Origin: Podarcis tiliguerta
Taxonomy: Eukaryota
Reading direction: 5' to 3' (one strand)
DNA length: 64,000 nt
NCBI GenBank assembly: GCA_965153285.1
Contig: OZ229114.1
The position numbers and the translations under genes were made by a program. Within the stretch, counting starts at the first letter, position 1; every line of letters begins with the position of its first letter. This document shows, piece by piece, positions 1 through 64,000 of the stretch. The notes below the pieces were generated by a model. That model ran no database searches. It had not been told where the DNA came from and saw nothing but the letters and a program-made list of their open reading frames with translations.

Positions 1-185
1 AAGGCACTGTACAATCCAGCTTTTGTGTAAAAGTACTTAATAGAAACTCCTGCTGTGTTCTAGTGTGATTGAAATTGGTAGAAACCTTCTACTTCCATTT
101 TAGTAAAATTTGCTTACAATGATAGTGTATAAATGAAAATGTATTTTGAAATATACCACTTATATACTAGACAGAAATGACATAT

Positions 186-507
186 AAAGGTAAAGGGACC
201 CCTGACTATTAGGTCCAGTTGTGACCGACTCTGGGGTTGTGGCGCTCATCTCGCTTTACTGGCCAAGGGAGCCGGCATACAGCTTCTGGGTCATGTGGCC
301 AGCATGACTAAGCTGCTTCTGGGGAACCAGAGCAGCGCATGGAAACGCCGTTTACCTTCCCACCTATTTATCTGCTTGCACTTTTGACATGCTTTGGAAC
401 TGCTAGGTTGGCAGGAGCTGGGACAGAGCAACAGGAGCTCACCCTTTCCCGGGGATTCGAACCGCCGACCTTCTGATCGGCAAGTCCTACAGCACCATCC
501 GCGTCCC
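186..507 (-). mobile_element. Sauria (Squam1-type) tRNA-derived SINE
   Basis: Minus-strand head GGGACGCGG with B-box GGTTCGAATCC; ACCTTT-type tail; body typical of lacertid Sauria SINEs. Confidence 0.85.
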
Positions 508-1188
508 TTTTATAATTAATATACAGTTAATTAAAAAGGCAAGTGATGGAAGATAACCCGTTCAAGATGTTCAAAGTTTGGCTTGAATGTGATCAGTTAG
601 TTCATACTGAATTCTCATTCGCAAGCCCTACATTGCATTCCTCTAGTATTAGAGCGATAACAGATAACAGTTGTTGATATATTTGGGTCAGTGCTTAAGA
701 ATGCAAACTGTGCTTGGAATGCATTTGGAAAAGTCTTAAAGATCTTCATATGTTTAGTACTAGATACCGGTTATGACCTAATGTACATGAGCATGTTGTC
801 ATTACACATGTGTCTGTTATTCTGTATGATTTAACAGTTAAGCCCTTGCCATTACTTCAGAAGGCACTCCATTATGGATATATTGCTTTCCTGTTGCCTG
901 AATTCCATCCACTCCTTATTCTGACTAATGAGTGAATTGCTGCATGAAATTGACTAGAGTAGAATGTTAAAAATAATGTAGCTTCTGAAGACTCTTCAGA
1001 TTGAACTTAAAAGACAGGAGGCTGTGTGTGGGAAGCTGAAAAGAGACCCCAGAATTAAGAGAGTTAGGAGATCTGATTTAAGAATGAATTGAGTCAGGAA
1101 TAGTTTGCAATAAAGAAAGGCAACAACATCATGGAGGAAGAGCCAAGGAGAAACAAGCTATTGCAAGATCTAAGGTAGGGCCTACATA

Positions 1189-1335
1189 CAGTGCCTTTTT
1201 TCGGGGGGGGGGGCACAGGTGTACACATATCCCTAAACATTTTGTGAATCTAAGTTTGGCCTCATTGAGGTGCAGTATTTCAATAAGAGTAGGAAAATGA
1301 GAGTAGCCCTAAACATTTTTTAGAAAAAAGCACTG
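1189..1335. mobile_element. hAT-type MITE
   Basis: TIRs CAGTGCCTTTTT / AAAAAAGCACTG; 8-bp TSD CCTACATA (1181-1188, 1336-1343). Confidence 0.85.
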
Positions 1336-2944
1336 CCTACATATAAGGGCATATAGGGTCTACGGACAGGAAGAAATCCGGCTGTTAGCAGCTTTGGAGT
1401 CTGTATGTTTGTGTTCTAGGGGCCCAAGGAAGTAACACAGCCAGAGAGGCTGTGTTTGAATTCATATAGATTTGAATTAATTAATTTTCACCAGTCTATA
1501 TCTTAAAGATAAAGCATATCTTTAACAACTGTAGGTTGATTATTTGTTATCTGAAAGATGGAAACTGCTCTCATGAGGGTGTACCATGAGAGTGTATAGT
1601 AAAAATGAAATGCACAGGTGGATAAAGAAAAAAAACATGCCCTAACAAACCTTCTATTCTAATGATTTTGGAGAGCTTGAAATTTAAAAGAACATCTTGT
1701 TTCTTCTTACTTAGTTGAAAGTAAAATTTATGGAATGTTAAGGGTGGTACTATCATAATGTTGAACCATACAATTGTGGCACTATGAATAAACCTTGGCA
1801 ACATAGGTTTCGGATATTACTATTGAAATATTTATGACCTAATAAATGTTTTGGAATTTTGCATTGTCAAGACTGCATAGTACAGAATGTACAGAATTTT
1901 GCTTTGTGTAGCTTGAATGCAAGTAGATGTGACATTAATCCAGGAGTAACAAATCCATGGCCATGTATATGGCTCCCAAACTTTTTGGACGCTTCTCAAG
2001 ACCCCCCGCAAATTCATTTGTTTAATTTTATATTTCTTTATTGACTGCTCCTGTGGGTCCCCCACTGTAATGTCATGGTGTTAATTGTGGTTTTTTGGGT
2101 GCTTTTGCCCTAAAGTCATTGTCAGCAGAAGCAAGGCTGCATGCCTATCACTATTTTTTTCAGCAGTGCTTCTGCAGGGTTCAAAAAACTTCATTTGAAG
2201 TGCTTCATGTTTGTTTTTAATTTGGCTGCTTCTGATTATAGTTGGAAAATAGTGCATCTCTTTGGATCAGTGTACAACAGCTGAGACATCTCTCACGAAG
2301 CTAAAGCAGCAGAATTCAAAACACAGTACAGTAGTTATAAATAATTTCAGCAACTTAAAATACATATACACACACACACTTTACATATATTTCATAAGCA
2401 TGTCGTCATGCTATAGTTTGACTGGCCTCGGACAGGTGGCACTGCAAGCTACAGTGATGAGCTGTTGGGCCATTGAGTGAGTGGCCGAGGAAAGGAGAAG
2501 GGATCCAGAGGCTATATATTCAGGTCCAGGTGATGCAGGTCCCACTGATGTGAGGAGGGAAGTAGTGGATTGAATGCAGGGTAGTGGCCCTGGTGAAGCA
2601 AGGAGGAGGGATCCAGATGATGCGGTAGTTAGCTGGTTCAGACAAGCCATGGAGGTATGGAGAGGTCTGAGCTAGTGGAAAGGGGGGGGGGAGGCTGGCA
2701 GGGTTATTGAGTAAAGATCCTAGGGTGTTTGAATGAATACTCAGATCCGTGTGTGTATGTACACATGCACAACACACAAACACTGTCACACATGTATGCG
2801 TATACCTATATATATCTAGGTAGAGATAAGCATTTGGCATTTTTAGTAACAGCACATACACCACAGTTCTATAGAACATGTTATGTCAGTCACTTCTCTC
2901 CTAGCTTAGGCTTATGAAATCTATTTAAAATATATGTTCTGCAG

Positions 2945-3311
2945 CAGGGGTGGGGAAACTTTGTTGGTTGGTGAGCTAGGTATCTTTGGCTGATGGGTGG
3001 GGCCACCCATCTGTAAATCGTCTGATGTCATGATGATATCCAGTGACTGATAGGTGGGTGGGCATGCATGGGGGTGGGACAAAATAGCACCCAGTAGGAT
3101 TGAATCCTCTGCTCACCAATTGATGAGCAAATGATTCAGAACTGCTGGTTGCAAAGGGTATGCTTTGCCCCCAGCAGGATTGAATTGCACTCCCAGTCCA
3201 TCAGCTGACATCACTCGTTAATGCCAGCTGATTGACAGGTGGGTGTAGATTGGGGGAAATGGACTTGTGTGCCAACCTGGACCCCTTGTGGGCCAGAGTT
3301 CCCCACCCTTG
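2945..3311. mobile_element. Old hAT-type non-autonomous element
   Basis: CAGGGGTGGGGAAAC ... GTTCCCCACCCTTG ends; TSD degraded. Confidence 0.55.
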
Positions 3312-4670
3312 TTCTACTGTAAAAAGTGGTCTGTAGAGGCAGCTTCTGACAATATCATAACACTTTAAAAATAAAATTGAATGGTTGTTTATATTTGAAG
3401 AAAATTTCCCCCCTCTAAACACTGAAGATACTTCAAATAGTCCAAAAAGCTGCTAGTATTCATTTTCACATTTGCACTATCATCTTTTATATTAGAGAGT
3501 TGCACATTTTTTCAGTTGACTATTAAAGGATGTGCCTTGCTCATTGTGAAACTATTGATCAAATCACGAAGGCAAGAGCTAGGAAAAATTACTGAAAATT
3601 ATGTTGTGCATTACGTAACTGTTAATACATGGCCTGTCTAGGAGTCTGCAGTGATGAAGGAAAGAAGGGATTAGGACTATGGCATCAAACACACCATGCT
3701 GGGGCAGGTGAAGGTTGGAGTTCTTGCCTCCGCTCTTGCCAAAATATACTGTCTTCTGCCCAGGCACTTACACTCCCCGCCCCCCAGCTATTGGGTACCA
3801 GTTGCTCAGTTTTCTCCCCCACCCCTTTACTCTTTTATTGTGACCACAGGCTATAGCCACATGATCAAAGAAAAGATAGTCACACTGGTGATCAAATATG
3901 TGGTGATCTTGGGGTGCTGTTCTGGACTAAGGTTTCACAGGAGTCTGACCAGGTGCTGTTCCTGGGTTTTTAGGTATCTCAGGCATTTTGTTATTGTGGT
4001 GTTGAAATGCCAGGCTTTCTTCCAAACATATTGTTCTTGTTAGCAGAATGTTCTCTTCAAAGCTAAAGATTCATTCCTCACTCACACAACTTACAATCAT
4101 TTCATTTTCCATTTAGAGTATTAAAGACTGATATACATGAAGCAAAAGATGCAATATTGTAGAAATGTAAAAGTAGTATATAAATAAATATTTGATGTTT
4201 ACTAAGAGTTGGGATAGACATCATGGTGCCCATCAGATGATGTTGCAGTTATGTTGGCTGCAGGAGTTGCCGGAAGGTGTACAAGGGACTCCACTTTGGT
4301 TTGGTTAGGGTTTACTCCTTAGTGGAGGAAATTGCAGGTTTTAGCATCAGATCAGCCACAGGTTGTAGTGACATCCAAAGCCATAAAAACTATGGGCAAT
4401 CGTAAAAATGGTTTTCTGAACCAAGCAAACTTCAAACGATAATTTCTGAAGATGCTTTGTTTCGCTTATAGTTAAGATTAACCATGGTTTAACATTTGTA
4501 CAACATGTTAAACTGGTTAAGTGAAAACTGAAGCAAAATAATCTGATGATTTTGTGGCTATGCTGGAAGAGTAGAGTATGGGGATTATGGAATCCTGAGA
4601 TTTGACCAGCTCACACAGGTAAACCATAGCTTAGTGTTGTGTTCAAGCAAGGTCATTACGTGTGCTAGAG

Positions 4671-5151
4671 CAGGGACGTCCAACTCCCAATAGACTGCGA
4701 TCTACTCACAGTATAAAAATCTGGCAGTGAGCTACCCATTGTCATTTGATGGATCAATGTTGTTGAGCTTGTTTTCTTTTTTTTTAGGGAGCAAATGAAT
4801 GAATGGAACTGAATGAATGAATGAAACTGAATGAGCATTGTGATATACACAGAACATAATAAAAAGTTGATTATATAAAACACACAGCTGAGGGTCCTGA
4901 ATCTGCAGTCAAATAGTGGACCTTAATCTGATGGTCCACTTTTTTTGCTAGGAAGCAAAAGTTGCTGAGCTTTTTTTGGGGAAAGGCAAAGTTGTTCAGC
5001 TTTTCTTGGGAAGCCAGAGTGGTTGAGCTTTTTAAAAATTCTTTTTTATTTATTTATTTTGGGGGGAAGGAGATCCCTGAGGGACCAGCGATCTACCAGG
5101 AACACCCCACAATCTACCAGTAGATTGAGATCTACCTGTTGGACGTGCCTT
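4671..5151. mobile_element. hAT-type non-autonomous element
   Basis: CAGGGACGTCCAAC ... GTTGGACGTGCCTT ends; 8-bp TSD TGCTAGAG on both sides; internal repeated GTTGAGCTTTTT and GATCTAC motifs. Confidence 0.8.
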
Positions 5152-6006
5152 TGCTAGAGGATCATGGAATCAGTTTTAATCAAGTGATGGCTTTAAAGTT
5201 TTGTATTGGATTTAATGAGTTTCTAATATAACATTGGGCGATTGTCTCAGACTCACCCCTGAAAAAATATCCATCTTTGAGAAAGTTACAAAATATTCCC
5301 ATGTTCCTTAGTTTAACTGAGCTGAACACGTTTTTCACTCAAGTTAACAGCCATTGAAATTTTGAAAGAAACCGCTTCTCTATAGCACTCAGAAACATCT
5401 CCACAAGGGAGCACAGTCTTTGACTGACTTTTAGCTTGTTTCAAAACAAAGCACTGAATTCAAAGAGGCATTGGATTGAAGGTGGATGATAGGACCAAGG
5501 TCTTAAGATATTGACTTAAGAGAGATCTTTCTTCTGTATATGGTCAGAGTCTAGTATATATTTTTTCCAAGATGATCTAAAAACTTTAAAACAGCCTGAG
5601 GTGAGAAACCTCTTCCCTGGAACTGGATAATGAGTGAGATCCACACTCATTTACTCTTACTTTGACTAATTGGATATTGCCCAGTCTTTTTGATATGTAT
5701 TCATTTTTGTTCATGTAATGTTTCTCAGCTTGCCTTTAAGACTTTACAGAACAGTGTATCTATTAATAGGCTGTGTATTTTTATATGGCATGAAAATTTT
5801 AACAGTTGTGGTTCATTTTTTCTGAATGCAGTGGCAAAGAAAGAAGAATTCTAATGCATTGTGTTGATATATGTGCAGAAGTAGCATTAAATTGGCATGA
5901 ACTATTTTTATCTTTTTGTTTCCAGGTTAAGCTTTGAAACCAACTTTAGCTATTACTTTTCAAGTAAACTCAACTTTACCTTTTCACTTTATTTTAAATT
6001 TTCCAG

Positions 6007-6111
6007 TCAAAATGTTATGGCCAGAAACTGCTGACAGAAGTATTTAATCGGTTGAATTTGGTTGAATCGGACTACTTTGGAATTGAATTCCAGAACATGC
6101 AGTCATATTGG
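6007..6111 (+). CDS. FARP2: FARP2 exon ~3 (SKCYGQKLL...QNMQSYW)
   Basis: ttccag| ... |gtatgt, 105 nt, phase 0-0. Confidence 0.93.
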
Positions 6112-9100
6112 GTATGTAATATGTTTTTATCTGAATATAAACACCTTTAAATAGATGTGTTTTCAGCTTTGTTTTTAAAGGAAGACATTTGGTAGTTCTA
6201 CTCTGGTTAAATTTGCGCAAAAATTCCTTTAATGTAGGAGAAAGAGGATTATATTACAGGTAAGCAAAGCTGCACCAAGTGATGCAGCTGCAGTTGTTTC
6301 AAATAATAACCCTACACAGTTTTGTTGAATGCCATTTTTTGGTCCTTCCATTTTTAAAACAAGCACTACCTACTTTGCTTATTATGGAGCTCTCTTGAGT
6401 GTTTAGTTCCTTTTCAATGAATTTTATTAGTTTTTGCTATGATTCAAAAAGAATGGTGTTTCAAGAAAAGACACCAAACCACTTGATTAGCATTTTTAGA
6501 GATGAAATGGAGTGCTGTATAAATTGGAATCTCATTTCTACTGATCAGTATTTGTACTGTATCTTTTGACATAGAATCAAGATGTTGTGCTACAAGGGAT
6601 AAAAGTAAAACGTAGATCGAACAAAGCTGTTTAGGAAGTCCATGAGTGGGATCAAGTAATATAACCTTGATCAATGAAACAGGCTTGACAATACCTATGA
6701 CACAAATGGCATAAGGCTTGATGTGAAGTCAACTAGACATGTGATGGTGAAGTTGCATAGACTACAGTGGCTATCCCGATCCATATACTGCCATAACTGG
6801 GGAAAGGCACTGCTAGCCACAGAATTCCCTTGGACCTCTAATGACAAAGGTCTATCTAAACTACATACCTGATTGTTCAGAGGGAGTGCAGTATCTTCAG
6901 GATGTAAGAACCTACCCACAGAGCCTCTTTCTTACCAGGTTTCAAACTCAGTTTGTTGGCCCTTCTCCAGTCCACCACTGCATTCAGGCATAGATCCAGG
7001 ACTTGCACAGCCTTTCCTGATCCAGATGTTAAGGAGGTGTAGTAGATATAGATGTTAAATAGCACTGGGGACCAAATTGTGCCTTGCAGAATCACATAAC
7101 ACAAGTGCAGGAGGCCATAGAACAGTGTTGTCCCACTGTTACACTCCGAACTCACCCACATAGGTAGGAACAATGCTACTGTAATACATTGCCTCCTATA
7201 CTGATCATGAACAGTTGATGTAGGAAGATATGGTCAGTGGGGTCAAAAACCACTGAGAGATCAAGTAATTGTAACAGTGTTGCATTTTCGCCGTCCCTCT
7301 TCTGAGGGTGACAAAGACTGATTCAATCATGAAACCAGGCCTGAACCCAGATTGAATTGAATCTAGACACTCAGTGTACTCAAACAACACTTGCCTGATG
7401 TACTTCATTTGATGGCAGAATTTGCATATTTAGATGTAGAGTTCTATCTAGACCTTTTGCAAAAAAACTTTTTTTCTCAGTGGATAAAAAAATATCTTTG
7501 ATGTTATTTTTGAAGTTTGCATGAATAAATGCATTCATATACTTGAAAGGAATTTCAAGTCATTCATTCTAATCTTTGCCCTCTAGCTTTATTATCTTGG
7601 GCAGATTTCAGTCAGTCTCCTCACTGAAACCTCCAGAAAGAGTTGCCATAAGTTTCTTGGGCAAGGGACTTTGTTGCACAAGCATTAGTGTAAATTAATT
7701 TTCCTGTGATCCTTCCAAAAGGTTCTCTGCCATAACTAGAACTCAGTGCTTTTCCTTCATTTGCTTCAGGAAACTTTTTTCCTTCTGCTAGCTTTTCCAC
7801 TATATTTTTCACTGTCTATGTATAGACATTTTGAGGTTTATTCCTTTAGCTAAAACATTTGTTTAACTGAAATGGGGGTGTAGGGAAATATTGGTTTACA
7901 GGTGCTAGAATTATTTTAGCTGTGTGGTTTTATTTACTGCTGCAGTGTTTGCTTAATTATTTACCTAAGCCCTTTTTTCCTTGTTCAGATTTGGCTTGAG
8001 CCTATGAAACCTGTAATTAAACAAATACGAAGTAAGTATATATACTATTTCTATTAGTGTTTCTTTCTAGAATTCTAGCAACTTTTTGGTGCTATTCTTA
8101 ACATGGCCACATTTGGAAGATTAAGGCAGGATATCTATGTGCTGTTTGCACCCACGTGCAGCCCCTTTATTGCGTCTTTGTACAAGCAGTGAAACCATCC
8201 AGGAAGCCACAGTTAACTGTAGCTTCCTGTTAAGTCTGAACTGAGAACTATGGTTCATGTCTCCCAATAAGCCAGGATTTCAGAGCATACTTTTAACTGT
8301 GGTAAGGTGCATGCAGCTCATGCCTATGTTACTTTATTAAGCCGGAATTTGATTGCCTGACTTTACACATCTTGGTACCCTCCAAAAGTTTTGGGCTACA
8401 GCTCTCATCATTCCCAGCTATCATGGTCAATGGTGAAGATGATAGAATGAATGAATGAATAAGTTTATTACGGTCATAGACCAGAAGAAAAGAAAAAAGC
8501 ATAAAAACAACAGTAGTTTACGAGGGAATGATGGTGTCAATTAAAAGTTGTAAAATTATACATAAAAACAATACACATATGCACACACACCCACACACAC
8601 GCACATATATACTCATATATGCGCTACAATATATGTGTAGACTTTAAAAAAGGGGGGGGGCTTGTCCAAGGGTCAGATCTTTTACTTTTTTACAACTAAT
8701 GCCCTCCGCTTGATCGCGGCCGCAGAAAACTTGGCCACTTTCAGTGTTACTTCTGGGTTTTTATCTCCTAGTAGGATTTTCAGCCGCTGAGATTCAGATC
8801 GACCTGGGAATTTCTGAACGATAGGGGAGATAAACAGTGACCTGATATCCCCGTAGAGGTCGCAGTGTAACAACACATGTGAAGCCGTTTCCGCCTCCTT
8901 CAGACCACATGGGCAAACTCGTTCGGCATAGGGTGTGCCCTCGTATCTGCCCTTTAGTAAGGCAGATGGCAGTACATCAAATCTGGTAAGGGTAAACGCC
9001 CGCCTATATTTTGCGATTTGTAGATCCAGCAGATATGGGGTTAGATTAAACCCTTTTCCATAATCTTGGATAGCTGGATATTTATCTATCTTGCTCATAT

Positions 9101-12100
9101 GGTCCTGAAGCTCTATATCTCCTATTCGCTGGCTCACCATCATTTTAGCCTTTTCAAAACCTGCGGCTATAAGTTCCTGTGGGGAAAGCCCCAGGCCCTT
9201 CAATTTTTCATAAAGCGACAATCTCCATTTAGACTGGAACGGGTCTAGTAAAGTCAATGGAGCCACTCCCACTGGGAAAAATATGAGTTTTAGCCAGAAG
9301 TGAATCTTCAGGATCCATATCCTGGCATTAATAGGGAGCTGACCTACCTCCAGCCTAATGGCAGTGTTGGAGACACAGGTAGGTAACCCTAGTAGGGAGC
9401 GGTAAAATTTAGTTTGTACAGATTCCAGGGACTTGAGTTTTTGGCAATTAAATATCTGGGTGCCATACATCAGTTGTGGAAGTATTTTTGCAACAAAGAC
9501 CTGGGAGGCGGCAGGAACATATTGACCTCCTTTTCTGTAAAAGAATCTTATGATAGCTCTAAAAGATCTTTGCGCATTTACAATGGAATTCTTAATCTGA
9601 TGGCACCAAGATCCCTTCTCATCAAAAATTATTCCAAGATATCTAAAAGATGTTACTTGCTCAATAGGTTGGTTATTAATTTTCCATTTATGTCGGAGTT
9701 TTCTCTTGGGGAACACCATAATTTTTGATTTAGTGTAATTTATTATTAGGTGTTCAGCTTCGCAGTACTCTGTAAGAGCTCGTAAAAGTTTTCTTAGACC
9801 CACACAAGAGAAGGAAATAAGTGCCGCATCATCTGCGTACAAAAGGACTGGGATTGGTATATTGTTTAGGTTTGGGGAATGAGTACTTGCTTCCTCCATC
9901 TTTCCGACTAAGGAGTTTATATAGAAGTTGAATAGAATAGGGGCAAGAACACAGCCTTGCTTGACACCATGGAAACTTTGGATTTCCTTTGATAGGTTCC
10001 CATAACGGTCGCATCTAACACGGATCCGAGTATTTTCATGTAGTCTACGGATAAGAAGCAAAAGACGTCTATCGATGTTTGTGGCATTTAATTTTTCCCA
10101 AAGTCTGTGCCGGGGTATCGAATCGAAAGCTGATTTGAAATCTATAAAGGCTACATAGAGAGAGCCTCCTTTCTTTGAGGTGTATTTCTCCACTAGATGT
10201 TGCAATACCAGTCCTTGGTCTAGAGTTGATCTATGTGCCCTGAAACCAGCCTGGGCTTCCTTTAAGACGTGCTCCTGTTCCAGCCAGTCCGCAAACTTTT
10301 CACGTAAGTGAGTTGCATAAAGTTTGCTGATGATGCTTAAGAGACTGATTGGTCTGTAATTGGCTGGATCAAGTTTACAGCCTTTCTTAAATATGGGAAC
10401 GATGATTGCCAATCCCCAGTCCTCTGGTATTATTGCTGTTTGATCTATGCTGGTGAAAAGGGTGGCAAGGACTGGGGCCCACCAGTCAATATTGGCTTTG
10501 AGAAGCTCAGGAGAGATATTATCTGCTCCCGGGGCTTTTCTATGTTTGAGTGCCTGAATAAGCCTCCTAATCTCCGCAACCGACACCGGGGGCCACTCAT
10601 CACCTGCCGCACACTGTATTAGTGGCTGTGTCAAAGGCAGAGCTGGATATAGAGATTGGAAAAATGCCTCCCAAGTCCCTGCAGGTATAGTATACTCCAC
10701 TTCTGAGGAAGTAGATCGCACTCCATTTGCTACCAGTCTCCAGAAGGTGGCCGAATCTCTCTCTCTGGATGCATCTATTAGGCATTTCCATTCTCTTTTC
10801 TGTGCCAGGAGTTTTTTGTTTTTGATCAGAATTTTATAGTTTCGTTTATCTTCAAACCAGCCCGTGGGGAGTTGGGGTAAATTGGCAGATCTATAATTCT
10901 TGTATTTTTTCAGTAAGTTTAGCTTCATGTCCTGACATTCTTGATCAAACCAGGGTTTGGAGTTTTTATATACTGAAGATTGCCTACTTGGCCTGTTCCT
11001 TTTTTCCTTCAGGGAATCTTGAAGGAGTGAAATTAACTCCTGAAATAAATTTATCTTTAGTTCATGGCTAGAGGAAGTTATGAGGTTTTCTCTCTTAGTA
11101 AGGAATTCCTTTGAGCATAGCCTACTTGAAATTTCCTTATGCAGTTCATCTGTCCATCTGATACGCGAATATCTGAGCTCCAAAGCTGTAGGGCTCGAAT
11201 GCTCGATTTTCTCAGCGCAGGATAAATCCTTTCCCGCAGCTACGAGTGCACTTAATGGCAGATGGTCACTGTCTAAGCGCTCCTCCACTTTGCATTCCAG
11301 AACTTTGTTTTGAAGATCATACGACACGATTATATAGTCAATTGTGGAGGCGCCATTGTTAGATATAAATGTGAATTCTCCGACCTTCTCCCCCTCTGTA
11401 CGGCCATTTAGTATAACCAAGTCCAACTTGTTGACCAAGTGTAGTAGGCATAAGCCGGCATAATTGCAGCCTTTATCCTTTGAGACTCTAGCTGGTATTG
11501 GGTGGGTTTCCTCTATAATGGGGACTGTTTCGTGGAAATGGGCATACAAAGCCTCATCAGATTGTCCAGTTCTGGCATTTAGGTCGCCTGCCACCACTAC
11601 AGAGGCATCAGGAAATTGATTTGATAGTTTGTCAAGATACTGTTCTAACTGAGCCCAATTGTTTCTTATCAATCTTTTCTCTCTTTGTGGGGGTAGGTAT
11701 ACGTTAATCAGCAGCAAGCTGTGGGTTCTCCACTGTACTTGCACAGCTGTGGCCAGATGGTCTAGTGGGTCTAGTTTTTTAAATATGGCCCTTAGCCTTG
11801 TTGAGATTAGGGTAACTAACCCACCTTTAACTCGCCCCCCTCTAGTACTTAAAAGACCTGGGAGGGAGAACGCAGAAAAACCATTTAGCTCCACTTCACT
11901 TGTGCTCCAGGTCTCCTGGAGAAACACAATGTCATGTCTCTGGATGTATTTAGCAAAGGATTGGTCAGAAACCCTCTTTTGCCAACCTGCAATATTCCAA
12001 GTTAGCAAGGCAAGGTTGCACGTTGTCTTGCCAAACATTGATCTTAGTCAATTTGCCTTTAAAAGATTTTTTGGGCCTATCTTTTTATCTGTTAGTTGGA

Positions 12101-15100
12101 TTTCATTCATTTTGGCAATGTCCATAGATGTATTGTCGCCCAGGTACTCAATGGAGTCAATTGAAGGGTGCAGCGTGCTAACATTAGTGATCAGAACTCC
12201 TTTTTTTGGCGAATCTACCTTGAGGTGTTCTATTTGACTGATACCAAGTTCATCCTCATCCAGGTATCTCATGCTGGTCCAAGAGCGCGTTGTGGTTGTC
12301 ATAGGGATGGTTTCCTTCTTAGATGGTAGATTGTTGCTGTCCCTTACGCACTGTGTTAGATCTGTTGCTGTCAGGTTTATCTCTGCAGCTGCAGAGGTAT
12401 TATAAAGGTAGTCTTTCATGGTTGCCATAAGGATGGTTTCCTTCTTAGATGGTAGTTTGTCCCTTGCGCACTGTGTTAGATCTGTTGTTAACAGGTTTAT
12501 CTCTGCAATTGCAGAGGTATTATAAGAGTAATCTTTCATGGGGTCTGTCTTGGCTTTTTCAGAGAGGTTCTCTTTCTTTAATTGGTCCGTTGCCGGTTCT
12601 TCCTCTCTTACTTTTTCCTGAGCATTCATCTCTGTTAGCTTATTTCTAAGGGTCTCCAATCTTCTCAAGATCTCAGATTGGGCAAGGGAAGGCAACAATC
12701 CAAACTGATTTATTAATGCCTTTTCTTCTGGATAGAAGTTATCCGTCCCCTCATTGGGCAGTCTCATCTCCTGTCTTAGTTTCAAGGACCCTTGCTCAGT
12801 ATGTTCCAGTTTGTCTTTTGAGTGTCCTCTCTCCTCCTTTGGTTTACAAGAAAATCTTATCTCAGCTGTCGTAAACTCATCAGGGAACAATTTCAAACAT
12901 GTGCTGTTTTCAAAGAATCTTGTTACCGTTATCCTTTTCTTTAACAGCAAATGTCTTGATCTATATATATATTTAGCCAAGATTTGATCTTTGAAGGAGG
13001 CAATCACTCGCAGAGAGTATCCATTGTAGAATATGAAATCTACTGAGGTAATGTCCTTTAATTTTATTTTCCCTGGCAGCATATCATCTAAAGTATTCAC
13101 AAAATGCACCGAGCGTTCTTCCTGTGTAAGGAAGCCCTTTGGCTTCGGGTAGTTAAGAAATGCTAACTTCCTATCTGCCAACATCAGTTTCCATCCTTTA
13201 TCCTGGGGCAAATCTTGCCCTGCTACTGGCTCATCTTGAGATCTGCCATAATCAATGGTATGGGGTGAGTCTTCTTTAATATTTATGGATCCTTGGGGTT
13301 TCAGCATAGAGCACCCGGGTAGTGATTCCGTTTCCTCACTTGTTTTGTTAGGCAGCGATGATGTTTCTTTCAAAGACTTCAGCTGGATCTTTTTTCCTGG
13401 ATCCACACTGTTGTTCTCTCTGCTGCCATGTATAGCAGGTTTGTTAGAGTTTGTTTTTGATTTTGTTGGGATCAGCTTATATAGTCTTTTCCAGCATACT
13501 TTACATGCACGCCGGTTTATAACAGATTTCCTTGCAATTTTTATGTTCTTACTTTTCTTTTTAATTTCAGCTTTCTTCTTATGGGATCTCTTACTGATGC
13601 CTCGCTTCTTTTGATTTACTTCAATAGGAAATTCAGTTTTAGGGACAGATACATACAACCCTATGTCCTTTCCTTGTTGTAAATGATTTTCCGCTGCTGA
13701 TCCTTGTGTGCACTTGCTGGTCGCTGGTTGCTTTGTATATTCTGGCTCTTGAGGGGTGGTTGGTGGATTGACACCATGAAATTCTGAGCCTTTAGCTTGG
13801 AGGGGATAATTTTCCACTAATGTCAGAAGCAGCCCATTTGTTATTGTTAAGTATTTTTTCATAGCTGCCAGATCCAGATTTATAGAGAGCAGCCAGTCCT
13901 GAGGATAGCAGTCATTGTTTTCCGTCTGGGAGCCCATAGATGAAGTCTGGGATTTCTGGGAGTTTCGGGTTTCTTCCTGTAGCTCTGAAGATAATACCTC
14001 AGCCAAGACTATTTCATGGGCCAGGCTCATTGTATTTCTATTTTGGTTGTTATTCTCCGTGTCCTGTATTCCTCTAGAGAAGGTTGAGTGATCTTGAGCA
14101 GCAGAGGGAAAAGGAAGAGCCTCATCCTGCTTCAACTCAACCATCTCAGCCATCTTTTGCCCGTTTCCATTTCCATTCTCGTTGTCCCTTGTATGTAAAA
14201 GGTATTGCGTGATTTTACTCTGTTTCTCATAACACTCCTGGAACAATGGGCTTGTCGCTATCCCCAGGTCCCTACATTTCTTTCTAGTAAGTACCATTTG
14301 TAAATCTTTGTTGCCAATCAGGGTTATTCTTCCTATTTCAAAAACTATGCCTCTTAGGAAGTCGAAAGCTCCACCCAGCTATAGACTGAGGTCCAGATTG
14401 AGGCAAGATTTGGGATAGCTGTTTGTAGTTTGTAATTTGATAGCTTGTAGTTCGGAGCGTAACACGAACTCTGCAGCTAGTTCGGCGGCCATCCACTATG
14501 TGGTGATACTTCCGGACGGTGTTGGAAAACTGGGAATAAATCACTTGAACACAGGGCGAACTCCCCTCTCCGGCAGCCTCCTTCGACTAGCTCTCCTTCT
14601 GCACCGGCGTCCTGTCGCGTTGGGTCTCGGCTCCCCTCCCCGCCCAGGCAATAAAACTATTAGCTCTAAAACTCTAAAACTATTAGCTTCAAAATCTCAG
14701 AGGGCAGCAAGGGGTTGCTGCTCCCTAGTCAGATTGAGCAGTAAAACAATAAAACACTAACTAAACAATAAAACAATAAAACAATAAAACACTAACTAAA
14801 AGTAAAGAGAAGCGAGGAGGTGATAAAACAGCTGGTAGGACGTTAAAACTAAGAGTTTAAAACCAAGAGGTGGCTAAAAAAAAAAAAACTGCTAAAAAAC
14901 TTAACTGAGAGCAGAAGAATCTGACCAAGCTGCAGCCTCCGTCGCCATCATGGTGAAGATGATAGAAATTTTAGTCCAAGACATATGAAGGACACTGTTG
15001 GGGAAGACCGTTCTAGAGATTTGAAGCAAATGAAGATAATCTGTTTTGCATGACACACAGGTTCACTTAATCAATGGAATTGGAGAACATTCATATGGAA

Positions 15101-18100
15101 AACACAAAAAATGAAGTTTTTTTTAAAGCAACTTTACAAAATTCCCGCTGGCTCATTCAGCAATTCAAATGCTATGTTTTTAGAAGGTTTTGTTAATTAG
15201 TTTTATCCTCTTTTTCTGTTTCAATAATAAAACGACTTGTATCAAAAATAAAAATACAACAAAAGTAAACAAAACATTTTAAAATGTTTTAATTAACAGA
15301 GAATGCACCTGTTCCACTGATCAACATTTGTTTTCTGGCTGCAGTTTCCTTAGAATTTGGATCACTTTAGGAGTGCCATGAGGTCCTGTTTCAGTTTTTG
15401 ATTATGCCAACTTCCCACATTCATTCAGCCCGTTTTACTGTTCTTTGATGTTCTTGTATTATTTTGGCTCCCAGTTTCGCCATAATCCCTTTAATCCCTT
15501 TCCTTCCACCATTTAGTAGTTTTCAACAGCTACCTACCACTGGCACTTTAGCTAGTATAGGTTCCTCTCCTGTATTTCAGATCACTTGCTTAGGATGTAT
15601 ATTACAACCATGTTTCAGAATTATGTTGGTATACTTGGTTGGTTGAGTTACTGTATTTAAGTTGAAATGTTCATGCTCCATTCAATAAATGCCTAATTCC
15701 TATTACCTCACTTTTGAGAGTTGGCAATTGGTATTCAAATTCAGTGTTTCAACTATAAAGGTAAAAGTTAATAGAATGCATTGGTTTTATTTTAGGACCA
15801 AAGAATGCATTGCTTCGTCTAGCAGTAAAGTTCTTTCCTCCTGACCCTGGTCAGCTGCAAGAGGAGTACACCAGGTAAACAATGTGGCACTATTAATTCC
15901 ACAATAATTTACAATGGAAATAGGAAAGAAGGATTAATGAATTATCTTTAAACTCAAAAGTCCTGTGAATTCACTGTCAGAGTTGGTATGTGTGTGTAGC
16001 CTTGAATGACAGCAAGTTTTACCTGATCTAATCAAGTGGCAGCGATGCTGCTTCAGCTGTGTGCAAAGAGGATATACTTGCCAAGGATGTGTTCAAAATG
16101 TCTATGTTTAAAATTGTCTCAAGAGATAAAGAACTTGTTTGGCTGCTCGGTGCAGTGGTTTCAGGCTGTTATCCTGACCTGTGCATATTTACATGGGAGT
16201 AAAGCCCATTAAACACAACAGGACTACTTCTGAATAAACATTTATAAGATTACACTGGTATGGTAGTTTACAAATACTGGGACTGGTGCTTCAGGGTAGC
16301 AAGTCATATTTCTGTTAGTTGCCTTTGGATGTTATGAATTTCAGGATTGTTTATCTGATATTTCTCATTCTGTTCCCAACTTGCTGTGCCATTTGGTTGT
16401 GTTCTCTTGTGTGCATGCTTTGAGTTGAAAGTACCTATAAATGGTGTCTCCTGTGTTCTTACTGAGTCTCATTGAAGTCTTCCTCTTGCAGATCTACTCA
16501 CCTCCAGCCCTTTCATACCTGTTTTCCTGCTGAATTGTGCCATTTGTGTTTCCTATATTGTTTACTTCAGCCCACCTACATACCTTTCCATCAGTGATTC
16601 TGTGCTTGTCAGTTTTTCTATTCAGCTGTGATTTTTGAGTTTCTGCTAAAACTACTTGCTGCCGTTTTCTGTTGTTTGCACTCCTCCTTTCCTAAATGAC
16701 TGCCGTTGATGGCTGCAGGGTATACTGGATATGTTGCTATATTTGAAAAAGTATCTATTTCATAGTTTCTCCTAAGTCCTAGGAAATGGGTGAGGATGCA
16801 TGTTCTATCATGCTCTGTGGAGGATTGTACCTGAAGAAATAATAGCATTACAAAATTATTAAAATAGACTTTGAAAAACTTAAATATGTTGCTTAACTAG
16901 AAAGCTTTGGGGGAGTCTTCAGGACATGAGTCAGTCACAGGGAAGCTAGTAGGTAGAGAGGGTTGTGATGGTAGCAAGAGCTATAGCTGAACCTCACACC
17001 TGAACAAGTCTTAGCCACATTTGATACAAAGCCTGCCAGTCTTAGAGGTAGTGCAGTTGTATGTTGCTTGGTGACAGCATATATCTTGGCTAGTAACAGC
17101 TGGTGATCTGATGTGGTTGTAGTAAATGGCTGTCACTAAGCAGGTTGGCGGTATGAGGGGGGAGGAGAACAATGCTATATTACTACTCTTAGTTATCACT
17201 CAGACATTGTCTTCAATGTCAGCATTGTGCATATATGCAGCTACTAACTGGCCTGTAGTACTCCTGCATGGGCCATTTTTCATTTCCTGCTGCTAAACAA
17301 CTAGTAAAATGGACAAAATATGATTCTATTGATTTCCCCCCCTTTAGGTATCTATTTGCATTGCAAATCAAGAGAGATCTAGCTGAGGAACGCCTTACCT
17401 GCAACGACAATACAGCAGCACTCCTCATCTCTCACCTTCTGCAGTGTTAGTATCTAATGTCACTTATACATTGTGCACACAGATGCAAAGAATCCATTCA
17501 GCTTCTCTACAGTTTCCTTCATCAGTAATTATTTTGCCTCTTTGTCATCCAGCAGTTACAACAGGTTCCCTGGTTAGTTTCCTGCTTCTGTTATAGTTGC
17601 TTCCAGAAGCCATTTTTGATTAACACAATTGATTTGCACTTGTGTTGCTCATTAAATGCAAGCATCTACTTGGACTTTCTTGGGCTCTTTTGAATCTGAT
17701 ATAAATACCATTTACAAAGAGGGGGGAAACATAGGAGGCATACATTCTGTTTCAATATCTGTTATCATGCTTTCAGTAAGTCTTCATACATTCTGAATAA
17801 TGTTCCCCTTTTCTGTCTTATCAGCTTGCTTTTAGAAGTTTGGTTTTTTTAAAAAAGTTAAATGTGCCTATGTTGAATCTCCTTGGGAACTTAACTGCTC
17901 AAACATATGTTGATTCTGCTAGCACAGGAACATTGAATTTTCCCTTTTCCAGACACCCCTCCCCTCATGAAACAGATCCATCTATTAGGTCTTACCAAAG
18001 TCCATTTTGTGAATCTGGTGGGTGCCAGTCATCAGGATGATCATTTGAAAACTCTATAAAGGGGTACCAAATCTCGTCATTTGCATCCCATATATACTAT

Positions 18101-21100
18101 TGAGAACCAATGGTTATTGTAAGATGAAGATACCTTCAAGGATCCATTTGCTAACTTTATGGAACACTTGCAATAGTGAAGCAATATTTCCTTTCAAATA
18201 TATTTTTCTCTTCTATCACAGCTGAGTTAGGAGATTTTGATGAATCTGGGGACCGAGAGCATCTTAAAAACAACCGGTACCTTCCAAACCAAGAAAGACT
18301 GCAAGGAAAAATACTTGAATTTCACAGGAAGCACATGTAAGTGTAAATGAATGTTTAATTTCTGGTATTCAGCATAGCACTATTTGTTGCTGTTATTGAT
18401 AACAAAATAAGCTTGTCTATATCTTTCATTAGCCATAAGTTATTTCACCTATACCTTCGTAGTAATGCTAGAAGGAGAATTTAGTTGTGTTGGCTAGGTG
18501 ACCTGTTGGTCCTAAAAGCAAGAAAATTTGTCTGTGGCATGAAATTTGACTCTTATAATTTACTTGCAGAGTGGTATAATATGCCCAAATTTGAGAAGAA
18601 TCCATTGACAAATGTCAGGACTACAAATCTTTAAAAATGTTGCTTTTAGAGGTTCCACATTTCTGACCATGTTCATGCTCAGAGCAAACAAACATCTTAA
18701 ATTCTTTCTTTTGATTGCTTAGACAGTGACAAAGTCAAGGAAAAGACAGAAGACTTCGCCTCACTTTTTTTTTGAAAACCTTGTTTCTAAGTTCTATTTT
18801 TAAAAAGTAATGAAAATGCGAGGTTGTCCAATACATACACCACGGGGCTTTTGAGTACAGAAACAGAAAGGAGAAGTGCTAGCAAATCAGTATATGCTTG
18901 ATTGGCAGGTAGACTTTCCAGGGTGGAGTCTTGTCCCAAAGGTGAAATATATATCACTCCACTGAGTAGGTTTGCAGCAGAAGTTGTAAGTTAAGACTAT
19001 AAGGTGGGCAGCTTTCCCTTAAAGTAGGAGTTTGGTGTTGGTCCATTGATTTTCAGTGGGTCTACTCGGAGAATGAGTTAGATGGATAGAATCATTACAT
19101 TTATTTAATACTCTTCCATATTGTACAGTATAGTCTATTAGATGTGTGACTCTGAAACTGACCACATAATCATTTAATCTGCTCTTTTATTACAAGCTTT
19201 CTTGAATAGAAATGAAATTTAAGAAGAACCGATTTCATGGGGTTTAAGCATAATGTTTTCCTCAATGTTTTCTCCTTTAATAGGATATCATTTTGAATCA
19301 AGATGGTGGAATAAACCTTTCAAAATAGCACTGATTTTAAACACATATTTCAAAACTGCAATGATTTTTTTGTTTCTTAGAATTCCCAAACAATGGGTAT
19401 GAGGCTGATACATTATCATAATGGTCATTGAAAACAAACCCTAATCCAATTATCAGTGCAATTTAATGTATTTTGTTCTCTGTGCTTAACATAAAATATA
19501 TTTTATTGTGGACACAGCACAGCAAAATTCTCTGTGTAAATAGGAGACTTCCAACTTCATGTTCCTCTTATAGTGCTAATGCAAAGGTTGAGCGATCAGC
19601 AGGTGTGTGGCGTTCTCTGTGTGTTGATTCTTTCCTACAAACTGGATATTAAATCCCCCACAAGGCTAGGTTTCAAAACCATAAATGAGTCCTAACTAAG
19701 GGGAAAGTAACCCAGTGAGACAGCATTTGCAACATATAATTAGTGTACATGTGAGGGGTTAACTATGTAAGGTAGTTAACCCCTCCCTTCTACCAATTCT
19801 CTAAAAGTGTTCTTTACTCCATCACTATTTCACCTGCCATTGGCAAGTATATGATTGGAACTATGTTTTTCAATCTTGCATGGGCCTTATGAATGCCAAT
19901 GTAGTAATTATACTTTGTTCACTTATGCAGTTTACAAATTAATGTAAAGTTATCCAAGTTAAAAGCAGCAGAATTGGCCAATTAACAATGCCTAATAGCC
20001 TTTTCAAAGTACTGTACAGTATCTTACCACATTTATGTCAGTTTGACCCTAATTTATTGTTGAATATTGCAATAACGTTGAAATATTTATTGTCCATGCA
20101 AGGGCAGAACTTTTTAAAAAAAAAAAAAAAATCCTAGAAACAACTGCAGGAATATATTTATTGTTGAGAAAATTCTGCAAATTGGCTGTTCACTGGTTGT
20201 AGGATGGCTAAGCGGATTGATCTGCTTAGCAGATAACAAAATTAGACCAGATTGTTTTCAGGCCAGTCTGTGAGGCTTAGTCGACTGAAAACATCTGAAG
20301 ATAATTACTCACTGTGCTTTACCCTTGTAAACATTTGCTTGCATAGGGTAAATCACTTGGCATAATTACTGGTTTTTCTCACTTCAGAAATAAAGTATCT
20401 TCTGTAGGTGGAAAAGGTTATTTAAGAACGTTGATCAGTTTTTTTAGGCAAACATTTATTCAGGGAATTCTTCTGGTCACTAGAATAGCATAGAAATGTT
20501 GGCCATTTTAATCTGTAATAAATATCTCTATAATCTGTGTGCATGAGCCTGTGGCTTACATGACCCCTTCTCCACTTTTGTGTGATGGAGGGAGGAGATA
20601 CAGGGAGTAGAAGGCAACAAGCAATCTGTAACAGCTGTGACTGTTGATCCCCCAAACAGGCAGAGGAACCACAACTTGGGAGGACTATTTGCATTTTCAG
20701 GACTCTTTGGATGCACTTTGAATGTGTGTTAGATATTCTTTAAATTCATAATGGGGATCTGCCCTTCTCCTAGGATAATACAGTCGTTCTCATTCAAAAG
20801 GCAGACTTAAGCGCAACTGTTAAGGATTGACACCTATCAACTGCAGATAATGGGTGGGTGTGAGAACCACCAGGAGCCAGTTGTCTATAAAACACAGTCA
20901 ACTGATGCTATTGTAATGCATCTGTCTTGAACATTGCAAAGCTGTTTGGTACAATTGGGCTTGCCTGCTTACTGACTTGCTCTCATGTTTTCAAACAAAG
21001 AGAGATTAGATGTTGGTATATCTTTTACAAAATTATGGAATACGTAGCATTTTGCATTTAAAATTATGAAATACAGGGCATATTAAAGATACACTTGTTT

Positions 21101-24100
21101 TAAAGAATAATTAATGTCTCTGAGTTTGATTATGACTTCAACTAGATTGCCATTTGTTCTTCCATTTGTAACATATTTTTATGCTAGTTGGTTTTTCTCT
21201 TTTGGTTTGGCACAGTAAACCTGAATAACTCTGAAGCTTAGTGACTGCTTACTAATATGGATATGATCTCATTAAACTTGTTGAACTATATTGGAGTCTT
21301 TTTCCTGTTTCATATCTTTGGATAGTATTATAAGTAATTAATAATATTTTCAATTTTGCTAACACAGGGGCCAAACTCCAGCTGAATCAGATTTCCAGGT
21401 GCTTGAAATAGCTCGCAAGTTGGAGATGTATGGCATGAGATTTCATCTGGCATCTGACCGTGAGGGAACAAAAATTAATTTGGCTGTATCAAACATGGGC
21501 GTACTGGTATTCCAGGTAGGAAAGCAGTATTTAACGTGAGAAACGTTTTGTAGTTATGCAGACAGAAGACTTTAAACCCAGAGGATAGACCCATATGCCT
21601 GCTTTAGAGCATGTAGCAATTGATTCTGAATGAATGGCTACCACATCCTTACTACAATAGTCTTTGCAGTCCCAATAGACAATATGATGTTTGCAGATGC
21701 CTTTGTGGCCGCAGCACTCTTCATCAAACCCAGATGGGATTAGTAGGGCTCCATTGCAGCAGCTTCTTCTTTGAGACTAATGGGAGCGTTTGTAATACTG
21801 CCTTCATTACGCTGGCTTGGGCTGATGGGAGTTGTAGTCCAAATGTAGTAGTGGTTCTAATAAATCTGTTACCCACCATTCACCAGCAGGTCCTAGGGTG
21901 GGTTACAACAATTTAACTTTCAGAATTAAAAACAGTTAAAACAGGTTGCAATCACAGGAATAGTGTGGATCCTGAAAAGACCTATCTCAAATGTCAAAGG
22001 CCAGAGTAGCAAGGTCAGGGAGGGCTGCTTTCAGAACTAGAGGTTCTTTTAACAGCTTGTTGTTTTAAATTATCAGTTATCTGATCCAGACGATATGATT
22101 TAGATAGAAAAAGGGTTTGACAGTATAAGTCTATAACTTATGTTCTGTTTAAATCCTGTGTATAATATACCTCAGTTATTTTATATTGAATTGAACACAG
22201 GGTAATACAAAAATCAATACTTTCAACTGGTCCAAAGTCCGAAAAATAAGCTTCAAAAGAAAACGATTCCTTATCAAGCTTCATCCAGAAGTTCATGTAA
22301 GTACTTCCATTATAATGTCACTTCTACAGTTTCAAGCATGACTTAAATATGAAATGACGTTCATACAGTATTCAGTACTGTTAATGCCTGAAAACAAGGT
22401 TCATAGGTAATAGCACTATGATAAAAGCATGTTAGTAAAACCCGTATTCCACTAAAGTCTGAATTCTGACTTGTCTTTCAAAGGAGCCCATGTGGGCATC
22501 TGGGGGGGGGGGGTTTAAAAGGGGTCTTCACACTTGTAAAAGTTGGGAACCACTGCTCTAGAGCATGTTCTCGAGACCTACATTGAACCATGATATTAAA
22601 AAATATGCCCCTGGACCCTAGAATATGTATTTTGTCTATTTTTGGGAAAGATGATGAGGATCTTATATGTAAACAGTTAATTGTATAATTTGTAGCCACT
22701 TGATTACTTATTACACAGGAAAGATGCTTCATGATGTACCCTAGATAACTGGTTCAAGAAAGTTAACGTTCATTGCCATCTCAGAAAAAAATGATGGGAT
22801 ATTTAAGCCATTGAGAGTGATGTTGATCCTTCTGATTTCACCTCTGGAGGTTATTTATGGAGGGAGGTTATTGGGGTGTTCTTGCTTTTATTTTGATTAT
22901 GTATTCTGTGTTTTTATATTGTGACATTATCCTGTGAACTGCCCTGAGACCTGCAGGTATAGGAATTACTATTATTATTGACATCCCAGTCACGGGTTGC
23001 AAATCCCTTTGAAATAAGATTTTATTGGGTGGCTTCTATAGATAGGCAAGACCTTTTTCTTTATTCCCATTTCCTTCATTGTACAATGTAAGTTGTGTTT
23101 TTCTACCCCATTTACAATTTTATAATCAAATCCATTATATTCACTCCTGATTTTTTCTTTTTCTTTTGACTTTATTATCAAAAGCTCCTTGTCTTGAATA
23201 TATATTATTTGTTGTTATTTTTTGTTTTTCTCTTCACTTCTATCTATTTTTGTTGAATAAAGTTTTATTAAATATTTTCTCATTGTAACCTTAAATGTGT
23301 AGAGGTAGCATGATAAAGTCCCATTGTGTTTCATTTCTAGGGTCCATATCAAGACACTCTGGAGTTTCTTTTGGGAAGTAGAGATGAGTGCAAGAACTTC
23401 TGGAAAATATGTGTTGAATATCACACTTTCTTCAGGCTGTTTGATCAGCCAAAACCAAAGTCAAAAGCAGTCTTTTTCAGCAGAGGGTCATCTTTCAGAT
23501 ACAGGTATGATATAACCCAATTCATTTTGATCCAAGAAAATGGAACCAAGAAAAACTTTGGAAGTAATTCCTTTTAAATTAAAGGTTTAGGATCTTTATT
23601 TCTTGAGTACAAGAAGCCCAGAATTTTATGTACTTTTCCTGGAGATTTTTTTGTAACATTCACATTTATTTCTTCACAGTGGGCGTACACAGAAACAATT
23701 GGTGGATTATGTTAAAGAAAGTGGGTTGAAAAAAATCCCATATGAAAGGTAACAAGCTCTTTTATATAAGCAAAGAGTCTTTGATGTTTTTATTTTGTAA
23801 CTTCCTTAGTCTAGTCTACAATAATGAAAGGCCTTTTTTCCTAGAGATTGTAAACTGTTAAAGTATTATTTGACATTTTTATATTTCAAATTTATTTAAT
23901 TAAAATGCTTAGATACTTGACACTGGGAATTATGTTGAGTAGGAAGGAGCTGAAATTGACCAACTATTTAACATGTTTCAAATTCAGAAAAGTGATTTGA
24001 TTGAATGGCATGAAAATATGTTGGCTTAAACTTCACTTTCCTTCACATAGTGCCAACTGGAGACATGTAGTCTTTTTTTTGTTCCAATGTTGTAAACCAT

Positions 24101-27100
24101 CTTGCATTTGCTCATTGTTATACTGACCGGATGGTATCCAGAGCTTCCCGTTTGCTGACAAAAAAGCATCTGTCAGCAGAACAGGGAAGGAGATGATTTC
24201 TGGTCATTCTTCTTCCATTCTGCAGCCCCCTGCACACCCCAAAATTGGCTATTGAGAGTTTGGAGAGGTGTACCAGATCTTGAGAATCTGGACTACATGA
24301 ATAAACATTTTAAGCATTTTCTTGAATGTTAAAAATGTGTCCTATCCTGGATTTGTATTTTAGATATTTGTGTTGAAACTTACAGAATATGGAAATACAT
24401 TTTTGCAGCTTTCCTCTTTCTCTAGTTAAAGTTATAATTTGCAGTCACTTTGTCTAACAGATACAATTATCCATGAATGACAAAATTCTGAGGCTCGTTG
24501 ATTTATTACTATTAATCTTTATCACACCTAGCAGCCTTATGAAGTAGGTTATGCTTCAGGAATAGCTTCTTACTGAAGGCCCCCTGTTTGCTTTCTGTAT
24601 ATAGCTAATGAAGTGATCAGGATATCACAGCATATTCTTTCTTTACAGGAGGCATAGTAAAACTAGAATGTCTGCTCACACCTTGCATGCTGATACACCC
24701 AAACAGGTTAGTCTTGATATTAACCTGTTTTGAATTATCAGAAAGATTATGAAACTCAGCCTTTTCATTCTAAAGCATGAATGACGTCTGCATTTAAAAT
24801 TATATATATATTTTCAATCATTGCTCTGTTCAGCCTTGTCCAATTCTGGTAGTAATGTTAAATATGTGTGTACTGTTGAATCAACTTTGGAGTTTTTCAG
24901 TTTGTACAGGAAAACAATTTTTCCTGAGTGTTTGCCCGGGGAATTTTTAGCTTTTTTCTTTTGAATGGCAGAGCTCCGTGCCACATTGCAAACTGCATAT
25001 AAAACCTACTTGCAAAGGAAATTTGCTACATGGAATATATATGGGTGTGTGGGGGCACCATTCTAAAAGCATGAATCTTATTTTGGGCACATGGAACAGT
25101 GCAGTTCTTTGGATCCAGATCAATATTTGGTCCTAAATAATTCATATATCTTTATCAGCCAGGAGCTGTAGTTCATTATCAATATGATTTACCAGTGTAT
25201 AGAAAATAATTTTCCTTACTGTTGCAATAACAAAAACTTTTCTATAGATGCCATTTCAGAGTGTCAAGATTTCATGCATAATTACTGTTACAGTTAACAC
25301 AGTCATATAATGAATCAACTTTCTCTGGTCCCAAATCCAGAATTCTAAACCAACATAGTGCTCTCATGTAGACCTTAGGAGGAAGAGTTATCTGTAAGAA
25401 ACCCAGGGCCAGTTTTCTCCATTCATCTACTCCGAACATTATATCTGGAAAGCATCATTAGTCATACTATGAAGAGTTCATTCATCCTCAGTTTAATATA
25501 ATAAGGATACATCACCTCACAGTAATTCCCTCTGCCATTTTATAAAGACCAAACAGGGCCACTTCTACATAAAAGAATAAAGGAATGAATGCAAAACAGA
25601 CATGAAAAATCTAGAGAAACCAGTGAGTGATCAATACAATCTTCCCATGTCTAATAGTCACATACTGCATGTATCCTTCCATCATATCTGAAGAAATAGG
25701 CGTTCAAGGCTCAAGACTCAATGAAATGGTTACCTTTAAAAAGTTGGCACAATATGCTTTTTTCTAAAATTAATACAAATCATGGATGACTGAACACTTG
25801 AGCCAGATTTAAAATGCCATAGATAGAGCAGAGGGCACCGATTCACCCACCATTGTCATGTGGTAGTGTCTCTCACACTGAAAACGGGCAAGGATGAGTC
25901 CCACAGTCTTCACAGTCAAGTCATCTCGGTAAAATTCATGAACTTGTAAACATGTTTATCTGTCAGTTCAAGTGGACATGGTTAGATGTATCCTAAAACA
26001 GATTGTCTAATAGCTTCCTCTCTTGTTTTTCTCCTCAGAGTGCCTCATTTACAGATGGATTAAGAACCTCTGGGCCTAATGCATGTACATATGCCTCCTT
26101 TCATTCGGATAATGCGTTAGCCACAAACATTGCCAGCTTGCCCACTTTCACAGAGAGCAAGCCTTTATTTTTGGAGCCCAGAATATCCCATACAAGGAGC
26201 TTGGCCGCGGACGCAAATAGTGGGACATCAGAAGAAACTGGGAAGAAAGTGATACAGCAGCCTGGATCACCAGTACTCCAGTCATTCCAAGGTGTTGGGC
26301 TTTGTAAAGTTGCAGAAAACTGCACCCCCACTTGTACTGATGTTGAGAGTAGCTGTGGTTTAGGTGTAGCAGTAGAAGGTAGGATTACTTGTAAAAATGA
26401 CAATTACGTGGATGACTTTACCACAGGTATGGCCATTGCTGCTAAACAGCATCTGCCTCAAGGTAGGGGTGCCTCACTTGTAAAACTGGTTAGCTCCCAG
26501 CTTCAGGTTTCAGAAGAGTTCATTGATGATGATCCAGCAGAAATGTCCTTTTTTGCTGGAGGTTCTGAAGCATTTTCCTATTTGTATGATGGTTTAGATT
26601 TGCAGGAGTCAGATCTAACTAATTGTCTCTCAGAGTCACCTGCTTTAACTAAAGAAATTCTGCAAAGAAATATGATGTCTTCTCAGTCAAGTCCTGATAG
26701 GTGCTCCATAGAAGCAGTAGATATGAACATGGACCATGAGTTTGAATTTGAAGGAGAGAGTGATTTTAATGGGAATGAACAGCCTTCAGATACCTCAGAA
26801 TTATTTGAAGTTAAAGCTCAGGCAAGCAGAATGCAAAGTCTTCTGAGTCCTTCTGAAACTAGTTCATTAATTAACAACCGTTCTGAAAGTAGTTCTCTCA
26901 ACAATTTGACATTAAATGGTATGCCATTTTTGCACACTTATAGCTCTGCTAATCACTCTGAAGCTAGTTCAATGGTGAATTTTCCAGCATATTCAGTTCG
27001 CTCTGAGTCAAGTTCAGCTTTTCAGTTCACTGACATTATTGACCAGTTGGAACAGCTGAGCTATCCACCTACCACTACAGAAGACTCTAGTAGCACTGAT

Positions 27101-30100
27101 GACTCATGGGATTCAGAAACTGCAGCCCCATTAGACATAAACCTCTTTTTCAACAACCCCTTTGCTGAGGCTACTAGAGAGAATTTCACTCTTGATTTTC
27201 AGAATAATCTTAAGAATCTCACCCAGGAAGATAAAACAGAAGACACACACACAAGCCATTAATATTTTGGTTGATATTACGTAAATTTATGCTTTCAGGA
27301 ATCTGGTTTTGAAAGAGAAAAGATAATGTAGATTGTTTCTGACCTGGTTCATTCTAGTGATTGGATTTCAAATTTATGTCCTTTTTAAAAATCCTTATCC
27401 CAATTTTTCTCAAGCCATCATAAATTAGTTGCTACTTTGAAGTGTAGATGTCAGTGGTGCAGACTAGCCATTATAATTTTTCTAATGTATTGTACTATGC
27501 ATTTTTTATCACCCAGCAATTGTTTAAACCATCTGTGGTGAAGGTCACTGCATCACTGAATTTTGAACTTAGGTACACTTTGCAAATAACAGACCCTCTA
27601 CAAAGCATCGCTGCTGATGAGCAGTAAATGTCTTGAAAGGCCATTGGCATATTTTGTGCTTCCTTGTTGGTGCTTTGTTAGAAATTTAACACATTACTCT
27701 GCAGAAACAAGCCTATAACATGGATAGGGAACCTGTGGTCCTCCATATGCAGTTGGACTACAAATCACATCATGCATGGCTATTGGCCTTGGGAAATAGA
27801 GTGGAACAGCATCTGGAGGGCCACAGATTCCTCACCCCTGCTGTAACTTAACTGAATCAATATGAAAGGTTTGCTTGAGCTTTTATTTGAAGATGGTACT
27901 ACTTCAAGGAAATGATCTTATTATTGTTAGACTATGAATATACAAGTGGTATTGAAAGACTATATTATGGCAGTAAGAGAGTTGGCAAACCTGGTTCTCT
28001 CAGGTCTCCTGATAGACACTGAAGAATGTATTTAAGTTGCAAAGCAGGAAAGCAAACCTTGTACAGGAAATAAACTAAAATACTGTTAGGGCTATGTCTG
28101 AAAGGATTATATCTTGAGTTAATTAAATAGGCTTGTGTATCTTTCCATTATAATTTCCTAATTATGCCTGTGTGAAAGGGAAGATTGTGCAATAATCACC
28201 AGATTTTCTGTGGTGGTGGTGGTGGAGAACCAGGCACATCTGGTTTGTTTACTCTGTGATAATTGTGTTTTCACTGTGGATTTCCTATCATACTTTAAAA
28301 AACCACTTTCATAATCCTCCTGACCAAATTCTTATTAGACTGATTTTATCAGTGTGCAGCTCAGCATAATGGAGCGATTGCCTTCCGGCTGCCAATTAGT
28401 TTGCTTTTTGTTCTGAGTCTTTCCACATACAAGATTCACTTTCACTAGTAGTTTATCATACTTGTAGTATGGAGGGAAGGGAAGATGGCGACGGAGACAG
28501 CTGCCTAATCAGACTCCTCCGCTTTTAGTTAAGTTTTTAAGTAGTTTTTAAGTAGTTTTTACGTAGTTTTTAGCCACCTCTTGGTTTTAAACTCAGCTTT
28601 AACGTTTTATTAGCTGTTTTATTACCTCCTCGCTTCACTTCGCTTTTAGTTTATTGTTTTATTGTTTTACTCCCCAATTTGTCGAGGGAGCAGCAACCCC
28701 TCACTGATTTATTGGCATTTGGCTGTGGGAGGTTGCCTACTGCAACAAGACAATCAGGGAAACAGAGTGGAGGCCGCCGAGAGAAGCGGGCAGGAGTCTC
28801 TTCCAGTCCTATGTGGATATTCTGCAACCCACCCATTGAATTCCCCCACCGGCCAGATGAGTCAGCGCTTCGCAGATAAGGAATAACAAACGACGCCATC
28901 AATCTTGACCGCCGGAGCAGGAAGACTAGAAGGCAAGCGTTGGTTAAAATTACTCCTGGGCACTGGATCACCTCTGCGGTAGCTGTAGCCTGGAGACAGG
29001 GCCTGAGCGGAGTTTTAATACTCGGGGAAGGGAAAGTGCCAAGCCGAAGTTTTGGAGCCAGGTCAGGGGAGGACCAGAGGAGATTATAGGCCTGGGCGGG
29101 CAGTTGAACCCGACGGGCTTGAGGACCCAGCCTCCCTCTTGAGACGTCTTCTCCAGCTGCACTTCGTCATCCTAACAGCGAGAGTGGAAAGCTGTGAGGC
29201 TGTGAGGCTTCGGGTTGCTGGAATTACACTCTGAGAGGTGAAGAAGTCTTTTTGGCAGAGAGGGGTGAAGAGAGAGGAGACGGAAGTTTAAATTAAACAA
29301 AACAAAGCCTGGAAATTCACAAAGCACTCTTCAACGAACTGCGGAGAAATCCCTGTAGTTAAATACTCAGCTGTACAGCTAAATCATTGACTGTGGTAGG
29401 AAGTCCCCTTCTTCTCTTCTGTATTACTCACATTATTTAGCTCATATCTACTGTGGCTATGGGCAAGAGGAAACGCCTCAGAGAAGCAGAGGAATTACTG
29501 CTTCTCCCTAGCCCCAAGCTACAAGCTAAAGGAAGAAGAGATCAGCCAAATTTTCAAGCAGCAGTTACCACATACAATAGATTTCTTCCACTAAGTGACT
29601 TGGATGTAGCTAATAACATTCCCAAGTCCCAAAATACCACCTTACACAATTGTAACTTAACGAGCACTCCCAACAAGGGTGGGCCCGATGTGGATGGGGA
29701 AAAGATCCAGGATAAGGAGAACCAGCTGGGAAATGAGTCCTCCCATTTACAACTAGTCATTAGGACACTGGACTGCATATTTAAAAAGATAGACTTTCTG
29801 ACGTGCTCAATTTCCAAGCTAACGGAAAAAGTGATGGATATGGACGCCAAAATTGCCCTCAAAAATAACTACCAGAGGGGACCTCCAGTGATAGCCCCAT
29901 CAAACTCTGGGGCAAAGGGGATGAGAAAATACAAACTAAACGACCTCATGTGTAAGCAAAATCTAACATTGCAACCTAAGAAGGTGTGCCTAACGATAAG
30001 GTCTGAGATTTGGGACTGGTCAAGCTTGGAAGGAGCTAAAATTGCCCTAAGTAAAATCTTGAGAACAAGCATAGTTCATATTGATCTTCATGCCTTACTC

Positions 30101-33100
30101 CCGCTAACTCAATCAAATGGCCCTTACAAAGTTATTTTAGCCTTCCGTTCGCTGAGACTACCCTTATTAATAATAAGACAAAAATGGAAATTCATAAAAA
30201 CAAAAATCATACCCACAAGGGTTTTTGCGGACAGCATAGTAAAACCACTACTTGTGGAAAAAGAGAGAGAGACATTAGATCCAGGAACAAGCTCTACAAA
30301 ATCGCCAGACAAAGAGATGTTGCTTTCCCCACAGAGAACGGAGGAGATTGCCTGCAGTCCACATCCAGGAACGAACTTGGGTGATTCCAGAATATCTAAT
30401 GATGAAAGCGCCCTTATGAATTCATTTGACGAACTACAGTCACAAGAAAAAGAAAAAATAATAAATAAATTAGATAAACTAAGAGAGAAGATGTCTCAGG
30501 CCAAAAGCAAAATAGGAAACAAAGAAATTCAAACCAACAGTGCCATTGGAGGCTCAGTGGACCTTCTCAAATTTAGCCCACAGCCCCAAAATAGGCCCAT
30601 AAAATCCAAGGCAACGATACAGACAATCGTCTCGCCACCCCTATTAGTCAATCTGGAACCAGCTCTTCCGGCACCAGCCGGAATGGTCACACCTACTAAA
30701 GAACAGCAAAATGTAAACAAAATTTCGACACACTCCTCAATGCCTGACCTGGAGTCATCATTATCGGGCGGAGAATCTCTAGTTGACGATTTAGAAGCTC
30801 AAACCGCTATCGATATGGACTGGACAGAAGACCCCTTGGGCCATATAAATAAGATGACATACCCACGGAAGGGAAATCTAAGAATAGTTAAAACTTGTAC
30901 CGACTTAATCTCTGCTCCCCTAGGTGATAAGCTCTCTGATAAAACAAGGGATTTCAGAGAGGAGACCAGACCAAATCAGGACACTACCCCTATAGGACCG
31001 GCTGAGCAGAGCATAATTACAAATAGCTCAAGAGGTACATCTGCGCCAAAAGGAGAGAAGTCATCTACTATTAGTCAAAAGAAAATTACTGACTTCTTTA
31101 AATCTGACAACCCACCAAGGCCAGCGTTCTCCCCTTCTCTATTGTGACTACCCAAACCTCAGTCAAATCCTCCCCCGTTCTCCCTTTTAAGCTGGAATAT
31201 AGCAGGTTGGAAGGGGAAAAAATCTGACCCGGACTTTGTAAAACTAATAAACTCACACCAAGTAATTCTCTTGCAGGAAACATGGGAAGAGGGGAGAGTA
31301 GATATTAATGGTTTTGATGTTACATCATTACCGGCATGCCCGTCTACTAAAGGAGGCCGGCCCAGAGGAGGATTAGTTATAGCAATTTCTTTGAAAATAC
31401 AGGCAAAACTCACGCTTGTAAATGCTTCCACCTTTGCAATTACAGCCCTGATTACGGGGGAAAACTTTGAACTTGTTATAACAAATGTTTATCTTCCTCC
31501 TGGAGGCAATATTGCAGACTTATGCAATAAATGGGGAACCTTGGAGGAACATCTCACTTTTTGCCACTCCAAATACCCCAATATACCCAATGTTATAGCA
31601 GGGGACTTCAACGCTCGCATTGCAACAAACTGGGAGTCTTTAATCAAAGCCAAATGGTGGATAACCCCAGAATTCATTAATGACCTCTCCCTCCATAATC
31701 AAAGACTTTCCAAAGACAAAAGGGTAAATGAAGCGGGAACCCTTCTTTACCAATTGGTACTACGTCTAAACTTAGTGATTCTAAACGGGAACTGCCTGCC
31801 TGACGTACCGGGCGAGTTTACACACATAAGCTCCTCTGCAAACAGTGTCCTGGATTATATATTAGTATCTCATGACATATTCCCCAGAGTTTCCCATTTC
31901 AAAGTTGAAAATATTCATCTGAGCGACCACCTACCGTTGGTCGCCACAATGACTATAGACTGGACCCCAGATGGAAACAGACACCCAACACATCTGATTA
32001 TGAACTCAGTATTGCAAATCAAAAGTGTAAAGTGGTCCGAATTACAGGCCCAAAAATACTCAGCATATTTCCAACAAGGACTAAAACAAGCATATTCAGG
32101 CTTAACCGAGGATTATTATGATTATGACCAAACTTTAAGACTATTCTCGAATCTGTCGGAAGATCTAACGTCTTTTTTCTCTGTCCCGACGCATAAAATA
32201 AATCGAACACAAAGGAAGATAGGTGCATTGTGGTTCAATAGTGCTTGTAAACAGGCTAGACAACTTCTCGGTAACATCTACAAAGAGTATAAAGCCTCCG
32301 GGGCAACGGTCTTGCCAAAAGAATATTTCCAAGCAAAATCGGCCTACAAGCAAATTCAAAAGGGAGCCAGACAGGAATGGCAAGTGAATCAATGGCGAGC
32401 AATCATAGAAGCCTCATCATCACGGAACTCCAGACAATTTTGGCTCCTGGTAAATAAAAGAACTAAAAGATACCCTTTGACTATTATTCCTGCCCCGGTT
32501 TGGGAATCTTACTTAAAAAATTACTTTGCCACAACTGACTGTATTGCTAACACAAGAGATGAATTTCAACATCAGCTTCCCCTCTGGCCCCCCACCGATC
32601 CAGAAGACATCCATGACCTGATCGTTAAACTCAAAACAGGGAAAGCGCCTGGGCCAGACCTGATCCCGGCAGAAGCAATAAAATACCACGCGGACTGGTG
32701 GGCCAAAGTTCTGGCGACCATCTTCGATGCCGTTAACAACTCTGGAATGATCCCGGAAGTATGGAAGGACGCTGTTATCGTTCCAATCCACAAAAAGGGC
32801 TCACCAGATGACCCGGGGAATTACAGAAACATCAGTCTGCTCTCAATAGTGGGGAAACTGTATGCCCGCTTCCTGTTGAACAGACTTAACCAATGGGCCG
32901 AAGAGAAAAAATTAATTGGGCCCGAACAAGCTGGATTCCGCCCAAAACAGTCAACAATTAATCACATTCTAACTTTACAGCATCTTGCCTGGAAATACTC
33001 CACCCCAAAGGGTGGCCAACTCTGTGTAGCATTCATTGACCTAAAGGCAGCATTCGATAGTATCCCCAGGAGCATCCTCTGGGAAAAACTCATCCGCTGG

Positions 33101-36100
33101 GGCATTGACAGAAGGCTTCTCTGGCTAATAATCAAACTCCATGAGAACTCAGCGGCCAGAGTGAGATTCACCCCGGAGGGTGATCTCACGAATTCAATTC
33201 CCATTAACAGAGGTGTCCGACAGGGTTGTATATTGGCTCCACTCCTGTTCAATTTGTTCATAAGTGACATGAGGACTCCCCTAATAGAGGCCCAAGAAAG
33301 GATTCATGCACCCCGCCTAGCACTCTATCGCTGCCCCTTGTTACTATATGCGGATGACGCAGTCATTCTTTCTTTTTCTAGAGTAGGTCTCAGGAGGGCC
33401 CTAAAAATTTTTGGATCATACTGTAGCGCAAACTCCCTTACAATTAATTATGGAAAATCTAAGATCCTGATTTTCTCAAAGAGCCGGAAACTCCATAATT
33501 GGAGAATTGATGGGAGAGTCATCGAACAAGTCTATAGATTCCAATATTTGGGAGTTTGGTTACAACATAACCTCAGATGGAAGGCCCATGTAGCCTATGT
33601 TACAAATAGAGCCAAAGCTATCTCCTTGGCGATCTTGCGATTCTTCTTCACCGATGGGGCCCTTCATATCCCATCGGCGCTGAAAGTCTTCAAGGCCAAG
33701 GTGATCCCGACAATAGCTTATGCCATCTCAATCTGGGGGACCCTTGCCAACCTATCTCACCTGGAGGTCATTCAAAATCAGTTTTTAAGAGGGATATTGA
33801 AACTACCCAACTGTGTAAGTAATACAGCGTTACGCATGGAACTTAATATTGTATCCCTGGAAAATGCTCTGTGGAAGCACATACTCTGTCATTGGTTATC
33901 TCTATGGCACAATCTCCCAAACTTGTACTTGATACAATGTATGTGGAGAGATGATTTCCAGAGCCCATGGGTAAAAAATTTACAGCTGAAAATTACGGCA
34001 ATGGGAATTTCCCCATCCAAATTATTAGAGCAGGACATAGTCCCAGCTAAAAGAACAGTAACCTGTAAGCTAGAGGAGATGGACTTGCAGCAGAAAATGA
34101 TCTTGGGCAATGGTACCTGCTCACCTCTAAATCTTGGTTTATTACCCCTCTTAAGGCTCCCAAACTATTTGAATTCCTTAACTTCCTCAGCTCATAGATA
34201 TGCCTTTGTAAAGGCAAGATTCAACACCTTCCCATCGAACGTGCTGAGAAATAGATTCTCCAATGGACAGATATCGCTCTTATGTGATTGTAACAGTGGG
34301 GCACCGGAATCGTTGCATCACATAATTTTTGACTGTGCTTTTCACCTACCGGCCAGGAGCAAGTTTCTTGCTCAATATCTTAAGGGAATTGCCGATGACA
34401 CAATTGAAGCCAAACTGAGATATCTACTAATTGATGATGACCCCCTAAAATCACTCATGGTTGCCAGATTCCTGATCAGCGTCCTATCCCTAAAGAAGAG
34501 AAACGGTCTCCTGTGTGATTCGGACAACCCCTTTAAACCATGACCTATGTTTTAGGTGATATCACCATTGTTTTAAATCATGATCTATGTTTTGGGCGAT
34601 ATCACCATTGATACCCCTGATTAATTTATGAGTAGAGGGTGATGTATAGGTTACAAATTTATTGCAATGTATGGTGGTGGTTCCTGTTTTGTATGATGGT
34701 GGTTTTTGTTTTTGTTTTGCTTTGGTTACTGTTTGTCTTTTGTAAGCTTTGGCGATTTTAAATTTGGAGTTTTAAGTATAATATGTTGGTATGGGAAACT
34801 GTCGTGTAACGGGCCAATGGCCGTAATAAAGATCAATCCAATCTTGTAGTGATATGCTCCATGTGCCTGAAATGGTCAAATCAGCAAGAATTTATACTAG
34901 TTGTGGTAGTAGCACATTAAATCATACATATAGTAAACCCGCAACTTAACCCGGGGGTTATGTTCAAAGGATAGCGCCTGAAGCCAAATCACATAAAGGC
35001 AAAACACACTGGGTTCAAATGCGGGTGGGATTGCCAAAGTCTTTTCCCCAGGACATCCCATTTTTTAAAAAGTGGTGTTGTTGTTGTTTTGGCCAAACAC
35101 ATAAAGCTGGATGTGCACAAGTTGCTGGCTTACTGTACCATGGAATGCAATCTTTAGATGTCAGATTTTTTAAAAATCAAGACATCTCTGCCCCTCTACT
35201 TTTTCAGAGAAGTACCAGGACTCTGTAGGGCCAGGTTGTGCTTCATGTGGGTATGTGGAGAATATCTGCAAATATTCTATATTTATCTTTGATTTTAAGT
35301 ATTGCTAAGTAAAGCTATGTCGGTGATGCCATAAAGTTATATTACTAGATTAAAGGGTTTTTTCCCCACTTTTGCCAACCATAATTCAGAAAGGACTTTG
35401 CTTAAGATTTTAAAGTTAAGAATACATGCACCTTTGCTGATACAGACCAGGAGTTCTAAAATTAGATATTGGTCATGATCAGTGACTGGTGGTACATGCT
35501 GAGATTGTACATATAACTTCAGTTAGTAAATGGTAATGTGAGGTAATTGTATTTCTTCTCAGAAACAAATCTATGGAATCCACTTCTGAACTCTTGGCAC
35601 AGTACAGCTAATTTCCTGTTAAAGCTTCCTATTGAATAGATCAGTTCAGTTACTAAAATCAAACAACCTTTTCTTTTCCATTTGGAGCATTGCACAACAC
35701 CCATATTTTATTCAAAACCATCATAATTAAATACAAGATTGGTCAAATGCAGGTGCATTTTCTAGATGTGCCTGTTAACTTCCCCAGAGGCTTTTCTAGT
35801 AGCTGTTGTTCTTAAATATGTTGTATGTTTTGAAATTAAGTAAAATATTCAGGATTTGTTTGGATTCCATGCCCTTCTGTTTTGTAAGTACTTGTAGGGT
35901 ACTTCCCTATGAACATCTAACATTTTTTTAAAAAATAGTATTTTTTAACATCATAGTTTTTCTGTTTTAAACACATTAAATTGCCTTCATTCCCAATATG
36001 AGATTGTTCCTGAACTCTCAAACTTTTAGGTAAGTCTGAACCTGTTATTCATTCTTAGTGAAATATAGTTAAAAATAAATTTCACAATACCATACTCAGC

Positions 36101-39100
36101 TTCTGTTTATCTCCAAGCTGTGAAGTTATGGACTGACAAGGTTATGTTGATTGAAGTTGGGACTGATATGCATAGCAGAAAAGAAATGTGTTGGATCAGC
36201 TGGTTAGTTTCCAGCAGTGTGGTGCTTTTTTTAAAGAATTCAGAATGTGGACAATGGAGGGCTGATCTAGAAGTTGTAAGGAACCAGAGATTTGCTCTGC
36301 CTCTTGATTGCAGACCTCACGGAAGACCTTGGGCTTTGTCTGTAGAAAGATTTCCCTTTTTATTATACTCCATGGGGAGATCTCTTGCACTTTCTTAGTT
36401 CTCATAGTGTACAGTGGTGCCTCGCAAGACGAAATTAATTCGTTCTGCGAGTTTTTTCGTCTTGTGAATTTTTTCATCTTGCGAAGCACCACTGTGCATT
36501 GACGGTTTCCCATAGGAATGCATTGACGGTTTTAAGAAAAAGGCACAAGACGTTTTCGTCTTGCGAAGCAAGCCCATAGCGAAATTCGTCTTGCGAAGCA
36601 ACTCAAAAAACGAAAAACTCTTTCCTCTTGCGAGGCATTCGTCTTGCGAGGCATTCGTCTTGCGAGGTACCACTGTATTCTACTTTATTCTGAGAAACTT
36701 GTCATAGTTCAAGTCTGTTTTGTTCAGTATTAAACCATCTATGCTACAGAAGATGAACATTTTTGTTCACCCTAGTCATATCTTGTGATATTGTTAATTT
36801 TGCTAGTTTTATTATTATTTTTACTGTTCTGTTCATTTCCCACTTCTCTTAGTACAAACCTAGTTGTTGGTAGAAAAACTTGCCTAGAATTCCAGTTTTT
36901 AAAATAAATGTGCATGTGTGTTGCAGATTATAGTTAAGTAGCAGCTGATTGCCTCGAGGTCAACAGGCAGGTGGGGAGCAAATTCACAAAGTGAATGTTC
37001 CTCTGACATTAAGATACATTAGGGGAAATCAAAAATCTGTACATAATAGGTAGCTTTTTTCATAGTTGCAGAAACATCCATGCAAGTGAGTTTGCTCCAT
37101 TGTACACTGATAAAGTATTTGACTGCACTTTATGGTACATGGGTATGTAGTATTAAATACTTCAGATTTTAATCAGATATACTCAAAGCATTCTTTACTG
37201 ATATTATTATAGGTTTATAATCATTCTTCATTTAAACATATTTATTTTGACCCAATTAAAAATAAAGGATGAGTTGATTGATGGAATACGGTTGAATGCT
37301 GTAGCTTGACAAACATATACAGTTAAGCTTTGGCAGAACTGTCCACACATAATTTATAATGTTGTATCAGTTGTAGAATTAAGTATATAATTTGCTATTA
37401 AAGCAATTTCTTTTTCTAATAATTATTTACCACTTGACTTGAGTAGTGACATGCTTATTTTGCAATCTGGTTCACTTTTAAATTCAGTTTACTAACCTTA
37501 AAAGATTAATGAAATTCCTATCAGATATATTCTTATGGATGGTATGTGTGTTAAGCCTTTAGAAGAGCATTAATTAAAAACCTGTTGGTAATTCATTCCC
37601 ATTATTGTCATTTTGCCGAGTCTTAAGCTTTCAGGTATTACATGCAATAGTTAGGCTTTCATTGCAAATGTCTCAGTACTGATTCTCACAATGGTCGCTT
37701 ATCTTTAATATTCAACTCCCCACCCAATTAATGCAGTATATATACTTGTATGCACATGCAGAATAAATTAATATTGTGAGTTTTTTGCAGCTCTTCACGC
37801 TTAACTTCAGCTCCAGCTAAATATTTTACTCCTTGTTTGTGAAATTTTAGGGGGTTCATCCACTTAATGAAGAATTTGATTTTCAATGGTTCATCAGTAC
37901 TTAAAATCGGTATGAGTGAGATCATAAGAAACCGTTTGGCATATTTAGGGCAAGTCATAGCTTTAGTATGTGGAGCACATAAAAATACAGACTCTCTGTA
38001 TTGGCAACTGACTGCAAAGGTTCAGAACATCCTGGACATACATATAGTAAAGCTTTATGCTTCAAATGATTTGTGCCTTAGTATGATCCGTTTCTTAGTA
38101 CAATTGATACATATTCAGGAAAAAATACATTTATTGGACTGGAAATTCTTTCTACAATTTTTGATCATGATCATTTTTATACTCCAGGTGTTTGTTTTAT
38201 ACTTTTTGTTTTCTGTTGAAATTATTGATGATATATCTACAAATTTGTACTAATTTGAAATTGTTTATGCAATAAAATGAGGAAGTCTTTGATATGAATG
38301 ATAAATTTGCTTTTACCTTTCATTAACGGTTTTGTTTTTAAAAAAGGCTTACTATTTTATTTTGTAAGGCTGACTTACTTTAGAAGTGTAGTAGCTCTTT
38401 ATAATGCAACGATTTATTCTGGAATACAAAAGCGAATTTATCTTGAACCATTTTTACTCTGTTCTTTCTTTAAAAGAAGCTGGCCATGATCATAAGTTGT
38501 TGTTTTAGTCTTACATATTCTATGAAAATCTATAGTATAAATTATATACACAAACACAAGTAAAAATCTACTTAGCTTGTTTCAGGCAGATTAGTCCGTG
38601 AAGCTCACCAACATTTAATTTACGGGATAGGCCACAAAATATCTAAGTAGCCTATGCAGATTAAGGAGTTCTACATATCCAAATATTTTATGGTCTCTCT
38701 TGTTTAAAGCTGCTCTTTCATTATCCATACTTGATTAGCATTTTTGTTTGAAAATATTGCTTTAATTTGCACAGTGAACTACATACAGCTGGACCCCTTA
38801 CGTACAAGAAACCACCTGGGATTTGGGATCAAAAATCCTCAAAACTTGCTATAAAAAAGTATTTCTTCAACAATTTTGACATTTTCATATCTTTCTCATT
38901 TCTTTGTTTTACAACGCAGGCTGTAACACTTTAGTAATATTCTACAGACAGAAAGTTCCTACAACACACATTCAAGTGCCCTGTGTCCCGCTATTTAGTA
39001 CTTGATATTCAAGCACTGTTGGCATTCGGTTGTGAGCTCTCAACATTCCCAGTTGGCTGAAATTTTGACACCAGTATTAACATTTCCCTCTTTCCTAGCA

Positions 39101-42100
39101 ATATTGATATCTTCAAATAACCAGTCAATTTTTCCTCTGTGCTGGTGTCACTGAGGGCAATTACAATATTTCATAATATGGGTAATGCCTACTTGTAGGG
39201 GTTGGGGCACCTGCTTTCCTCCAGAAATTTTTGGAGTTAGAGCTCCCATCATGGTTAGTGACCAAGGTTGATGGAAATTTTATTCCAACAACATCTGGAG
39301 GGCCACAAGTTCCCCACCACTGGCTATTCGGAGGCACTGGCCCTCAGTTTGAATTAGCATTGTTTTCCATCAGTGATTCCCAGGTCAAATATAGCTACCA
39401 GTTTTGTAGTTGAAGAGGATCATTTTTCTGACAGTTCAAATTTAAGTAAAATGCATCCTGATGTTGGAAACAGCATATTGACACAGTGGTAAAACTTCTT
39501 ATTTAAATAGTGCTTACTATGCTACCTGGAAATATGATACCTCAGAAGGTTAATCCTTAGCAGTAAAGCTGATGCACTGGATGCAACTGTACTGTAATGA
39601 CAATCGTATTATCAAGGGCCCTTTTTATTTTCAGACACAGAATGTAAAAGAGGTTCATCATATTTTGGAAAAGGAAATACACCCTCCTTCTCATTATAAT
39701 ATTAAGTTCCATTTTAAAATGCTATTTGGGAGTGTTAATAACCTCTTTGAGAGTATCTGTGTGTGCTTTTGGTATCGTGCTATGGAACCATGCAGAGAAT
39801 TGTGGTGTGTAAATATGAATGCACAGAACCAGTTCTTTAACTACCATTGCAGGTAAGTAAAATATGTATCTTGGAACACATGGCATGGGTAAAAATGCTA
39901 TTTCAGTTTACTAGTGTGCAAACACTTCATGAGCATATACTTCTTAGGGGTGAGAGCAGAAGATGTTACAATTCCTCTTTTTTCTTTTTTGCTAAAGACA
40001 GCAAGATCTGGGGGTTTCCTTACTTGGTATCTGTGTGGCAGTTGCAGATATGCTTTTTACTTTTGTCTCTGTGCAACCATGAATTCCTTCTTTTGTACTT
40101 GTCTATACCTGTAGCAGTCATAGAAAAGGAAGACATGAGGCAAAGAATGAATTGCTTTTCTTTAAAGGCCTCAGCCTCTTATAGGAAGGGGCTACGGCAT
40201 CAAGGTTTATTTACAGCTTGAAGTAGTAAATTCTGTTCTTACAATAGGGTCATGGAGAGGAGAAATAATGGCAATGAGTCTTTTTCAATGGGGTATTCGG
40301 TTTTAGAAGGGTTATAGAATCCTATTTTGATTACTCATGTCAAAAGGTTGAACAGCTTGTAGAAAATAGATTTCTGTTCAAAATAGTGCAAGAAACATGT
40401 CCTAAAAATCAGACTCTTCAGATATTCAGGAGTCATTTTTTCATATCTGCAATTTTTGGTGTTTTTTTAATGGTATTAAACCGTGTGTGGGATTGGAATG
40501 CTAGCCTGTTGTATTTTTTGAGAAGCTGTCACATTTCTTTTTGAAAGAAGATATTGTATATATACAATAGACAGCTACCCAACCCTCAGTTTTCAGAGGC
40601 AAGTAGACTGGGTGCATCATTTATGGAGCCATAGTGTAAGCACATTGGGGACTTGCTCGGTTTTCAGAAGTCGTTTTGAATAAATCACAAATCTACTTTT
40701 GCTAAGTTGTGCACTCTTTGAAGGCTCTAGCCTTCATTCATTCACATAAGTAGGATCCGGTCTGAAACTATTGTGAAATCTTATCCATAGTGTCTGCTGC
40801 CATTTTATTGCATGCATACTAATATCAGCTAAGTGTATAGCGCCTTTTTAAAAACAAAGCCTAGAATCATAGAATCATAGAGTTGGAAGAGACCACAAGG
40901 GTCATCGAGTCCAACCCCCTGGCTTACTGTAACTTGTAATGTGTTTATACAACTTGTCAGTGCATCGTGTCCAACAGAAAAGCTGATGGCTACAAACCTT
41001 TTGTAGAAGTCATACTTTTAATATACATAAATAAGAGTTTGAGGAGTTTAACATCTGATTGCTGTAGAATGAGGGGTGGGGTGGAAGCACAAATTGATTT
41101 TTATGCATTATTGTGACCTGTACTAATATATGTATTAATAAATGTAGAATATAAGTTGTCTGTGGTACTACTGAAACTCACCTGCTTTCAAGAAAATCAG
41201 TTTACTTAGCAGTAGTTTGACTTCTAATTTTTCAAATTAGGAAATGCTTGTTGGATGTAGATTTTCAAAAGACACGACACTTGAGGACACCCCCCCTTTA
41301 ACTGCTGTTAAATTGAAGGTGTTGTGCATTGCATTAGCTTCTCTACAGCTTTAGTCCCACTTCTGTGACATGATTTGCATTCATCTAAAATTAAACAAAC
41401 CTGCAGCTGAAAAACTACATAAAACTACTGCTTCGAAGTGCAGACCTCTCTGGAAACACAGAAGTTGGATTCAGTGGCAAAGGAAGTGCAGTTTTACACA
41501 TGGTCAGACAGGCTCATCTACAGACACACACAAAAGGCACCACTAATTATAAGGCAAAATACTTGCTTCTAAAGTTCCTTCTGTGCTTTTCATATCCACA
41601 ACTTTCACTCGCACTCTAAACACACATTTTCCCTCTTTGTGAAATGATACTATCAAAAGTAGATGCGGCATCCCTTCTAAATAACCAGTCAGTTGTCAGG
41701 CAGGCTCCAAAATTGTCTGTTGACTCCCATGTATAATGGGAGGCCTTTTAATAGTCACTGACTGTAAAAATCATGCTGATTTGCATTGTTTCAAAACCAC
41801 TCCCATCTTTAATCTCACTCCACCCCACTCCCATGATTCTCTTCAATTCTTTTGCTTCCTGCAGAAGATGAGAGGTGGGGCAAAAGCAATTCATCTTTAG
41901 AAAAGAAAAGAAAAAAGAAAAGAAAAGCTGTAGCAGTATTCCTTTATCGTATACCTGTTAAAATGCAATGCTGCTAATGGGCAATGTGAGACACTAGCAG
42001 AGCTTTCTTCACTTAGTGTGTTTTAAGGAAAGATTTCACCCCCACTGTTGTTTCTACAATTGTGGTCATAATGTACTGGATGCCATCTGCTCACAATCTC

Positions 42101-45100
42101 ATACACACAATGAAAAGGATATTTGCCTTGAAACTGAGCAGCATTTTCAAATAGAGTTTTTTTAAGAGAGAGAGAGAGAGAAAGAAAACATTAAAGGAGC
42201 GGTTTCTGTTGGAAAGGAAATGAAATACTAAAGACTCTGGGGGAAATCCAAGCTGCTTCTTGCTTGTATTTGACTTGTACGTTCAAGCAGATTTCCCGTA
42301 AACTGCTTTCCCAGCAAGGAACAAATGCCAACAAATACGCTGGATCTTACAGATACGATACTAAAAATCAGGAGGAGGAGCAGGGGACTGCATGAGCTGA
42401 TACAATACACAGTAGACTGGCCAAAGAATGTTAATAGTTAACTTCCCTGATATTCTGAATCTCTTCCAGGTGACCTAAGTGTAACACTGTTTAGCTTCCT
42501 GAGTTAACCAGTGGGAATGCATGCACTTAAACTTCCTCTCCTTTTTGTAATGCCTCCCCTTTCTTTTGGCATTCATTACTTTTAAAAGGCTTTGCTTCCT
42601 GAGTCAAACGAGAGAGCAGTCGGTTCCTTTCAGTAGTGTAGCACTGTAGCAGAAGCCTTGCAGCTGGCTGGCCTCCAATTTCTTAACCCCGCTTCAAATA
42701 AGTGTTGAAAAGTATTACGTGCCTGTTCATTACTGGGCCTTAATATCACTTTGAGTGGATACTTTGGGGCAGTTCAGTGGAACTTTTTTTTTGCTGTTTA
42801 CAGTGGAATCAAGAATAAATGTTGGCCGGAGCACAAAGCTTCATGCTGTCTTTCTGAGGCTGTACAGAATGGAATTTGGAGTGGGAGTGGCAGACATATC
42901 TGGGGCAGCACTTACTGGTGTCAGCGTAGGAGCCTTCTCTGGCATTACCCTGTCCAAAACAGCTTTAGCATTGGAATAATAATGACAATATATATTAATT
43001 ATAACATGGAAAATGTCAGCCATAATTCAAATGCAAGAAACTTTGAGAATGCATAAGTGGAGAAGCTGTTTTGCTTTGAAAGTGAGGGACAGTGGGATGA
43101 ACAGCCTAATTTTGAGGTTTTGTGCTCTAGGTAGCAAATCGCAATGCTAGGGCTCCAGAATGCTTAACATTGCAATTTGGATCTGTGCCATTTAGTTCCC
43201 ATTTCATGCAAAGCTCCTGTGCTGGACTAGATGGGCCTTCAGCCTGATCCAGCCTGATATTCTTACATGATACTGATCATAGAATTTGCTTGCATTAAAA
43301 CTCAGAGACCTCTCTAGAGAACAGTATTTTGTGAAATAGCTTGCTCTAAAGAAAAGCTACAAGAAATGGAAAATTTACTCTAGCTTGGTAATGTTCACAA
43401 TGCTAAAACATTGTTTTGATAAGCTTCTTTTTCATTCCTTGCTACATAACAATTACGTTGTGCCGCGGCTGTCCGGACACACCCTCAAACATTACTTGAC
43501 AAATGAAATAACTTATCTCCACCCAGTTAGTGATGCAACATGGTTTAAAGACTGTAGAGGAAGCTGTATTTAGTATGGGTAGCTATTTAAAAGCTGCTAT
43601 GTGGTTACAAAGTCAGGAAGGGCATGCAATCTGCATTCTCCCTATTTCTAGTTTCATATTTCCTATCCGTACATACACAGTTTCTGAAATCAAATGTATG
43701 CTGAACTCTGAAAACATGGAGCTTTCCCATTTTTGTTCTCCTGCTTTCCATTCCCTGTTTTTCAGGGCCATTGTGTCTCTTGTGCTCTATTTGCAGAAAG
43801 TAGTAAGAACTCGTAACTCTCCACGAGGAATATGTTGAAGCAGTATATTGTGGTCTTGATCTGTTTAGCCATAGCAGAGGAAGTGGGATTGTTGTTGTTG
43901 TAGGTTGCTTTTGTTCAAAAGTCTAAATTCTTAGCTAATTCCAGTTTGACCTCCAAGAAATTGTACCTAACATTTTCAAAGACTGCTTTAAAATATTTGT
44001 GGGCTCATTAAAAAAAAAATTAAGCAAACCAGGGGAGACAACTACTTGCAAGTGTTATGTCGATTTGGTGATGTGCCTGGTGGTATTTTGTTGAAGCAAA
44101 ACCAATTTTTAACCTCTTTCTCCTCCCCACTTCCTTCCTAATGTGATACTTAGGTCCTCAGCTGTCTTCCTTTGTAATGAAGAGTCCAATGACTCTGAAC
44201 CCCTCGTTTCATGTGAATATGAACACACCTGGCCAGGGCTCATCTCCCCTTTTGAGTCCTGTCCTGAGCGATGTTGGTGGTGCCAGGATAGAAGAAGAGG
44301 ATGAGGCAAGGCGTAAGGTAAGGCAAGGACAAGGAGGGTGATTTGTGTTTGTTTGTTTGTTTGTTTGTTTGTTTGTTTGTTTGTTTCATGAGCCTCTGCT
44401 TCAGTTTCTGATTTCTTTGTTGGGGCTTATTCACATTTACCTTTCCTCTACTCTTTCCACACACAGTCCATGGTTTAAACCTCTGTGTCCAAGTTGCCCC
44501 CCTCCCCCCCTTTTTTTTTTTGCTCCGGAGCTTTCCCGGCAGAAACCCACTCTTTAAATTTCAATCAGAGGAAACATCAATCCACAGAAAACTTTGAAGA
44601 GCGGGTTTTCACAGGGAAAGCTTGGGGCAAAACAAAACAAAATAAACCACTTGGACACAGAGCGTTAAAGTGCAGACCTCTGCATAGAAAGAGCATGGCA
44701 AAAGTTAAGCGTACATAAGCCCTTAGATATTAGCAATGTGCAAATCTGCCAGTGCTATACTATCGTACTGTCTTGTGTACTATTAAACTTCCCACACAAT
44801 GGTTTTTCTTGACTTATGTTAAAATAAATACACGACACTTTGCTACTATAAAACTGCTAGAAGGAACAATCCTTTGTTCCAGCTGTTTCAAAGTGAGATA
44901 CGAACTAAATGCTTCTCTTTACCTCAAGAGCACCATTTTTGTCCTTTCTGTTTGTGGGGAATAGTACTGTAAAACATTAGAGACAGTTATAGAAAGTACA
45001 TTAATTCCAACTCTCTGAATGCTTTTCTGCAGTCTAATCCACTATTTCTTGTCAAAAACAGATCCTTCTCTTTAACACATTTTTCAGGTGGGAATGAGCT

Positions 45101-48100
45101 GGTTTTGTTGTTTAGCAAGCTCAGTTCAACCCATAGACAATTTATCTTATTTAACAACCGTATTGATTACTGCTGGTGAATCATGCTGGTAAATCAATTT
45201 TGGTAAACGTGAAATTAACTAGAACGAAAGGCAAAACCCTTATTTTGCATGTCTAAGCAGGAGGGAAATCAACCATACAATTAGGAGTTCTATCTTCCCA
45301 CTGCAAAAATCATGAATTTTTTGCACCTTTGTATCTTCCACTTAGAAGAATTTGGGAAAGTTTGGGGTTGGGCATTTTTGCGTTTGGAGTATGTTCCATA
45401 ATCTTAATCTAGGACTTTTTCTGTTGAAAATAATACAGTAAACCTCAAGGTTGTGGTTTGGTGCCTTATCTGAGGTTAGATGAGGTATATTAAAAAGCAA
45501 ATTTGTGGCTTCCTGTACCCATGTTTCTGTTTCCATCAGGCTCCATGTGACAAAGAGGTTGAAGCTTTTCAATGCAGTGTGTCTCTGTCCAGACACATAC
45601 AGCCTAGAGGATCAGTGCTGTTGTTGTTGCATGACCCAAATAGAGGGGTGGGAGAAAATGTTTTTTGCATCAGCACCGTATCTGCAGTCCACTCTCCTGC
45701 TCATATAGCAGAGGAAAGGGAATATTTCATGCCAGTACCAAATAGATTTGATGTCAGTATGGGACGAGGACAGGAGTTCCTGGCGTGCTCTGGTCCATGG
45801 GGTCACGAAGAGTCGGATACGACTGAACGACTAAACAACAACAACAACAACATGGGACAGTGCTGTTGAGAATGCCAGTTACCATCAATGTCAGGAATGT
45901 GCATGACTAGTTGAATCCAATCTGTGAATTAGGGCCACTGCTGGTTAGTTCTTACCGTATCTGCTTGGTCACAGGTAACAGTGTGTTTCAAGCAACTAAC
46001 TCTAGATCAGGATCAAGGTGTGGCTTAACGAAACTCATATTCACCTCTCAGGTTCAGGATTCCCACTGCCTCATCTGAAGAATACATTTGGTATATTTGA
46101 TTCAAATATTTCCTTTAAAAGCCACACACTTCAAAACCATTTAGAGCAGGAGGCTTTGGTTTTGGCTCTCCTTTTATATTGGCACATCTGGATGGTCAAA
46201 GGAGTCTTATTATATAGCTCAACCAAGGTTTCTTAATAAGAAACATTTTCTGTTTCATTTATTTGGGATTTGCTTTTATCTTTCAGAGGTACCCAGCAGA
46301 CAAAGCCTATTTCATTGCAAAAGAAATTCTTGCTACTGAACGAACTTATTTAAAAGACTTGGAAGTCCTAACTGTAGTAAGTGATTTAAACCCACTTTTC
46401 CCTAAAAAGAGTTGTTTTAATAGTTGTATGTGTGAATTGTAAATTGTGTGTTATTGCAGTCCCTTAGCCTCAGGGTAAAATTGGTTATAAACTGGAATTT
46501 CCCAGATGGAATATTTGCAAAACGTCTCTTGTGCATCTTGTTTAGAGTATGTGTCTGCTGCCAAAGGACTTGTTTGATATTGTTGAAATTTGTTTGCATG
46601 TTGTTGTTTTTCTGGGTTCTTTGATACTTTTTACATTGCTGATACCAAGAACAGGAAGCCAAACATCTGCTTCATATTTATCTCTCCTCTGCAGTGGTTC
46701 CGCAGTGCAGTTGTCAAGGAAAATGCCATGCCTGAAGGTCTCATGACCTTGCTGTTCTCAAACATAGACCCCATCTATGAATTTCACAGAGGTTTTCTGA
46801 AAGAGCTTGAACAGCGGCTAGCACTATGGTAAGTGTTAACATCATTGTGAAGGCAAACATTTGAATCTGGTCAAAAAGAGTAGAAATATGGTTTCTTTGT
46901 TTTAAATTTTCAGGTCTGGCATGCCTATTTTTGCAAAATACATATAAACTTCAGAGAGGTTTAGTTGATAGCATACAGTGTTAACCCTTTTCTTCCATTT
47001 TAAAAATGATTATTTGATTATTGAGACTCCAATTTGAGCTACCAATTGAAACAGGAAACATGGTTAGTTTGCTGAGAAATGAATGGAAATAGTTTTGGAA
47101 CTCTTTTATAGTTATTGTTAGTATGCTTTAGTTTCTAGAAAACAGTTCCTACTGGAAAATAATTGTAAGATTCAATTTCCCAAGAGCAGTAGCACAATCT
47201 TCTCACACTCTCATTGCAGGGAGGGACGTTCCAACGCTCCCACGAAAGGAGATTATCAACGGATTGGTGATGTCTTGCTGAAAAATATGCATATGCTAAA
47301 GGTAGGGAAATAGCTCCCAAGAATCTGTGTGTTCCTTCATGTTCAGTGGGCTGATTAATATATAACATTAAATCATTGTTTAGCAATGTGTACTCAAGGA
47401 AGGAGCCCAGGCGAAATTCTTGCATGCGCCTTCTAGCCTGCTGCTCCTGCATGACTGGACTGAGGTCTTCAGCAGTGTTGACTTCCATTTGCATAGAATC
47501 CTGATTTGTTACCTATGAGCCAGATATTGTGGTTTAAAACAAATTCCAGTCTGTTTCAAAACAAGCTGCTTTCAAATTCTGGGTCATGAAAGTGTCTTGT
47601 TTGGGTAACAGAGTTTGCTTTAAACCACAAGATTTGGTTTGTGTGCAATGACAGCCCATGATTATGTGAAACTGAAAGTAAATGCTGCCAGAGCCTGTAC
47701 TCATGACTGCATCTTTTGTGATCCTACAGGAATATACCACCTACCTGAAGAAACATGATGAAGTCCTGTCAGAGTTAGAGAAAGCAACTAAGCGCATAAA
47801 GAAACTGGAAATGGTTTATAAGGAGTTTGAACTCCAGAAGGTTTGTTACTTGCCACTCAACACTTTCCTGCTGAAACCCATCCAGAGGTTAATGCACTAT
47901 AAGCTGATCCTGGGGAGACTTTGCAAACACTACGTGCCAGATCATCGAGACTACACCGACTGCAGGAGTGAGTGAAAGATCAGACAAATATCTGCAATGC
48001 CAATAGTCAACACATTCTGTATTCTCATTTTATGTTGCTGATTGACAGAAATTCAGTTGTCTTGGTAGAAACGGTACAGTCGTAGCTTGTATCCTGAATG

Positions 48101-49101
48101 CTTTGCGAGTTGAATGTTTTGGCTCCCAAATGCCACATACAGTGGTACCTTGGGTTGCATACGCTTCAGGTTGCATACGCTTCAGGTTACAGACTCCGCT
48201 AACCCAGAAATAGTGCTTCAGGTTAAGAACTTTGCTTCAGGATGAGAACAGAAATCACGCGGCAGCAGCGGGAGGCCCCATTAGCTAAAGTGGTACCTCA
48301 GGTTAAGAACAGTTTCAGGTTAAGAACGGACCTCCAGAACGCATTAAGTTCTTAACCTGAGGTACCACTGTATTGGGACCAAACACTTTCCTTTTGAAGT
48401 TAAATGACTTAATTTTGTTTGTGTGTGTGTTTAATAAATATCTTGTCCTACATCCCCAAGGACCTGGGTTGGCAAATGTCATGGTGATGCCCAGTGATTG
48501 ACTGGTGGGCATCCCTACCCACCTGTTGGGGTGGGGGGACTACCTATTATTTTGTTCTGCTTTCTGTGAACAGTGTGACACTGAGCCAAGAACTGAGTCA
48601 CACCATCATCTTACTTGCACTTAGTCATGTGAACTGTCTCCATTGGAAAATACTGAGTCATGTTAATGCCGTGGAAAGTGTTATCTTTGACTATTGCAGT
48701 AGTTAAGTTGTGAACATAAAAGTATAAACTCATCCTTATTGGCTTTGCATCATACATCTCCATTTAAAATACAAGTAAGAAGAGTATCTGCCATAGTTCT
48801 TATAGGTGGGGCTGTGTGCATTCTACAGATATAATATACAGGGCAAATTGGATATCATGGATAAGTGTGACAATTGACCAGCTTATTACTGTCAAACATA
48901 AATATAACATTCACACGTGTGAATGACACATATTCTGCCTCCTAGGAATTATTGTGAAATTTAGTACTGTAGCAATTAAGAATAATGGAACAGTCTCAGC
49001 CTTAACCTTTGAAGAGTTGTTCTAGGGAAAGTTGTAAGCAAAGAAATCTGCACAAAAAGCCCAGTACATGAGTAAAACTGCCCACCATGAGAATCTCTGT
49101 A

Positions 49102-49144
<43 letters not shown>

Positions 49145-51462
49145 TAAAGACAGCTGATAAATGTGGGTTACAGTCTCAGAAGCCAAAATAGAGTTATTAC
49201 ACATATTTCTGTTACTGTCCCTGGGCTTATATACTGTGCTTGCTTCCAAAATCTCTGTCTTCCATTCCTTACTTTTCCACCATATTCTGCAAAATATATT
49301 ACTGCATTTTGAACACCTATTTCTTGGATGTAAGGTATAATAATTATGAAAGTACAACCTTGTTTGATTTTGCAGAGTTTATTTTGAGCACAAAATTAGG
49401 TAAAATGGAGTCTAAGTGGCTTTTTATGGTTCTCACTGGGGAAGAATGTAAGTGGAGCCCTGCAAGATCAGATCAGAGGCCTAATCTAGTCTAGCCGTCT
49501 TTCCCACAATGACCCACCTATATAGAGCCCATGAGAGGAATTGAGTGCAGTAGAACTTTCCCTCTCTTGTTCCTCAGAAACTGGCATTCAGCAGCATACA
49601 GCCTCTGATACTGCAGGAAATACTGCCATTGTGACTAGTAGCTGTTGATACCATAGCATTGCAAGGTTTGGGTAGGTCCAATTAAAATGGCATAGTCGTG
49701 TATGTTTAGGCTAGTCTGTCCACTTATCAATCATTTGGAGATTTCTGTGATTGCGTCTTCTCTTAAATAAGTACATGTAACGTTCCATTTTTCCTTTTGT
49801 AAAAGCAATGTTCATACACTGCTTCAGTTTGGCCTGTACTTTTGTCCATGCTTCTCCAATTGGTTGGTTTGGAGTAGACCTTTTCTTTTGTAATTCCCTT
49901 CTGCAGGTGCACTGAAAGAAATCACAGAAATTACATCACAGCTTCAGAACAGTCTCATCCGTTTGGAGAATTTCCAGAAGCTAACAGAGTTACAGCACGA
50001 CCTGCTTGGCATTGATAACCTTGTAGCAGCTGGCAGAGTAGGTAGTTCTTTCCATATTTTAAGACCTGTGTACTTCAATTGTTTCTTCTTGCTTTCTTCC
50101 TTTATGGGATGATGGCTTTAGAAGTTTTACTGGTTTATTTCAGAACTAGGGAAATCCAGTATGTTATTTCCAAAAATATCTCTCAATATTGAAACTCTCA
50201 TAAATAACCATTCAAAAATTGTATATGCATGTACTTACCAAGATGTTTTTAAGGTTGGCAAAACAATGTGAGAAAAGACTCTTTGAACGGCCTTCATTTA
50301 AGGAATCGTAGGCATTGTTTCAGTTTTCCCAGTCCTTCAATTATTGCTGATCCACAGAGGTAACAGGGACCAGCACAAGTATGATGCATGCATGGGTGTG
50401 CAGGCTGTCTTCATGTATTCATTCATCATGGACAAATCCTAGGGAAAATAGTACTTGCCTCTTAGACATTTTGAGGACTCTTAGTTGTGTACCACAGCAC
50501 GATAAAGAGCTTTGGAAACTGGACAAACATCCTCCCACTTACGCATGTTCTACTCACGTGCAACTGCATATATGTGCAGTGCCAGAAAATAGATAAATAG
50601 ACTCATATAAATGAATATAAATAAATATAAATAGACTCAGATGGCGGGAGTCAGCTGGAGAGTCATTGACGCTTGTAAGGAAATCCTCCCCAGAGCCCAA
50701 AGAGGACATCAGATAGCACAGAGGAAACCCTGGGGAGACCAGAGGCACAGCAGGGCTTTGTGTAGGCTGCTCAGCCTCTCCGCCAAATGGCTGATACCTG
50801 GGGTAGCGCAGCAGCAGCCACGTTCCAGTTCATCCTCCTACCTCCTGCCAGCCCCAGAGCTTAAACTCACGTTGAAGAGAGAATTGTATGGAGAGAGAGT
50901 GCGAGTGAGTGTTGTAGAATTGGGGTGGAGTTAAATTTAGAGGCTTTTTAGAAGGTACTCTCCACTTTATGCAATTTCACTTATGCACACAGGGGCCCGG
51001 AACATAACCCCTGCATAAGTTGGGGGATGCTTACATTTTATAAATGGAAGAGGTGGTCACATAATTTGTGGTGAGCCTGGTCATTCTTTAATAGAACACT
51101 AACTGAGTGGCCAAGTTGTGACAGCCTAGCTGTTTTAAATAAGTTTGCTCTGGTGGCCTAGATGCCTTTTGTAGCTTAGTGGCACACTTCCAGCAGAGAA
51201 CTGGAAGTGGTGCTGCTGGTGATGAGGGAAATAATCAGAGCAGAGGTGACTAACCCACAGCCCAGATCTGGCCAGCCAGTCCGTGGGAAGTGGCCAGATT
51301 TATATCCTGGTATGGCCAGGAGGCAAGGCAAGTCTGTCTGCTGCAATTTTAGTGCTAAGCACTATCACATCAAGAATAAAAATAAAGCCTTTGCCTTCTC
51401 ATTGTTCTTTAAGAGTAAATGGCAGCATTACCATGCATGCATACATGCACACCCACACACTC

Positions 51463-51507
<45 letters not shown>

Positions 51508-54500
51508 TGAAGTGGGGAGAAACGCTGTGTTTTTCTTTGCACAAACCAATCTACACAAAGTAACAGGCAGCCTGAGTGTGTGCGTGATCTTATGTGTGAG
51601 AGAGGGGGAAGAGTATGATGTGTGCCTGTATGTCTGGCATTGTGCTTACTGTATGTGTCGTGAGTGGGGTCTGTATGTTTAGTACATGTATGTACATTGG
51701 CCATGTCCACTACTGGCATGTAGGCCTCGGAGAGGTGGGCGATTGTGAGAGAGTCCTCTGGCCGAAAACAGTTAGCCCCAACCCTGAAGTAGAGAGTGCT
51801 GCATTTCACAGAAGAACCATCAAATGTACTAAAGTTTTGTATATTTCCCCCCACAGGAATTTATCCGGGAAGGCTGCTTATACAAGCTTACCAAAAAGGG
51901 TTTACAGCAAAGGATGTTCTTTCTGGTGAGCTGATGCTTTTGATCAAGATTTCAGCTTGTAATGAGGTTTCTGGAGCCCGTTCCCCTGTAGTAGTTTGAT
52001 TGGGATTGGTCAAGACTTAAGTTTCCTGTACATATTCTGAGGAGTACGGCCTTGTTATTTGAGCCTCGGTTGTTTCACAGCCAAAATATAAAGAAGCCTT
52101 TGTATACAGCGTGGAACGTTTCAGGAAATGTGAGGCAGCTGCATAGGTGGGTCCCCAAACCCTGACTTTATCCAAGCTCAGATTCTTTGCCTCCTCATGG
52201 GGCTGGATCCTCAAGAGATAGATAGCAGAATGGCCCTTAATCAGTAACTGCTTCTCATGATGGAACAGTTGCAGATTCTCCTTCCTTGGAGATTTTAAAG
52301 CAGAGGTTGGATGGCCATCTGTCACGGGTGCTTTAGCTAAGATTCCTGCATTGCAGGGGGTTGGACTAGATGACTGAGGGTCCCTTGCAACTCCAAGATT
52401 CTTTGAGTCTATGATGGCTGTGTACTTCATCCACTATTGAAAGCAGAATGCCTCTGAATGCCAGTTGTTGGGTAACACAAGTGGGGGAGCGTTACTGTGC
52501 TCATCTACTGCATATGGGCTCATCATGGACATCTGGTCGGCCTTAAGAACAGTTTGCTGGACGAGATGCATCTTTGATCGATCCAGCAGGGTGGTTCTCA
52601 TATTCTCAGTTTGCCGTATGGGCAGCTAATTTGTATGTGCTCTTGTTCCTCATCAGATTTTGATGTTGTCAGGATCCGTTCCTTAAAGGGGCTCCCAAAA
52701 GGAAAGAAAGTGGCTTCTGTTAGTTGGGCAGTCTCTTTGCTTGATCCTAATTATGCACAGAAAAACTACAGGGTTTTCCCCCTTGGTGTCGAAGTACTCT
52801 TTGTAATCATGTATGAACTGAAAACCGGTTGGTAATAATTTGTGCCCTATAATTACAATGAGAAACTGTAAGCATAGTGTAATGCAGATATCTTTAAAAG
52901 TTGAATACTTTTATAGAGAAATATAACAGGCAGTGATAGTTGGTTTTGTTACTGTTATGCTTTATTGTGAACCGCTTGCAGCACAATTTAAAGAGAAAAC
53001 TTACATTGGTTTGCAAATAAAGCTACGAAGGGGTTTGTCCGATGGTTGTATGTGTGGAGGGCAAGTTGCCAACAAATTTTTCTATTTTTCTCTGCCCTCT
53101 CTGTGGCCTCTGCAAAGGTTTGGGGAGCCCTCTGAACAGTGTGAGCTGTATTGTTTGGGGCTGCAATAAGAGGGATAAATTGTGCATGGTTCGTCTGCCT
53201 GATTTCAGGCAGTTTCAAATTCCTACTGCAGCCCCAAACAACACAGTCTCACTGTTCCAGAGGAACCCCCAATTCAATGGAGAGGATTTTCAGAGGAGCT
53301 CAGGGGCTCCAAAGCAGAAGAAGAGAAAAAGAAAATAGTTGCTAGAGCTGCTTTCTACTTATGCACTCTTTGGGTGTAACCCAAGGATTGTGACAAAAGA
53401 GAGAATTGCCTTTTTTCCTAGTACCTAAATGATTTTGTAAACTTTTCCATGCCTCAGTTTTCAGATATGTTGCTCTACACCAGCAAAGGAGTCACGGGTA
53501 CCAATCAATTCAAAATTCACGGTCATCTCCCTCTGCATGGGATGCTGGTGAGTGATACATCACACAGCAATCAAACATCAAAATAATAAAATGTGTTTCA
53601 TGTTAACCTGGGCTTCCTCTTTATACTGAACTTTTAAGGGACTCTTGCGAAATGCGCAATTCTGGTTACTGTAGTTTTTCTCCAGTCATTAGTAGACACA
53701 GATTTCTGTGTTAGATTTAAGTAGTCAAAAGAACAAGCACTGCCAGTTTTTTTGGCATTGGAGTAGCTGGGAAGACAAGACAACTCTTGATTGTGCTTTT
53801 GCTATTTTCAAGGCTAGCTGGATGTGCTAATTGGTGTTGCTTCCACACCAAAATGCTACATTCCCTCCCACTCCTTAATGGAACTTTTTTTTATGTGTCT
53901 GTGTTTGATTTTCAGCTGATAGTCCTGGATCCTCCGGTGAGTAATAAGCCAGTGACTACTATGCTTAGCAGCTTGCTGAAATGACAGTGCGATTGTAGCT
54001 GATAGTTTTCCCATTAGAAACAAAATAGAAACGAAATACTTTTAATGTAGCTAGTTGCTGTTGTCAGACCATTTCTTTTAGTGTAGATGTGTGTGCTGTT
54101 GCTCACTGAGTGATGAAGAAATTTCCTTTATTGTAGGTGGAAGAGAGCGAAAACGAATGGTCTGTCCCTCATTGCTTTACCATTTATTCAGCTCAAAAAA
54201 CCATAGTAGTGGCAGCAAGGTAAGCATTTTCTCAGTGCTCAGTTGTGAAAAGGTAGGAGTGTCAAAGCACTGGTAAAATAGACGTCTTTCAGTGTGTGTA
54301 TATGCCACTATACCCCAGGCTACGCAATGTGGGAGACCACACTCTCCCTGAGTCATTATGCAGCCATCTGTTGAGGCAAAACCTGATTTCCCCATGGAGT
54401 AGTGCTCCAAGCTTACATTAAAGTGCAATAGTATGTTGCTTCATTTCATCTTTATGAGACTTCAGATTTCAGGAGGAATAGAAAAAGATCCCGAACTGTG

Positions 54501-57500
54501 TTGTGGTTTTATCAAACCTGAATTTGTGTGGAATTTAAAATTGTTGAGGCAAGCTTCTGCAGTTGCCAGAATGGTAACATTGACTGCAAATTTTGTTATT
54601 TCAGTGGGAATTTATGGAAACATGAAATTGCTCTAAGTATGGGGCAAGCAGTGCTTTTCTTGAACCATAAATCACAAACGGCAGCTGAGCTCTGAAAACG
54701 TGCTTAGCCATCATTCCTGTCTCTATTTTTCAGCACTCGTCTGGAAATGGGGAAGTGGATGGAAGATCTAAATATGGCAATTGAAATGGCCAAGAAATTC
54801 ACTGAGAAATCAGAGATGTTTCTAGAAAACTCAGTGTGCAATCGTTCTAACAGTGAGTAGCTTTCGTGCCACTTGTGATTAGTGATTCTTGGTTAGCTGT
54901 GTGCTCTTCAGGCTTCTGAGATGGAAAATGAATTACGCAGCCTTCAGTCTTTTTCACTAAGTAACATTCCATACCCTCTCTGATGCTCCAGATATTTCAG
55001 GCTTGGCAAATAAGAACTTCCAGCTGTTAAAGCAATAATAATGAAGATTATAGTTTGTAATCTTTCCTTACCACCCTCTTACATAGGAAAGTATTCATCC
55101 TTTTAAACCACAGTTCACTTACCAATCTGGGGAAGTCATTGAAGTAATATCCTGTGTACTCCTGAATGTCTCCTTATCTATGGATCCGCCCCCACCACTG
55201 GGCCACTGAAGCACACTGTGGCATTCCTCAGGTGGAAATTATATATTTCCTAGGAATCCCCTTCTGCTACAAATTGAACCCTTCTGGGAAGCTTCTGAGC
55301 AAACTTTTCAATATTTTCCCTATATAACAGAATGTGACTTTTTCCTATGCAATAACTTTGAGGCTTCAAGCTACCGTTTATGAAAGTCATGGATGTCAGA
55401 AGGACCATGCATGCCAATTCCTTTTGTGAGGGGAAGATGTTATTATACGTCAGCAATCCTTGCCGCTATCACTACCCGTGCCCACAGCCTGTTAAATGTT
55501 TGCTCCCTTCTCCCCCCTCAGGATCCTCAGATGAGGTATCTCTAGAACAGGAGTCCGAAGAGGACATACATTCTTCTCGTAGCTCCCTGGACAGGCAGAG
55601 CCACCACCGTGCCAATACTACCATGCATGTATGCTGGTACCGCAACACCAGTGTCTCCATGACAGATCACAGTGTGGCCGTCGAGGTACCCAGCAGCAGA
55701 GCACATATCACTATCACTTACCACTCTGTCTGTCTTGGTTGCTGGTTTCTCTGCACTGTATACATGCGTGCGGTTTTAACACCCCCATTTCCTTCAATAA
55801 CTTCAGTGGTCTTGTGTGAGAGAGCAAATGAATGAGTAACCACAAGACGTCTGAAGATGTTCTTTGTATGTGCATGTTTCCATCATGTTCTCAACAAGGG
55901 TGTGCTTTGGAGAAGAAAAAAGATAAAAAGGGGGGCTTTGATATATCAACAGCTGCCATTCACACTAAAAAGCTAATGAAAGAAATCAGCTTTGGGGTTA
56001 TGAAACCAAAAGTTTGTGATCTTGCCCACTGAGAACCCTGTTTTAGGTAAATTTGTTAAATCTTTCTGACTTCTCCCCAAAGCACCGTGGCCCCTTGCAC
56101 TGCTGATCTTAGGACTTACAAATAATGAACTTCATAACTTTTTTTTTACTTTTTTCATACCATTTCTTTTAACAGACCTTTTCGTGTACTGCCCTTTCTT
56201 GTTCTAAATCACCTTTTTCTTTCTTTTTCTCTTTGCCCTGCACCCTCTCTGCTCAGTTTTCTGCTCTCTTGCTGTTTCTCCAGAGCTTCCTCCTCGCTAT
56301 TTGCTGGGCCAGACTCAGCGGCCCAACACAATCACCCATGTTTGCTGGTACCGGAACCAGAGCCTATCCCTGTCTGATTATTTGTGTATGATTCAGGTAA
56401 AGCTGCTTCACTCACTCTCAGTATTGGTAGGATCTATGAAGACAGTCATTTTCTACTTGTACCATCTCGTTATAGCTCTCTTAAACACTGTTCTAATGTG
56501 CAGAAACAAGGATCTGAAATATTGGAATGAATGGTAAGACATCCTTTAAGTCTCTTGCAGAAATCAGCCAAATTAATCCCTTTATTAAGAAGAACCCTGG
56601 ATACACATGCCATTGTTTTGATGCATTTCATTTATCCTGTAGATTAGATCACAGCAAGCTAGGTTCCTTCTCCCTCTAGTGGGGCTTACTCTTCACTTTA
56701 CCAGCATGTTAACTTAAAAGTGGCATTGCTACCATGTGCTCTGCAGGCCTTTTTACTGTGTGCTTTCCCTCAACATTTTCTGTCTTCTAGTTGTTTTGTC
56801 TCCTTAACTAAGAATGCAAGCTCTGTGTGTTGCTTACTGGTTCTTAGCATGTTGTAGAGGACAAAAAACGGGTCTTAAATTCGCACAGTTAACATAGCGC
56901 GGACATGTATCAGTTGCATCCATAATTGTTCTACCCTTTCAGAGGAGGAAATGCAGTACGCAGAGTTATCACTGTGAAAAAGGGGGGTGTGCACAAATGG
57001 ACATTACATTAGTAGCTGGCATACCTGAGAGAAGACACCTTGATGCCCTTCAGAAGTTGCTAGACACCAACTCCCCTCAGCCGCAGCCACTTTGACCAAT
57101 GGTGAGGGGTGATGGGAGTTGTAGTCCAACATCATCTGGCGGGCACATTGGGTTCACCAGCCCTAGAGCCTTTTTGGTATGATCAGGAAAAGCCTGACTC
57201 AAACAACCTTTAGTGGAAACAGTGAAATATCCTATCTGGACTGAGTGGATCTGAATGGGGAGTAGGTAGCTCTGCCATAGAGCAAGTGTTCCTAAACTGC
57301 AGTCTGCGGACTACCTGTGGTCCATGAGGTTTTTGCAGGTGTTCCACAGCATGGCTGTATTAAACAGACATTCTATGGAATGCAAATTGTAATACAATAA
57401 AATAGAATATAATAAATAAAAGCAAGAAAGTGCAATTAAAAACCATACAGCATCTAGCACGGCACAATCCAGTTACTACAGGTGGAAAACCAGTTAAGTG

Positions 57501-60500
57501 GTTTTCAAGTTTTGGAGCCACTGCTACAGACTGAATAAAAAAATAATGCTGTCTCACTTCCCACCTCCTTAAAAACTTGGGGGGGTCAAATGCTAAAAAA
57601 AGTAATAAATAAAAGGACTGTTGGGGCAATTGGGGTGTTTTTGCTGGTCTGCCAGTAAAATAAATATAGCATACACAATGCTTGACAAGCACTCCAGTGT
57701 TGTAGTTTCAGAGCAAAGAATCCCAAATAATTTGTTGGGGTGGGGGTTGTAATTTTGAATGGCTCCAAATTACACAACCATGGAGTTGGGTGGTGGCTTT
57801 ATATTGCTCGGTCATTAACTTCATCACAGGAAATAGCCATTAAATGTCTGTGTTACACACCCATGCTCCAATATTGGAAAAATATGGAACTTTTCTAACT
57901 GCACTTGGCAAATTATATCACCACCATAAAAAGCTAACTTGTATACTTCTTGCACAAAATATCTAATCATACAAAAAGGCTCTGAAGCAGTCTTTCTCAA
58001 ATTCAGTCATCCACTAGAAAAAGTTATTTGTTTTTTGAATCTGCAATGCAAATTTAACAGCAGGTTTTTGTTGAGCGATTGTGGAGAATGACACTTACAC
58101 TATATTTTCCTCTCTTCCATGTAGAACCAGCTGTCAGGATACCTATTGAGGAAATTCAAAAACAGTAACGGCTGGCAGAAGCTGTGGGTTGTTTTTACAA
58201 ACTTCTGTTTGTTCTTCTACAAGACGCACCAGGTAAGATGGATGTGGCACAACTTCAAGATGGTGCTAGGCATACATAGGAATGAGATGCAATATGCCTT
58301 GTGAATCCATTCTTAAAGGCTTTCTTCATTCTTTGGTACATTTTGTGAGTGTTGCCGCTGTCAGCAACGAGTTGAATGCTCCAGCGCAGCTTCAGCCAGT
58401 AGTCATTGGCATATCTTTCTGGCAATTCACTAGGCATTGCCAGATCACAGTAAACTAAAATTGTGATTGATTGTAATATGAATAGCATGTCTGGTGCTCT
58501 TTAAAAGCACCTAGTTGGAGAAAATTGCAGAGAGGGTTCCCAGTTATGGCTTTAGTCAGGCTCTCCAGGTGTAATACAGTACCTAGAACTTGGGAGAGCT
58601 AGTTCTCTCTGTCTGGTATATTTGTGCTGGCTGGGAACTGAGGCTTTTTGTTTTTACTTGTAACTTTATGTATTAACTCAGTGGTCCATGGTGGGTTTTA
58701 GTACAGGCAGTGAACATTTTGTGCAGGGGTTCCATTCCTGACCCCTGCGTGTATTGGCGGAGCGCACATAAGCCTGCTCTGCTTCCATTCTGCTCTCTTC
58801 CGGGTCCAAAAGTACCGTAATTTTCGCTCTATAAGACGCACCAGACCACAAGACGTGCCTAGTTTTTGGAGGATGAAAACAAGAAAAAAAATATTCTGAA
58901 TCTCAGAAACCAGAACAGCAAGAGGGATCGCTGTGCAGTGAAAGCAGCAATCCCTCTTGCTGTTCTGGCTTCTGGGATAGCTGCACAGCCTGCATTCGCT
59001 CCATAAGACGCACACACATTTTAGGAGGGAAAAAGTGAGTCTTATAGAGCAAAAAATACGGTACCTGTGTGTCAGTGGTCAAGTGGCAATTGGGCGCCTG
59101 CAGAATGGTTGCTGCCTGTATTTTATTTGTAAACTGCCCTGAAAACGGTGGTTGAAGAGTGGAATGGACACCTGTTAAATAAATAATAAAACTTGGCTGT
59201 TTTTTCAGGATGATTATCCATTGGCCAGTTTACCACTCCTTGGTTACACTGTCAGCACACCCGTAGAGGCCGATGGCATTCAGAAGGATTATGTCTTCAA
59301 ACTGCAGTTCAAGTCCCATGTATATTTCTTCAGGGCTGAGAGCAAGTACACCTTTGAGAGGTAAGTGTGCTTCCTAGACATAATTTGCAAAACGCATTCG
59401 TTACCCCCAGTTACCATTTTGACAAATGTTCTCTACTAACTCTCCTGGTAATGAGTTGAGGAAGCTGCTGGAATTTCACACAGAAGTCATACTTTCTGTG
59501 GCCTTGCCTATATTAATGAATGAGATAACTTTTGGTGGGTTCTGCTAACTTCAAAATCTGTCAGTGAAAGAACCCTGTGCAAAAGTAGCTCAGATTAAAA
59601 TTGTACATATATGGAAGTTTGCACATCACCTGAGAAATGCTCTCTCTATCTCTCTCAACCCACCCGGAGCAGGTGGTAGAGAAGTGAAGGCCTAAAACTA
59701 TATATATGTAAAAGCATCCCCCCAAGGCCATTCCCCCCATTTTTCCAGTAAGGGGAGGACTATTTACCGCATTAGGAAATTGCAATTCCTCTATATTGTA
59801 AATATGTACAACTCAAATCCATTTCTGTTTGGCTAAAGAGATATTCTGGCTGTGTTCACACATACCATATGGTTTAGTGGAATGAGCCTGAGTAAAGCCT
59901 TGTTTTAGCAGTTCTTACTGATAAAAGTTGATGACTGAGAGGTTGTATGTGGTTGCAGGCAATGTGCACTGCACTCAGTGATGGGACCTCTCTAGGCTTT
60001 ACATTAAAGATTCTTTAGGAAGATGTGCTTAATGTCCCAAACTTGATGGTCCTTCTCCATAAAGATAAAGATTGTTGTATCCATAAAGATACAACAATCA
60101 CTAATGAAAAGCACCACCGACTCTACTGAGTCTTCACCATCTGGGCTGGGTGAGACAGTAAAACTACTCATTGGCAGCAGGAAAACCAGGAGGAATTTTT
60201 TAAAAAAATTAAAATTTACCTTGGGGAGACCCTTCCTTTTGAGTTTCTGTGCTCTTCATTAAAGTGATCTGGTGTGCATATTACTCATCTAGGCAGTGGA
60301 AAAGAGGGGCATTAACTGCCAGTCCTCTTCCTTGTGGGTTAGGACTCCCTTCTATAACTCTCCCTTTGCACTATCGTAACAAACCTAGCATAATTGTACA
60401 GACCTCTGTTCAAATTATCAGGTGACTGTTGGGATACTGTGGCTCCTTCTTTACAGTAAGTTAACTTTTAAGCATTAGTTTGAGTGTTAACCTTACTAAA

Positions 60501-60719
60501 ATCCTCAGCAAAATGGAAAGCGAAATATTAATATTCCTACTAAAAACTATTATGTAGCACATGCAAAGAATGATAGTGAGTAGGTAACGAACTAGGGCCA
60601 TGACAGTTGACTTTTTTTCTCTTGTCAGGTGGATGGAAGTAATAAAGAGAGCCACAAGTTCTCCAGGGAGATCCAGCCTCTGCCTTCCTAAAGATGAAAA
60701 GGAAAAGAACACAAACTGA
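6007..60719 (+). CDS. FARP2: FARP2 (FERM, ARH/RhoGEF and pleckstrin domain protein 2), multi-exon CDS, 5'-partial
   Basis: 25 GT-AG exons with consistent phases translate to FERM ([63 protein letters not shown]), DH ([16 protein letters not shown]) and two PH domains ([36 protein letters not shown]). Residues match FARP2 rather than FARP1 or FRMD7 as I recall them. Confidence 0.96.
6696..7408 (-). mobile_element. Degraded L2-like LINE RT fragment
   Basis: Broken frames read [43 protein letters not shown]. Confidence 0.75.
7989..8031 (+). CDS. FARP2: FARP2 exon ~4 ([14 protein letters not shown])
   Basis: ttcag| ... |gtaagt, 43 nt. Confidence 0.93.
8682..12038 (-). CDS. LINE A ORF2: APE endonuclease + reverse transcriptase + CCHC knuckle (1118 aa from ATG)
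   Basis: WNIAG, LQET, YLPP, GDLN, IDY, SDH (APE); [37 protein letters not shown] (RT); CPCG..ET..HVLLHC. Confidence 0.95.
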   Translation of the reverse strand: MFGKTTCNLALLTWNIAGWQKRVSDQSFAKYIQRHDIVFLQETWSTSEVELNGFSAFSLPGLLSTRGGRVKGGLVTLISTRLRAIFKKLDPLDHLATAVQVQWRTHSLLLINVYLPPQREKRLIRNNWAQLEQYLDKLSNQFPDASVVVAGDLNARTGQSDEALYAHFHETVPIIEETHPIPARVSKDKGCNYAGLCLLHLVNKLDLVILNGRTEGEKVGEFTFISNNGASTIDYIIVSYDLQNKVLECKVEERLDSDHLPLSALVAAGKDLSCAEKIEHSSPTALELRYSRIRWTDELHKEISSRLCSKEFLTKRENLITSSSHELKINLFQELISLLQDSLKEKRNRPSRQSSVYKNSKPWFDQECQDMKLNLLKKYKNYRSANLPQLPTGWFEDKRNYKILIKNKKLLAQKREWKCLIDASRERDSATFWRLVANGVRSTSSEVEYTIPAGTWEAFFQSLYPALPLTQPLIQCAAGDEWPPVSVAEIRRLIQALKHRKAPGADNISPELLKANIDWWAPVLATLFTSIDQTAIIPEDWGLAIIVPIFKKGCKLDPANYRPISLLSIISKLYATHLREKFADWLEQEHVLKEAQAGFRAHRSTLDQGLVLQHLVEKYTSKKGGSLYVAFIDFKSAFDSIPRHRLWEKLNATNIDRRLLLLIRRLHENTRIRVRCDRYGNLSKEIQSFHGVKQGCVLAPILFNFYINSLVGKMEEASTHSPNLNNIPIPVLLYADDAALISFSCVGLRKLLRALTEYCEAEHLIINYTKSKIMVFPKRKLRHKWKINNQPIEQVTSFRYLGIIFDEKGSWCHQIKNSIVNAQRSFRAIIRFFYRKGGQYVPAASQVFVAKILPQLMYGTQIFNCQKLKSLESVQTKFYRSLLGLPTCVSNTAIRLEVGQLPINARIWILKIHFWLKLIFFPVGVAPLTLLDPFQSKWRLSLYEKLKGLGLSPQELIAAGFEKAKMMVSQRIGDIELQDHMSKIDKYPAIQDYGKGFNLTPYLLDLQIAKYRRAFTLTRFDVLPSALLKGRYEGTPYAERVCPCGLKEAETASHVLLHCDLYGDIRSLFISPIVQKFPGRSESQRLKILLGDKNPEVTLKVAKFSAAAIKRRALVVKK
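12048..14297 (-). CDS. LINE A ORF1 (749 aa; coiled-coil-like, basic, RRM-like segment)
   Basis: Long ORF upstream of ORF2; blocks similar to LINE B ORF1 (RVIASF...[10 protein letters not shown]; EKALINQF...[13 protein letters not shown]). Confidence 0.85.
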   Translation of the reverse strand: MVLTRKKCRDLGIATSPLFQECYEKQSKITQYLLHTRDNENGNGNGQKMAEMVELKQDEALPFPSAAQDHSTFSRGIQDTENNNQNRNTMSLAHEIVLAEVLSSELQEETRNSQKSQTSSMGSQTENNDCYPQDWLLSINLDLAAMKKYLTITNGLLLTLVENYPLQAKGSEFHGVNPPTTPQEPEYTKQPATSKCTQGSAAENHLQQGKDIGLYVSVPKTEFPIEVNQKKRGISKRSHKKKAEIKKKSKNIKIARKSVINRRACKVCWKRLYKLIPTKSKTNSNKPAIHGSRENNSVDPGKKIQLKSLKETSSLPNKTSEETESLPGCSMLKPQGSINIKEDSPHTIDYGRSQDEPVAGQDLPQDKGWKLMLADRKLAFLNYPKPKGFLTQEERSVHFVNTLDDMLPGKIKLKDITSVDFIFYNGYSLRVIASFKDQILAKYIYRSRHLLLKKRITVTRFFENSTCLKLFPDEFTTAEIRFSCKPKEERGHSKDKLEHTEQGSLKLRQEMRLPNEGTDNFYPEEKALINQFGLLPSLAQSEILRRLETLRNKLTEMNAQEKVREEEPATDQLKKENLSEKAKTDPMKDYSYNTSAIAEINLLTTDLTQCARDKLPSKKETILMATMKDYLYNTSAAAEINLTATDLTQCVRDSNNLPSKKETIPMTTTTRSWTSMRYLDEDELGISQIEHLKVDSPKKGVLITNVSTLHPSIDSIEYLGDNTSMDIAKMNEIQLTDKKIGPKNLLKAN
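15796..15874 (+). CDS. FARP2: FARP2 exon ~5 ([27 protein letters not shown])
   Basis: tttag| ... |gtaaac, 79 nt. Confidence 0.94.
17348..17445 (+). CDS. FARP2: FARP2 exon ~6 ([18 protein letters not shown]...SHLLQ)
   Basis: tttag| ... |gttagt, 98 nt. Confidence 0.93.
18222..18336 (+). CDS. FARP2: FARP2 exon ~7 ([15 protein letters not shown]...EFHRKH)
   Basis: cacag| ... |gtaagt, 115 nt. Confidence 0.93.
21368..21515 (+). CDS. FARP2: FARP2 exon ~8 ([22 protein letters not shown]...GVLVFQ)
   Basis: cacag| ... |gtagga, 148 nt. Confidence 0.94.
22201..22296 (+). CDS. FARP2: FARP2 exon ~9 ([15 protein letters not shown]...LHPEVH)
   Basis: cacag| ... |gtaagt, 96 nt. Confidence 0.94.
23341..23504 (+). 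CDS. FARP2: FARP2 exon ~10 (GPYQDTLEF...GSSFRY)
   Basis: tctag| ... |gtatga, 164 nt. Confidence 0.95.
23680..23748 (+). CDS. FARP2: FARP2 exon ~11 ([24 protein letters not shown])
   Basis: cacag| ... |gtaaca, 69 nt; FERM-adjacent region. Confidence 0.93.
24649..24706 (+). CDS. FARP2: FARP2 exon ~12 ([19 protein letters not shown])
   Basis: tacag| ... |gttagt, 58 nt. Confidence 0.9.
26039..26291 (+). CDS. FARP2: FARP2 exon ~13, internal-donor form ([10 protein letters not shown]...PVLQSFQ-G)
   Basis: ctcag| acceptor; donor caag|gtgttg gives phase 1, matching exon 14. Other in-frame phase-1 donors exist at 26378, 26426 and 26462, so the exact donor is uncertain. Confidence 0.75.
26039..27262 (+). 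CDS. FARP2: FARP2 exon 13 extended as alternative terminal exon (407 aa, Ser/acidic tail)
   Basis: Reading frame stays open 323 codons past the donor, to TAA at 27260-27262, in AT-rich DNA with no repeat signature. Confidence 0.7.
   Translation, partial: SASFTDGLRTSGPNACTYASFHSDNALATNIASLPTFTESKPLFLEPRISHTRSLAADANSGTSEETGKKVIQQPGSPVLQSFQGVGLCKVAENCTPTCTDVESSCGLGVAVEGRITCKNDNYVDDFTTGMAIAAKQHLPQGRGASLVKLVSSQLQVSEEFIDDDPAEMSFFAGGSEAFSYLYDGLDLQESDLTNCLSESPALTKEILQRNMMSSQSSPDRCSIEAVDMNMDHEFEFEGESDFNGNEQPSDTSELFEVKAQASRMQSLLSPSETSSLINNRSESSSLNNLTLNGMPFLHTYSSANHSEASSMVNFPAYSVRSESSSAFQFTDIIDQLEQLSYPPTTTEDSSSTDDSWDSETAAPLDINLFFNNPFAEATRENFTLDFQNNLKNLTQEDKTEDTHTSH
27719..27840. mobile_element. Palindromic lizard MITE family copy (GGACTACAA...CATCTGGAGGGCCAC); related copies near 8390-8447/14950-15005 (split by LINE A), 39196-39322 and 57045-57165
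   Basis: Self-complementary arms GGAACCTGTGG...CCACAG.TTCC, recurring through the window. Confidence 0.65.
28482..28492 (+). promoter_or_regulatory. YY1-like motif (AAGATGGCGAC) at the 5' end of LINE B; GATGGCGAC at 14941-14949 (-) in LINE A
   Basis: Matches the YY1 core AAGATGGC at the element start; likely part of an internal Pol II promoter. Confidence 0.6.
29459..31147 (+). CDS. LINE B ORF1 (about 562 aa from [12 protein letters not shown])
   Basis: Long ORF; heptad-like segment ([25 protein letters not shown]), RRM-like block and helical block shared with LINE A ORF1. Confidence 0.85.
   Translation: MGKRKRLREAEELLLLPSPKLQAKGRRDQPNFQAAVTTYNRFLPLSDLDVANNIPKSQNTTLHNCNLTSTPNKGGPDVDGEKIQDKENQLGNESSHLQLVIRTLDCIFKKIDFLTCSISKLTEKVMDMDAKIALKNNYQRGPPVIAPSNSGAKGMRKYKLNDLMCKQNLTLQPKKVCLTIRSEIWDWSSLEGAKIALSKILRTSIVHIDLHALLPLTQSNGPYKVILAFRSLRLPLLIIRQKWKFIKTKIIPTRVFADSIVKPLLVEKERETLDPGTSSTKSPDKEMLLSPQRTEEIACSPHPGTNLGDSRISNDESALMNSFDELQSQEKEKIINKLDKLREKMSQAKSKIGNKEIQTNSAIGGSVDLLKFSPQPQNRPIKSKATIQTIVSPPLLVNLEPALPAPAGMVTPTKEQQNVNKISTHSSMPDLESSLSGGESLVDDLEAQTAIDMDWTEDPLGHINKMTYPRKGNLRIVKTCTDLISAPLGDKLSDKTRDFREETRPNQDTTPIGPAEQSIITNSSRGTSAPKGEKSSTISQKKITDFFKSDNPPRPAFSPSLL
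31148..34543 (+). CDS. LINE B ORF2: APE + RT + CCHC; frame opens directly after the ORF1 stop with no initiating AUG
   Basis: Frame 31148+ reads [21 protein letters not shown]...LQET, GDFN, LDY, SDH, YADD, CDCN..ES..HIIFDC; first in-frame ATG is at 31949, after the endonuclease. Confidence 0.93.
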   Translation, partial: LPKPQSNPPPFSLLSWNIAGWKGKKSDPDFVKLINSHQVILLQETWEEGRVDINGFDVTSLPACPSTKGGRPRGGLVIAISLKIQAKLTLVNASTFAITALITGENFELVITNVYLPPGGNIADLCNKWGTLEEHLTFCHSKYPNIPNVIAGDFNARIATNWESLIKAKWWITPEFINDLSLHNQRLSKDKRVNEAGTLLYQLVLRLNLVILNGNCLPDVPGEFTHISSSANSVLDYILVSHDIFPRVSHFKVENIHLSDHLPLVATMTIDWTPDGNRHPTHLIMNSVLQIKSVKWSELQAQKYSAYFQQGLKQAYSGLTEDYYDYDQTLRLFSNLSEDLTSFFSVPTHKINRTQRKIGALWFNSACKQARQLLGNIYKEYKASGATVLPKEYFQAKSAYKQIQKGARQEWQVNQWRAIIEASSSRNSRQFWLLVNKRTKRYPLTIIPAPVWESYLKNYFATTDCIANTRDEFQHQLPLWPPTDPEDIHDLIVKLKTGKAPGPDLIPAEAIKYHADWWAKVLATIFDAVNNSGMIPEVWKDAVIVPIHKKGSPDDPGNYRNISLLSIVGKLYARFLLNRLNQWAEEKKLIGPEQAGFRPKQSTINHILTLQHLAWKYSTPKGGQLCVAFIDLKAAFDSIPRSILWEKLIRWGIDRRLLWLIIKLHENSAARVRFTPEGDLTNSIPINRGVRQGCILAPLLFNLFISDMRTPLIEAQERIHAPRLALYRCPLLLYADDAVILSFSRVGLRRALKIFGSYCSANSLTINYGKSKILIFSKSRKLHNWRIDGRVIEQVYRFQYLGVWLQHNLRWKAHVAYVTNRAKAISLAILRFFFTDGALHIPSALKVFKAKVIPTIAYAISIWGTLANLSHLEVIQNQFLRGILKLPNCVSNTALRMELNIVSLENALWKHILCHWLSLWHNLPNLYLIQCMWRDDFQSPWVKNLQLKITAMGISPSKLLEQDIVPAKRTVTCKLEEMDLQQKMILGNGTCSPLNLGLLPLLRLPNYLNSLTSSAHRYAFVKARFNTFPSNVLRNRFSNGQISLLCDCNSGAPESLHHIIFDCAFHLPARSKFLAQYLKGIADDTIEAKLRYLLIDDDPLKSLMVARFLISVLSLKKRNGLLCDSDNPFKP
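36412..36675. mobile_element. Tc1/mariner (Tigger/pogo-like) MITE
   Basis: TA|CAGTGGTGCCTCGCAAGACGAA ... TTCGTCTTGCGAGGTACCACTG|TA; internal TTCGTCTTGCGA repeats. Confidence 0.88.
40863..40921 (-). mobile_element. CR1 LINE 3'-end fragment
   Basis: (TAGAATCA)n tail followed by GAGTTGGAAGAGACC...GTCCAACCCCCTG. Confidence 0.75.
44154..44317 (+). CDS. FARP2: FARP2 exon ~14 ([12 protein letters not shown]...[17 protein letters not shown]...RRK)
   Basis: cttag| ... |gtaagg, 164 nt, phase 1-0; [13 protein letters not shown] motif. Confidence 0.9.
44347..44386. repeat. (GTTT)n microsatellite just downstream of the exon 14 donor
   Basis: About 10 tandem units. Confidence 0.95.
45766..45851 (+). mobile_element. 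5'-truncated RTE-BovB 3' end
   Basis: TGGTCCATGGGGTCACGAAGAGTCGGATACGACTGAACGACT plus (AAC)n tail; 7-bp TSD ATGGGAC (45759-45765 / 45852-45858). Confidence 0.82.
46287..46376 (+). CDS. FARP2: FARP2 exon ~15, DH start ([30 protein letters not shown])
   Basis: ttcag| ... |gtaagt, 90 nt. Confidence 0.94.
46695..46828 (+). CDS. FARP2: FARP2 exon ~16 (WFRSAVVKE...EQRLALW)
   Basis: tgcag| ... |gtaagt, 134 nt. Confidence 0.94.
47220..47301 (+). CDS. FARP2: FARP2 exon ~17 ([27 protein letters not shown])
   Basis: tgcag| ... |gtaggg, 82 nt. Confidence 0.92.
47730..47967 (+). CDS. FARP2: FARP2 exon ~18 ([11 protein letters not shown]...[18 protein letters not shown]...DCR)
   Basis: tacag| ... |gtgagt, 238 nt. 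Confidence 0.95.
48140..48370. mobile_element. Tc1/mariner (Tigger-like) MITE, next to an older related remnant (48076-48137)
   Basis: TA|CAGTGGTACCT ... AGGTACCACTG|TA; internal TTCAGGTTAAGAAC repeats. Confidence 0.85.
49102..49142. repeat. (AAT)n microsatellite
   Basis: About 13 tandem units. Confidence 0.95.
49907..50037 (+). CDS. FARP2: FARP2 exon ~19 ([13 protein letters not shown]...LVAAGR)
   Basis: tgcag| ... |gtaggt, 131 nt. Confidence 0.93.
51465..51507. repeat. (CT)n(CA)n compound microsatellite
   Basis: Direct inspection. Confidence 0.95.
51857..51925 (+). CDS. FARP2: FARP2 exon ~20, PH1 start ([23 protein letters not shown])
   Basis: cacag| ... |gtgagc, 69 nt. Confidence 0.94.
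52278..52415 (+). mobile_element. CR1 LINE 3'-end fragment
   Basis: AGAGGTTGGATGGCCATCTG...GGGGGTTGGACTAGATGA...GATTCT tail. Confidence 0.75.
53458..53547 (+). CDS. FARP2: FARP2 exon ~21 ([11 protein letters not shown]...LPLHGML)
   Basis: ctcag| ... |gtgagt, 90 nt. Confidence 0.93.
53916..53936 (+). CDS. FARP2: Candidate 21-nt FARP2 microexon (LIVLDPP)
   Basis: gtttgattttcag|CTGATAGTCCTGGATCCTCCG|gtgagt; phase 0-0, frame preserving. Confidence 0.55.
54137..54219 (+). CDS. FARP2: FARP2 exon ~22 ([27 protein letters not shown])
   Basis: tgtag| ... |gtaagc, 83 nt. Confidence 0.94.
54734..54852 (+). CDS. FARP2: FARP2 exon ~23 ([17 protein letters not shown]...CNRSN)
   Basis: ttcag| ... |gtgagt, 119 nt, ends phase 1. 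Confidence 0.92.
55522..55685 (+). CDS. FARP2: FARP2 exon 24A ([13 protein letters not shown]...[27 protein letters not shown])
   Basis: ctcag| ... |gtaccc, 164 nt, phase 1-0. Confidence 0.92.
56284..56396 (+). CDS. FARP2: FARP2 exon 24B, paralogous alternative exon ([38 protein letters not shown])
   Basis: Long polypyrimidine tract, ctccag| ... |gtaaag, 113 nt, phase 1-0; shares [13 protein letters not shown] with exon 24A. Confidence 0.75.
58125..58232 (+). CDS. FARP2: FARP2 exon ~25, PH2 ([14 protein letters not shown]...YKTHQ)
   Basis: tgtag| ... |gtaaga, 108 nt. Confidence 0.95.
58290..58430 (-). mobile_element. Degraded RTE-clade LINE fragment
   Basis: Translates [19 protein letters not shown]...MY..MK.AF, resembling the RTE EN-RT linker. 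Confidence 0.5.
58815..59061. mobile_element. Tc1/mariner-superfamily MITE (CCGTA-type TIR)
   Basis: TA|CCGTAATTTTCGCTCTATAAGACGCAC ... GTGAGTCTTATAGAGCAAAAAATACGG|TA. Confidence 0.85.
59209..59360 (+). CDS. FARP2: FARP2 exon ~26 ([13 protein letters not shown]...SKYTFER)
   Basis: ttcag| ... |gtaagt, 152 nt. Confidence 0.95.
60629..60719 (+). CDS. FARP2: FARP2 last coding exon ([15 protein letters not shown]...KNTN*)
   Basis: gtcag| acceptor, TGA at 60717-60719. Confidence 0.92.
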
Positions 60720-62310
60720 TAGAAGCAGAGCTGGGTCTCTGTTGTAAGTTAATTATTTGCAGTGTGGGGGAAAGGAGCCTGAGCATGATAGTAGTAAAAG
60801 GAACCCATCAGCTCCCTCCTGTGACCAAGTTAGCTGCCTCGTGGAAGATGGTGAATTTTGCTTAGTGTAGAAAGCTCTCTCATCCAAGGGACGGCAAAGA
60901 CTCTGGGGAATTCAGTTCATGAAAAAAATGTGGCTGCTGGATTTACATGACTTGCTTCTTTTGATGGGGTTTGGCCAATGTTAGTTCTCTGGCTTTCAAG
61001 TGGTTTTCTATTACTTGTTAATGCTCAGTCTCAACTAAATAATCTGTGTGCAACTTGTTCTTTCAGCCTACCAGCCATACATGCCTCACACGCTGCAAGC
61101 AATGTTCACATTAATATTAAGATGGAATTTCTCCTCACGGTAGAGCGGAGTGCTTCAGAAAATTGCCAGGAAGCAACTTCACCCTTGTTACTTTCTCAGT
61201 GCAAACAAAGTTGAAAGGATTGTTTTTATTTGGGTAGTGGGCATGAGAAAAGAGGATTCCACAGTCAGTTTGAAGGGGTAGGAAAGTATACAGAAGATAC
61301 TGAAGTATGCAAAGATGAGGATAGCGGTAGTGTGTCTGTACCGCTGCAGATAATGTTCTGAGTTCTCTTTCTGTTCTGGGCTTGAGAGTGGTGCTTGTTA
61401 TGTTTTGGCTAAGTTCTTTTAAAAGTTATAAATATGCATACAGAGAGTTGGAAAGGAAAGGCAGCTTCAGCAATAACCAGTCCGTTTTTATTACCTCAGC
61501 CAAAACATCTATTGTAACAGAAGTCCAATAAGCACGCATGTGCAGCAGTAATAAAAGCCTTGTATTGTTTGGGGGTGACTAACTATGGAAGGGTTTATTC
61601 CTTCATTAATGACACACCTCTACTTCTTAGTTCCTTTAACAGTGACAGGCCAGGGTGGGGGGAATACTCAGGGACTTAGCATGAGAACTGGTGCAGACAT
61701 TTATTTAAAAGTGCATATTCAGGAATTAAGGCAGATCAGTTGAAACAATACTGCACAATGGCAAGATAATTGAAACCCCCCTTTTTCTCTATAGTGCTAT
61801 TGTCCTGAGATCATGGAGGCAGAGCCTACGCATTTTATTTTTTAAGTTCATATACTTCTTTCATGGGACAGATAAGGTTTATCACGTTACCCTTGGATAG
61901 TAGTAGAATGTAGTCTGCTGGTTTGAAGGCGGTCTTGTCATGTTATACTGTGTTGAGCAACAATGTGGTGATGGGTAGTGTGCTTTAGAAGAAACTGAGG
62001 TAAAAAAAATATTTATATATTGAACGCTGCATTTTGAAGTATGGGCAATTAAAGGAGGGGCAGGACATGGGAAAAACACAGATGTCTTTATTACTCCTCA
62101 TATTGACCCTTAAAACTATGTAGGTCAGTCTTTTAGGTAGAAGGTTGGGGTTGGTTTCCCACTTAGAGGGCAAAGGGAAGGTTTGTTACTTTTTTTGTTT
62201 GACATTGTCATTTATAAGGAAGCTACAAAGTGCTAAATATTCTTCTCTACTATTATGGCCATTCAATATACATTAATGTATTTTTTTATTTATTAGTGTC
62301 TGTTTTTGGA

Positions 62311-62316
62311 AATAAA
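62311..62316 (+). terminator. Candidate FARP2 polyadenylation signal (AATAAA; another at 61550-61555)
   Basis: AATAAA after U-rich 3'UTR-like sequence, about 1.6 kb past the stop. Confidence 0.4.
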
Positions 62317-62549
62317 CTATTGTAGATCTCTAGATGGCTCACAAGCAGTTTGTCATCATCTAATTTTTATTCCGTTCAGAATTTTCAATATAAAAAGGAC
62401 TCCCATCTCAGCAGTGCCCACATTCTCATTTCAAATGCATAGTTTTCCCTATTTTATTAACTTAAGACCTCTAGTGAGCTGTGGCTAGCCTACAACTGAA
62501 TCCTGATCAAGGTTTAACCAAAATTGTCCACAAGAAAAAACACAAATGA

Positions 62550-62870
62550 GAGTTGAAGGGCGCCTTGTGGGCAATCTGTTTCAAGCCCCTGCTTGTCGTA
62601 AGAAATCCTACAGTCTTCACAACAGATGGCTGTACAGCATCTGCTAGAAGAGCTCCAGGGAAGGGAGAGTCTACCACACCCCTAGGTAAATAATTTTACT
62701 GTTGAATTGCTCTTACGTTCAAGATGTTTCAGCTAATGGTCAACTGAAAGCTCCCCTCGGATGAAATGTAGTCCTGTCCTTTGGGGGCACCAAAGTACAG
62801 TTCCTTTTCCTTCCCTGCAGGTATCTTCTCCAGGTTAAAAATACCCAGTTTTTTCAGTCTTGGCTCCCCA
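62550..62870 (-). mobile_element. Degraded CR1 fragment
   Basis: GAGTTGAAGGG...ACAGATGGCTGT.CAGC.TCTG...CTCCAGGGAAGGGAGAG pattern of a reverse CR1 3' region. Confidence 0.5.
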
Positions 62871-64000
62871 GCCCCCACCACCAAAAAAGCCTGCTCTGAT
62901 TTATCTTAGTGCAGTGCCTAAAACTCTCCCAACCAGTGTGTGGATAGGTGCACTCTAGCAAAACAACCCTGGCCTTCAGTAGCACAACTGAAATCCCACA
63001 CTGCATTAGATCAGACAGAAAATAGTCCTTACTTCCCTGGAGTTTCTAGCAATGAATAAATAATCATATAGTCAGCATTTACTTGACAAGTTAGTTTTAT
63101 TGAAAGTGGCAGATCCCTCTCACTGCTCATTTGAAAAACTAAGACATTGTTGTTTTGAATACTAGAGACACTGTGAGAGCTTTACTGGTGATTTATTGTG
63201 AGTTAAATGCAAGGTACCTTTTATGAACAGCACAAAGTAGCAGCTTCACAGCTTCCTGTTTTCCTTTCTACATCATTCCCATATGTTTTGTAAGCAGTCC
63301 TGGAGGATAATGGTAAAGGAAAATGGATTCTTCATATTCCTGCCCATGTTCTCAACTCAGCTATCCATGAGCAAAACTGAGAATGCAGCAACTGCAGCTC
63401 TGAAGACACGGTTCTAGCATAAAGTATGAATACCAAGAAAAGAGCATTTCCATTACTTTCCCCCTAACATTACTTGCAAGGGTATGTAGAATAGGCAATT
63501 CCACCTCCACCCCTGAACTCTATCAAAAGAATAGATCCATACCACTGTCAATGACTAAATGGTTTTACACATTTAGGAAGTGACTCTTTTCAATATGACT
63601 ACTGTCAATTTGTGTGACTACTTTAGACCTTCAATTCTTGAAGAGGAAGAACTAGTTGGAAGTCTGAAATACTTATGGTATTTATAGGCTACTTCTCAGC
63701 CAGAACCAGAGATAATGGCCATAAATAAATTGGGCAGAAGTACTGTTCAGGTCCACAATAGAATGAACAGTTCAGAAGAGACAGGATAAGTTTTAGAAAC
63801 ATCACCTAGAACTTCCTCCAGCTGTTGGCACCACACATGTATTTAAATTTAACTGAATTGCAGTCACATTTCAGAGAACAGCAAACTTCCATGAAGTTTG
63901 AAGACATATACCACAATCCTTTTACACTGTAGGTGTAGTTAAGCATTTAGCTTCTCTCCCTCTTTAGCAAGTGCATAATACTCTTGATAAACTATTTGAA

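Follow-up and report, generated by a model that had tools for sequence, protein, structure and literature searches.

Stop-codon readthrough in murine leukaemia virus (MuLV) takes place at a UAG that is followed ~8 nt downstream by a pseudoknot, and classical readthrough stimulators sit ~8 nt after the stop. The mammalian consensus for high basal readthrough is UGA CUA; readthrough in LDHB amounts to ~1.6%, with UGA CUA G being the strongest form of the context and UGA CUA T still being leaky in reporters (PMC4359377, PMC12233894). It has long been debated how ORF2 is translated from the bicistronic RNA of a LINE, and the routes listed in the reviews that we covered, namely reinitiation, 2A skipping, and frameshifting, do not include readthrough (PMC5009743, PMC5972666, PMC3708506). 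Termination-reinitiation at a UAAUG is documented for the silkworm LINE SART1 and has been proposed for human L1 (PMC5972666). In the literature that we covered, which takes in subscription papers incompletely, no report was found of stop-codon readthrough as the route of ORF2 expression at the junction of a LINE or other non-LTR element.

The 64,000-nucleotide stretch of DNA analysed here (the window) contains two members of one LINE clade, and no others, which we refer to as LINE A and LINE B. LINE A, the subject of this report, adds to LINE B a second, deeply diverged family with an AUG-bearing junction. The best single explanation of its organization, to which we would assign a probability of about 0.45, is that the UGA-CUA conserved in the clade is a leaky stop whose readthrough would give an ORF1p-ORF2p fusion.

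LINE A and its relatives

LINE A is a full-length, recently inserted LINE (Table 1). The copy has a target-site duplication and a simple-repeat 3' tail and is without LTRs, as is the case for LINE-type insertions, and its ORF2 combines an N-terminal endonuclease with a central reverse transcriptase domain, as in two-ORF AP-endonuclease LINEs, with the reverse transcriptase region matching structures of L1 ORF2p and R2. It is a young and probably active element of the two-ORF AP-endonuclease type, from a lacertid (Podarcis-type) lizard; Vingi, for which a single 993-aa ORF has been reported (PMC3708506), does not fit an element with two ORFs. Upstream of 14643, contigs and RNA reads diverge from the LINE A sequence, which suggests that other copies of LINE A have a different 5' module.

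Table 1. Features of the LINE A copy and its flanks, in window coordinates
Feature	Position	Strand	Details
Full-length LINE A copy	8448..14949	-	6502 bp; flanked by a perfect 18-nt direct repeat
Target-site duplication, element 5' side	14950..14967	.	ATGGTGAAGATGATAGAA; 100% identity with 8430-8447
Target-site duplication, element 3' side	8430..8447	.	18 nt, perfect; its first bases (TTC, sense strand) run on from the ATTC tail, which leaves the boundary uncertain by ~3 nt
5' UTR	14298..14949	-	short tandem repeats at 14739-14800
ORF1, 749 aa + TGA stop	12048..14297	-	no Pfam match
ORF1 core domain, residues ~371-466	12900..13187	-	predicted beta-alpha-beta-beta-alpha-beta, ferredoxin/RRM-like
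ORF1 long helix, residues ~523-565, possible coiled coil	12603..12731	-	AlphaFold2 model
Tandem duplication in ORF1, ~120-126 nt, two 40-42-aa repeats	12293..12541	-	89-93% identical
ORF1 stop TGA (UGA)	12048..12050	-	read from sequence
CTA codon, +4 to +6, directly after stop; +7 = A	12045..12047	-	
In-frame ATG, 9 nt past stop, weak context TCAATGT	12036..12038	-	
ORF2, 1118 aa	8682..12038	-	endonuclease + reverse transcriptase
AP-endonuclease domain, ORF2 residues 12-259	11262..12005	-	Pfam PF03372 E 8.5e-14; PF14529
Reverse transcriptase domain, ORF2 residues 551-804	9627..10388	-	Pfam PF00078 E 8.9e-34
RNA hairpin near ORF2 start	11973..12014	-	11-bp stem; starts 33-39 nt past stop
3' UTR	8448..8681	-	terminates in (ATTC)3 microsatellite tail, 8448-8460

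Public runs of three related organisms all contain the family of this copy at high word depth, and for the same-species run the differences from LINE A are listed in full. A same-species contig of 4762 nt, with a depth of 180, extends across ORF1, the junction, and a large part of ORF2; this dominant contig differs from the LINE A copy at 8 of its 4762 positions, none of them at 12036-12050, and the stop is therefore not private to this copy. The hexamer is likely to be identical in the reads of the two related species as well. In the family copies available the stop stands at the same codon, with all eight ORF1 copies recovered from full-length contigs ending in ...KAN before it; these copies fall into two subfamilies, which are 97% and 90% identical to this LINE A copy. 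UniRef entries from Podarcis muralis sit in the 90% protein cluster of the LINE A ORF2, which makes the host a lacertid lizard or a close relative of one. Expression of the family in a related species is low but present: a stranded RNA run yielded 31 reads, which over ORF1 and the junction have the orientation expected of sense transcripts in the usual stranded library. Taken together, the perfect target-site duplications, the intact ORFs, and these low-level sense-oriented reads indicate a live family.

The product of ORF1 matches neither a Pfam family nor any PDB sequence, and the ESM Atlas gave no match of use. In the AlphaFold2 model, its residues ~371-466 (pLDDT >90) adopt a beta-alpha-beta-beta-alpha-beta fold that is followed by a long helix, and Foldseek returns weak matches of this core to ferredoxin-like and RRM folds (E >=0.003). 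Conservation within the ORF1 family is highest in this core, and the helix carries the motif EE.ALI..F..L...Q.EIL.RL..LR..L, which is kept across LINE A, LINE B, and a third family, P0065. The predicted fold would suit an RNA-binding, multimerising LINE protein, which is the function that we propose for ORF1p.

When 1.84 billion representative proteins were searched with an ORF1 profile, 61 relatives of ORF1 came to light, the longest of which do not exceed 751 aa, and no natural fusion of ORF1 to ORF2 occurs among these 61. It follows that among them the stop has been kept, and has never simply been lost to a plain fusion. Such an absence would fit a regulated leaky stop, and would fit equally the separate translation of the two ORFs. 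On the ORF2 side, the relatives P0002-P0005 are 40-63% identical. A scan of JGI metagenomes with the ORF2 alignment of the clade matched only distant LINEs, which are 24-42% identical over the matched segment, and the one that covers the whole of ORF2 (24% identical) has a junction of another type, with the ORFs in different frames; the same alignment found no matches in a scan of viral contigs. Public ORF2 proteins of 1070 aa, considered as evidence for the real start, were set aside, as they begin at a Met where LINE A has GTG (Val49), which we take to be an artefact of bacterial-style gene calling.

The TGA-CTA junction in LINE A and LINE B

The junction of LINE A, on the minus strand, reads AAG GCA AAT TGA CTA AGA TCA ATG TTT GGC. 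ORF1 and ORF2 lie in one frame, with a single stop between them and a linker that holds no further stops, such that readthrough would give a product of 749 + 1 + 3 + 1118 = 1871 aa. In this respect the original prediction holds in full: the coordinates that it gave for the TGA and the ATG, the CTA that it placed directly after the stop, the frame that it assigned to both ORFs, the ATG that it placed three codons past the stop (12038-12036), and its product of ~1871 aa are all borne out by the minus-strand sequence and the ORF coordinates. No other ATG, in any frame, lies between the stop and this one, which is 13 residues ahead of the W of WNIAGW, the motif that opens the endonuclease fold; in AP-endonuclease LINEs, ORF2 usually starts at around this distance from WNIAGW.

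LINE B has its TGA at 31145-31147 and its CTA at 31148-31150, with its ORFs also in frame and with C at +7. The two elements are homologous, with ORF2 being 36% identical from end to end (1129 alignment columns) and ORF1 ~24% identical and alignable between the two as well as with P0065, and from the stop to the W of WNIAGW there are 17 codons in LINE A and 16 in LINE B. The sequences upstream of the stop, and those between the stop and WNIAGW, are saturated and could not be aligned by MAFFT, which agrees with the claim that the codons flanking the hexamer are unrelated in the two elements. The further claim that LINE A shows the same junction "independently" survives as regards the junction and fails as regards independence: given the homology of both ORFs and the equivalent positions of the two stops, the shared hexamer is conservation at a homologous site and not convergence. 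TGACTA was retained while its surroundings were replaced, which speaks for function more strongly than convergence would.

How far chance could account for this may be gauged from composition, according to which CTA is expected with p = 0.0175. If LINE B supplies the hypothesis and LINE A tests it, the chance per family is ~0.4 x 0.0175 = ~0.007, and lower if the frame is counted; for TGA-CTA to occur at the two junctions together, the chance is ~5e-5. The window holds 44 stop-to-stop ORFs of 100 codons or more, and TGA-CTA terminates none of them except the two LINE ORF1s. It is nevertheless conceivable, if improbable, that the hexamers arose by chance or by hitch-hiking, and that ORF2 is expressed from an internal promoter or subgenomic RNA, by IRES-like entry, or by an AUG-independent start as has been proposed for L1. 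The comparison at the DNA level covers two deep families, and TGACTA occurs three times in each element against two expected; moreover, a promoter at the junction of the Tca2 element can mimic readthrough (PMC2194720), and ORF2 of L1 can start independently of its own AUG (PMC5009743). However, a joint chance as low as that given above, and the in-frame, equivalent positions of both hexamers amid saturated flanks, count against coincidence, and judging from sequence comparison the TGA-CTA hexamer at the junction has very probably been selected.

The clade is not uniform in this regard. In P0003, whose ORF2 is 48% identical to that of LINE A, the frame is open for 73 codons upstream and a Leu stands where LINE A has its stop, which shows that the junction varies within the clade and is an exception to the conservation of the stop and its context between LINE A and LINE B. 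The resulting N-terminal extension of 73 aa was considered as an ORF1 fusion and rejected, as it has no similarity to ORF1. P0003 also resembles LINE A in having "MF" at an identical distance from WNIAGW, although the next ten residues differ, which suggests that the Met at the start of ORF2 may itself be under selection.

Routes to ORF2 translation

LINE A and LINE B differ in one respect that bears directly on mechanism. In the ORF2 of LINE B the first Met comes no earlier than residue 266, and the 400 nt after its stop are free of in-frame ATGs, so that LINE B cannot begin ORF2 at an AUG and depends for its expression on some other route, whereas in LINE A the ATG only 9 nt past the stop gives ORF2 a possible start of its own. 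The UGA-CUA context is present in both, without the optimal G at +7. Readthrough is the simplest mechanism common to the two families.

Under the readthrough explanation, most ribosomes would terminate at the UGA and release ORF1p with its RRM-like domain and long helix, and a small share, perhaps ~1%, would decode the UGA by means of a near-cognate tRNA and continue into the endonuclease-reverse transcriptase. The outcome of such decoding would be the 1871-aa ORF1p-ORF2p fusion, as with gag-pol in murine leukaemia virus, which would set a low ratio of ORF2 to ORF1 and hold the enzyme on its own RNP. A second route in LINE A would probably be termination-reinitiation at the AUG 9 nt past the stop, giving free ORF2p. 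We infer from these features that readthrough takes place at the junction, that it does so at a low frequency of this order, and that the fusion could be functional.

The alternative in which termination-reinitiation acts alone, with the 40S subunit staying on the RNA after the UGA and restarting at the AUG 9 nt downstream to give free ORF2p as in SART1 and human L1, and with the CUA being irrelevant or merely slowing termination, we regard as a serious rival, if a less likely one. What speaks for it is the position of the AUG at 12038, which is in frame, is the first past the stop, and coincides with the usual ORF2 start of AP-endonuclease LINEs, as well as the "MF" common to LINE A and P0003, both of which are correspondingly points against readthrough. 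Hairpins lie just downstream, and restart in SART1 depends on downstream structure (PMC5972666, PMC3708506); reinitiation is also the sole route documented so far for two-ORF LINEs (PMC5972666). It would, however, leave unexplained why LINE A shares UGA-CUA with the AUG-less LINE B. Furthermore, UGGGA, the 18S-complementary motif 1 of calicivirus-type TURBS, which is expected 20-70 nt ahead of the stop, is absent from the 120 nt upstream of the stop in both elements, the Kozak context of the AUG is weak, and the efficiency of SART1 fell when stop and start were separated (PMC3708506). In LINE A the two are close, at 9 nt, without overlapping. In sum, the UGA-CUA and the AUG-less ORF2 of LINE B favour readthrough, and the AUG of LINE A and the shared "MF" favour termination-reinitiation; sequence alone does not separate them for LINE A, which may use readthrough, restart, or both.

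A hairpin at the start of ORF2 is a further candidate for the functional element. It forms in LINE A and LINE B at the same codons, L-L-(T/S)-W-N-I-A-G-W-(Q/K), and begins 30-39 nt past the stop. RNAalifold, applied to the codon-aligned pair, gives 13 consensus pairs, of which three show compensatory double changes and none is broken, and in both families its stability exceeds that of ~98% of synonymous recodings (P = 0.0175 and 0.0165). These results would be expected if the hairpin, through ribosome pausing or shunting or as a site for binding of ORF2p or ORF1p in cis, were what matters and the stop context were secondary, yet we consider this quite improbable. Only two sequences enter the comparison, and the 3' arm is fixed by the conserved amino acids A-G-W; codon identity between LINE A and LINE B shows no significant increase at the 5' end of ORF2 (9/20 vs a baseline of 35%, P = 0.23), windows of 132 nt from LINE B fold no better than shuffles (z -0.08), and Rfam has no match at the junction. 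The hairpin also lies farther from the stop than typical readthrough stimulators do, which, together with the A at +7 in place of the optimal G and the Leu of P0003, weighs against readthrough.

Readthrough at the leaky UGA-CUA may also be framed more broadly, for the clade as a whole: this squamate LINE clade would make its endonuclease-reverse transcriptase only or mainly as a readthrough fusion, with LINE A being an intermediate that has both routes. We put this forward tentatively, as a proposition that has the odds somewhat against it. LINE A, with an AUG three codons on, and LINE B, with none, offer a ready-made contrast by which fused and free ORF2p could be told apart. If true, readthrough would explain the scarcity of ORF2 and its cis-preference in the manner of gag-pol.

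Comparison with described systems

The bicistronic LINEs SART1 and human L1 resemble LINE A in having the ORF2 start close to the ORF1 stop, with structure downstream of the junction. They differ from it in spacing, with stop and start overlapping in SART1 and being separated by a 63-nt spacer in L1, as compared with 9 nt and ORFs in frame in LINE A, and also in that the latter has a sister family, LINE B, that is wholly without the AUG. LINE B itself is of the same clade and has the same in-frame TGA-CTA, a near-equal distance to WNIAGW, and the same hairpin, but its ORF2 frame is free of ATGs up to residue 266.

Tca2, an LTR retrotransposon of Candida albicans, also has an in-frame UGA between its structural and enzymatic ORFs; this gag-UGA-pol junction differs in that its flanking sequence failed on its own to direct readthrough in reporters, where a junction promoter confused the assay (PMC2194720), and it is a point against readthrough at the present junction. 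The vertebrate cellular readthrough genes LDHB, MDH1, AQP4, and OPRK1/OPRL1 are closer in context, as they have the same stop and following triplet in a vertebrate host (PMC4359377, PMC12233894). They carry G at +7, in contrast to A in LINE A and C in LINE B, and their extension is a short tail, whereas that of LINE A would be a whole enzyme of 1121 codons.

The closest likeness in overall design is to the gag-pol of MuLV-type gammaretroviruses, in which the ORFs are in phase with one stop between them, a structural RNA-binding protein lies upstream and an enzyme downstream, and the proportion of one to the other would depend on a rare fusion. The signals differ, being UAG with a pseudoknot in MuLV and UGA-CUA with a hairpin 30-39 nt downstream in LINE A and LINE B, and LINE A is a non-LTR element without a protease, such that its fusion would have to work uncleaved. 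Readthrough in these two families, if true, may be the first case for a non-LTR retrotransposon, and would mean that separate classes of retroelement arrived at one and the same recoding solution, with a gag-pol-like answer arising outside LTR elements and retroviruses.

An RNA hairpin downstream of the ORF1 stop

The codons for WNIAGW, the motif near the ORF2 start with which the endonuclease fold opens, lie within an RNA hairpin that is common to LINE A and its homologue LINE B, with three compensatory pairs between them. In each of the two elements, about 98% of synonymous recodings fold less stably than the native sequence. The hairpin starts 30-39 nt downstream of the stop in the two elements.

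Coordinates of the hairpins and of the ORF1 repeat
Feature	Element	Position	Strand	Remarks
Hairpin over WNIAGW codons	LINE A	11973-12014	-	
Hairpin over WNIAGW codons	LINE B	31178-31219	+	
Tandem duplication in ORF1	LINE A	12293-12541	-	units of ~120-126 nt, 89-93% identical

At the LINE A junction itself (12036-12052, minus strand), a weak 5-bp stem, AUUGA/UCAAU, is possible and is seen in the minimum-free-energy fold only. In this stem the bases immediately 5' of and within the AUG would be paired to the UGA stop, and its formation would bring stop and start close together.

Variation in ORF1 and at the 5' end

The tandem duplication in ORF1 encodes two repeats of 40-42 aa (KDY.YNTSA.AEINL..TDLTQC.RD..LPSKKET), and the length of ORF1 is variable across members of the LINE A family, at 738-753 aa. 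Towards the 5' end of the element (14643-14949, minus strand), contigs of two species and four RNA reads diverge from the window at 14643, beyond which they run into different sequence (AGCTCCGGGGATGGCGGAG...), which suggests that other copies carry a different 5' UTR or promoter module. Differences between the window (9000-14949) and contigs of related species, counted as unpolarised changes, are strongly asymmetric between strands, with 32-37 G>A vs 9 C>T and 17-19 A>G vs 2-3 T>C on the plus strand, so that C/T changes far outnumber G/A changes on the LINE A sense strand. Editing and a transcription-coupled bias are possible causes.

Annotated ORF2 starts and relatives with other junctions

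At least ten ORF2 entries of the LINE A family in the public collection (P0001 and P0129-P0138) are 1070 aa long, their first Met standing at the site of a GTG (Val49) in the present copy of LINE A. We take this Met to reflect bacterial-style start calling; the true ORF2 start of such LINEs is not inferable from public protein N-termini.

Two relatives are organized differently. The ORF2 relative P0003 (ENA, 1187 aa), 48% identical to LINE A, has 73 codons of open frame 5' of the 'MF' that it has in common with LINE A, with Leu at the position of the LINE A stop; in its family, either the junction is located elsewhere or the stop has been lost. L001, a distant LINE on a metagenome contig (PJEL010021824.1; ORF2 identity 24%), carries a 144-aa ORF 5' of ORF2 in a different frame, a junction of another type than that of LINE A.

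Follow-up and report, generated by a model that had tools for sequence, protein, structure and literature searches.

There is as yet no agreed account of how LINEs translate ORF2 from their bicistronic RNA, human L1 included. The window analysed here, the whole stretch of 64,000 nucleotides from Podarcis tiliguerta contig OZ229114.1, contains an element, LINE B, that offers a simple test case, as it is intact, and its start-less ORF2 lies in frame past the best-known leaky-stop hexamer of vertebrates. Since this ORF2 lacks a start codon, and is joined in frame to ORF1 by a single UGA-CUA, its enzyme may well be made by readthrough of the ORF1 stop, as an ORF1-ORF2 fusion. This was the original prediction for the locus, and we give it about an even chance of being correct for LINE B.

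An intact two-ORF element

LINE B comprises the following features:

28469..34842, plus strand: LINE B full-length insertion, with target-site duplications at 28461-28468 and 34843-34850
28484..28701, plus strand: 5' module common to LINE B and LINE A, with 79-89% identity to 14949-14710
29459..31147, plus strand: ORF1, 562 aa, with its ATG at 29459 and its TGA at 31145-31147
31076..31099, plus strand: PIP-box-like QKKITDFF in ORF1, 16 codons upstream of the stop
31145..31150, plus strand: junction hexamer TGA CTA, a candidate leaky-stop context formed by the ORF1 stop and the first codon of the ORF2 frame
31148..34543, plus strand: ORF2, 1131 codons without a start codon of its own, with Pfam matches to APE and RT
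31949..31951, plus strand: first in-frame ATG of the ORF2 frame, downstream of the SDH motif

The target-site duplication, CTTGTAGT, is a perfect 8 bp on both sides of the element, and both ORFs are intact, such that this is not a decayed copy. To judge from its sequence, LINE B appears to be a young, active-looking, two-ORF non-LTR retrotransposon of the APE type. Because the copy is intact and its target-site duplication is perfect, the arrangement in which ORF2 has no AUG is the form that transposed. The 5' module shared by LINE A and LINE B opens with ATGGCGACGGAG, and the 3' tails of LINE B and LINE A are (CAATC)2 and (ATTC)n after GRCCGTAATAAA.

The AlphaFold model of LINE B ORF1 contains a long helix (residues 85-135), an RRM fold (residues 168-266) and a disordered tail of ~200 aa that reaches the stop. 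Pfam gave no match in any of the ORF1s, and the model matched many RRMs, including the central domain of human L1 ORF1p (2w7a), with a Z of about 7, a value within the range that the structure-search tool calls common, such that support for the RRM is moderate. Hence there is moderate support from the model for ORF1 encoding a putative RNA-binding protein with a coiled coil and an RRM. The PIP-box-like QKKITDFF is also kept in the ORF1 homologues P0002 and P0003. In ORF2, Pfam identified Exo_endo_phos at residues 14-261 (E 3e-10) and RVT_1 at residues 547-804 (E 1e-35), and a C-terminal CxCx9Hx4C motif occupies residues 1046-1063.

Both LINE A and LINE B belong with the APE-type LINEs, as ORF2 has an N-terminal AP-endonuclease followed by the RT, and the insertions have target-site duplications of 8 bp (LINE B) or 14 bp (LINE A) and short-repeat tails. 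The classical RTE clade does not fit, as its members are said by Malik and Eickbush (1998) to be compact, with an ORF1 that is very short or missing, whereas ORF1 encodes 562 aa in LINE B and 749 aa in LINE A, within elements of 6.4-6.5 kb. Nor does the Vingi clade, which has one ORF and no ORF1 (PMC3894237), whereas LINE A and LINE B have two ORFs split by a stop. Membership of the lizard L2 elements is unlikely, as ORF2 has a GC content of 43-44% against the about 55% reported for lizard L2, which is weak evidence.

The junction between ORF1 and ORF2

When the sequence was re-read, the LINE B junction agreed with the original prediction throughout. ORF1 ends ...TCT CTA TTG TGA, with the stop at 31145-31147, and the CTA that follows (31148-31150) continues in the ORF1 frame, with no spacer, to open the 1131-codon ORF encoding the APE and RT. 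The first ATG in this frame is indeed at 31949, 7 codons past S259-D260-H261, and the predicted length of the fusion, 562+1+1131 = 1694 aa, is correct. From the stop to the W-N of the endonuclease, LINE B has no in-frame AUG or near-cognate codon, the earliest near-cognate codon in the ORF2 frame being an ATA downstream of W-N.

The description of UGA-CUA as a leaky context also holds, as it is identical to the published consensus, which has high basal readthrough in human cells (PMC4359377). At +7, LINE B has C and LINE A has A, such that the G of the strongest readthrough motif is absent; UGA CUA works without this G in other cases, such as CACNA2D4, which has UGA CUA U (PMC4359377). A proline-rich composition spans the LINE B stop, and the ORF1 tail upstream of it is modelled as disordered; together, these are as would be expected of a linker between two parts of a fusion.

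The ORF1 homologues P0002 (from Zootoca vivipara) and P0003, with 30-39% identity, end at the same aligned position as LINE B ORF1. A nonsense mutation arising at the junction after insertion was rejected in view of the perfect target-site duplications, the intact ORFs, the junction shared by the two lineages in the window, and the stop at the same position in these homologues.

Comparison with LINE A

The second element of the window lies on the opposite strand:

8445..14950, minus strand: LINE A full-length insertion, with the 14-bp target-site duplication TATCATCTTCACCA at 14964-14951 and 8444-8431
12048..14297, minus strand: ORF1, 749 aa, with 22% identity to LINE B ORF1 (E 0.013)
12045..12050, minus strand: junction hexamer TGA CTA, in the ORF2 frame
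12036..12038, minus strand: ATG 3 codons (9 nt) past the stop, and 13 codons upstream of the W of WNIAGW
8682..12047, minus strand: ORF2 frame of 1121 codons and a stop, with 36% identity to LINE B ORF2

The ORF1s of the two elements are barely alignable. Nevertheless, LINE A and LINE B, the two copies read as DNA in this genome, have TGA CTA as their sole 6/6 identity within +/-150 nt when compared in a stop-anchored register, the flanks being 18-33% identical. The claim that LINE A has the same junction is therefore right as to the hexamer and its frame, but incomplete, as LINE A has an ATG shortly afterwards (TGA CTA AGA TCA ATG). The Kozak context of this ATG is weak, and its Met aligns with a Met in a relative at 48% identity (P0012).

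Recurrence of the layout in relatives

The absence of an AUG from ORF2 looks to be common to families related to LINE B. Both P0005 (96% identity) and P0007 (60%) were called from the same internal TTG, which implies that they have no ATG, GTG or TTG upstream of it. The N-terminal 'M' of ORF2 proteins in databases is unusable as evidence of an AUG, because gene callers convert GTG and TTG starts to M, of which P0005 is a direct example. In another relative, P0236, an ORF1-like region and ORF2 are found inside one ORF.

Scans of metagenomes and GTDB returned distant relatives only, none exceeding 28% identity across the full length, and the viral contigs scanned contained no relative. Four of the metagenome contigs (L001, L002, L009 and L010) carry an ORF1, a single UAG-G stop and an AUG-less ORF2, all in one frame, with the ORF2s intact at 1084-1152 codons. 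Use of UAG as a sense codon by the hosts of these elements was rejected, because each element has just one in-frame TAG in about 1200-1500 codons.

Hence six lineages (LINE A, LINE B and these four), with ORF2 identities of 22-36%, have ORF1, one stop and ORF2 in one frame, and the original prediction was right to reject a chance nonsense mutation at the junction, given that the layout is found in lineages this deeply divergent. ORF1 and ORF2 share a frame in all five lineages that lack an AUG and have a visible ORF1, for which the chance is (1/3)^5 = 0.004 if frames are free, and in 6/7 of the two-ORF lineages (p = 0.007), figures to be read in the knowledge that the state may be partly inherited, such that the lineages are not independent trials. 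This 6/7 bias argues mildly against a separate ORF2 protein for which the frame would be irrelevant. The architecture, its recurrence across lineages and its match to a known motif can be read directly from these sequences, and its presence in relatives this distant suggests that the expression strategy is old and has been overlooked, rather than being a lizard oddity.

RNA structure around the stop

Folding the sequence downstream of the junction identified one candidate hairpin in each lizard element:

31178..31218, plus strand: LINE B hairpin over the WNIAGW codons, beginning 33 nt downstream of the T of TGA (z -1.6, weak)
11979..12008, minus strand: LINE A hairpin of 11 bp over the WNIAGW codons, beginning 42 nt downstream of the T of TGA (z -1.9)

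Both use identical synonymous positions of GCA GGT, a shared signal that is weak and comes from two sequences. Readthrough stimulated by structure, as in MuLV, alphaviruses and plant viruses, would involve a stable stem-loop or pseudoknot about 6-10 nt past the stop, whereas in folds of 80-120 nt none of the six lineages had a stable structure starting ~8 nt after it (z -2.1 to +0.9), and the sole shared hairpin is that at 33-42 nt. A small 5-bp stem is able to include the UGA in both LINE A and LINE B, although the folds had no extended duplex around the stop that could act as a substrate for editing. Selenocysteine decoding was set aside because Rfam, searched with both elements at E<=1, gave no SECIS and no other recoding element.

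Readthrough and its alternatives

Readthrough, the rate at which it occurs and the resulting fusion are what we infer from this layout. ORF1p would be made by ordinary initiation and by termination at the UGA, which a small share of ribosomes, perhaps a few percent, would instead decode as sense in its UGA-CUA context. These ribosomes would go on in frame, via the proline-rich linker, to translate the endonuclease and the reverse transcriptase, giving an ORF1-ORF2 fusion of ~1694 aa, like retroviral Gag-Pol. The ORF1p:ORF2p ratio would follow from how often ribosomes read through, and the ORF1 moiety of the fusion would tether the enzyme to ORF1p-coated RNA. We know of no ORF1-ORF2 fusion protein that has been demonstrated for any LINE. 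More tentative still is the broader proposal that a widely spread LINE lineage, extending from lacertids to the eukaryotes behind the metagenome contigs, makes its endonuclease and RT solely as a readthrough fusion, using UGA-CUA in lizards and UAG-G elsewhere; we consider this somewhat more apt to fail than to hold. To our knowledge, UAG-G is not leaky without downstream structure.

The readthrough interpretation in the original prediction is therefore upheld in part. Counted in its favour are a junction that is not due to chance, the start of ORF2 free of AUG and near-cognate codons in an intact copy, the in-frame recurrence of the layout, the identity of the hexamer, the stops of the ORF1 homologues and the single ORF of P0236, with further points being the linker-like tail, the match to the leaky motif, and the lack of any other recoding route offered by Rfam. 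Counted against it are the absence of structure at ~8 nt, the missing +7 G, the UAG-G of the distant relatives, and the LINE A ATG, the alignment of which to the P0012 Met fits termination-dependent reinitiation. By that mechanism, ORF1p would be released at the UGA, and the same ribosome would resume just downstream to make a separate ORF2p, LINE A restarting at its nearby AUG, and LINE B without one, with the hairpin over the WNIAGW codons potentially holding the ribosome as in SART1. No other kind of mechanism has been supported by experiments in LINEs. ORF2 translation has been studied in two of them, both of which use reinitiation: SART1, through UAAUG and a downstream structure, and L1, through an unconventional termination-reinitiation (PMC5972666; L1 and SART1 also in PMC3894237). 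Reinitiation would be served in LINE A by the ATG 9 nt past the stop, and in both lizard elements by the hairpin at matching GCA GGT positions 33-42 nt downstream. However, that hairpin is weak in both of the sequences from which it is known, and LINE B offers neither an AUG nor a near-cognate codon near the ORF1 stop or anywhere else upstream of the catalytic W-N. Furthermore, reinitiation does not predict the frame of ORF1 relative to an AUG-less ORF2, which was shared in 5/5 cases, and leaves unexplained the retention of UGA-CUA in both lizard lineages amid randomised flanks. The ORF2 of L1 is reportedly independent of its AUG, a finding attributed to Alisch et al. in 2006 that was counted for reinitiation. 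Overall, we regard reinitiation as a possible but rather less than likely explanation of LINE B.

Two further explanations are much less credible than readthrough. Entry into ORF2 by another route, be it an IRES or non-AUG initiation in the junction, decoding of UGA as selenocysteine, or A-to-I editing to UGG, is very unlikely: while IRES-like entry at non-AUG codons was raised for LINEs in a 2013 review (PMC3894237), and the 5-bp stem can include the UGA in both elements, the junction has no spacer to hold an IRES, neither element has a SECIS or other Rfam match, the stop is not surrounded by an extended duplex for editing, and the distant relatives carry UAG instead of UGA. It is similarly improbable, and if anything more so, that the junction is functionless, LINE B having lost its ORF2 start and been mobilised in trans, with TGA-CTA and the shared frame reflecting coincidence or inheritance. 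Trans-mobilisation of defective LINEs does occur, the junction was read at the DNA level in two copies in this genome, and a Met upstream of the endonuclease does appear to be present in LINE A and in several relatives. Yet the 1131 codons of ORF2 are free of stops, in a copy whose target-site duplication is perfect, which points to selection on ORF2 in cis, the AUG-less state is common to families at 60-96% identity, and four distant lineages combine the same layout with intact ORF2s.

Were readthrough to hold, a Gag-Pol-like fusion would have been shown for the first time in an animal LINE. ORF2p would enter the RNP via its own ORF1 moiety, providing one explanation of cis-preference, and the conserved PIP-like motif would be placed directly ahead of the endonuclease. 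Were the fusion used across the lineage, the Gag-Pol strategy would extend to animal non-LTR retrotransposons, which would offer a natural system for studying how the ORF1p:ORF2p ratio of a LINE is set.

Comparison with known systems

The original prediction left open whether such readthrough had been reported previously for RTE-X. Among LINEs as a whole, the idea has a precedent, as ORF2 was suggested earlier to depend on readthrough of the ORF1 stop in the group 3 LINEs of Paramecium (Guerin et al. 2017, PMC5405496), whereas a literature search for stop-codon readthrough in vertebrate LINEs found none. The Paramecium elements resemble LINE B in being two-ORF and APE-type, with ORFs that share a frame, but differ in their ciliate host, its genetic code, their LINE clade and the absence of the UGA-CUA context; both suggestions come from sequence alone.

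The gag-UAG-pol of gammaretroviruses of the MuLV type is similar in that a single stop divides a structural RNA-binding ORF from an RT ORF in the same frame and the enzyme lacks a start codon, and the fusion would likewise set the ratio of structural protein to enzyme. By contrast, LINE B is a non-LTR element with UGA-CUA rather than UAG-G, without a pseudoknot or stem-loop at 8 nt, and without a protease to free the enzyme. Among LINEs, the Ta11/ATLN elements of Arabidopsis are reported to have in-frame ORF1 and ORF2 divided by one amber codon, for which suppression has been proposed; these are plant L1-clade elements with UAG, whereas LINE B has UGA.

A match to the junction itself is found in cellular genes and alphaviruses, as the stop and the +4 to +6 context are identical to those of LDHB, MDH1 and AQP4, which have UGA-CUA(G), and to the UGA-C of alphaviruses. 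In human cells, this short motif is sufficient for readthrough at the percent level (PMC4359377), whereas the host of these LINEs is a reptile, the +7 base is C (LINE B) or A (LINE A) instead of the optimal G, and the candidate extension is an enzyme of 1131 aa rather than a short tail. Finally, LINE B shares with L1 and SART1 a bicistronic RNA in which translation of ORF2 would be coupled to termination of ORF1, and the downstream structure of SART1, together with the similar spacing from stop to AUG in LINE A, extends this likeness. However, the ORFs of L1 are separated by a spacer of 63 nt and those of SART1 overlap at UAAUG, whereas LINE B has neither spacer nor AUG, and conserves the relation between the frames of its two ORFs.

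The ORF1-ORF2 junction of LINE B

LINE B, like LINE A, is a full-length, APE-type, two-ORF non-LTR retrotransposon in the window. Its borders are marked by two perfect 8-bp copies of the target site, CTTGTAGT (28461-28468 and 34843-34850).

28469-34842, + strand: LINE B, full-length insertion between target-site duplications
29459 (ATG) to 31145-31147 (TGA), + strand: LINE B ORF1, ending ...CTA TTG TGA
14950-8445, - strand: LINE A, flanked by a perfect 14-bp target-site duplication

In LINE B, CTA directly follows the ORF1 TGA in the same frame, with zero spacer, and opens an ORF2 frame of 1131 codons that closes at 34543. The encoded protein has Pfam Exo_endo_phos (residues 14-261) and RVT_1 (residues 547-804) domains, with a CxCx9Hx4C motif near the C-terminus. 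The first in-frame ATG, at 31949, lies 7 codons past the invariant S-D-H, and between the stop and the endonuclease W-N there are neither in-frame AUG nor near-cognate codons. Every sequence statement on LINE B behind the original prediction of stop-codon readthrough was borne out on re-reading, as was the length of 1694 aa for the putative ORF1-ORF2 fusion. An imperfect direct repeat of ~32 nt (atgacctatgttttaggtgatatcaccattg / atgatctatgttttgggcgatatcaccattg; 34540-34610) begins at the ORF2 stop.

LINE B ORF1 is a genuine LINE ORF1. Its homologues are 30-39% identical and include an annotated Zootoca vivipara protein; there is also a fragment with 93% identity. The ORF1 structure model comprises a long helix (residues 85-135), an RRM fold (168-266; Z ~7 against many RRMs, including the central domain of human L1 ORF1p) and a low-confidence tail of ~200 residues that reaches the stop and is probably disordered. 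Composition is proline-rich on both sides of the stop, and the surrounding sequence looks like a single continuous linker. The ORF1 homologues P0002 and P0003 have the same aligned end position as LINE B ORF1, 16-17 residues past a conserved Q-x-K-I-T-D-F-F/L motif. The LINE B version, QKKITDFF (31076-31099), is a canonical PIP-box-like sequence 16 codons upstream of the stop, which is kept in P0002 (from Zootoca) and P0003, and absent from both ORFs of LINE A. Were a readthrough fusion made, this motif would be placed just before the endonuclease.

Comparison with LINE A

The two elements share 36% identity in ORF2, and their ORF1s are barely alignable. An ORF1 of such length is at odds with classical RTE and with the single-ORF Vingi elements, as is the base composition with lizard L2. 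The junction in LINE A, TGA CTA AGA TCA ATG, had been described as the same as that of LINE B: the hexamer and the in-frame ORF2 do match, although LINE A has an ATG 3 codons past the stop, the Met of which aligns with a Met in the 48% identical protein relative P0012. When the elements are compared in stop-anchored register over +/-150 nt, no hexamer other than TGA CTA matches at 6/6 positions, and the flanks are 18-33% identical.

Outside the ORFs, a 5' module of ~220 bp beginning ATGGCGACGGAG is common to LINE A (14949-14710, -) and LINE B (28484-28701, +) at 79-89% identity, in elements with proteins only 22-36% identical, suggesting a promoter module exchanged or captured between families. 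Between the target-site duplication and this shared terminus, LINE A has only tg, against an additional 15 bases in LINE B (tggagggaagggaag; 28470-28484) that may be untemplated 5' additions. The 3' ends (LINE B 34812-34842, +; LINE A 8477-8445, -) have a recognition-type tail in common: GRCCGTAATAAA, after which come short tandem repeats. The repeat is (CAATC)2 for LINE B and (ATTC)n for LINE A.

Junctions in relatives

Protein searches found several related families in lacertid-type data. They are 54-96% identical to LINE B, and compared with LINE A the figure is 42-48%. Gene calls for two of them, P0005 (96%) and P0007 (60%), start at the codon equivalent to LINE B TTG 31271, implying that in these elements too no ATG, GTG or TTG lies between the upstream in-frame stop and that point. 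The wider group identified by profile search has about 30,000 representatives below 1e-30. Among these relatives, a pseudoscorpion protein (P0236, Cordylochernes scorpioides, UYV74751.1) is annotated as a single 1353-aa ORF, running from a 2A-like IEQNPGP through an ORF1-like coiled-coil/RRM region to APE-RT, and its gene model may hide a stop.

More distant relatives in metagenome contigs have 22-36% ORF2 identity among themselves and to LINE A and LINE B. Those in which a long ORF2 is intact and the junction can be read are the following four, L010 being truncated by its contig.

L001, position 330: UAG junction
L002, position 963: UAG junction
L009, position 5980: UAG junction
L010, position 775: UAG junction

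All four have a long upstream ORF in frame, a single stop and no AUG before the endonuclease. The stop is UAG with G at +4 throughout, reading UAG GAC AG in L002 and L010 and UAG GCC AG in L001. Only one family (L003, L004 and L017) has its ORF1 in a different frame, and its ORF2 has an ATG of its own. Hence two-ORF lineages are in frame in 6/7 cases (p = 0.007 if lineages are independent), and AUG-less lineages in 5/5 ((1/3)^5 = 0.004), both values being made optimistic by common descent. Eukaryotic LINE contigs were also present within bacterial MAGs (L081-L096; Acinetobacter, Kluyvera, Metamycoplasmataceae and others), and are likely host or other eukaryotic contamination of these assemblies.

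Stop context and RNA structure

UGA CUA is a high-basal-readthrough consensus derived and tested in human cells, functional with U at +7 and best with G (PMC4359377); at this position LINE B has C and LINE A has A. Folding showed no stable structure starting near the canonical ~8 nt past the stop in any of the six lineages folded (z -2.1 to +0.9), and Rfam identified no SECIS or other known element. In both LINEs the L-S/T-W-N-I-A-G-W codons can fold into a hairpin, whose start lies 33-42 nt past the stop.

31178-31218, + strand: LINE B hairpin, z -1.6
12008-11979, - strand: LINE A hairpin, z -1.9

The outer pairs differ in sequence yet still pair, and the two elements agree at the synonymous positions of GCA GGT; from just two sequences with such z values, this is no more than suggestive. 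The distance from the stop is more in keeping with a SART1-like downstream element than with a readthrough stimulator.

Readthrough or reinitiation

Judged from sequence, the chances that LINE B ORF2 is made as a readthrough fusion with ORF1 are about even. This reading is favoured by the presence of the AUG-less ORF2 in a recent insertion that is still intact, by the conserved frame, leaky hexamer and stop position, and by the linker-like junction. Termination-reinitiation is somewhat less likely, and has experimental precedent in L1 and SART1 (PMC5972666; PMC3894237). This precedent and the LINE A ATG count against readthrough, as do the lack of a stimulatory structure and the UAG-G of distant relatives. 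However, reinitiation does not predict that the AUG-less state and an in-frame ORF1 should go together, as readthrough does. The two mechanisms are not mutually exclusive. Other routes into ORF2 and a junction without function are both improbable.

In-frame ORFs and readthrough of the ORF1 stop have been discussed in similar terms for Arabidopsis LINEs. Readthrough is not among the routes given in a 2013 review of how LINE proteins are made (PMC3894237), but it has been suggested for the ORF1 stop of Paramecium group 3 LINEs, which have in-frame ORFs (PMC5405496), meaning that the concept already exists. Rather, it is the UGA-CUA context in a vertebrate LINE, and the recurrence of the arrangement in very distant relatives, that appear to be new.
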